Positions 1 to 64,000 of a DNA stretch of 64,000 nucleotides are shown piece after piece. The notes beneath the pieces are model-generated. The model searched no databases. It had not been told where the DNA came from and saw only the letters and a program-made list of their open reading frames with translations. The stretch comes from Neocallimastix sp. 'constans'. Its lineage: Eukaryota. The stretch lies in assembly GCA_050613775.1 (NCBI GenBank), contig JBODTK010000010.1, positions 806,001 to 870,000 of the forward strand, written 5' to 3'. A program made the translations under genes and the position numbers. How positions within the stretch are numbered: the first letter of the stretch is position 1; every line of letters begins with the position of its first letter.

Positions 1-42
1 AATTAAATTATAAATTAATTTTGTTAATAATTATTAATAAAG

Positions 43-3000
43 AAACAAGTTTCTGGTGGAATGTGGAAATTATGGAGCGATTGCTTAGAAAGTTTTGAAA
101 TACAACCTAATACCAAATTTAATGATATTATTGTTCCAACTATTGATACACAAAGATATACATATTTATTAGATACTTTAATTTTACATGGAAAACAAAT
201 TTTGTTTGTTGGACAAACAGGTACTGGTAAAACATCATACATTAATAGAAAGTTATTACATGGTTTACCAGAAAATTATCAACCAGTAATGATTAATTTC
301 TCTTCACAGACAACTCCAAATCAAACACAAATGATCATTTTAGGAAAATTAGATAGAAGAAAGAGAGGCATTTATGGTCCTCCAGTAGGTCAAAAATCTG
401 TTATATTTATTGATGATCTTAATATGCCTGCAAGAGATAGATACGGTGCACAAGGTCCTATTGAATTATTAAGAATGTGGAATGATCATAAATATTGGTA
501 TGATTTAAAGGATATGTCTGTTATGAATATTGTTGATGTTCAATTTATTTCTGCTATGGGTCCTACTGGTGGTGGTCGTAATCCAATTACTCCAAGATAT
601 CTTCGTCACTTTAATGTTATTGGAATATCAACCTTTGAAGAAAAAACCTTAAAAACAATTTTCCAAACTATTGTAGATTGGCATTTTACATCAAATAATT
701 TTAAAACTGGTGTTCTTGCAATTAAAAATAATATTGTAAATGCGACATTAGAAATTTATCAGAAAGCAATTGAAAATTTGTTGCCAACACCAACAAAATC
801 ACATTACACTTTCAATCTTCGTGATTTTTCAAGAGTTATTCAAGGCATTTTACTTTCAAATTCAGATAGGTATCAAGAACCAGAAAAAATTATTAGATTA
901 TGGACTCATGAAGCATATAGAGTATTTTATGATAGATTAATTGATGATGAAGGAAGAGATTGGTTCCATGGAGTAATAAGAGATTTAGTTTCGAGATGTT
1001 TTGGTCAAAAATTTGATAATGTTTTTGGTCATTTAACTGGTAAAAATAATAGAGCAGTGGAAAATGATGATATGAGAAGTTTAATGTTTGGTGATTATGT
1101 AATTAAAAATTCAACAGAAAAAATTTACGATGAAGTTACAAATATTGAAGATGTTACTGAAATTTTGAAAGAAAAATTAGATGAATATAATTCATTCAGT
1201 AATGCTCCTATGAATTTAGTATTATTCAGATTTGCAATAGAACATATTTCAAGAATTGCACGTATTCTGTTACAGCCTTCAGGACATGCATTATTAGTTG
1301 GTTTAGGCGGTGATGGTAGACAAAGTTTATCAAAATTAGCTGCTTTTATGGCTGATTATTTCTTATTCCAAGCTATGATTACAAAAACGTATGGACATGA
1401 TGAATGGAGGGAAGATTTGAAAAAATTATTAATTAAAGCTGGAGGTGAAGGTAAAAAGTGTTTATTTTTGTTCAGTGATTCTCAAGTTAAGGAGGAATCA
1501 TTTTTAGAAGATATTAATAATTTATTAAATACTAGTGAAGTTCCTAATATTTTCCCAGCTGATGAAAAGGCTGCGGTATGTGAGCAAGTTAGAAATGAAA
1601 TGACAAAAATTAATCCTAAATTTAGTGCAAATCAAAATACATTATATAACATTTTTATAAGTAGATGTAAAGAAAACCTTCATATTAATTTATGTATGAG
1701 TCCTATTGGTGATGCTTTTCGTAATAGACTTAGAATGTTCCCTTCTCTCGTTAATTGTTGTACTATTGATTGGTTCCAAACTTGGCCTGAAGATGCATTA
1801 GATATGGTTGCAAACAAATTTTTAGAGGATATTGATTTTGGTAATGATAGAGAAAGTATTGTACATTTATGCAAAGAAATTCATATAGGCTCACAAGAGT
1901 TATCTACAAAGTTATTCAATATATTAAGAAGACATACATATGTTACACCAACTTCATATTTAGAATTAATTAAAACATATAAACGACTTTTAACAATGAA
2001 AAGAACAGAAATATCTAATATTAAAAATAGATACGATGTTGGTTTAGGACAATTAGCACAAGCTGCCGAACAAATTAGCATTATGCAAACTAATCTTAAT
2101 GATCTGAAACCTCAATTAATTAAAACATCCAAAGAAACTGATGAGATGTTAGTTGTTGTTCAAAGAGAATCAGCTGAAGTAGAAAAAAAGAAATCTGTAG
2201 TCCAAAAAGATGAAGAAATTGCTAATAAAAAAGCATCTGAAGCTAAAGCAATCAAGGATGAATGTGAAGGTGAGTTAGCTGTTGCATTACCAGCTCTTGA
2301 GGCTGCTTTAGAAGCACTTGATACATTGAAACCTGCTGATATTACTTTAGTAAAATCTATGAAAAATCCTCCAAGTGCAGTTAAATTAGTTATGGAAGCT
2401 ATTTGTATCATGAAGGATATAAAACCTGCTAGAATTAAGGATCCAACTGGTAGTGGTAAAATGATTGAAGATTATTGGGGACCTGCATTAAAGATGCTTG
2501 GTGATCCTCACTTCCTTTCTTCACTTAAATCATATGATAAAGATAATATTCCTCCAAGAATTATTCAAAAAATTAGAACAACACATATACCAAATCCTGA
2601 TTTTGATCCTAATGTTGTAAAGAATTCCTCATCAGCCGCAGAAGGTTTATGTAAGTGGGTTATTGCTATTGAAAAATATGAAACTGTAAGAAAAGTTGTT
2701 GCACCAAAGCAAGAAGCATTGGCTAAAGCAGAAGCGGAATTAGCTATTGAAATGGAAAAACTTAATTCTAAGAGAGCAGAATTAAAAGAAGTTGAAGACA
2801 AAATGGCATTATTACAAAGTCAATATGATGAAAATATACAAAAAAAGACAGATTTACAAAATTTAATTGAAAAGAATACAAATATGCTTATTCGTGCTGA
2901 GAAACTTATTGGTGGTTTAGGTGGTGAAACTACAAGATGGACAGAAGCTTCAGAAAAGTATGGTATATTATATGGTACAATTACAGGAGATGCATTATTA

Positions 3001-6000
3001 GCATCTGCTATGGTATCTTATTTAGGTGCATTTACATCTGCTTTTAGGCAAGAAGCTGTTAGTGACTGGAATAAAAAAATCAATGATAAAAATATTAAAT
3101 GTACTGAGAATTTCACACTTGAAAATACATTAGGTGATCCTATTCAAATCCGTTCATGGATTCTTTCAGGATTACCAAATGATACATTTTCTAAAGATAA
3201 CGGTATTATTTCATTTAATACAATAAGATGGCCGTTATTTATTGATCCGCAAGGACAAGCAAGTAAATGGATTAAAAATTTGGAAAAGAAAAATAATTTA
3301 TCAGTTATTAAATTATCCGATACTGATTTTATTAGAAATTTGGAAAATGCTATTCAGTTTGGTACTCCAGTATTAATTGAAAATGTTGGTGAAGAATTGG
3401 ATTCGGTATTAGAACCACTTTTAGTTAAACAATTATTTAAATCTAGTGGTGTATTATGTATAAAAATTGGAGATGATATTGTAGAATATTCTAACGACTT
3501 TAAATTGTATATAACAACAAAATTAAGAAATCCACATTATAAGCCAGAAATATTTACTAAAGTTACTGTATTGAACTTTATGATTACTCCAGATGGTTTG
3601 GAAGATCAACTATTAGGTATTGTTGCTGCAAAAGAAAGACCTGATCTTGAAGAAGAAAGAAATAAATTAATTGTAACATCAGCTGAAAATTCGAAACAAT
3701 TAAAAGAGTTAGAAGATAAAATTTTAGAACTTATATCATCTTTTGAAGGTAATATTTTAGAAGATGAATCAGCTGTTAATGTTTTATCATCTTCAAAAGC
3801 TTTATCTGATGAGATTGCAGAAAAACAAAAAATTGCACAACAAACTGAGAGAGAAATTGAAATTACTCGTACTGGATATCGTCCAATAGCAGTTCATTCA
3901 TCAATTCTATTTTTCGTTATTGCTGAATTAGCTAATGTAATTTAAATTAATACAAAATTAATTATTAGTTGATTTTATTAATAATATATATATACATTAT
4001 TTTTATATATTTTTTTATTAGATTGAACCTATGTATCAGTATTCTTTAGTATGGTTTATTAATCTCTTTTTACAATCAATTGAAGAAAGTGAAAAATCAA
4101 CAGATATCGAAGTTAGAATTAATAATTTAAAGAATTACTTCACATATTCATTATATTGTAATGTATGTAGATCATTATTCAAAAAAGATAAATTACTTCT
4201 TTCCTTTTTACTCTGTACAGGTTTAATGAAAAGTAAATCTGAAATAGATCCAGATGAATGGTCATTCCTTTTAACTGGTGGCTTAACATTAGATAATGAA
4301 ACATTACCTAATCCTGCTTCAGAATGGCTTACTAATAAAGCATGGAATGATATTACAAAACTATCAAAACTTCAAATTTTTGAAAAATTTGCAGATGATT
4401 TTTCGGTAATAATAATATATATTAATATTTTATATTATAAATTTATATTAAATTAAATTTTATGTTTATATAGAAACATGTTGATGAATGGAAAGTAATT
4501 TATGATAGTTCTGAACCATATAAAGAAATACTTCCCGGTGATTGGGAAAAGCATTTAACTATATTTCAAAAATTACTCATATATAAATGCTTAAGACCTG
4601 ACAAACTTGTTCCTGCTATTTTGGAATTTGTTAAAGTGAAAATGGGACAAAAATTTGTTGAACCACCACAGTTTGATCTTGCGGCTAGTTTCCAAGATTC
4701 AAATTGTTGTTCTCCACTTATCTTCATCTTATCACCTGGTGTAGATCCAATGTCAAGGTACTATTAATAATAATAAAAAAATTATATATATAATATATCA
4801 AAATAAGAATGTAAAAACTAAATTTTTAAAATGAACTTTTATTAAAAAAAATAGTCTTCTTCGTTTTGCCGAAAGTAAAGGTATTACTGGTCAAAAATTA
4901 ACGAGCATATCATTAGGTCAAGGTCAAGGACCAATTGCTAGTCAAATGATAAAAACAGGAACAAAGAATGGATCATGGATTGTACTCCAAAACTGTCATT
5001 TAGCAGTTAGTTGGCTTCCAACTCTAGAAAAAATATGTGAAGAATTAACCGTAGATAATACTAACAAAAACTTTAGATTATATTTAACCTCATATCCATG
5101 TGAAAAATTCCCTGTTACGATTCTTCAAAATGGTATTAAAATGACAAACGAACCACCAAATGGATTAAAAGCAAACCTTTTACGTTCATACACCAGTGAT
5201 CCAATATCTGATAGTTCATTCTTTAAAGGTGTTAAAAAGGAAGCTGAGGAAGTATGGGAAAAATTCTTGTTCGGATTAGTATTTTTCCATGCTATTGTTC
5301 AAGAACGTAGAAACTTTGGACCTCTTGGATGGAATATTCCATATGAATTTAATGAATCTGATTTGAAGATTAGTGTAAGACAATTACATAAATTCTTAAA
5401 TGTGTATGATGAAATTCCTCTTAAAGCTCTTCGTTATTTAACTGGTGAATGTAATTATGGTGGGCGTGTTACTGATGACCATGATAGACGATGTTTAATG
5501 AGTATTCTTTCAGTATATTACAATATGGATATTTTGAAAGATGGATTTAAATTATCAGATAGTGGAATTTATACAATTCCAACTAAAGGTACTTACGAAA
5601 GTTATTTAGAGCATATCAAACAATTTCCAATTATACAACATCCTGAAGTATTTGGCTTACATGAAAATGCAAATATTACAAAAGATATTAGTGAAACTAA
5701 CCTTCTTATTGATTCTGTTTTAATGACACAAGCCAGATCATCATCTTCTAGTTCGGGTACTTCATCAGATGATATATGCTATACTTGTGCAACTGAAATT
5801 CTTGAAAAATTACCTGAAAATTATGATATAAAATCAGCTATGAAAAAGTTCCCAGTTGTTTATTCAGAAAGTATGAATACTATTTTAATTCAAGAACTTG
5901 TAAGATTTAATAAACTTCTTGATGTTATTAGATCAAGTTTACAAAATATATTAAAAGCAATTAAAGGTTTAGTAGTTATGTCATCAGAATTAGAATTAGT

Positions 6001-7019
6001 ATATAATAGTTTACTAACAGGAAAAATTCCTGAAATGTGGAGTGCAAGTAGTTATCCATCACTCAAACCATTGGTAATATAATAATAGAACTATATAAAA
6101 ATTATATTAAATATTATATTCTATTAATAATTAATTTTAATAAAATATTTTTATTTAAAAAAAAAAAAAAAAAACAGGGTTCATATATTATTGATTTTAC
6201 TGAAAGATTGAAATTTTTCCAAAATTGGGTTGATACATCAACACCTGTTATTTTCTGGATTTCTGGATTCTTCTTTACTCAATCATTTATTACAGGTAAA
6301 ATGAAGTTTATTATAAATCTCAAATAATATTTAATAAATAAATTAAATGGAAAACATTAACAAACAATAAAATTTATATAATATGACAATTTAGTATAAT
6401 ATTTATTTGATTATATATTTATTTTTTTATTTAATCAATTTAAATTATTATAATATTATATAAAATATTTAATTTAAATAATTTAATAGGTACACTTCAA
6501 AATTATGCCAGAAAGCATAAGATTCCAATTGATCTGTTAGATTTAACATTTAAAGTTATGAAAGATAAACCTACTGATCATCCAGAAGATGGTGTATATA
6601 TTGAAGGTATGTTTATTGAAGGTGCAAGATGGGACAAAGCTGCTCATATATTAGCAGAACAATATTTAAAACAATTAACTGATGTTATGCCTATTGTATC
6701 CTTTTTTTCATATAAAATAAAATTTATTATTTATCTTCTATAATTTTTTTCATTTATATATTTGAAATAATTATATAATTATTTATTCTTAATAATAACA
6801 AATACACTGTAGATTCATATGATACCATCTAGATTAGAAGATATTGATAATAAAAATCTATATGATTGCCCAGTATATAAAACAAGTGCAAGAAGAGGTA
6901 CATTATCTACCACAGGCCATTCAACTAATTATGTTATGACCATAGGCTTACCTTCTAACAAGCCACAAGATCATTGGGTTATTAGGGGTGTAGCATTAAT
7001 TCTCCAACTTTCAGATTAA
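43..7019 (+). CDS. Axonemal (inner-arm type, DNAH3/7/12-like) dynein heavy chain, 5'-partial (AAA3 to C-terminus)
   Basis: P-loops GQTGTGKT and GLGGDGRQS, stalk/MTBD ([18 protein letters not shown]), [35 protein letters not shown]-terminal [23 protein letters not shown]. Inferred GT-AG exons: 43-3936, 4022-4405, 4474-4757, 4855-6073, 6178-6295, 6490-6695, 6813-7019. Confidence 0.95.
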
Positions 7020-7108
7020 ATAATTATAAATATTATCATCAGAATTATATATAGAATATAATATATTATTTCACATTTTTATTTTTTATAATATTTACAA
7101 CATGTTAC

Positions 7109-7139
<31 letters not shown>

Positions 7140-7782
7140 GTAATTTAATAATTAACATAAATTAATTTTCAATTGATAAAATATTTCAGTTTTTTTAAAT
7201 CGTTATAATTCTTATACACTAGTTATATAATGTTATTAATATTCAATTCAATAATAAATAAAGTTTAAACAAAATTAAATAATCGAAAATATATAAAATA
7301 AATATATATAAAATATTTATTTTAATAATGGAAAATTATTAAATTTATTGAAAAATAATAGAAAAAAAGTTAAAATATATAAGAACTTTAAATTCATTAG
7401 ACTTTTTTAAAATTAATTGGAATTAAAAATTTAAAAAGATAAAAAATCAAAATTTCATTTAAAGATAAAATTAATTTTAATTAAATGAAATAAAAAAAGA
7501 GTATTTTTTTTTTCCAATCTTAATATTAATAAATATTTTTTATATATTTATTAAAATTAATAAAACCAAAAATTACTGAACATTTTGAAAACTTTAATCT
7601 GAATGATAATTAATATATAAATTTGTATATACATATATATATATATATATTTTTTTTTTTTTTGAATCTTTATTTTAATTTTCATTGAAAAAAGTTTTCC
7701 CATATAATAACTTGTTATTACTATTATTAAAAATAATAATTCTAATATAATTATTATAATACTAATAACTAATATTATATTA

Positions 7783-7814
<32 letters not shown>

Positions 7815-7863
7815 TAACTATCAAATAAAAAATAAATTAAAATAAAAAAAAAGAAAAAGAAAA

Positions 7864-9382
7864 ATGGCAATAAGAGATAGATTATTAGAGCTTGAATATA
7901 TTGATGTAAATTTTTATTAATTAAAAAGGATGCATATAATATATATACAAACTAAATACTTTAAAATTCTATAATCAATGTCATAGGAGGGAAGCTCTCA
8001 AACACTGTATGAAGTTGAAATGGATGACAAAGAAAAGAATTGTGATACAATTTTTTTTGATAAAGTAATATTAAGTATAATTAAAAATATCATTACATAA
8101 TAATCAATAATAATAATTAAAAGTATTATACATATAGATAAATCAATTAAAAGCCAATCTTTATGAATGTTATAAGAATATAAATATAATAAAAAATTTA
8201 CAAAAAAAAGTTCTTATAAATATGTATAAAGAAAATGAAATTGGTATATATTAAATAAAAATTATACAAGTTCAAATTTAAGATTTATTTATATTTACTA
8301 TATTTTTATATCCCTATATATAATTTATATATATAACAACAGCAAAAACTAATAGCATGATTGATAATATGATAAATACAACAAACTCAAAAGTTCAATT
8401 TATTATAAATGAAATTAAAGGTTTATAATATATAATCAGATTTAAATATATATATATATATTATAACTAATATATGGATATTAAAAAAATTAGGATTGGA
8501 TTATGAACCATCTAGAATGAAATTATCGGAATCTGAATTTTTAATGAGAAAATCACAACAAAAAATTATGATGCATAAAGTAAAAGAATTTATTAAAGAA
8601 TTTACATTAATTCAGCAGGATTATGAACAAAAAATACAAGAAAGAATTATTAGACAATATAATATTGTTAATCCTGATGAAAATGTACAAAGTAATAATA
8701 ATATTGATAGACATACTCAAGTATTTGCAAATGAGGTACTTTTCTATAAAATTTCTAAAATAAATATTTTAATTTTTAAAGATATTAGATGTATAATTAC
8801 AAAACATGAATATAAATATATATATATATTAGTTGTTATCATCTAGCTTAAATAATAAAAAAAGAAAACATAATGAAGCTAAAACAATATATCAAAATAT
8901 GAAAGCAATAGAAAGATCTCTTTCAGTAAATTTTAAATATGATATAATTATAAAATTAATATTAATTAGAGAAATTTAAGAATTTACAATAATAAATATG
9001 AAAAAAAATTTAAATTTATAGGATTTATTTATGTTGTCTAAAGAGATTCAAATTTATCTTGAAAGTCAGAATGAAAAAATTAGTGATGTCCAAATTAAAG
9101 TAAATGAAGCTGAGACCAATGTTGAATCAGGAAATGAACAACTTACAACGGCAATAGAAAAAGGAAAATCAATAAGAAAAGTATTTAAATATTTTAATGT
9201 TATATTTATAAAATATATATATATTTAAATATTTAACTTTATAGATTAAAATATACTAAATAATCTTTTTTATAAATATTCATATTAATTATATTAATAT
9301 TAAGATATATAAATATTTCTTATATGTTGTAGCTTTCATATCTGTATTAGTGATAATATATCTTGCAATAATATTAATGTAA
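7864..9382 (+). CDS. Syntaxin-like Qa-SNARE, multi-exon
   Basis: N-terminal MAIRDRLLEL, Habc-like exon (FIKEFTLIQQDYEQKIQERIIRQYNIVNPD), SNARE motif exon (LESQNEKISDVQIKVNEAETNVESGNEQLTTA), final hydrophobic TM segment ending TAA 9380-9382. Internal exon borders approximate. Confidence 0.8.
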
Positions 9383-9405
9383 TTAATAGTTATTTCGACA
9401 TTTGA

Positions 9406-9589
<184 letters not shown>

Positions 9590-10130
9590 ATAATTAGAAC
9601 ATAGAAAGGCAGTATTAGTGATAATTAATATTATATATATATATATAAAAGCTATATATTTATTTAAATCTATTATAAGTAATAATAATATATTCTTAAT
9701 TTATTATTTTATATAAAAATTATATAAAAATTATTCTTAAAAGTTATTATTTACATAAATTTTAAATTAATGTATATATAAATAATGAATAAATGAAATA
9801 AAAGAAAGTTTTTATTTAAAAAACAATAAATTTATATAATAACATTTATACTTTTATACTTTTTAATCATGTATATAGAAGTTTTAATTTTATTTTATTT
9901 ATTTTTATTATATATGTAATATATATAGTATATATAATATATGTATATATATATATATTTTTCGTTCGTTTGTTTTGAATTATTTTTATTAAAAAATAAT
10001 AAATTAGAATAATAATTCAGATTATTAAATTTTAATTTTTATATATGCTTTAATTTCTAAGCTAATAATATAATTATTTATATGTAATAAATCATTTCCA
10101 ATTATATAATGTTTTAATTTTTTTTTTTCC

Positions 10131-12032
<1,902 letters not shown>

Positions 12033-12057
12033 TTTAATTAAATACTTAATTTTAAAA

Positions 12058-12096
<39 letters not shown>

Positions 12097-12439
12097 GTAA
12101 ATAATTAATTAATTAATTAATAATTAAAAAAAGAAAAAGAAAAAAAGAAAAATAAATTTAATTATTAATTTGAATATATTCAATTTTTAATTTTTTATCA
12201 ATTTTTATTATAGAAATTGATACTTTCAAAATAGTTCATTAACTAAAAATTAAATGAATTAAAAAACTATATTACTTATAATATTATCCTAATTTTATAA
12301 TAAATAATCATGTTTCCCAAATTATATTTTATAATTTTTACTTATAAATTATAATAAATAATTATTTATTTTTTAGAAAAAGTAAAACAAAAAATTATAA
12401 ATATGAAAAAAGTATAACTTAAACTATTTTTAAAAAATC

Positions 12440-12533
<94 letters not shown>

Positions 12534-12852
12534 GAAATAATAATAATTATTCCAATGATATTTAATAATATTAAAATAAAAATGATAAAATAAAGTTAAT
12601 AATATTAATAATAAAATTATAACATTTACAATAAAAAAAAGTTATTAGATATAACTAATTAAGTTTATATAAAAATAATACAATTCATATATTTAGAATT
12701 TTTTAATTTTATTTCAAATTTATTTTTGTTAATTAATAATAGATATTGAAAAATTTCAATATTAAAATTTTTAATTATTTATGTCTTTTTTTTATATATG
12801 CTTTTATGGGTATACTAATATTAGAATTTATTAAGATATTTTAATTATTTAA

Positions 12853-13599
12853 TTATTTAGTTTGATCATTTTTATTTTTTTCTGTCTTTATTTCGTCTTT
12901 TTCTTTTTCTTCTTTTATTAATTTTCTTTTTTTACTTTCTTTTTGCTTTTGACGCTTTTTACGACGTTTTTCTGTTTTTTTATCTTCTATTTCCTTTAAT
13001 TTATTCATTTTATCATCAAATTCTTTTTGATCTTGTTCCTATAATAATAATAATAATAATAATAAAAAGTTATTATATTCAACTTTATATATTTCATTGA
13101 CTTATATTTAATTTTATTTTATTTAAAAAAAAAATAAAGATACCTTTTTAATTTCTTCATTCATTAATTTTAATCTCATAAGTTCCTTTCTTCTTAATGC
13201 TCTATATACATGAAATTCTCCACTACCAGCACCAGCACTTGAACCTGTAAATTAGATATTATTTATTATATTAATAAAAATATATTAATTTATTATAAAT
13301 ATTAAATACTATTTTAAATATATAAAAATTAATTATAAAAAATAATTATTTATTATTTGAAAATTATCCATTTCAATTGTTAACAATAAAAAAATACCTT
13401 GAATATTTCTAATAAAATCTTTCGGTGGTTTTAATACAACGCCTTTATTTTCTGGAAGTACAATAGGTTTATCTATTCTTTTCATTAAATTTTCTATTTG
13501 AACCTTTTGAATTTCCTTTGCTGTTCTTGCTATTTTATTAACCTCATGTTCACTATCATTATCTTCATCTAATTTCGATGATTTAACTTTTTTATCCAT
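12853..13599 (-). CDS. PRKRIP1: PRKR-interacting protein 1 homolog (DUF1168 family, spliceosome-associated), 3 exons
   Basis: Spliced signature [24 protein letters not shown] followed by a basic coiled-coil tail ([13 protein letters not shown]). Exons approx. 13599-13398, 13246-13145, 13038-12853. Confidence 0.88.
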
Positions 13600-14787
13600 T
13601 TTTTATATAAATTCAAACAATTTAGTTTGCTCTTATAAAAATATATTATTCCCAGTTAATTATTTATATGCTTATTAAAAATAATAATAATAAAGTTGAT
13701 ACATTAATTAATATCCAATCATTCAAACATAATTATTTTATTGTACAAATATAATAAAATAATACATATTTTTGGATTAACTTAAATGAAATATAATTGC
13801 TATTTTTATTATTTTTTTTAATGGTTAAAGATATTAGAAACTATTTATATATTTTAAAAAAAAGGAAAGCATATATAATAAAATATATTAATATAATATA
13901 AAATTTTATACATAATATTTAAAAAAATATAAAAAAGCCAACAATAGAACGGAAAGAATTATTGGAAAAATAGAAAATAAAGATAAAAATTTAAATATCG
14001 ATTCGATTTTACTTATATAATAATAATATTATTTTTTTTATTTTATATTTAATATTATTATTAATCTTTATTACTATTTTTTTTTTTTCACACAGAAAAC
14101 ATATTTAAAATATTTTAAAATTTAAATTTATAATAAATATAATTAACATATATATATATATATAATATTTACAAGATTTTTACTTATGATTTTTGAATTA
14201 TTCAATATAAACTTTTAATAGAATATTGATTGATAAAAAAATAATTTATTAAAAACAATCGAGAAAATATATAAATATTAACTATTTGCTTTTCAATTTT
14301 CCTGTACTTCTTTTTTCCATATATATATAAATAATAAAATAAATTTTTTTAAAAAAAAAAAAGAAAAAAAAAATTATTAGAAAAATTATATATTTGTAAA
14401 AATTATTTTTAAACTTTAAAAAGTTTAAACCTATATTAATAATGGAAACATAATATTAAACATAATAAATTTTAATTTATATTATTATTTTATAAAAAAA
14501 AAAGTTATAAAGGCAAACATTTTATCAAATAAAAAATTTACTTTCAATTAGTAATATGCTTTTTATTAATAATTATTAAAAATATATATGTATGAAACCT
14601 ATTATTAAAAAAAAAAAAAAAGGAAAAAGAAAAAGAAATATATAAAAAAGAAAAAAAAAATAATAATAAATAAATAAATAAAATAATAATAATAATAATA
14701 AAAATAATAATAAAAATATAAAAAAAAAAAAAAGAAGTAAAAAAATATAAGAATTAATAGAACAAAAATAAATATATATATATACAA

Positions 14788-16356
14788 ATGAGAAGAGTAA
14801 TATTGTTTTTATCAATATTTACTATTTTTAAAAAGATAAATGCAGGAAAATTTCAAGGAAATTTAGTATTTTTTGGAAGAGGTCAAAGAACTTCACCGAA
14901 GTATTGGGGTGATATAAATCAAATAAAAGTTTCCAAGCAATCAAAAGTTTTTTACCCATATCATAAATATGATGATGATCCAACTTATACAGGATCTAGC
15001 GATGAAGCGAAAAACTATCCATTATCAATTTTTTTACCAGAAATAGATAGTAATAATCAATATTCAGAGGTAAGATTTGAAGCAGAAAGAACAGATTTTT
15101 TAAATCTTGCTGATTTTAGTTATTTAAATACAGAAATGAAAATTCGATATCCAGAAATAAAATATTTAATAAATGAAGGATATACCTGCCAAAAACTGGG
15201 TTTATCATGTACAGAAATTAATGAATATGATTTCAAAACAAATACAGATTGGTTGAAGAATATAGACTTAAAAATTTTTTTTGAGGACTATACAGTAACT
15301 CATAGTAATAAATATAGTGATGCAGAAAAAAAGGAAAAAAGTTATGAATTAAAAAATATGGAAAAGCCAACATTAGAATGGAAAGAACTTGTTGGAAAAA
15401 TAGAAAATATTGATAAAAATTTAAATTATACAAGTTTAATATTTAGAAACTATGGGAAAATGCCAGTATATCTCTCTATTGGAAATACAATATTTATAAA
15501 ATCAGAAGATGAGGATATACATGTTATTAAGAATGGGAAATTCAGTGAATATTTTGACAATAAAAATTGGTATGAAAATAGAGAAGACCACTATTCAACA
15601 GTTTATAGTGATAAAATTTGTCCTCTTGATTCTGAAAAAAAAACCTCTCTTTATTGTGCAGCCATAGAGAATTTTACTTATGGTGTTAAAGCAGTAATAT
15701 CTGAAAATGTACCAACTTTTGGACCACCTGAGGCAATTTCATTCAAATATAGAACAATACAGGATGATATTTTATTGAATGCACAGTTTAATGAAAAACT
15801 TACATTGTCTATAAATGAATATTTAAATGCTCGAGGTTGTCTATATAAAAAACAAGAAGAAGTCACCATTTTATTGGATTTAAAACATTACATTTTAATG
15901 GATTCAAAAAATTTAATGAGTAATGATGTATTTACTGTATGGTTACAAACGGTTACTGATATAGAAGCAATAAAGCATCAAATACTATTGCAAACCAAAA
16001 ATGAAACTTTAAGTAAGGCGTATGTTGAAGAATTATATTTTTATGATTTAACATTTCATAATAAATATCCAACTAATCTTGAACCCTATACATTATCTAA
16101 TTTATATACTAAAGAGAATTGTGATGTGTCATTACATGGATATAGTTATATTTTAAGTACGAAAAAGAGATGGCCCGATGATATTAAATTTGATAAAATG
16201 TATAATTCACAGAACATTGTTATAGGATATAACGATGAGATTGATGATAACAATAATAATGATTCTTCAAATAGTAAAAAAATTATATATAATTATAATT
16301 TCAAATTTAATATAAGTATTTTTATAATTACAATTATATATTTCTTTTTATTTTAA
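14788..16356 (+). CDS. Intronless secreted/surface protein of unknown function, 522 aa
   Basis: Signal-peptide-like N-terminus (MRRVILFLSIFTIFKKINA), globular body, N/S linker and hydrophobic C-terminal tail (ISIFIITIIYFFLF) compatible with a GPI/TM anchor. Confidence 0.75.
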   Translation: MRRVILFLSIFTIFKKINAGKFQGNLVFFGRGQRTSPKYWGDINQIKVSKQSKVFYPYHKYDDDPTYTGSSDEAKNYPLSIFLPEIDSNNQYSEVRFEAERTDFLNLADFSYLNTEMKIRYPEIKYLINEGYTCQKLGLSCTEINEYDFKTNTDWLKNIDLKIFFEDYTVTHSNKYSDAEKKEKSYELKNMEKPTLEWKELVGKIENIDKNLNYTSLIFRNYGKMPVYLSIGNTIFIKSEDEDIHVIKNGKFSEYFDNKNWYENREDHYSTVYSDKICPLDSEKKTSLYCAAIENFTYGVKAVISENVPTFGPPEAISFKYRTIQDDILLNAQFNEKLTLSINEYLNARGCLYKKQEEVTILLDLKHYILMDSKNLMSNDVFTVWLQTVTDIEAIKHQILLQTKNETLSKAYVEELYFYDLTFHNKYPTNLEPYTLSNLYTKENCDVSLHGYSYILSTKKRWPDDIKFDKMYNSQNIVIGYNDEIDDNNNNDSSNSKKIIYNYNFKFNISIFIITIIYFFLF

Positions 16357-16587
16357 ATGTTAATTGGTAAAAAGATTTCCATATTAAAACATTAAATAAT
16401 TATATTAATAATATTAATGATTTTTTTTTTAAAAAAAAAAAAAATAATTGATATTATTTCAAATAAAAGTTATAAACTTGTAATAACTTTTATTTATTAT
16501 TAAAATAATTATTTTAAAAATTAATTATTTTTTTATTTTTAAATATTTTATTTTTATGATTCTTTTTTTAATTTTTATTTAATTATG

Positions 16588-16629
<42 letters not shown>

Positions 16630-17648
16630 CATCATTTTCATTTTATTTATTATGTTTTTGTTTATATATTGATAATATCTTTATATTTAATTAATATAAT
16701 ATTTTATTTATCTTTATTTTAAAATAATAATATAATAATAATAATAATATATAAAAATATATAAATAATATTTATTTTATAAATATGAATATAATGAAGA
16801 AAATAAAACTTCTTGAATTATATTAAATTTCTATAATATTTAAATTTAAATTGATATTTAGATTCAAAGTAAAACACCTCATATTATTTAAAATATATAT
16901 ATATATATTTCTTTGTTTTTTTAAATATTAACGATTATTAATTTTCAAATAAATATTAGTTGTTACTTATTAACATGATTTATTATTATTTAATTTATTA
17001 TATTGAATTTCTATTAACTAAGTTATAATATTATTTCTTTAACATAATATATTTATAAAATAAAAAAAAAAAAAAAAAAAAAAAAAAAAGTGTTTTTACC
17101 CATTTAGTAAACTAGGTTTAAAATTTAAAATTTGAAATTACGTTGATATTTAATAATATTCAAAATATTCAAATACTTTTATTAAAACTTTAATTATTAT
17201 TAAAAAATATATGTATATATATTTTAAAAATACATGAAAAAGGAAAAATAAAAGGAAAAAGGAAAAATAAATAAAAATTGAAGGAAAAATTATATGTAAG
17301 TTTAAAAAATATTAAATTCGGAAGACAATTTGATTTGTTATATAGCTTATTTCATTTTTTTTTTATTAATACCAGATATACTAGTTATAACCATTTTTCC
17401 ATTATTTGATTATATATTAAAATTCAATTTTTTTTATATTTTGATGTTAAAGTGATACTGAATAAATAATAAATTAATAGTTATATAAAAAAAAATATAT
17501 TTATATATATATATATATTTTTAAAGACTTCAATTAAATCAAATTCTTGAAAGTTATCATTAATATAAGTACTCCTAATTCCTCTATACATATACACATA
17601 CATTCCTTATGCTTACTATTTTTTTTTAATATTTTCTTTATTTTTTAA

Positions 17649-18005
17649 TTTTTTTTTTTTTAGTAGAATTATTGTGAACTTTGAGTTATTTATTCATTTA
17701 TCAATAACATGAATATTTTTTTTAAAAAAAAGCACACAATTAAAAAAAAAATAATTATTATTTGTTCAATTTGAATATAATAATATTTTAAATAGTAATG
17801 TGAAATAAAAATAATATTCAAAGTAAAATGAATTAATAAATTCAGAAAAAAGTTCATATGCAGGAACCTCACCTCCAGATTATAAGGTTTATGTTTAAAG
17901 GAATTCTTATTCCGTTCTAGGTTTGAATTGACAATTTGAAAGAAATTATGATCTTCTTCTTCAATGGCATTGGCCTGTCTTATTGTATTTTCAGAATCAA
18001 CACTA
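17649..18005 (-). repeat. Left inverted arm (poly(A)-tailed on minus strand)
   Basis: Reverse complement aligns with 19925-20290 (shared block CTTATAATCTGGAGGTGAGGTTC..TGCAT.TGAACTTTTTCTGAATTTATT); ends in T-run 17649-17661. Confidence 0.8.
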
Positions 18006-18079
18006 CTGGTTAATTTGAATTTACACTGTTGGAATAGCAATCTTTATCGAATACCAACCCAAGTCATAATTTCTGAAAT

Positions 18080-19910
18080 GAGATTGAATAAAATAAAATA
18101 AAATAAAATAAAATAAATAGTAGAATATAAATATAAAGTACAGATTGAATAAAATAAAATAAAATAAAATAAAATAAAATAAAATAAAATAAAATAAATA
18201 GTAGAATATAAATATGAAGTACAGATTGAATAAAATAAAATAAAATAAAATAAAATAAAATAAATAGTAGAATATAAATATGAAGTACAGATTGAATAAA
18301 ATAAAATAAAATAAATAGTTGAAATATAAATATGAAGTACAGATTGAATAAAATAAAATAAAATAAAATAAATAGTAGAATATAAATATAAAGTACAGAT
18401 TGAATAAAATAAAATAAAATAAAATAAAATAAATAGTAGAATATAAATATGAAGTACAGATTGAATAAAATAAAATAAAATAAAATAAACAGTAGAACAC
18501 AAACATGAAGTACAGATTGAATAAAATAAAATAAAATAAAATAAATAGTAGAATATAAATATGAAGTACAGATTGAATAAAATAAAATAAAATAAAATAA
18601 ATAGTAGAATATTAAATATAAAGTACAGATTGAATAAAATAAAATAAAATAAAATAAAATAAAATAAAATAAATAGCAGAATATAAATATGAAGTACAGA
18701 TTGAATAAAATAAAATAAAATAAAATAAATAGTAGAATATTAAATATAAAGTACAGATTGAATAAAATAAAATAAAATAAAATAAAATAAAATAAAATAA
18801 AATAAATAGCAGAATATAAATATGAAGTACAGATTGAATAAAATAAAATAAAATAAAATAAAATAAAATAAAATAAAATAAAATAAAATAAAATAAAATA
18901 AAATAAAATAAAATAAAATAAAATAAAATAAATAGTAGAATATGAATATAAAGTACAGATTGAATAAAATAAAATAAAATAAAATAAAATAAATAGTAGA
19001 ATATAAATATGAAGTACAGATTGAATAAAATAAAATAAAATAAATAGTTGAAATATGAATATAAAGTACAGATTGAATAAAATAAAATAAAATAAAATAA
19101 ATAGTAGAATATTAAATATAAAGTACAGATTGAATAAAATAAAATAAAATAAAATAAAATAAAATAAAATAAAATAAATAGCAGAATATAAATATGAAGT
19201 ACAGATTGAATAAAATAAAATAAAATAAAATAAAATAAAATAAAATAAAATAAAATAAAATAAAATAAAATAAAATAAAATAAAATAAATAGTAGAATAT
19301 GAATATAAAGTACAGATTGAATAAAATAAAATAAAATAAAATAAAATAAATAGTAGAATATGAATATAAAGTACAGATTGAATAAAATAAAATAAAATAA
19401 AATAAAATAAATAGTAGAATATGAATATAAAGTACAGATTGAATAAAATAAAATAAAATAAAATAAAATAAATAGTAGAATATGAATATAAAGTACAGAT
19501 TGAATAAAATAAAATAAAATAAAATAAAATAAATAGTAGAATATGAATATAAAGTACAGATTGAATAAAATAAAATAAAATAAAATAAAATAAATAGTAG
19601 AATATGAATATAAAGTACAGATTGAATAAAATAAAATAAAATAAAATAAAATAAAATAAAATAAAATAAAATAAAATAAAATAAAATAAAATAAAATAAA
19701 ATAAAATAAAATAAAATAAAATAAAATAAAATAAAATAAAATAAAATAAAATAAAATAAAATAAAATAAAATAAAATAAAATAAAATAAAATAAAATAAA
19801 ATAAAATAAAATAAAATAAAATAAAATAAAATAAAATAAAATAAAATAAAATAAAATAAAATAAAATAAATAGTAGAATATGAATATAAAGTACAGATTG
19901 AATAAAATAA
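18080..19910. repeat. Compound tandem array: conserved ~36-bp unit interspaced by variable (AAAAT)n
   Basis: About 24 copies of AAATAGTAGAATATRAATATRAAGTACAGATTGAAT separated by a few to ~50 AAAAT units; explains the FILFY ORFs. Confidence 0.92.
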
Positions 19911-19924
19911 TACAAACATTAGGA

Positions 19925-20290
19925 GAGTCAACGCTGAAAATGCTGTAAGACAGGCTAGTAGGGCCAATGTCTCTAAAGGAGAAGACCATAATTTTTTACA
20001 GATAGTAATTTAATTCCTTTTAAATCAAAGATCTTATAATCTGGAGGTGAGGTTCGTTGCATGTGAACTTTTTTCTGAATTTATTTATACGCCTTATTTT
20101 GAATATTACATTTTATTTAACATTATTATTTAAAATATTATTATAGTCTAATTGGAAAAATAATATTATTTTTTTTACTAATTCAAAGTTTTTTTTTTTA
20201 AAAAATATTCATAGAATTAATAAATTAATAAATAAATTAAGTTTAAAGTTCGTAATAATTGCATCTGTAAAAAAAAAAAAAAAAAAAAAA
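19925..20290 (+). repeat. Right inverted arm (poly(A)-tailed on plus strand)
   Basis: Diverged inverted copy of 17649-18005; ends in A-run 20269-20290. Confidence 0.8.
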
Positions 20291-20387
20291 TACAAGCATT
20301 ATACTTATACACACCAAAAACAATAATAATAAAGTTTTTGTATATTTTAAATTAAAAAAAATAATATCCTTTATAAGGATTAATTAT

Positions 20388-21709
20388 TTAAATTTTATCA
20401 TTGTATATTCCAGTAATAATTTTTGCTGATACGGAAGATAAACTATCTTCAACGCCGTATAAAATATTTTCTAAAACGCTATAAGGATCTTCAAAGGATA
20501 ATTTTGAAATAAATGAGTAATCATCATTTTTCATTCCAAAACGTGACATTGGTACGATGGTATCATTCCGACACATGATGTTAGTAAGTAATTCAATATG
20601 TTGATTATTGTAGTACGATTTATCGATATTAGTAATTCGTTTTAATTGCTCTAGAATATTTTGTTTTCGAGTGTTATGATCAACTTGTTTTGAAGTACCA
20701 TAAACAGTATAACGAGAACGATCAAGATCAATATATTGATTTTCGAAAAGAGGGTCAAGATTTCTTCCGACGACTTCCACGTAAAATTCTTCTTCTCCAA
20801 GCATTTTAGAAGAGACAGTTTTTACTCCTTTAGTTCCTGTTAAAGAAATATCATTAAGTAATTTGAAAATTTTTTCATATTTAATTTCAACATAATTACT
20901 ATCAAATATATAGTAATTTTCTTTTTCTTCAAACGTTAAATTATTTATTTTAAAATAATCTAATAAGCTATCGTTAGTAATATTTGAATCATTTTTAATT
21001 TCGATATGACTTTCTTCATCATTTTTATTTTGGGTATGAAAATTTTCTTCATATTTCCATTCATTTTTATTCTGTTCGTTATCACTTAAAACATATTTAT
21101 CATTGTAGTCATCATCACTTTCTAAGTTTATTACGTTATTAGGACAATTTTCTTTTACTTTATAAACACATAATATATCTTCTTCAACAGTATATTCTAT
21201 ACCATTACTATCTAACCAGTCTAATATTTTTGAAGCTGGGTTTTTAAATTCAATATAAAGATTCTCAAGATTAAATGAAGAATCCCACTTTCCAAGAATG
21301 TTATTAGAATCTTTTAAATATTGTTTAATAGTTTGGTGTATGATGACTCTGTTTTATTGTGAGTTATATTATACAACTCTTTCAAATCATTAATTGTATC
21401 ATCGCCTGTAAGTTTATGAAAATAACTCAAAGCTGACTGAGTGACCGGTTCTCCAATTGACTGAGCCGCTAGAATTCCAACATGAGTATTTGCTGTCACT
21501 TTATGTGAATTAATATGATTTATAACTATTTTAACAAATTCATCGGGTTTAAAATTTGGCGATTTCCTTTTTTGTTCAAGAAATTTTTTAATTTTTTGAA
21601 GTAGATTTTTAATGCATACTTGAAAATGAATAATCTCATTAGAAAATGGATTAGATATTTTATTACAAATATTATTAATGTCTGATTCAGAAAAATATTC
21701 TTTACTCAT
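20388..21709 (-). CDS. Stand-alone C-terminal half of multisubunit RNA polymerase largest subunit (RpoA''/Rpb1 domain 5-7-like), ~440 aa, one 1-bp frameshift; probable viral origin
   Basis: VGILAAQSIGEPVTQSALSYFH (trigger-helix/loop), LNDISLTGTKGVKTV, VEVVGRNL, HIELLTNIMC..VPMSRFG..SFISKLSFED..GVEDSLSSVSAKIITG. Adding one A in the run at 21332-21334 gives one open frame from ATG 21709 to stop 20388. Confidence 0.88.
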
Positions 21710-22327
21710 TTATTTTTAAATACTTTTATTAATTTTGCTTTATGAAAATGTATATATTATTATCATTTTATTTAAGAAATATAAATGTAAATAAAATTTT
21801 TACATCTATATAATAATTTTTTTTTTTTTTTTTTTTTTTTTTTGTAATTAATTATTACGTTAAATTTAAAATAAAGATAACAATAAATTTAATTTATTAC
21901 ATGGATTAAAGAAATCAATAAAATTAGTTGATTTGATGAAATATTTTTTTTTGTTTTAAAAAATATAAACTAAATATATATATATAAACCATAATTTTTT
22001 AAATATATAAACAATAAAAAATATATATATAAAACATAATCTTATATTATTATCGTTATTTATAATATATGCAATATAGTAAATAATTTGGTTTGAATTT
22101 TATTTTTAATATATCGTAAATTAATTAAAACTTTAAATAAAATTTATAGGCATAGTAACTATAAAAAATAAACTTTTTTATCTTAGATCTTAGATAAAAT
22201 TATTAATTTATATTATTTTAGAGAGAGTTTTATGTATTTTTTTCTTTTTTTTTTTTAAAAAAAAAATAATCAAATTAATAGGTCAATAATTTATATAATA
22301 TATCTATTATAAATTATTATAACTTTT

Positions 22328-25300
22328 TTATTTAAATTCCCAAACTTTATCACCTTTTTCTATATAGTCTTGAACAAAAAGGAAAAACAAATAATGGACA
22401 GAATCTGATATTTTTTCATTTGATTGGTTTCCTTTACTTTTGATTATTTTATAGTAGTGTTGAGATGTTGCTATTCTTTCAATAATAGGATCTTTTTTAG
22501 TAGATACTGTGGATACTATGTCTTTATTGGAAGAGGAAGAAAAAGAGGAGGAGGAGGAAAATAACAATTCTAATTCCTGCTCCAGATGGTTCTCTCTATC
22601 ATCATAATTATAATTTATATTTTTAGATTCATTATCATTATCATCATTATAATCATTATCATAATCTTTATTATTATTATCATTATCATTATCATAACAG
22701 TTATTTTTACTATTATTTTTAACATTAATTTTATTATTACATTTGATAGTACTATATTTATTATCATATTCATATTTATACTCATATTCATTTTCTTTTT
22801 TATTCCAATTTACATTATTGTCCATTTCAGAATTGTTTTTTGATGACTGTGCTTCATTTATTTTTAAATTTTTTGCTTTATCACTTTCAATGGATAAAGA
22901 TAGATATTTTTTTACTTCTTGTGAGTTTTTTATATTTGACTTTTTTTCTTCAATTTTGCTATCTAATTCAATCATAGATGATTTTAATATTTCTTTGTTT
23001 AATAGGTCGACGTCCATAAAATTATCATTCATATGAGGTTTATGCTTTATTTCATTTTCTCTTTTTTCTTTATTTTTATTGATTTCTTCTTTGTTTATTT
23101 TTTCAATATCCATTTCTAAAAAATAGGGTATAATAGTTAATGACGAAGTAGGGGATAAAGGAGTTATTGTGGAATCCTCAGAATTTTCAGTAAATATGGA
23201 TGATGAAGATGAAAATGTAAGTGTATGAGTAGGTGAGGAAGGAAGAAGATATCGATTAATACTATTATCAGAATAGATCTCATTACTATGATATTGATTT
23301 CCAGAGGTACTACTAATTAATTCTAATTCTGTATCAGTATCCATTTCTGTATTCATCTCCATATCATCAGAGATATCCAAATTTATGATTTCTGACGTTG
23401 GGGTATCTATATTCATCTCATGATCATAATCATAATCATTTTCATTTTCACTTCCTTCTGTTTTAATTTCCTTTAACATTATTGATGATAATAATTTTCT
23501 TTGTGAATTTTGAATTTCAAAAATTGAATTATTACTATTTGTATTATTGCTTGAACTATAATATGAGTTGCTACTATTATTTTTAATACTTTTTATGAAA
23601 GGACTGTTATTATTGTCAGAAGATTTATATATTTTTTTTTTCTTCATAGATTTAAGTTCATTAATTAAATCACCTTCTAAAATTGTATTAGGATCATTAT
23701 TTGGATAAGAATTATCATTTTTTCCTATTTCATCTATTGTTGCATATTCTCTATAAGGAATAGGTGAATATAAATGAGTAGAAGAGGTAGAAGAAGTTGA
23801 ATTTAATAATAATGGTGAAGAAGGAAGGGCAGAAGAAGAAGTTGATCTTAATAATAATGGTGATGATAATGATGAATTTGAAGGAAGAGATAATATAGAA
23901 CTATTAGGAGAAGAGGTATTCTTTAATATATCATTACTAGATGAATTAGATGGAAGTAAAAAAAAATCATTGGTAGTAGTATCTTCTAAATGTTCAATTT
24001 CAACTTCTTTATTTTCCATACCACCGATATCATTTAAATTTAGTTCATCTAAAGCCTCTCCATTTAATTCCTTCATTGTTATGGATAATGCTGATGAGAG
24101 TGTGGTGGTAGATAATAATGGACTAGCATGATGGGTTAGATATTCTTTTAAAATGATTTCATTCTTCATGAGGGGATCACTAGATATAATATTATCAATT
24201 TTATCTATATCAATTATCTTATTATTATTATTATTGGTATTATCAATATCATTATCAATATCATTATCAATGTCATTATCAATGTCATTATCAATGTTAT
24301 TATCAATGTCATTATCAATATCACTGTCAATGTCATTATCAATGTCATTGTCAATATCATCAATATCATTATCAATATTATTATCAATATCATTATTAAT
24401 ATCATTATCAATATCATTATCAATATCATTATCAATATCATTATCAATATCAAAATCAATGTTATTGTCAATGTCATTATCGATGTTACCGTTATTTTCA
24501 TTTTCATTTTCTAATTCTTTTGTTTTGATCATTTCCTGTTCTATTATATCATCATTAAAAATATTTTTGTTTCTTTCATTTTTCTTTATCTCAATGTAGT
24601 TATCATGTAGTTCTTCATCAAAAGATTTAATTTTCATCAAACTGTTATCATTAAAATTATTTTCTTCTTTTTTAATTCTTTCCCATTCTATTTTATCTTT
24701 ATATAATAAAAATTTCTCTACTATTTCATTATTATTTGTTTTTTGTTGATCTCTTTCCATATTATTTTCAAAAATATTTAAAATATTTTCATTTTTCACT
24801 TTTTCTTGCCTTTTACTGTCTTCAAATGATAAGTAAATTTTTTGTATTACTTCATCGTCAATATTTTTAATATTACTTTTATCTATTTTGGAAAAATCTT
24901 CTTTTTTAATTTTCTTCCATTCTTCGATCTTTTCAAGAAATTCATCATTAACTGATTTTTCATCTTTATCAGTTAAGAGCTGTACTCCTTTAGTTTTACT
25001 TTCATTGGCACTCAAGGATTCATTCAGTAATTTTTCTTTTTTTATTTTCTTATTTTCAAATAATTCATCATTTTCTTTTGGTTCATTATTATCTTTTATA
25101 ATTTTGAAATTTTCCATATTATTTTCATCAAAACTTGATATAGATTCCTCTTTTTTAATTTTTTTCCATTCTAATATTAAATTTTTAAATTCTTCATTAT
25201 CATCACTATCATTAAAATTATTCTTTTCTTGGTTATTCCTGAACTCATTTAAAATAATATTTTCTTGTTGGTTTAGTGAATCTTCCCTTTTAATTTGTTT

Positions 25301-26812
25301 CCAGTTTAATACGTTAACATAATTATCATTTAATGAAGTATCATTGTCTGTAAATTTTATCTTTGCAATACTTTGTTCTTCTATATTTGAAGAAACTTCT
25401 TTTTTAATTTTTTCAAATTCTTTTATCCAATATTTAATATACTCTTTATTATTGTTTTCATTTTTATCATTTTTATTCATAATTCTATTATGTATATTTT
25501 CATTATTTTCAAAATATTTAACCTTTTTTTTATTATCACTAATATATTTATTACTTTTTTTAATACTTTTCCAGTCCATAATTATATTTTTATATTCTTC
25601 ATTATTTTTACTGGAATTAGTATTATTTAATATATCTTTAAGGTATTTAATTTTTTCATTAATATTTTTATTTTTATAAAAAGATACTTCTTCTTCTCTA
25701 TTAATTTTTTCCCATTCTATTTTTGTTTCAATGTCATCAGGTTTAAAAAAAGTTCTATAACTATTGAGATTGACATCTAAATTTTCTTCTTCATAATAAG
25801 TTCTTTTTTTATTTTTCTTATCTTCTTCTTCTTCTTCTTCTACTTCATTACTAATAAGTTTTTCATTCTTAATTTCCCTAAAATCAATGGAATCATTTTC
25901 AAAAGTTTCTTCATATTGAGCTTTATCATTATATTCTTTTTCTTCTTCTTCTTCTTCTTCTTTTTCTTCTTCTTCTTCTTCTTCTTTTTCTTCTTCTTCT
26001 TCTTCATTACTAACAAAATTTCCATGATTAATATCTTTTATATTTTCAAAAGAAGCGTTTTCATAATTTTTTTCCATATAAATAATTAAATGATGATCAC
26101 CATTTTCTTCAATATACTTTGAATTCTTGATATTACTCATATCGTCACTTTCATTTTCATAATAATTAATTTTTTGGTTTTCAATTTTTTTTAAACTCAA
26201 TAAATTATTTGAGCATATTTTCTTTTCAAATTTCTTATCTTTTTGATTTTTCTTAATTTTCTCTTCAATATATTGAATTTTTTTAATACTATCTTCTTTA
26301 TCAAATAATTCTTCGTTATCATTCATTTCTAACTCTAATAAATTTTGATATGAATCATCTCCAGAGTTGCTATTTTCGTTAAAATTTTCACTTTTTTTGT
26401 TTCTTTCATTATTATTTATTATTTTATTTTTATTAATATCTTCAATTTCATTCACATTGATAGAACTATTTTGATTTTCTATTTCTTCTTTTTCACATTC
26501 AGTTGATAAATAATAATCATTATTTTTTATAATTCCATTACTTTTGGATTGTTTCTTATTATTTTTATTTATATTATCGCCATGAAAATCAACATCATTA
26601 TCACTATCATTATCATTATTACTATCACTTTCATTGATTTGAGTAACAGATATTTTCTTTCTTTTCTTTATTTCATTTCTTCCATTTGGAATTTTATTTT
26701 TTCTTTTTCTTTTGTTTAATTCATCTTCTTTACTCTTGAAATAAGTTTTCAAATGTCCTATTAACCTTTTTTTTAATTCCATATTAAAATCTTCTATATC
26801 TTGAGTATTCAA
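22328..26812 (-). CDS. Long low-complexity (N/E/K/D/S-rich) exon, probably the terminal exon of the MULE-derived gene
   Basis: 1494-codon open frame with no ATG start (TTG call), recurrent EWKKIKKEE-like motif and DNDI repeats (24238-24480). A phase-compatible ttag acceptor lies near 26827. Confidence 0.6.
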   Translation of the reverse strand: MNTQDIEDFNMELKKRLIGHLKTYFKSKEDELNKRKRKNKIPNGRNEIKKRKKISVTQINESDSNNDNDSDNDVDFHGDNINKNNKKQSKSNGIIKNNDYYLSTECEKEEIENQNSSINVNEIEDINKNKIINNNERNKKSENFNENSNSGDDSYQNLLELEMNDNEELFDKEDSIKKIQYIEEKIKKNQKDKKFEKKICSNNLLSLKKIENQKINYYENESDDMSNIKNSKYIEENGDHHLIIYMEKNYENASFENIKDINHGNFVSNEEEEEEKEEEEEEEKEEEEEEEKEYNDKAQYEETFENDSIDFREIKNEKLISNEVEEEEEEDKKNKKRTYYEEENLDVNLNSYRTFFKPDDIETKIEWEKINREEEVSFYKNKNINEKIKYLKDILNNTNSSKNNEEYKNIIMDWKSIKKSNKYISDNKKKVKYFENNENIHNRIMNKNDKNENNNKEYIKYWIKEFEKIKKEVSSNIEEQSIAKIKFTDNDTSLNDNYVNVLNWKQIKREDSLNQQENIILNEFRNNQEKNNFNDSDDNEEFKNLILEWKKIKKEESISSFDENNMENFKIIKDNNEPKENDELFENKKIKKEKLLNESLSANESKTKGVQLLTDKDEKSVNDEFLEKIEEWKKIKKEDFSKIDKSNIKNIDDEVIQKIYLSFEDSKRQEKVKNENILNIFENNMERDQQKTNNNEIVEKFLLYKDKIEWERIKKEENNFNDNSLMKIKSFDEELHDNYIEIKKNERNKNIFNDDIIEQEMIKTKELENENENNGNIDNDIDNNIDFDIDNDIDNDIDNDIDNDINNDIDNNIDNDIDDIDNDIDNDIDSDIDNDIDNNIDNDIDNDIDNDIDNDIDNTNNNNNKIIDIDKIDNIISSDPLMKNEIILKEYLTHHASPLLSTTTLSSALSITMKELNGEALDELNLNDIGGMENKEVEIEHLEDTTTNDFFLLPSNSSSNDILKNTSSPNSSILSLPSNSSLSSPLLLRSTSSSALPSSPLLLNSTSSTSSTHLYSPIPYREYATIDEIGKNDNSYPNNDPNTILEGDLINELKSMKKKKIYKSSDNNNSPFIKSIKNNSSNSYYSSSNNTNSNNSIFEIQNSQRKLLSSIMLKEIKTEGSENENDYDYDHEMNIDTPTSEIINLDISDDMEMNTEMDTDTELELISSTSGNQYHSNEIYSDNSINRYLLPSSPTHTLTFSSSSSIFTENSEDSTITPLSPTSSLTIIPYFLEMDIEKINKEEINKNKEKRENEIKHKPHMNDNFMDVDLLNKEILKSSMIELDSKIEEKKSNIKNSQEVKKYLSLSIESDKAKNLKINEAQSSKNNSEMDNNVNWNKKENEYEYKYEYDNKYSTIKCNNKINVKNNSKNNCYDNDNDNNNKDYDNDYNDDNDNESKNINYNYDDRENHLEQELELLFSSSSSFSSSSNKDIVSTVSTKKDPIIERIATSQHYYKIIKSKGNQSNEKISDSVHYLFFLFVQDYIEKGDKVWEFK

Positions 26813-27099
26813 CTTTTTTATGTTCTCTAATTCAAAGTTTCCAATAAATATATATATATATATATAAATAAATATATAAATATAAATATATGAATAAATA
26901 AATGAATGAATAAATAAATGTATAAATATTTATATGTATATAAATTTTTTCTTTATTTATAGACCTCTATTTCTATCTATCTATCTATATTAAATATATA
27001 TTTATATTTATAAAGTGATTATTTATTATTATAATTTAAAATTCAATTTTCAATAAAGAGCTCTATTATAATTACCAAGGATAAAATTATAAATATAAC

Positions 27100-32401
<5,302 letters not shown>

Positions 32402-32478
32402 TTTAAAATAAACTTTTTATTAAAATAAAATTCCAATTAATTATATATAAATTAGGAGGGGTTTTTTTTTCTAATAAA

Positions 32479-32519
<41 letters not shown>

Positions 32520-32594
32520 ATACCATTATTGAAGAAATTTATATTAAACAATAAAGATATAATTATATCTTTAAATTTAAAAAATATAACAAAA

Positions 32595-32625
<31 letters not shown>

Positions 32626-33350
32626 AATAAATATAGAAATAATTCAAAAAATAAGCTGCCTTAATTTTTAATTGACATAGTATTATTTTTTTTCAATTTA
32701 AAATATGATCTTTTTAAATAATATCGTAATAATTAAAAATAATAAAATTTCATTTAAAAGCGTCTGAAATTTGAAATATTAATAAAATATTTATAATCTT
32801 TATTCAAAATAATATTAAAAAATTCTTTATTTAATATTTTAATACGTAAGTTTTTGAAATTTTTTGTCAAAACTATAATTTTTTTTTTTTAAAAATAAAT
32901 AATATAATGTATCATTCATTAAATATAACCAATCAAATTTTTATTAATCTGTACTACATAAATAATTATGTGCTTTTTTTTTTAAAATTAGTTTAAATGA
33001 AATTATTTAATAATTGTTAATTATTATTTAATTTTTTTAATTTTATTCCTTTATCCGTTTTAATATAAATTTGTAACTCTTATAAATAAATAAATAAATA
33101 AATAAATGTTAATTTTAAAATTATTTTGTTTTAATTAAACACTTTTTATTTATTTTATTAAGTTCTTATTTTTTAATTATAAAAAATATTATTATTTTTA
33201 TATCAATACATTTACATAATACAATTATATTTTTGTACTAACTCATTGTTATAATATATATAAGCCTCAAATATTTAGTAAACATATACAATATTTATTT
33301 TAAATATATTTTAACTTAATAATTAATAAATTATAATAAACTTTATTTTT

Positions 33351-35383
33351 AACACTCCTCCTAAAGTTTAGTTCTGATTTATTTAGAATTTTTCTAATAT
33401 AGATTCTCTGAATTTATTCATTAGGTTCGTATTTAAATACTTTGTAAAACCGTCAGCTAAATTATCCATAGATTTAACGTACTTTAATTTGATTCTTCTT
33501 TCCTTAACTAATTCTCTTATGTGGTGATATTTTATGTCTATGTGTCTTGATTTAGGATTTATGGTTTCGTTTTCGCAATTGTATATAGCAGCTTTATTAT
33601 CAACGTTAATATTAATATAATTTTGCTTTATATTTAGTTCATTAAATATATTTTCATACCATAGACAGTGTCTCGCGCATTCATCGATAGCATAATATTC
33701 ACTTTCAGCTGTGGATACCGCTACAGACTTTTGCAATTTCGAATACCACGTTGTAGGAGTAGAATCAAACAAAATTAGGTAACCTGTAGTTGACTTCCTG
33801 GTCTCCTCATCTCCTCCGAAGTCAGAATCGACATAGGCTCTTAAGTCCATTTTTGCGTCCTTTCTATATCTTAAACCATAGTTTGGCTTTCCTTTCAAGT
33901 ACCTGAATACTTTATTACGTTTAGCCTGTCTTCGTAAGTAGGATCCTTTGATCTTCGTGATGCTTTATTTACGGCAAACATAATATCGGGTCTAGTACAG
34001 AGTGCAAGGTATAAAAGTGTCCCTATAGCTTGTTGATATCTTGTGATGTTAAATTTTTTCTTTCTCAACTTTTCGTTTTTCTCTGGTATCATGTTTGAAG
34101 ATATCTTATATTTATTTATATCATATTTATCGAGCATATTTTCGACATACCTTTTTTGTTGTAATAAATAACCGTCCTTCTCTTTTTCGAATTTAATACC
34201 TATAATAGTATTTACATTTCCGATATCTGTAATGTTGAAATGCTTTTTTAATAAATTTTTAGTATTATTTATTTCATATTCATTACCTGTTAGTAATATG
34301 TCATCAACATAAACGGTTAATATACATGTTAGTTTATTTTGATTGTTTTTCTTCATATAAACACATGGTTCACTCATTAAACGATGAAATCCTATTTCTT
34401 TTAATTTTTTATCAAGGGTATTGTTCCATAAACGTCCGGACTGTTTGAGTCCGTACAGGGCCCTTTTGAGTTTCCAATAACCTTTTTTATAATATTCTGC
34501 ACCTTCAGGTATCTCCATATATACCTCTTCATCTAATTCAGCATTTAAGTAAGCTGATTTTATATCAATTTGTAGATGTTGAATCCATTTATCACTGCTA
34601 ATGCCGTGATTGTTCTTAAGGAATCATAATTTAATGTAGGTGAGTAAGTCTCGTTGTAATCCACTCCTTGTTTCTGGGTAAAACCTCTAGCCACTAATCT
34701 AGCCTTTCTTTTGTTTATGGTGTTGTCTGAATTATATTTATATCTAAAAACCCATTTTGGAGTTACAATATTATAATTTTTTGGTACTTTACTTACCACC
34801 TCGTACACATTTAAATCTTTCATACTGTCTAACTCATCCTTTACCGCTTTGAACCATTCCTTTTTATCAGCTTTAGTATATATATCTTTATAATTAAATG
34901 GTTCACATAATTTCTCATTCACTGATAATAGTGAATATACATTATTGGTTTTATTAGTAGATAACGTATAATTATCGTTTAATATATCGTTTATATTGAA
35001 GGATTTTGATTTCTTATTATTATGATTGTTATTATTTTGTTCATCTGTATCTTTGTATTTTCTTTTTATTTTTATAATTTTATACTTCTTATTGTGTATG
35101 TTTATATCTTTTATTTCATTTACATTCGTGTTATTTGTATTTTGTTTATTTGAATTTAATTCTGTTTTTTCAATTTGTTCATTGGAATTTTCATTTAATT
35201 CAGCATTTCTTTTGTTAATTATGTTTTGTTGATTTGAATTTATATTAAATTCAATATTTCTTTTATTGTTATCAATATTAATTTCATTGTTTACATTATT
35301 GTTGTTATTATAATTATTATTATTATTCCCAATTATTTTATTTTCGTTTATATTTGAATTTAAATTATTTAAATTATTATAAT
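33351..35383 (-). mobile_element. Ty1/Copia retrotransposon, 3' fragment (RT + RNase H), disrupted and truncated by a Gypsy insertion
   Basis: KWVFRYK..KARLVARGFTQKQGVDY, LKRALYGLKQSG, VYVDDILL, YVDSDFGG, ADGFTK. Frameshifts near 34570 and 33905. PPT AGGAGGAG abuts 3' LTR start TGTT at 33354 (LTR far end not defined). Confidence 0.9.
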
Positions 35384-36142
35384 TGTAACGTGAATTCGGG
35401 GCGTAACCCAAAATAATTAACACCACTAGGTTTGTATAAAAAAAAATAAATAATAAGTAAATAGTTTTTTAAGAAAAAAGAATTTATTATTTTTTTAAAG
35501 TTAAAATTTATTTTTATTTTTTTTTTTTTTTATTTATTAATTAAAAATTTGTAATTAAATTACTTATTAAATAATTAATAAAAAACACGATTTTTTAAAA
35601 AATTTTTTTGAAGAAAAATTCACTCGTATTTATACAAAAATTTTCAAAAGAAATTTTTTATGATGTAATTTTAAACCAATTAAGATAATTTGATAAAACT
35701 TTTGATAAAAAAAATTTTTTTTGATAAGATAAGAACTTTTTAAAATAATTTTTGATAAGATAAGAATTTTTAAAATAAATTTTTTATAAAAAGAAATTAT
35801 GCGGATTTGAACTCGAGAAGTTCAAATCGGTGACTTAGTTACTAACAACTAAGACAAGTTAATTATTTTTAAGATTCGTTACATGGTCCTCCTCGAGGAT
35901 TCGGATACCAGACGAATCTAATTCTAAACTAAAATTAATTTTTAATATACTAACGAGTGAACTTTTTACATTTAACATACATGAATTAAAAATATTTAAT
36001 AAATTTAACTATATTAAAAGATAAAATAATTTTTTTTTTTTTTTTATTTTTTTAAAAATAATTTGATATTAATAAAATATTTAAATTCAATTTTGATATA
36101 AATAAGAGTTTAGATATAATTAATAAAATAAAATATTTTTTG

Positions 36143-39100
36143 TTATTTATCCCTTGAATTGAAATCCTTAAGAAGTTCAGGACAATTTAAATTAGATTCG
36201 GGTTCCCATGAAGATTCTGAAATTGGATAACCTTTCCATTTGATTAAATATTGAATTTTTCCATAGTAAGTTCTTTTATCCAATATTTTCTCAACTTCAT
36301 ATTCTTCTTCATTATTGACTATTACTGGTGGTGGTGGTTGATTTCTTCCAAAAGTATCTTCGTAGTAGGGTTCAAGTTCTGAGACATGAATAATGGGATG
36401 AATTCGTAATTTCTTCGGAAGATCTAATTTATAGGTAACTGGTGATACTTTCTGAATGATTTTGAAAGGACCGAGTTTTCTTGGTTTAAGTTTCTTGTTC
36501 TTATTTCTGAGTACTAAGGAGCTATTTAGCCAGACTTTGTCGTTTGCTTTAAATTCTGGAGGTTTAATTCGGTGTCTATTTGCATATTCTTCCTGCTTTT
36601 TGCTTGCAGACTCTAAGTTCTTCTTTAATTCTTTAGATAGATCTGTTAAGTTCTTCACAAGTTCTTCAGCTCTGGGAACATTTATGATACTTGGAATTTC
36701 AGGAGAATGTCTTGGGTTGTAACCGTAATTTGCAAAGAAATGAGAATAATTAGAAGATTCCTGGAGAGCATTATTGTAACTGAATTCGGCTAAATAGAGA
36801 TAATTCTCCCAATCTGATCCTTTGAAATTTGTGAAACATCTAAGGTATTGTTCTACAACGGAGTTCACCCTCTCCGTCAAACCGTTGGTTTGGTGATGGA
36901 ATGGTGAAGAGTATTTCATATTAATTCCAAGAGCTTTACAGATAGCAATCCAAAATTTAGAAGTGAATTGGGATCCACGATCGGAAAGAATTTCATCAGG
37001 GAGTCCATGAAGTCTGAAGATCGATTTCATGAAAGCAGAAGCGGTATCAATAGCAGAAGGGATATTTGCAAAAGGAATGAAGTGAGACATCTTGGAAAAA
37101 CGATCAACGGTAACAAATATACAAGTAAACCCATTGGAAAGTGGTAAATCAGTAATAAAATCCATAGAGACTGAAGACCAAGGACGAGAAGGGATTTCCA
37201 AAGGTTGTAAAAATCCGTAAGGTTTATGTCGGAGTACCTTTGAACGACAACAAGTTTCGCAAGATCGGATGTAGTCTTGAGCGTCAGAGTTAAGGGAAGG
37301 CCACCAAAAGTCACGATTTAAAAGATTAATAGTTTTTTTAAAACCAAAATGACCTGCGAATGGAGAGTCATGACAAATTTTCAAGGCTAAAGACCGGCAG
37401 TTGGGAGGAACATAGAGTTTATTTTGGAAAAGTAAGTAGCTGTTACTAATTGAGAATTCCTTAATTTTTTGATGAGGGACAGGTAATTTCTTGTTTTCTA
37501 AGTAATCGCAAATGGAATGATAAAATGGATCGGTTTTACATTCGGAAAGGATTTTTTCAGAAAATGTTTCAACAGAGACTGGAAAAGCAGAAAAGTTTTC
37601 TGGGCGGAGAACAGTAAATGGAATATCAGAAGTGGAAAATTCATAATTTAAAGCATAATCAGGTCTTCTTGATAAGGCATCGGGTTTACCATTGGAAGAA
37701 CCTGAACGATATTCAATCTTGAAGTTTAATTCTGATAAGAAGAGAGACCAACGAACAAGTCTTTGAGTCATTTTTTCAGGTTTCTTTTGATATAACAGGT
37801 TTCGGTGATCAGAGTAGATAATAAAAGGATGAGTCGCACCCTTTAGAAAGTGTCTCCAATTTTCTAAAGAATCAATAATAGCTAAAAGTTCCTTATCGTA
37901 AATTGGATAATTTCTTTCAACAGGAGAGAGAGATCTTGAATAAAAGGCAATAGGATGAACTTTATTATCTTTAGGAGTCTTTTGAGAAAGGACAGCACCG
38001 ATTGCAAAATTACTGCTGTCAGTTTCAACAGTGAAGGGTAGATTACGATCAGGGTAAGCAAGGACCGGAGAAGAGGAAAATTTCGATTTAATATTATCAA
38101 AAGCTTCTTGAGCTTCAATTGACCATACAAATTTAACGTTCTTTCTTAAAAGATGATTAAGTGGATGGGCTAACTTTGCAAATCCAGGAATAAATCTTCT
38201 ATAATAATTTGTGAGTCCAAGGAAAGATTGAATTTCTTTTACGCAAGTTGGAGTAGGCCATTCAAGAATTGAAGAAATCTTTTTGGGATCCATAAATATA
38301 CCTGTAGCAGAAATTCTATGACCAAGGAAATCTAAGTAAGGGACAAAGAATTCACATTTTTCTAGTTTCGCAAAAAGACCAGCTTTACGAAGTCTTTTGA
38401 GAACTTCGATAACGTGTTCAAAATGAGAAGACATATCTGGGGAGAAGATTATAATATCATCGATATAACAGTAGACATATGTACCAAGAATATCTTCGAA
38501 TACATCATTAATGAAGTGTTGGAAAACAGCTGGGGCATTTTTTAACCCGAAAGGCATAACCAAATATTCAAAGTGGCCATACTTGCAGGTAAAAGCTGTT
38601 TTATACTCGTCTCCTTCTTTTATTCTTACAAGATTATATGCGGAACGGAGATCGAGTTTTGAAAATACTTTACCTTTACCTAAATGTTCGAGCATGTCAT
38701 TAATAAGTGGTAATGGATAAGAGTCCCGAATTGCTATTTCGTTAAGTTTTCTGTAATCAACAACCATACGTAATTCACCATTCTTCTTAAAAACGAAAAA
38801 TACAGGAGCACCAGCAGGAGATTTGGATTTACGAATAAAGCCTTTTGAGAGATTTTCTTTAATATATTCTTTAAGAGCTTTAGACTCAGCATCAGTAAGC
38901 GGGTAGATAGGGCCATAATAAAGGATAGAGTTAGGCTTGAGCTTAATCTCACAATCATACTGCCTATGTGGTGGTAATATGTTTGCAGATCCTTCATCGA
39001 AAATATCTTTATAAGGTTGAAGTATAGTAGGCAATAATTTTAATATTCTATCAACAGTAGCAGGTTCCTTTTCTTTTGTAGAAGGGACAGTTGTAGGAGA

Positions 39101-40324
39101 AGAAATATGAGCTGTAAAAGAATTTGGAGTTAGTAAACAATTTGAAATACAATTGCTAGACTTAAAGGATAGTTCTTTAGTTACGAAATTTATTGTCGGA
39201 TTGTGTGTGAATAACCAGTCAGTACCAAGTATAGCACAGTAAGAGGGTAAATCAACAATGTAGAATTCAGTTTGACAAATATGGTTTCCGTATTTGAGTG
39301 ATATTGGTAAAGTTTTTCCCAGAATTAATTGATCACCTCCAATACCGGAAACGCTCGGTAATTTAGAATTTTCATTATAGGGAATGTTATTTTCTTTAGC
39401 GTAATAAACGTCCATAAGATTAAGTTGAGAACCTGAATCCAGAAGAATCTTTGAATTAACTGAAACGTCCGAAATAGAAAGAGTGAAATCAAAGATTGGA
39501 AGCCTGTGGTTAGGTTGGTCAGAAATTCTTGGCCTAAGAGTTGAAATTAAAACAGGATTTGAAATGTGAGAACTTGAAGAAGGTTTATTCTTTTTTAATT
39601 TAGGGCAATTTTCACGAATGTGATCTGGATCGGCACAATAAAGACAAAGATGTTCTCTAATTCTTCTTTCTCTTTCTTCATTAGAAAGCTTACTAAAAGA
39701 TTTATTATTGTTATTTGAAGATTTCTTTTTTGGAGTAAACTTTGGACATGTTTTATTATCATTTGAATGCTTATTATGATTAAAAAATTGTCTATGTGTA
39801 GAAATTCTAGAATCAATTCTTGCTGCAATAGTTTGAAGGGAAAGGAGATTTCTGGGACCAGGAAACATTTCTAATATTCTTGTTGCAATAGAATCTTGAA
39901 GACCAGCAATGAAAGCATCCATTTTTGCATCCTCATTCCAAGAAGAATTATCGGAATATTTATTAAATTCATTAATATAACTTGTAATATCACCAAGTCT
40001 TCGTTGTTTAATTACACGTAGTTTTTGATTGGCGATAAATACTGAGTCGTTGTCTCCGAAAACAGCTTTCATTCTTTCTCTAAATGCTTGATAATCTCCA
40101 AGACAGTCATCCCTGTTTTCAATTAAAGTAGCTGCCCAGTTCATAGCGTCACCGTAAAGTCAAGATATAAGATATATGACTTTAGCTTCATCGGTGTTGT
40201 ATCTGTCTGGGTACAGCATAAAAACCAATTCAATTTTTGCTAAAAAACCCTTTAAGTAACGACGGTCTCCTGCAAAACCATCTTTAAGAGTAGCATTATT
40301 AAAAATATTATTTTGATCTTCCAT
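36143..40324 (-). pseudogene. Element A gag-pol (Gag-CCHC-PR-RT-RH-IN-chromodomain) with one premature stop
   Basis: ATG 40324 is in frame with the 1333-aa ORF; TGA at 40162-40160 ([10 protein letters not shown], likely CGA>TGA). Motifs [62 protein letters not shown]. Confidence 0.93.
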
Positions 40325-40720
40325 TTTAAATTAAATTTTTAAGAATTTTATCAAAATTTGAATACGATTATAAATTTTGTTAGACTAAACCTAAATTTTA
40401 TATTTTTTGGATATTTAGGATTGCTTTAAAACACAAGGTTTACTAGTAGTAAGAAATCAAATAGTAGAATTAAGTCCTGGAGTAATTTGGAAACCAAGGG
40501 AATATATCTGAATAGAAGTTCACCAAAGTAGTTGTAGAGATACCAATAGAGAGGATAATACTAAAAGGTAGAAAAGACTCAAAACAGTAAAAACAAGAAG
40601 TAAATACAAAAAGTAAAGATCAAAGGTAGAAATTCAAAATTGAAGCACAGTGAAACACTGAATGATGCAAAAATATAGGAGCCTAAAGTAAGAATTCAAA
40701 GTAGTAACTAAAGGTAAAAC

Positions 40721-41019
40721 TTGAAAGGTAGAAACCAAAGTATATCTTGAAATCAAAGAAAGGTAAAAACCAAAAGTATTTCTTGAAGGGTAGAAACCAA
40801 AAGTATATCTTGAAAGGTAGAAACCAAAAGTGTATCTTGAAGGGTAGAAACCAAAAGAATATCTTGATAGGGTAGAAACCAAAAGTATATCTTGAAGGGT
40901 AGAAACCAAAAGTATATCTTAAAGGGTAGAGACCAAAAGTATATCTTGAAGGGTAGAAACCAGAAGTATATCTTGAAAGGTAGAAACCAGAAGTATATCT
41001 TGAAAGGTAGAAACCAAAA
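40721..41019. repeat. ~27-bp tandem repeat in leader of element A
   Basis: About 10 copies of GAARGGTAGAAACCAAAAGTATATCTT. Confidence 0.9.
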
Positions 41020-41056
41020 GAAAGAATTTATACAAAGGTAGTGGTTCTTTTCAGTG

Positions 41057-41067
41057 GTGTTTTTTAT
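41057..41067 (-). promoter_or_regulatory. Self-priming (Tf1-type) primer binding site of element A
   Basis: Minus-strand ATAAAAAACAC directly after the 5' LTR is the exact 11-nt complement of LTR sequence at 41273-41263; no TGG tRNA-type PBS. Confidence 0.75.
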
Positions 41068-41564
41068 TGTAACGTGAATTCGGGGCGTAACCCAAAATAA
41101 TTAACACCACTAGGTTTGTATAAAAAAAAATAAATAATAAGTAAATAGTTTTTTAAGAAAAAAGAATTTATTATTTTTTTAAAGTTAAAATTTATTTTTA
41201 TTTTTTTTTTTTTTTTATTTATTAATTAAAAATTTGTAATTAAATTACTTATTAAATAATTAATAAAAAACACGATTTTTTAAAAAAATTTTTTGAAGAA
41301 AAATTCACTCGTATTTATACAAAAATTTTCAAAAGAAATTTTTTATGATGTAATTTTAAACCAATTAAGATAATTTGATAAAACTTTTGATAAAAAAAAT
41401 TTTTTTTTGATAAGATAAGAACTTTTTAAAATAATTTTTGATAAGATAAGAATTTTTAAAATAAATTTTTTATAAAAAGAAATTATGCGGATTTGAACTC
41501 GAGAAGTTCAAATCGGTAACTTAGTTACTAACAACTAAGACAAGTTAATTATTTTTAAGATTTG

Positions 41565-42587
41565 TGGTAAAGAATGAATTAATAACCTTTATTTTATTAT
41601 TAATAATTCTTTACTAAATTGTACTTTCCTATATTCTTCATAACCTAAACCTCATTGTAAATTTAATTTATTTTGATATAAATTAATTTTAACTTGTAAA
41701 TAATGTAAATAAATTTTAATTAATTACTTTATTGTTATATTATTAAATATATGTATATATTAAAATACAATTATAAATATTAAAATTATACTTTTAAGAT
41801 ACTAAATTATTAAAACTATTAATTAAATATTATTATAAAAATTATTATAAAATTATTAAAATTATTAATTAAATATTATTCTAAAAATTATTATAAATTA
41901 TTAATATTATAAAATTATTAAAATTATTAAATATTATTATAAAAATTTATATATTATAACTATTAAATATTATTATAAAATTATTAAGATTATTAATTAA
42001 ATTTATTATTAAAAATTATTATTAAAAATTTTTACTTATTATAAAAATTACTATTTAAATATTATCAAATTTATTAATTAAATATTATAAAAATTTTATT
42101 TTATTTTGAAAATAATTACAAGTATTATTTAAAATAATTAAAGATTATTAAATTTATTATATTAATCTTTAAAAACAATTTATTTAACTTAAAAATATCA
42201 AAGAAAATAGTAAAAACTATTTTCTATATATTTATTTTATAATTATTTTTAATTAAATTATATTTGAATATTATATTATTATATTTATAAAAATTAAAAC
42301 AAAAATGAATTATTGATATAAAATTAATTCAATAATTCTATAAAATTACTTAAATTATAAACAATTAATTATACTTTAAATTTATAAAAAAATATAAATA
42401 TTGTAACAATTTCTTAAAAATTAAATATGTGTACTTTAAATAAAAAATTTTATATTAATAAAAAAAAAAATAAATAAATAACTTTTAAAAAAAGAATTAT
42501 TTTTTTTTTATTTAAAATCAAAGCAGGGTAATACCCGTCCCCCCCTGCTTGATTTTAAATATCTAAGTGTCAACCCCGAGTCTACCA
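41565..42587 (+). mobile_element. Solo LTR (TGGTA...TACCA) with 4-bp TSD TTTG
   Basis: TTTG at 41561-41564 and 42588-42591. End CCCGAGTCTACCA matches CCCGAATCTACCA at 62839-62851, which precedes a tRNA PBS. Strong hairpin at 42511-42559. Confidence 0.8.
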
Positions 42588-43212
42588 TTTGTGATGCATG
42601 TCCAGTAAAAATAATAGAAAATAATAGAAAAATTATTTAGAAAAATTATTAATATAAATATTTATTAAAAATTAATTTTATATAATGAATCTTAAAATAT
42701 ATTATTAATATATTATTAAAGATAATTTATTATTATTAATTATTAAAATATTAAATTAAATAATAATATTAAAAATATTAAAAGAATTGTTGATAATATA
42801 GTAAAATTAGTTATATTAATTATAACGGAGATTGAATGTTTAATTAAATTGATGTTAATATTAAAATAATTTTTAAATAATGTTAAACAATATGAATTAA
42901 TAGTTATAAGTAAAAAGTTATGAATATTTATATTTATTAATTAATTTTAGTGTTTCGATAAATAAAATTTATAAAATTAGTAAAAAATATAATTATGAAA
43001 ATAATTTATAAATAAATATTTTCTTTTTTTTTTAAGGAATAATAATAAAACATGTATTTTTTTTTATGATAAAATATAATAAATAAAATAATAAAAGATA
43101 AATAACTAAAAAGTAAATATAATTATTGTAATATAATATTCTTGGAGTAATTCCCTTTTGCACAAACGCCCAACTAACATATACGGTATTTAATAAAATA
43201 CTGTATCAAAAA

Positions 43213-43229
43213 TGGTGGAGAATCCGGGC
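43213..43229 (+). promoter_or_regulatory. tRNA-Ala primer binding site
   Basis: TGGTGGAGAATCCGGGC is complementary to a tRNA-Ala-type 3' end (..CUCCACCA); related PBS TGGTGGAGATATCGGGG at 62857. Confidence 0.8.
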
Positions 43230-44017
43230 GTGCAAACCAAGAATATTATGAAATTTATATTTATATTGATATTTACTTTTTAAAAAATAAAGACAATTAA
43301 ATAATTAATATTAAATTAAAATTAAATAATTAATTTTTTTATAATAGTAATATATAAATTTATATAAAAAAAAAAAAAAAAAAAAAAACACCTAAAATTA
43401 TTATGATTATTATTAAATAATAATTAAAGGTAACTGGGAGTTCGAACCAGAATAAAAACGAATAAGTCTTTAATTATTATTATTAGTATAGTTAATTTTT
43501 TTTTATTATCATCTTTATTAGTAATTAAAGACAACTGGGAATTCGGACCAGTATAAAAACGAATAAACCTTTAATTAAGAAATGATATTATAATAAAAAG
43601 TAGTAATAGTTTAGTATAAAAATTAATATTAAATAATATTTTATTAATAGTATATGTGATAATATTTAGAAAAAAAAAAAAATAATAGATAATATTTTAA
43701 TAATAATAATAAATAATATTTTAGTAATGGTGAATTAAGTAATAATTAATAATAATAAATGATATTTTAGTAATAGTGAATTAAGTAATAATTAATAATA
43801 ATAAATAATATTTTAGTAATAGTAATATTTTAGTAATAGTGTATAAAATAAGAATTAATAATAATAATAATAATAATTAAATGATATTTTAGTAATAGTG
43901 AATTAAGTAATAATTAATAATAATAAATAATATTTTAGTAATAGTGAATTAATAATTAATAATAATAAATAATATTTTAATAATAGTAATATTTTAGTAA
44001 TAGTATATAAAATAAGA

Positions 44018-44048
<31 letters not shown>

Positions 44049-44150
44049 GTAATAATAATAACAATAATAATAACAATAATAAAAATAACATTATTATACT
44101 CGTAAAAGTATATAAGAATATAATTTCAAATTAAAATAATAATTAGATAA

Positions 44151-45455
44151 ATGGCGGACGCTTCGAAAATTAGAAGAGACTTACCATACTTAGCAAATTA
44201 TGGTAAGGACATAGATTCTTGGATAGAAGATTTCAAAAATGTTATGGAAATTTACAACATCGAGGAACCAAACAGAATTTTTATTTGGGTAAAGAACGCA
44301 GTAGAGGCTGACATAAAAAACCTTTTAAAATCTTTATGTACTACAAGAAATAATGTTAAAAGGTTTCCCTCATATAAAGAAATCCAGAGAGCCATTGAAG
44401 ATTATTTAGAAATTACTCAAAATGATAAGTGTTCAATTTTAAAGGCCTTAAAAATAAAAAGAAATGAAACAATTAAAGGATTTAATTATAATTATTTAAC
44501 TCTTTATCATCGACTTGACTTGGAATATAAAAAATTAATATGTGTCGATGATTATTTAAATGCTATACATGATAGGGTATATGTACATTCTCAAGTAATT
44601 TTGGCCAACTGTAAAACATTAACAGAAGCGTTCGAAGTAGCAGAACGTGCAGAAAAAGCTGAAGTACGAACTATAACAAACAAAAATTCTCAGAATGTTA
44701 TGGTATATCAAAACAACATAAATAAAAATAATAACAATTTATTAAATCATCCAATTTATAGGAGCTTAAGAGAACATGGAAATAATTTAGATAATTCATA
44801 TCAAGCGTCATCATATGTTATGGGTTATATAAATGAAAACTCCACCAATAATAGAATGTTTACACCAGGTAGATATAGTAACAATAAAAATAAAAGTTTT
44901 AATAATAATAATAATTATTATCACGGAGTAGAACAAATTCAACAAAATAATACTTATGATACAAGAAGATTCTATAATAACTACGAACCAAAAGCTAGAA
45001 AATCAGTTATGTGTTACTCATGTAAACAAGTAGGACATAAAGCTTATGAATGTCCTAATAATAAAAATAATGGTAGTAATAGAAATAATAATCTTTATAA
45101 TATGAATAATAATGATATGGGTAATAATTATAATAATAATTTTGATTATAATAATAATAGTAATAAATATAACAATTATTATAATAATAGTAATAAAAAT
45201 GGCTACAATAATTCTTTTAATGGTAGTAATTATTACTTTAATAAAAATAATAAATTTACTGGAAATAATATTGCTAATAGAAATAATCATAATTTTAATG
45301 AGAATAATATTCCCACTGGAAATAATAATTTTAATAGAAATTCTAATGGAATAAATCAGGATATTAATACTACTAGTTCAAATATTAATAGTAATTTCAA
45401 AGCTAATGTAAATAATAATAATAATAATGGAGATAGCTTTAATAATTTAAACTAA
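44151..45455 (+). CDS. gag: Element B Gag
   Basis: 434 aa with zinc knuckle CYSCKQVGHKAYEC and Asn-rich tail. Confidence 0.9.
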   Translation: MADASKIRRDLPYLANYGKDIDSWIEDFKNVMEIYNIEEPNRIFIWVKNAVEADIKNLLKSLCTTRNNVKRFPSYKEIQRAIEDYLEITQNDKCSILKALKIKRNETIKGFNYNYLTLYHRLDLEYKKLICVDDYLNAIHDRVYVHSQVILANCKTLTEAFEVAERAEKAEVRTITNKNSQNVMVYQNNINKNNNNLLNHPIYRSLREHGNNLDNSYQASSYVMGYINENSTNNRMFTPGRYSNNKNKSFNNNNNYYHGVEQIQQNNTYDTRRFYNNYEPKARKSVMCYSCKQVGHKAYECPNNKNNGSNRNNNLYNMNNNDMGNNYNNNFDYNNNSNKYNNYYNNSNKNGYNNSFNGSNYYFNKNNKFTGNNIANRNNHNFNENNIPTGNNNFNRNSNGINQDINTTSSNINSNFKANVNNNNNNGDSFNNLN

Positions 45456-45617
45456 ATAATGGGAGAAGGACAACTCCCGTTAACCAAACCAAACTTCAAA
45501 CTTATAATAAAAATAATAGTATTAATGAAGAATATGTAAATTTAACATACTCTCCCAAGTTAAATAATAATACTATGAAAATAAAAAATAATTATAATAA
45601 TACTAATGATAATAATT

Positions 45618-45648
<31 letters not shown>

Positions 45649-48600
45649 ACATAATAATAATAATAATAATAATAATTCATATAATGCTAGTGCAACTTCA
45701 AATAATGATGTAATAAATAATGGATATCCTTATAATGATAATTCACATAATTATGATATAAACAATAATTATTTAAATAAGAATAATAAAATAAATTATA
45801 CAAACAGTTTATTTGATGATAATCATACAAGTATTGATAATATTTATTCCAATAATAATAATAATAATAACTTAAATAATATAGAATATCTTAGTAAGAA
45901 TACTAGTAACGGTTATAAATTAAATAATAGTAATCATAACAACATCTATGAAAATGACACTATTAATAAACAAGTTAACAATGATGTTAATATAAATAAT
46001 ACTTATAAAAATAATAATGATGATCAAAGTAACAATGAAATTGATTTAAATAGAATTTCTATAAATGATAATGAAAAGAAAATTAATAATGAACCTAATT
46101 CAAATAATATTTATAATAATTTTGATAATTACCATAATGAGGAAATTATCGCTGTTGCCCAAAAGAAAGGTAAAAATAATTCAATAAAAATCTCCCCATA
46201 TACCAAAGAAATAAAGAAAAAGCTTATAGATAATCCAGTTCCAATTATTACAAATGCTATGAAGAAAAATACTATTATGAAAAGAAAATTAAACGTTAAT
46301 AAATTAGCAACTACAGGAACACCTGATATGATAATAGATGAGGGAGGAACGAATGTCAAACTATCAACAGAAAAAGAAGAAGGTAAAGAATTTAAAGAAA
46401 ATAAAGATCATAAAAATGTTACTTTCAATGAATCTATTGAAATTTTTGAGGATTCACAACCACCAACTAATCAAACAATAACTAATAATAACACAAATAA
46501 ATTAGAATATTTGGATCTTTCTTATATCAATCAACCAAATATTAGAAATGTAAAAAAAGCGAATAAATTGAATAAAATAAATGAAATACTGAGCAGTAAC
46601 AAAGATGATATACCCATCAATGTTAAAAGTTATTCCAAGCCAGAGAAACACATAAAAATGATGGAAGATTTTAATGAATTTAAAATTAAGGACTTTATCA
46701 AGGAAGTAGCATCAACCGAAGTCATAACGAAGTTAGTATATTTGTTAGACCTGTTTCCAAAGTTCAGGTCAGAATTTACAAAAGCATTAAAATTAACCGA
46801 AGGAAAAGAGAAAATAAAGAAAAATTTGAATACATCTTTAATAAATGTAATGACAATTATAAGCCAACATAAAGTGATTAAAGTTAAAGGCACTGTGGAT
46901 AAGAAACCAGCTGAAATTTTCTTGGACTCGTGTGCTAGCGTTAATTTGATTACCACTACGGCTTTAAAAAAATTTAAAATTAATAAAAATCCTATTGGGA
47001 GAATATCCGAAAAAATTTTTCAGGTATATTCCAACAATTCAACTTGTTCAGATATTTATGAACTAAAAATATCTATTGGAAATTACACTTTTATCGATTA
47101 CTTTAGGAAAATTGATAAGGATGATATCTTTGATATATTAATAGGTATTGACACACTTAAACGAAATAGATTTGATATAAATTTAGTTAATGATACCTTA
47201 TATCATATTGATGAAAATAATAATCTTATAGAATTAGCTTCTTTATTTTATGATGTTAGCTTGAGTCCTTCTGAAAGTACAAATAGAATTAATGACGAAG
47301 AAAATAATATGAATAAGGAGAATAATATAAATAATAATTCTTCTGAAGAGAATGATGAGGATTCTGAAACTAGTTGGAGTGACAATGATAATAATAATGA
47401 TAATAATAATATACTTTTTACATATGCTAAATCAGAGTTACCTAATATTAACATAAATAATTTTAATGTAAAATTACCTTTCTTTAATAGTGTCGACATC
47501 GATAAAGAAAATAATATCAAAATAAAAACGAATAATAATAAGAATGATGATAAAATTGACAATTATAAAATAAATGATCATAAAATTAATTCTAAAGTTA
47601 CAAACAATATAAATCCCATACTACATTCTAAACTTCCATCAAAAATCGATTCTGATCAAAACGGCAATAACAAATTAAATAGTAATTATAAATTAGTAGA
47701 TAGAAATATTGAAAGGAAAGAATATAAGAATAAAACGGTTGATATTACAACACAATTGATTCCATCTCTTTTATTAATAACTAATGAAGTACTACATAAT
47801 GAAAACGAGGTTTGCACAGACGACACAATATCTAAACTGGAAATGATTCACTCTATTGTAAAAAAATTACCAGAAAATTTGAAAGCTGATGTAGAAAAAT
47901 TATTTTTAAATTATATTAGTGTTCTTGCACTGAAAACTGACGATTTGGGTTCGTCAAAGCTATATCCTCATAGAATTAATTTAATACCAGGAACAACACC
48001 TATTAAACAGAGGGCCTACCGTATTTCAAAAGTGCAAGCTGATACACTTAAAAAGGAATTAATTAAACTTATAAATAATAACTTAATTGTCCCTTCTAGT
48101 TCTCCTTGGTCTTCTCCTGTAGTACTGGTACCGAAAAGGAATGGTCAAGTGAGAATGTGTGTTGACTACAGGAAGATTAATAATTGTACATTAAAGGACG
48201 CTTATGCACTTCCTTTAATAGATGATATACTTTACTATGTTAGCGGTGATATTTCTATTTTGTCTACTATTGATCTCTTCTCAGGGTACCATCAGATTCC
48301 TATGCATTCTGATGATAAAGATATCACTTGCTTTACGACCATTTACGGAAACTTTAATTTTGAAGTTATGCCTTTTGGACTATGCAACGCTCCCGCTACT
48401 TTTCAAAGGGAGATGAACAGAATATTTTTTGATTTAATCGGAGTATGTGTTTTTATTTACATAGATGACTTAGTTATTTATTCTCCTTCATTAGATCAAC
48501 ACATCAAAGACCTAGAAAAAGTATTCCTCATTCTTGCTAATAATGGATTAAAAGTGAATTTTGAAAAATGTGATTTCTTTAAAGAAGAAGTTGAGCTCCT

Positions 48601-50930
48601 TGGTCATACTCTTTCTACTAAGGGTATAAAACCTATGAATTCTAAAATAAAAGTTATTGCTAATTGGTTACCTCCTTCTAATTTAAAACAGTTACGTTCT
48701 TTCTTAGGGGCAATTGGATATTACCGGAAATTCATTAGCCATTTTGCCCAAATTGCTAAACCTTTATATGATTTAACAAAAAAGAATGTTCCTTTTGTTT
48801 GGTCTACCGAATCTAATAATGCATTTGAATTTTTAAAAATTCGTCTTATTAATGCACCTATATTGTCACCTCCAAATTTTGATAAACCATTTATCGTTCG
48901 TTCAGATGCATCTAAATCAGGAATTGGCGGGGTACTACTTCAGTTAGACGATGACAACATTGAGAAGCCATTATATTATGAAAGTAGGACACTTTCCAAT
49001 TCTGAAATCAATTATAGCATTACAGAACTTGAGGGGCTTGCCGCATTTTACTGTGTCATGAAATTTAAACCTTTTCTCACTGGTAATAGTTTTGAGACAA
49101 TTCTTTATACCGATCATAAGCCTTTAGTTTACATATTTAAAAATAAAGAACCTTCTTCAGCAAGGCATGTCAAATGGATAACTGAGTTCAGTATTTTAAA
49201 AATTAAAGTGTTATATGAAGAGGGGAGGAGGAATGTAGTTGCTGATGCACTATCTAGATTACATTCTAACAATGAAAAATATATAATCAAAAATATAAAA
49301 AATGATGATAAACATATAAAAAATAAAAATAAAAGAAATAATATAAAAAATTATAATAAAGATGTATTCAACCAAGTTATAAATAATGAAATTCAAAATT
49401 GTGAAATTAAAAATAATGAAGAAATTAGAAATAAGAAAAATACTAAAATTAATAAAATAAAAGAGTTAGTGGATGAAATTAAGATCAATAGTAATAATGA
49501 AAATTACAAAATGGAATATGAGGAAATTAAAAATAATGTAAATAACATTAATAAGTTTAATAAGTTTAATAATAAATTACATAATAATAATAGTGAAAAT
49601 AATGGAGTGGAAAATAAATTGAATGTGAATTATATGGTATTTCAAACTGAAGAAAATAATAAACATAGTTTTAATAATAATGATAATAATAATAATAATA
49701 TTAATCATGTTAATACTAATAATAATGATATTGATGATAGTACTGAAATACTAAATGATTTCTATAAAAAAATAATAAACCAGAAATTTGTATTAATTGA
49801 TGGAGTTCAGTATTATAAAGATAATAATGAATTAAGAAAAGTAATATTTAATGATAATGAAAAATGGGAACTTATTAGTAAAGCTCATTGTTTAGGACAT
49901 GAAGGTAACTTTAAAACCTACCATCGTTTGAAAAGGAACTATTATTGGATAGGAATGAATAAGGATATCAGATTATTTATTAAATCTTGTCATGTATGTC
50001 AATTATGTAAACCACAACCACCGAATGTATTTACAGAAGATTTAGCTACACCCCCAGGTCTACCTTTTACTCGGGTAGGATTGGATTTAGTTGGACCCTT
50101 ATACGAATCTTTCAGAGGTAATAAATATATAATAGTACTTGTAGATTATTTAACAAAATGGGTGGAAGCTGAAGCATTAGCCAAAACAGAATCAGAAGAT
50201 GTCATTAGATTTTTAAATAATATATTTTCAAGACACGGGATTCCAGAGATATTAATTACTGATAATGGCCCGCAATTCATATCTGATAAAACAAAAGCTT
50301 TCCTAGATTTAAATGATGTCTATGTACATTATATTAGTACTTATCATCCTGCTTCTAACGGAGAAGTTGAAAACAGGAATAGAGAAATAGTCAAATATAT
50401 TAGAATTCTTAAAAGCCAATTTAAAGAATTAAGTAAACAAAATCAAGAATGGGATGATATTTTACCTAGTGCACTTTGGGCTTTAAGAACAACAAAAAAT
50501 GAAGTTACTAAATTTAGTAGTTTCGAATTACTCTATGGTAGGAAAGACTTACAACCATTTGAATTAGCAATTAATATTGACAAAAGATTTCCTGAAGAAT
50601 CAGAAGAAGAATATTTTGTTCGAAAATTTATTAATCACCATAATTGGATTTCTGAAGCAATCAAAAATATTGAAACTGCAAATGAATTATGGAAAGATAG
50701 GAGAAGACAGATTAAAAGATTAAGAAGTGAATTCAAACCAGGAGACCTAGTTTTAGTTAGAAATTTCAATCGAAGGAAACTAGACCCTTATTATATCGGA
50801 CCATTAAAAATAGTTAAACAGCAATTTAATACTGTCACAGTATGTGATCCTTATACGAACGAAATTGCAGAGAGAAACATTCATCTAAAAAATGTAATTC
50901 CATATATTAGTAATTTCCTAAATTATAATC

Positions 50931-50935
<5 letters not shown>
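45446..50935 (+). CDS. pol: Element B Pol (PR-RT-RH-IN), expressed by -1 frameshift
   Basis: Slippery TTTAAAC 45446-45452; the -1 frame is open into the 1786-aa ORF. Motifs FLDSCAS, YIDD, SDAS, HCLGH..CHVC, LDL, TDNG, GPL. No chromodomain. Confidence 0.92.
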
Positions 50936-50997
<62 letters not shown>

Positions 50998-51794
50998 ATG
51001 ATATATATATAAAAAAAAAAAAAAAAAAAAATTTTGATATATATAAAAAATATAAAAAAAAAATATAAAAAAAATATTATAAAATATATAATAGTATTAT
51101 TAGTTTAATAAATATTTTAATATGCTTATAGACTTCAAGGGACGAAGTCTAAGCTAAGTGGGGGCATCTTGATGCATGTCCAGTAAAAATAATAGAAAAT
51201 AATAGAAAAATTATTTAGAAAAATTATTAATATAAATATTTATTAAAAATTAATTTTATATAATGAATCTTAAAATATATTATTAATATATTATTAAAGA
51301 TAATTTATTATTATTAATTATTAAAATATTAAATTAAATAATAATATTAAAAATATTAAAAGAATTGTTGATAATATAGTAAAATTAGTTATATTAATTA
51401 TAACGGAGATTGAATGTTTAATTAAATTGATGTTAATATTAAAATAATTTTTAAATAATGTTAAACAATATGAATTAATAGTTATAAGTAAAAAGTTATG
51501 AATATTTATATTTATTAATTAATTTTAGTGTTTCGATAAATAAAATTTATAAAATTAGTAAAAAATATAATTATGAAAATAATTTATAAATAAATATTTT
51601 CTTTTTTTTTGAAGGAATAATAATAAAACATGTATTTTTTTTATGATAAAATATAATAAATAAAATAATAAAAGATAAATAAATAAAAAGTAAATATAAT
51701 TATTGTAATATAATATTCTTGGAGTAATTCCCTTTTGCACAAACGCCCAACTAACATATACGGTATTTAATAAAATATCGTATCAATTTTGTTA

Positions 51795-51835
51795 TGATAC
51801 CACTATAAAAATAAGATTTAGGTAAAAAATGTAGG
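51795..51835. mobile_element. Short stub, possibly the start of another LTR (TGATACC...)
   Basis: Begins with TG immediately after the displaced end (G)TTA of element A's LTR; interrupted by elements C/D; its other end is not seen. Confidence 0.35.
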
Positions 51836-53089
51836 TTAGTTGTTAAGATTTTGATATAATTTATAATTTAAATTTAAATAAAATAATATGTTTTAATAAA
51901 AATATTCACTAAGTCGATATGTCTATATAGTAATATACTATATAGATATATAATAATAATAATAAATATTTAAATGTTTAGTTTAATAAAAATTTATTTA
52001 TAATAAACTTTGATAATTAGAATTATCAAATTAATTTGATTTTAAATTTATTGATTCTATTTAATAATAAAATATCTATAATATATTACTATTAAGATAA
52101 TTTTACAATAACCTTACAAAGAACATAAAAGATAGATTTTTACATCTTTCTTTTATACTTTGTAAGTTACATAATAATAATATTTAATTATAGGATAGTA
52201 ATAATATAGTAATATAAATAATAATAAAATATAAGGATAAATTTAATTATATAATTAATTTGAATAATTGAATTTAATATAGATATGTTGTAAACATATA
52301 TAAAAACATAATATAAATAAAATACACGTGACGTCAAATGTATCATTGAAATTAATTGTTAATATAAACCTTATTTATTAATATTCTCAGAATTATTAGG
52401 CCTAAGATAACCCTTTAAATATTTAACAAGAATTTATATTAATTATTAATTATTTAAATATATATATTATTTATAATTAAATAAATAATATTTTTAATTA
52501 TTGAAATGTAAATAACTGAAATTGAGATTTCAATTCAGTTATAATTTCAACAACGCCCTCCCATAAAAATCGGATTCAAGACGATTTTTGTGTAACGATA
52601 TGGAGGTCTAAATTTTTTATTAAAAAAAATTTTGAAATTTCATAAATTAAAAAATTTTTTAATTTCAAAGGAAGAAGGTCACTTGAGTCCTTTTAAATTT
52701 TTATAAAAACCCCATTTCAAGTGACCATTTCATTGAAATTTTGAAATTTCTAAAATTTAGTAAAATTAAAATTTAGTTAATAAAATTGATGGTTGTGAAT
52801 ATAATGGTACCATTTTTGAATGGATTTGATTTAGAATTTTTGAAATTGAAATTTTGAAATTTTAATTTCAATTAACTTTTTAATTTGTTGCATTAAATTT
52901 TAAAAAAATGAAAATTACATTAATTTATAAAATTTTGATTATATTGAATTATAAATTGATTGTTAAGAGTGTAATATAGCTATATTTTTTGAATTTTGAA
53001 ATTTTGAAATTTTGATAAATTAAAATTAACTAAAAAAAGATAATAATAAAGTAAAAGTTAAAAAATTAATAATAAAAAATAAATTTTCC

Positions 53090-53131
<42 letters not shown>

Positions 53132-53137
<6 letters not shown>

Positions 53138-56100
53138 ATAAGCTATCGAAGTAAGCTTCCTTCCATTCTTTAAATATAATAAATAAATCTCTTGATTTCT
53201 TGGGTTATTTTCAACTTCTTCTGAAGGAACCCAATCATATGAATTTTTATATTTATACCTTACACGATATTCATAACATTTTTTCTTATAATTGGTCCTA
53301 AATCCTGCTATTTCTATAATATCCTTAATAGATTCATTATGAGATCTTCTTTTTCTATATTCTGGAGGAGTAGGAATGAAAGGCTCGAGCTCAGATATAT
53401 GGAATATTGGATGGTGTTTAGGGAAAGGAGATCTTTTTAAATCTATTTTATAATTATTATTATCTAAAGCTTCAAGTACTTTATAGGGTCCGTACTTACA
53501 AGGTGATAATTTAGAATAATCTTCGATATTAAGAGAAGGAGGACTTTGAACCCATACTAAGTCACCTTCTTTAAAAACAGGAGGTTCTAATCTTTTCTTA
53601 TCAGCATGCCTTTTATATAATTCTTTGGAACGTAGTAAGACGTCTTTAATGTGATTAAAACTAGTATTTACATCTTTTATATATTTAAAATTAGTATCCA
53701 TTTGAGGTAATAAAAAGAATTCGTCCATGGAAGGATGGAACCCATAATTTATAAAGAAAGGTGTTTCCTTAGTAGATTCGTTAACCGAATTATTATATGC
53801 AAATTCTGCAAGGTAGATCCAATCTATCCAGTCATCATGATAATAAGCTCTTGAATAAGCCCTGAGATATTGTTCAATAAAAGAGTTACATCTTTCAACT
53901 TGTCCGACGGTTTCATGATGATCTGTGGTAGCTATATTATTTTTAATTTTTAATAAGTGCATAAATTCATTCCAAAGAGCACTTGTAAATTGTGATCCTC
54001 TGTCTGTATAAATATCTTGAGGTAAACCATGTAGTTTAAAGATATTATTCATAAAGGCCTTAGCAGTTTGTTTTGCATCAGGTATTTGTTTAAAGGGAAT
54101 TAAGTGGATCATTTTAGAAAAACGATCGACAACTACCATAATAACTGTATATCCTTTAGAATCAGGAAGACCGCATAAAAAGTCTATTTCAATAGATTTC
54201 CAAGGTCTTTCGGGAGTATCCAAAGGTTGTAGAAGACCATATTTTCTGTGCCTATTTATTTTGTTTCTTGCACAGGATTGACAAGAGTTTACATATTTGG
54301 TCACATCTTCTTTTATTTTAGGCCACCAAAAGTTTCTTGTTATTAACTCTAAAGTTCTTCTAATTCCTAAATGACCGGCTGCGGGCTTTTCATGATATTT
54401 TGTTAATATTTCTAATCGGAGAACTTCAGGAATATAGACTAGATTATTATAAAATATTAAATTGTCCTTTAATTTAAACTTTTCCATTTTTCTAAAGGGC
54501 TTATAAGACATATCATTTTTTACATTTTGAGGACTAAAGTAAAGTCGAATATCCTCAGCTGTAGCGTCAGACTTGGTAGCATCAATAATTCTTTCTAAAA
54601 GGTCACTTACAATACTAACAAAACATGGAATTTCTTTAACATTTTTAATGTCTAAAATATTTTCAGGTTTTTCTTCAGTGTTGTTTTTAATATAGTCAGG
54701 TCTTCTAGATAGACTGTCAGGTTTTCCGTTTTTGTTTCCCTGTCTATACTTTATTATGAAATTATATTCTTGGAAGAAAAGGTACCATCTGTGTTGTCTT
54801 TGATTTGCAACCTTTCCTCCTAATGTGTATATTAAGTTCCTATGATCCGTATAAACAGTGATTTGGTATTTAGTACCAAGGAGTAGATGTCTCCAAGCAA
54901 TAAAAGCATCCCTTATAGCGAGTAGTTCTTTGTCAGTAATTGTATAATTTATTTCGGCGTTTAGTAAACTTCTAGAATAATATGCTACTGGATGTAAATT
55001 ATTATCTTTATCTCTTTGAGATAGAACAGCACCAATAGCATAATTACTTGCATCGCATTCTACTATAAAAGGTTTTGTAATATCAGGATGAAGTAGAATT
55101 GGAGAAGTAATTAATCTTTTCTTTAATTCCTTAAAAGCATATTCACATTCATTCGTCCATAAAAATTTAATATTCTTTCTTGTTAAATTATGTAAAGGTT
55201 TTGCAATTTTTGCAAAATCTTTAACAAATCTTCTATAGTAATTACATAGGCCAATAAATCTTTGAACATCTTTTAAATTCTCTGGCCTTGGCCACTCTTC
55301 TATAGATTTAATTTTCTTTGGGTCAGTAGATACACCATCACCAGATAAAATGTAACCTAAAAATTCAACTTTATTCTGGTCAAATTCACATTTTTCTAAT
55401 TTTGCATATAAATTATTATTAATTAAAGTTTGAAGGACGTTTCTGACTTGATTATGATGTTCCTCTAAATCTTTGGAATAAATTAAAATATCATCTAAAT
55501 ATAAGATTACACATTTTTCCAAGTATGGTCTAAGAATAGAGTTAATAAATGATTGGAAAGTGGCAGGTGCATTTTTTAATCCAAACGGCATAACTAAATA
55601 TTCATAATGACCATATTTAGTTCTAAACGCAATTTTATATTCATCACCTTCTTTAATTCTTATTAAATTATAACCAGAACGTAAATCCAATTTCGTAAAA
55701 TATTTTGCTCCCTTTACTTTTTCTATTATATCTGTTATTAGAGGGAGAGGATATGAATTTCTAATAGTTACTGCATTTAATTTTTTATAGTCTACACATA
55801 ACCGAAGGGAACCATCTTTTTTCTTTTGAAAAAGGACAGGATATCCAGCAGGAGATTCTGATGGTCTAATAAATCCTTTTTCTAAATTTTCTTTTATATA
55901 GTCCTTAAGAACTTGTGATTCTTCTTCAGTTAATGGATAAATTGGGCCGTAATGGAGTGTAGCGTCTTTTTCTAAAACAATCTTACAGTCGGTTAAACGG
56001 TGAGGAGGTAATTTATCTGCCTCTTTTTTGCTAAATACGATTGCTAAATCTTGATATTGATGAGGAATTTCTTCTATTTTTGGTTCCTCATTTTCAATTT

Positions 56101-57038
56101 CAACTTTATCTTTAGTTGAAAGAAAACAATATATTAAAAAATTATAACTAAATTCTTTTTTATTATTATATAAATCTCGATGATTTTTGTTAAATTTTTT
56201 GGAAGAAAATTTACTTTTAGATTTATTTAAATATTTTACATATACATAAATTTTAGAATTTTTATTAATAGAATTTTTATATTTATTAAACTTTGGATTT
56301 TTTGAAAAATTTTTTAATTTTTTTTAAATTAAATTTTTTGGAGATATTTTTTGAATTATTTTTTGGTCGATTTTTTGAAAAATTTTTATAATAAAATTTA
56401 TTTTTTATTTTTCTTTTAAAAAATTTATCTTTAAAAATTTTTCTTTTCAACGAGTTTAAATAAAAATTATTTTCCTTATGTTTTATGGATTTATTTTTAT
56501 GATTATTTAAAGAATTATAATTTAAATAAGAATATAAGGTATTATTTTTATAATTGTAATGTATTTTGAATTTCCTAATAAACTGATTTCCAAAAAGTAA
56601 ATCAGTTGGAATACAATTTGAAATTAAAAATTTTTCTTTAAAATCTTGAAAATAAAATTTATTATTTTTAAAAAATTTAATTTGAAAATTTAACCAAACA
56701 AATTGATCTAATTTGGTAGTTCTGCCTGAAATACCTTTAACTAGGATTTTATTTTTTGTTTTTTGAATATTTAGTTTTAATTTATTTGCTAATTTTTCTG
56801 TGATAAAATTGCAAAAGGATCCTGAATCTAACATAGATTCAGAAGTTAATTTTTGAATTTTTTCATTTTTAATTGAAAAATTATTTAAGAATTTAATAGG
56901 AATATAAGATTTGAATAAAAGGAATGTAGATGGGAGATTTGATTCATTGATTGAATCAAGTGTAGGAAAATTATAATAAATTGTTTTTAAATTTTTTGAT
57001 GTTCTGGACTCCTTTTGAAGCCCATCAATTAGTTTTTT
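53132..57038 (-). pseudogene. pol: Element C Pol (PR-RT-RH-IN, degenerate chromodomain), one extra frameshift near 56290-56340
   Basis: -1 site AAAAAAC 57038-57032; MLDSGS, LPPHR, YLDD, CDAS, HEKPAAGH..CQSC, GPYKV, YEYRVRYK..DWVP. PR and RT lie in different frames across A-runs. Confidence 0.88.
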
Positions 57039-58102
57039 TGATTAATATTTTGATTATTATTATTATAGTTATTATTATTAAAATAATTATTGCTTGTTTT
57101 ATTTTTAGTATAATAATTATTATTATTATAATTCTTGTTATTGTTTACGTGTGGGCTTGAATGTTTCTTTTTTAAATTTTTATTACCATTATTATTTTTT
57201 AATTGGTCCTTACTATTAATATTATTTTCAAATAAGATACACTTGGTATAAATATCACCAAGCTTTGTGGGGAATTCTTTCATTTTATCTATTTCTTCTT
57301 GGAACTTTGGGTGAAGTCCATTATAGAAAAATAAGACTAAAGCTTCTTCATCCCAAGACAGACCAGTAGTTAACGTTCTGAACTTTTCTATATAATTATT
57401 TATTTTACCATACGAATGTTTTAATTTTACTAACTGGATCTTAGCCAATTTTTTACTTGCAACATTCGTAAAAGTTTTCTTTATATCACTTAATAATTTC
57501 TTTAGTGTTCCTGGACGATTGTTCTCGTTATAGGTAGCAATATACCAATTTCTTGCGCCGTCTCTCAAACGAGATTTAACAAAGTTTATTTTTACTTCTT
57601 CTGGTAAACCTAAGTTGGGATAAATTGAGAAAGTATCTTCACATAATTGACAGAATAAATCAGTGTCAGTAGTGTTACCTGAGAAGAATCCAGGTTCAGG
57701 TACTTGTTGCAAATTATTAGAATAACTATTTTTCATGATGACATCATTGTCTGCATCACGTCTGGTAGAAATAGAGGCGTTATCATCTTGATTTTGTGGT
57801 ACGGATTGGCTAGAAGAGGGATCATCATTGGTACTAATTTTTATATCTAATTTTTCATTGAATATTTTAGTTAAATTAGAAAGTTGATTAATAATATTTT
57901 TATTATCTCTATTAAGTGTATAGAGTTTTTTCTGTAAGTCTTGATTATATTTATTAAAATCTTCTTTTAATAAAAAGCTATCATTAACAGAAGAAGCTAA
58001 TTCTGATACGGTAACTTGGGCGTCAGACCTTAACTTATTAACTTCTGACATTGGGGCAATGTCAGGTATTGAACTAGCCCAGACGTTCGTATAGTAAGAC
58101 AT
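57029..58102 (-). CDS. gag: Element C Gag (retrotransposon gag domain, no CCHC)
   Basis: PEPGFFSG, KINFVKSRLRDGARNW, YIEKFRTL..LSWDEEAL..FYNGL. Confidence 0.88.
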   Translation of the reverse strand: MSYYTNVWASSIPDIAPMSEVNKLRSDAQVTVSELASSVNDSFLLKEDFNKYNQDLQKKLYTLNRDNKNIINQLSNLTKIFNEKLDIKISTNDDPSSSQSVPQNQDDNASISTRRDADNDVIMKNSYSNNLQQVPEPGFFSGNTTDTDLFCQLCEDTFSIYPNLGLPEEVKINFVKSRLRDGARNWYIATYNENNRPGTLKKLLSDIKKTFTNVASKKLAKIQLVKLKHSYGKINNYIEKFRTLTTGLSWDEEALVLFFYNGLHPKFQEEIDKMKEFPTKLGDIYTKCILFENNINSKDQLKNNNGNKNLKKKHSSPHVNNNKNYNNNNYYTKNKTSNNYFNNNNYNNNNQNINQKN

Positions 58103-58845
58103 ATCAAGGTAGCAACTAAAACTAGGGTAAGGTTATTGTTAAGATTTTGATATAATTTATAATTTAAATTTAAATAAAATAATATGTTTTAATAAAAATA
58201 TTCACTAAGTCGATATGTCTATATAGTAATATACTATATAGATATATAATAATAATAATAAATATTTAAATGTTTAGTTTAATAAAAATTTATTTATAAT
58301 AAACTTTGATAATTAGAATTATCAAATTAATTTGATTTTAAATTTATTGATTTTATTTAATAATAAAATATCTATAATATATTACTATTAAGGTAATTTT
58401 ACAATAACCTTACAAAGTATAAAAGAAAGATGTAAAAATCTATCTTTTATGTTCTTTGTAAGTTACATAATAATAATATTTAATTATAAGATAATAATAA
58501 TATAAATAATAATAAAATATAAGGATAAATTTAATTATATAATTAATTTGAATAATTGAATTTAATATAGATATGTTGTAAACATATATAAAAACATAAT
58601 ATAAATAAAATACACGTGACGTCAAATGTATCATTGAAATTAATTATTAATATAAACCTTATTTATTAATATTCTCAGAATTATTAGGCCTAAGATAACC
58701 CTTTAAATATTAAACAAGAATTTATATTAATTATTAATTATTTAAATATATATATTATTTATAATTAAATAAATAATATTTTTAATTATTGAAATGTAAA
58801 TAACTGAAATTGAGATTTCAATTCAGTTATAATTTCAACATTAGT

Positions 58846-59492
58846 TGTTAAGATAATAACTGAATTTCAATTCAATTTCAATTTCGATAATTCAGTTATT
58901 TGAATTTCAATATTAATAAAAAATAATAATATAATAATTATTATTAAAATATTTAGGAATTAGTCTAGGCCAACTAATTACTAAATATTATTAACATATT
59001 GAATTTAATATATATTAAATAATGTAAACACGTGATTGTCATATTAAATTAATTTCTACATATTATATTTTAATTATAAATTATAATATTTAGCAATATT
59101 TAATTCTTATATTTTATTTATATTAATTATTTATATTATTATCTAACTTTATATTATCAATATCAAACTTATATTAATATTATTTACATATTCATATTAA
59201 TAATTAATATTTTAATAATTAATTTATTTTATATAAATACATGTTTAAATTCTTTTGATTAATCCTTTGTAGGATTATTGTAATTTAAATTATAGTAATA
59301 ATTATATAAAATAATAATGTAATAAAATATTATTAAGATTAAATAAAATTTATATTTTAGATAAAAACTTAATTATAAAATTTACTAATAACAATATGTT
59401 TTAAATAAGAATAAAATTTAATTATTAATTAATTACTATAATTTGGCATCTTGACCTAATCGTTAAGACCAAATTATCTAAAAACTTTGACA
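58846..59492 (+). mobile_element. Solo LTR related to the element C LTR, opposite orientation, TSD TTAGT
   Basis: TGTTAAG..TTGACA; shares ATAACTGAATT..TTCAGTTATTT, TAGGCC and CACGTG blocks with the reverse complement of LTR C; TTAGT on both sides. Confidence 0.78.
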
Positions 59493-59789
59493 TTAGTGTT
59501 AAGATTTTGATATATTTTATGTTTTAAATTTAAATAAAATAATATATTAAAATTTTACAAAGTCAATATGTCTAAATAGTAATATGCTATATAGATATAT
59601 AATAATAATAATAAATATTAATAAATATTTAAATGGTTTAGTTTAATAAAAATTTATTTTATAATAAACTTATAATAATTTAAAATTATTTAATTATTTT
59701 TATTTAAAATAATTTCTCTTTATTTATTTAATAATTAAATATCTATAAACAATTAACTATAAAGGTAATTTTACAATAACCTTACAAAG

Positions 59790-60133
59790 GATAGTGCACT
59801 TGAATAAATATAAGCCACATATTTTTGAGATGGCGTATTAGATATAAATTTTTTATATAAATAAATAATTAAATAATAATTAAATAAATATTTTTTTTTT
59901 ATAATAATTTCATAATTTAATATATATATATTTGATAATAAAAAATAAAAAAAATAAAAATATGTTTAATAATTATTTTTTCAAAGAAATTATATGTGCC
60001 ATTTTATTTTAATGTTTTAAATATTATATTCATATTCATAAATAAAAATTTATAAAAAATAATATAAGCCACATTCTAAAATGAAAATTTATGTAAAAAT
60101 ATTTAAAGCCACATTCCGAAACGCACCACCCTC
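59790..60133. mobile_element. Possible MITE-like insertion replacing part of LTR D
   Basis: Absent from LTR C copies; three AAGCCACAT repeats; degenerate ends GGATAGTGCACTTGAAT / TTCCGAAACGCACCACCCTC followed by TATA. Confidence 0.45.
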
Positions 60134-60518
60134 TATATAAAAACATAATATAAATAAAATACACGTGACGTCAAATGTAGTATTGAAATTAATTATTAAT
60201 ATAAACCTTATTTATTAATATTCTCAGAATTATTAGGCCTAAGATAACCCTTTAAATATTTAACAAGAATTTATATTAATTATTAATTATTTTAAATATA
60301 TATATTATTTATATAATTAAATAAATAATATTTTTAATTATTATTGAAATGTAAATAACTGAAATTGAGATTTCAATTCAGTTGTAATTTCAACAAAGCC
60401 CTCCTCTAAAAATCGGATTCAAGACAATTTTTGTGTAACGATAAGGAGGTCTAAATTTTTATTAAAAAAATTTTTTTGAAATTTCATGAATTAAAAATTT
60501 TATTATTTTTGTAAGGAG

Positions 60519-60920
60519 TGATATAAAACAAATATGATTTTTGATATGCGGGACTTTTATGTGCAATAATTTATAAGTATTAGGTTTTTAAATAATGGTA
60601 GTTTAGTAAATTTTATTAATAAAATTATAATATTCGTACAATTAAAATAATAATTCTAATTCCTAAAATTTTACAAGAGAGTCCTAATATAAATAATCTA
60701 ATCTATTTATAAGAAATAGGTTATATATTAATTATATATTCTAATATATAGAACTACATTAATTTTATATGAATTAAAGTATTATAATTATTATAATTAT
60801 AATAATACATATTGAAATAAAATAAAATAAAATAATTATTATCAAAAAGATATAAATTTAATATTTAATAATTATTATTAAATATACAAATATGTTACTA
60901 CACATATTTGTTTTATATCA
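60519..60920. mobile_element. 402-bp non-autonomous element with perfect 18-bp TIRs and 4-bp TSD GGAG
   Basis: TGATATAAAACAAATATG ... CATATTTGTTTTATATCA; GGAG at 60515-60518 and 60921-60924; empty site visible in element C near 52670. Confidence 0.88.
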
Positions 60921-61064
60921 GGAGGAAGGTCACTTGAGTCCTTTAAAATTTTTATAGGAAACCCTTTTCAAGTGAGTGACCATTTCATTGAAATTGTGAA
61001 AATTCTAAAATTTAATAAAATTAAAATTTTGTTAATAAAATTGATGGTTGGGAATATAATGGTA

Positions 61065-61098
<34 letters not shown>

Positions 61099-62810
61099 AA
61101 TGTATTTGATTTAGAATTTTTGAAATTGAAAATTTGAAATTGAAATTTTGAAATTTTAATTTCAATTAACTTTTTAATTTGTAGCATTAAATTTTTAAAA
61201 AAACATGAAAATTATAATAATTTATAAAATTTTGATTATAATGAATTATAAATTGATTGTTAAGAGTGTATTATAGCTATATTTTTTGAATTTTGAAATT
61301 TTGAAATTGCAATTTCGTGTTGTAATTATTGAAAAATTAAAATTAACTAAAAAAAAAAAAAAAAAAAAAAAAAAATAGATAATAATAAAGTAAAAGTTAA
61401 AAAATTAATAATAAAAAATATAATTTCCAAAATTTTTTTTTTTTTTTTTTTTTTTAATTATATGCAATCGAAGTAAGCTTCCTTCCATTCTTTAAATATA
61501 ATAAATAAATGTCTTGATTTCTTGGGTTGTTTTCAACTTCCTCTGAAGGAACCCAATCATTTGTATTTTTATATTTGTACTTTAAATATAATAAATAAAT
61601 GTCTTGATTTCTTGGGTTGTTTTCAACTTCCTCTGAAGGAACCCAATCATTTGTATTTTTATATTTGTACCTTAACACGATATTCATAACATTTTTTTTC
61701 TTATAGTTAGTCCTTAATCCAGAAATTTTCGATAATATCCTTAATAGATTCTTCATGAGATCTTCATTTTTCTATATTCTAGAGGAGTAGGAATGAAAGG
61801 CTCGAGCTCGGATATATGGAATACTGGATGGTGTTTAGGAAAAGGAGATCTTTTTAAATCCATTTTATAATTATTATTATCCAAGGCTTCAAGTACTTTA
61901 TCAGGTTCGTTCTTACAAGGTGATAATTTAGAATTATCTTCGATATTGAGTGAAGAAGGAGTTTGAACCCATACGAAGTCACCTTCTTTAAAAACAGGAG
62001 GTTCTAATCTTTTCTTATCAGCATGCCCTTTATATAATTCTTTGGAATGTAGTAAGACGTCTTTAATGTGATTGAAAACTAGTATTTACATTTTTTATAT
62101 ATTTAAAAATTAGTATCCATTTGAGGTAATAAAAAGAATTTGTCCATGGAAGGATGGAACCCATAATTTATAAAGAAAGGAGTTTTCCTTAGTAGATTCA
62201 TTAACCGAATTATTATATGTAAATTCTGCAAGGTATATCCAATCAATCAGTCAATCCAGTCATCATGATAATAAGCTCTTGAATATGCCCTAAGATATTA
62301 TTCAATAAAAGAGTTAACATCTTTCAACTTGTCCGACGGTTTCCTGATGTATCTATTTTTTGAAAAATTTTTATAATAAAATATATTTTTTATTTTTTCT
62401 TTTTAAAAATTTATTTTTAAAAATTTTTTTCTTTTTAATTCGTTTAAATAAAAATTATTGCCCTTATTTTTTATAGATTTATTTTTATGATTATTTAAGG
62501 TGTTATAATTTAAATAAGAATATAAGTTGTTATATTTTTATAATTATAATGTATTTTGAATTTTCTAATAAACTGATTACCAAAAAGTTAAATCAGTAGG
62601 AATACAATTTGAGATTAAGAATTTTTCTTTAAAAAATCTTTGAAAATAAAGTTTATTATATTTTTAAAAAATTTAATTTGGAAATTTAACCAAACAAATT
62701 GATCTAATTTGGTAGTTCTACCTGAAATATCTTTGACGAGGATTTTATTTTTTTGTTTTTTTGAATATTTAATTTTAATTAATTTACTAACTTTTCTGTA
62801 AATAAAATTG

Positions 62811-62968
62811 TAAAATTTTAAATTATTTGAATCCTAAACCCGAATCTACCAAAAATTGGTGGAGATATCGGGGAGTATTGGTTCTACCTTGGAAGAAGTC
62901 TTTTGGTTCTACTTGTAGTGGAGTTCTTAAAACTCATATAAAATTAAATTAAAATTAATTAAATATAA

Positions 62969-63008
<40 letters not shown>

Positions 63009-64000
63009 TTCTTTTATACTTTTTATTCATCATCATCATTAATAAATTATTATTTTTTTTTTTTTGAAGTTATCAGTTTGTGTGTGTTGTGATTGTTGTT
63101 GTTGTGATTGTGGTAATAATAAATTAACATTAATTTTATTTGGTCTTCGCGTGCTCCAAATAAAACTTCATACTGAGTGTACTGCGTACTAAGCGGTTAT
63201 AGATATTTCTATAATTGCGAGTGGTATAATCAAGTGTTTGGAGAGGGACCGATTACGAACTAATCAATCCCCGATTAGATATAAAGGTAAATACTGTTGG
63301 GAAGCAGAAATTACCCTATAGATCACCCATTATACGTTCAATACGGTTTGGGTGCTCTTAGAATTAAGAGGAATGAAAAAAAAAAAAATTTAAGGATTTC
63401 AATATTAAATATAAAACTTTATATTTATTTAAAGTTAAATAAAAAGAAGTCAAATAAGTGTTTTAGACTACAAAGACTCCATTGAAAACAATGTTGAAAC
63501 CTGGAAACATCTAATCTTATTTGATGACATTCTTCTGTCAAAAGCCTTTAAAATTGCTGAAAAAAGCAGATAGGTTAAATTATATGGGTTGTAATCAAAG
63601 AAGACATTCCTCTACCTTTTCACCTTCTGCAAATACTTCTTTTTTTAATAATAAAATTAATTAATTTTCATCCTCCTAAAAAAAAAAAAAAAAAAATAAG
63701 TTAGAACATAAAGGTAATATTAAAACCAAAGGAAGATAATGACATAGAGGAATTAACAAGAAAAATGAGAAATTTGACAATCAAGGAATTATTTCACAAA
63801 AATTTTGATATAATAGCGACAAAGACAGATGATTCTTGGTAAATTGAAACACCTCCCTCATAGGGATCGAACTAGTTCCAGGTGTCAGGTGCCCAAGCAA
63901 TAAAACAAAAATCATATAGAATAACCTCAATCACTTATATAGATGTATTAAAAAGGGGAAATTAATAAAATTAATTGAAAATTACCTTTATTGAACCTTC
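62811..64000 (+). mobile_element. Decayed Gypsy remnant E (element B-like): LTR end, tRNA-Ala PBS, broken pol fragment
   Basis: ..CCCGAATCTACCA then TGGTGGAG; frameshifted PH..IELVPG..IKQKSYRI near 63856-63925 resembles element B's YPHRINLIPGTTPIKQRAYRI. Confidence 0.7.

Follow-up and report, generated by a model that had tools for sequence, protein, structure and literature searches.

A deletion-broken fundsalphavirus RP1c gene in gut-fungal DNA and its possible donor, a high-copy virus-derived element

Results and Discussion

We describe here a solitary gene for the C-terminal part of the largest RNA polymerase subunit, located on the minus strand at positions 20388-21709 of a 64,000-nucleotide stretch of Neocallimastix DNA (hereafter, the window). 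We are highly confident that it is a broken copy of the RP1c gene of the 'fundsalphavirus' elements. The best reading of its donor is a plasmid-like remnant of a Pimascovirales-type virus. More specifically, the window may hold a single deletion-broken RP1c, embedded in host DNA, of a high-copy element of about 50-55 kb that is probably extrachromosomal and is predicted to have no capsid, and we give this full scenario an even chance.

The window copy is a recent pseudogene

Two overlapping frames were found, one of 131 amino acids (21709-21314, minus strand) and one of 321 (21353-20388, minus strand). The former starts with an ATG and contains QSIGEPVTQSALSYFH. Both match the Pfam family RNA_pol_Rpb1_5 (E 1.1e-9 and 1e-5), as well as the C-terminal part of solved Rpo1C/Rpb1 chains, which agrees with the original prediction of a stand-alone C-terminal Rpb1 gene with its own ATG. 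Matches of seven long Rpb1-type proteins to the window were confined to 20391-21709, thus the N-terminal (catalytic) half is absent from the window, and no intron is required, as intact homologues are colinear with the window gene; both features had been correctly predicted.

On the other hand, the gene had also been described as a nearly intact frame of about 440 amino acids with a 1-bp indel at 21332-21334, and this proved to be wrong. When aligned with an intact contig (L001), the window sequence is 181 nt short at the point where 21347 meets 21346, and about 180 extra letters are present at 21346 in single contigs of X16, X2 and X15, i.e., three runs from three studies. Relative to the intact family protein, which has 500 amino acids (P0004), the window copy is about 60 codons short and shifted in frame, and thus bears no intact reading frame. 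The 5' part of the pseudogene (21347..21709, minus strand) comprises the ATG at 21709 and the first 121 codons, and past 21347 its frame continues out of register to the stop at 21314. Within it, the codons of the trigger helix and trigger loop, QSIGEPVTQSALSYFH (residues 83-98, with the His kept), lie at 21416..21463 on the minus strand. The deletion junction, which causes the frameshift, is at 21346..21347, and the 3' part (20388..21346, minus strand) corresponds to residues 182-500 of the intact protein and is 93% identical to P0004.

The window copy differs from L001 at 42 of 1480 aligned nucleotides, and its homologous frame is free of stop codons. A 181-nt deletion set against intact 500-amino-acid copies that are 97% identical marks the window copy as a recent pseudogene. 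Its dN/dS against L001 is 0.50 (14 synonymous and 28 non-synonymous differences; p 0.052 against neutrality), while intact loci gave 0.28-0.45 in six of six pairs. The RP1c family is under purifying selection, and the sequence of the window copy fits a recent capture from this functional family. Therefore, of the two possibilities that had been raised for the near-intact frame, recent capture is favored by the low number of differences and the absence of stops, whereas retention under selection is contradicted by the loss of 181 nt and by the solitary state of the fragment.

The gene is the RP1c of published fundsalphavirus elements

Gong, Zhang and Han (2020; PMC7017919) described fundsalphavirus elements in Neocallimastix californiae, Piromyces, Anaeromyces and other early-diverging fungi. 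According to their maps and trees, the common genes are a Pithovirus-related PolB, D5, a D6/D11-like helicase, a SAM methyltransferase, RPB2 and RPB5, and RPB1 is split into RP1n and RP1c. RP1c stands in a fixed block with PolB, the D5 primase-helicase, UDG, RP1n, RPB2, the D6/D11-like helicase and the SAM methyltransferase; in N. californiae the genes usually run ChtBD1, methyltransferase, UDG, RPB2, D5, DnaJ, POL, RP1c, helicase, RP1n, as read from the layout of the supplement, in which columns may be offset (PMC7017919).

Three homologues, P0007, P0015 (Anaeromyces robustus) and P0023 (Piromyces finnis), are 54%, 68% and 62% identical to the gut-fungal protein P0001, and their longest contigs have 119,790, 64,180 and 127,315 bp, respectively. 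Contigs of exactly these lengths appear in PMC7017919 with POL and RP1c (Fig. S2) and in an RPB1 clade (Fig. S6), a link made by matching lengths and species rather than by accession. As the window gene is homologous to RP1c on the published fundsalphavirus contigs over its whole length, and the three homologues lie on contigs mapped with POL-RP1c, we consider it to be the same gene, which has thus been described before. Linkage to fundsalphavirus PolB, D5, RPB2, RP1n and helicase is lacking in the window copy, which is a fragment; for the homologues, linkage to PolB holds in the published maps (PMC7017919).

In full-length family members (439-552 amino acids) the start Met lies 79-99 residues before the QSIGE motif, and no close fused relative was found among 112 longer matches, all of which are distant. 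All 13 full-length members have the trigger loop EPVTQ(S/L)AL(S/N)YFH with an invariant His, in line with the original description of a drifted loop that keeps this residue. The conserved Gln, Leu and His are presumably equivalent to the substrate-contacting Q1078, L1081 and H1085 of yeast Rpb1. Nuclear Rpb1, Rpa1 and Rpc1 are unsplit, include the catalytic N-terminal part and have TQMTL(N/K)TFH, with a CTD in Pol II; the window gene has neither the unsplit chain nor this motif.

A second RP1c lineage, the P0179 cluster, 44% identical, was found in the same Neocallimastix assemblies and also on 13-29-kb contigs from metagenomes; a single host may thus carry two elements. Another feature is that ChtBD1 chitin-binding genes recur in the gut-fungal block, and a Zancudomyces copy lies beside LysM/ChtBD1/GH18 zymocin-alpha-like domains, comparable to yeast killer plasmids (both in PMC7017919, Fig. 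S2).

The intact gene greatly exceeds host DNA in read depth

We compared contigs from 8 of 24 listed read runs, and the other 16, with a low share of sequence words, were not used as evidence. In X4, X5 and X8, which come from three studies, long contigs equal the host flank without a single difference and include intergenic DNA; these runs therefore behave as DNA of a near-identical strain, their library type being our guess and not on record. The intact gene was present in single contigs at a depth of 3670-4240 against a flank of 30.1 in X4, 3678-4239 against 24.7-26.7 in X5, and 5167-6000 against 47-48 in X8, which gives ratios of 107-172. The baseline of AT-rich intergenic contigs is lower (19.2 in X4 and 17.5 in X5), and with it the ratio would rise. 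Such an excess suggests that the element still multiplies, probably outside the chromosomes, even if the depth of assembled contigs cannot separate an episome from a chromosomal array.

The remaining runs are less telling. X15 and X16 hold the whole gene in assemblies without matching host flank, and X12 also has the gene without such flank. In X1 (S1) the summed depth is about 6,000-23,000 against 7.7, and this library may be RNA; the summed depths of X1 and X12 were left out of the ratio, since each is a sum over numerous small contigs that overlap and the type of library is not known. In X2, an RNA library, the gene reached only 10-13 against a flank of 2.9-8.9.

A high-copy element of about 50-55 kb as a possible donor

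Gene order, unit size and lack of a capsid are taken from the supplement of PMC7017919, which rests on BLAST-level searches, and from contig sizes. One P. finnis contig bears two PolB copies of like orientation at a distance of 53.9 kb, and 22 of 26 N. californiae PolB loci are on contigs of at most 82 kb (PMC7017919). Similar sizes come from the 90% cluster of P0004, which has 57 members, many of them intact: among 15 listed Neocallimastix members, seven have a longest contig of 49-65 kb, and metagenome relatives lie on contigs of up to 52,796 bp. The MCP and A32 trees of PMC7017919 have no gut-fungal entry.

We propose that RP1c would join RP1n and RPB2 in a minimal RNA polymerase, to which it would contribute the trigger loop, the jaw and the end of the clamp, and that the element would be transcribed by this enzyme in the cytoplasm. 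PolB, D5 and UDG would copy it to more than 100 per host genome by replication of the NCLDV type instead of a protein-primed one, and the element might be inherited vertically like a plasmid, as yeast virus-like elements are (PMC6211774). Its pieces may occasionally be captured into chromosomes by DNA repair, where they would be under no selection and decay, and the window copy may be one such fragment.

One might ask, however, whether the intact copies are themselves chromosomal, i.e., 100-170 integrated units, in tandem or dispersed, that spread as a self-synthesising mobile element or were amplified like rDNA, with the window copy as one decayed fragment among them. We consider this rather unlikely. 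In its favor, the depth ratio is rather even across three runs, as an array would give, and many distinct 500-amino-acid variants are common, letter for letter, to two Neocallimastix assemblies, some of them on contigs of 137 kb to 1.57 Mb; the head-to-tail pair of P. finnis and the treatment of all elements as integrated in PMC7017919 point the same way. It is more difficult to reconcile with integrated copies that contigs of 15-53 kb assemble in gut metagenomes and that the S1 ratio is roughly ten times higher, provided that this library is DNA. Moreover, an own RNA polymerase, an early-factor-like helicase and a methyltransferase fit cytoplasmic life, and an integrase is not named among the common genes (PMC7017919).

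A donor that still forms virions, namely a Pimascovirales-type virus that persistently infects the fungus and whose capsid genes would have escaped notice through strong divergence or a location beyond the mapped block, seems to us improbable. High depth would fit its active replication, the nearest kin are giant-virus RP1c proteins on contigs of up to 505 kb, persistent giant viruses are described in other zoosporic fungi, and PMC7017919 argues for cross-species transmission. Nevertheless, the absence of gut-fungal MCP or A32 from the published trees, an apparent unit that is small for the Pimascovirales-type group, and the lack of a match among IMG/VR viral contigs all speak against such a virus.

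Split point and profile match are those of stand-alone viral subunits

A profile search over 1.84 billion representatives revealed, beyond the family, many stand-alone proteins of 405-600 amino acids. Their relatives occur on IMG/VR viral contigs, where 32 of 79 motif-bearing loci are stand-alone, and nine of these 32 are named as giant-virus MAGs. The distance from the start to QSIGE is 79-82 residues in 10 of 10 gut-fungal family members and 79-85 in 29 of the 32 stand-alone forms on viral contigs, as opposed to 59-66 in seven of eight archaeal proteins. The profile-profile match from residue 1 gave E 1.2e-40 for virus-like RP1c versus 4e-23 for archaeal Rpo1C, these profiles differing in depth. 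P0004 scored 86.2 bits with the archaeal model TIGR02389 (cut-off 420.65), far below the 394-515 bits of all ten archaeal controls, and thus falls outside archaeal Rpo1C. Judged by these comparisons, the split point and the best profile match are those of stand-alone giant-virus RP1c and not of archaeal Rpo1C.

Phylogeny was less decisive. The family grouped with stand-alone virus-like RP1c (SH-aLRT 96) in a quick tree of 52 rows and 387 columns, built without fungal Pol I/II/III sequences, but groupings with archaea (p 0.078), Pol II (0.115) or Pol I (0.108) remained acceptable in AU tests. In an earlier tree without stand-alone viral rows the family sat on a long, unplaced branch. Of the checks that had been suggested, the profile search matched virus-like RP1c best, whereas the phylogeny rejected none of these three cellular groupings. 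The top named fold matches, obtained with a structure model of low confidence (pLDDT 52), were Pithovirus subunits and a 423-amino-acid ascovirus protein; the best solved-structure matches were archaeal Rpo1C. In the ESM Atlas the first match was a 90% viral cluster of 452-amino-acid proteins, and separate N- and C-terminal RPB1 genes are listed for ascoviruses (PMC12655742).

Other scans gave little. No relative was found in IMG/VR with P0001, the family alignment or P0325 by the patterns used, nor in GTDB genomes; a metagenome scan yielded four contigs only (1.6-1.9 kb, too short for neighbours), and phage records gave six weak matches limited to the trigger-loop region. Egoviruses were considered as kin and set aside, as the preprint text mentions no fungi and reports a split PolB, not a split RNApolA. 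The stand-alone RP1c-like proteins nearest to the gut-fungal family, P0325 and P0346, have a trigger loop without the His (SSFKK/SSFKT) and possibly belong to related elements of other hosts.

These results support a donor among the large DNA viruses or virus-like elements of gut fungi and disfavour both a host paralog and a transfer from a methanogen, as had been proposed from the start. A cellular origin, either from archaeal rpoA'' of gut methanogens or from a fast-evolving piece of host Pol I, II or III, could appeal to the solved-structure matches, the AU tests and the missing fungal Pol I/II/III rows, yet we regard it as highly improbable in view of the viral split point and profile match, the TIGR02389 scores and the lack of a fused close relative, and the published maps, which show a link to viral PolB, largely refute it (PMC7017919).

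Junctions of the insert and its host surroundings

Upstream of the gene, an AT-rich leader (21710..21748, minus strand), common to L001 and L002, ends with TAAATG at the start codon and might be a viral promoter or initiator; the upstream end of the insert lies approximately at 21750-21790. The 3' trailer occupies 20360..20387 (minus strand). Beyond 20360 high-depth copies continue with other sequence, and this position is likely the left junction of the insert. At the insert, no target-site duplication or terminal repeat was found beyond A/T runs. A retrocopy origin was rejected for now: the 3' end has no sense-strand poly(A), and promoter-like upstream DNA is included.

A contig of X4 (record 16) crosses the 20360 junction in the window form with no differences, at a depth of 15.8, which is that of a single copy. 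Among the listed contigs, none bridges the deletion junction with 31 letters on each side, and none properly bridges the upstream junction, but contigs drop rare variants and such missing bridges are therefore not evidence of absence. An assembly artefact, i.e., host DNA chimerically joined to a read of an element about a hundred times more abundant, with a false deletion, would be in keeping with these unbridged junctions and with the window's own alleles being mostly missing from the contigs examined, but is hardly credible given the X4 contig, an X2 contig (record 19) that equals 21341-21526 without difference where the high-depth form differs at five or more places, and the loss of rare variants from contigs.

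The neighbourhood is host-like, with dynein heavy chain exons, a WD40 gene and LTR-retrotransposon ORFs (recognized from translations, WD40 by Pfam), as well as a 1.8-kb AATAA array. P0001 matches a gene model of Neocallimastix lanati at 100% identity, and its ten named matches (24 matches in total) are all from anaerobic gut fungi. A comparison with 1064 giant-virus ORFs from 80 viral loci gave no match elsewhere in the window, thus the RP1c copy is solitary, without PolB or another element gene, and the search for an N-terminal half or other viral gene nearby ended negatively within the window. Rfam gave no matches in the window either.

Relation to known systems

The window gene shares with the fundsalphavirus elements its gene family, hosts (Neocallimastix, Piromyces, Anaeromyces), RP1n/RP1c split, many copies per assembly and the occurrence of broken copies among retrotransposons; it differs in being solitary (PMC7017919). 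That paper, working without read depth, reads the elements as fossils, while here the intact gene exceeds host depth more than a hundredfold. Pimascovirales-type viruses with split RPB1, such as ascovirus (ORF008/ORF067, PMC12655742), Pithovirus and giant-virus MAGs, likewise have a stand-alone C-terminal subunit of 410-500 amino acids that starts about 80 residues before QSIGE and is alignable from residue 1. The differences are a profile identity of only about 24%, a gut-fungal trigger loop drifted to EPVTQSALSYFH, an Asn-rich insertion, a shortened C-terminus and no capsid gene known beside it. Archaeal Rpo1C (RpoA'') shares the separate chain and a similar fold, but the gut-fungal RP1c fails TIGR02389 widely and has another start point.

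Like pGKL2 (ORF6/ORF7; PMC6211774), it would be a DNA element of viral descent that lacks a capsid, has a split RNA polymerase of its own along with helicase and capping functions, and uses a TAAAT-like start; chitin-binding genes map to the gut-fungal block (PMC7017919). The pGKL elements have their own protein-primed DNA polymerase, terminal proteins and a fused beta/beta' subunit (PMC6211774), whereas the gut-fungal element has an NCLDV-type PolB, D5 primase-helicase, UDG and separate RPB2, RP1n and RP1c. By this comparison it is best regarded as an analogue of pGKL and not a member; the position of PolB beside Pithovirus and the separate RPB2 (PMC7017919) speak against membership. Mycodnaviridae are likewise giant viruses with a lasting presence in zoosporic fungi, where they are integrated and sometimes amplified, but they reach 350 kb, code for capsids, are related to Imitervirales/Algavirales and live in other hosts (PMC13533422). 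Neither Neocallimastigomycota nor RNA polymerase is mentioned in the main text of that paper, which regards earlier fungal elements as distinct.

That this gene family exists, is split and is of viral descent has been known since 2020, and thus the window copy alone is ordinary. In a literature search that covered few subscription papers, we found no report that such elements of gut fungi occur at high copy number or in an extrachromosomal state; the term 'fundsalphavirus' occurred in only one paper of the literature searched, and the main-text matter of PMC13533422, PMC12198294, the egovirus preprint and PMC9546926 does not include such a state. It is therefore worth stating a bolder idea, to which we give somewhat less than an even chance: the fundsalphaviruses of anaerobic gut fungi may not be fossils but still alive, as capsid-less plasmids that measure about 50-55 kb, are inherited vertically, number more than 100 per genome, derive from a pithovirus/ascovirus-type giant virus and are present in laboratory cultures. 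A DNA virus would then have become a cytoplasmic plasmid in fungi a second time, independently, and the resemblance to yeast killer plasmids, chitin-binding cargo included, would be convergent. If the donor is indeed self-replicating, the rumen fungi kept in culture harbour a replicon of giant-virus descent whose transcription machinery is among the most reduced of the NCLDV, and the transition from giant virus to plasmid becomes testable. This would also explain the many small repeated contigs in gut-fungal assemblies and might provide a native high-copy vector for gut fungi, which have few genetic tools.

Sequence variants and other features of the window

L001 (1-1675) combines an intact ORF bearing 31 of 35 high-depth alleles with the window's 3' flank (20269-20360), a region where high-depth copies diverge; it may be a second variant or else a chimera of the assembly. 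Before TAAATG stands an A-run of 5 nt in the window (21710-21717), 18 in L001 (34-53) and 4 in L002 (30-43); this may be allelic variation or an assembled trace of 5' poly(A) leaders made by slippage, as in poxviruses and yeast virus-like elements. A 9-nt in-frame insertion at window position 21099 is polymorphic among high-depth copies (present in the kept path of X5 and at depth 1800 in X8, absent from X4), and a 503-amino-acid RP1c variant exists.

Beside the insert, an inverted pair of about 280 nt, 80% identical (17639-17905 and 20012-20292), flanks the AATAA/61-mer array (18081-19870, 1.8 kb). Its right copy (20012-20292) has a summed depth of about 46,000 in X8, and the pair is probably a high-copy repeat or foldback element. 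Several frames in the window have no Pfam match: an intronless one of 531 amino acids with a signal-peptide-like start and a hydrophobic end (14761-16356), and, with none above threshold, a low-complexity acidic frame of 1533 amino acids (22328-26929) and one of 688 (28096-30162). Finally, the segment 33383-58132 holds a series of LTR-retrotransposon frames recognized from their translations, one copia-like and three gypsy-like, some of them long and uninterrupted.
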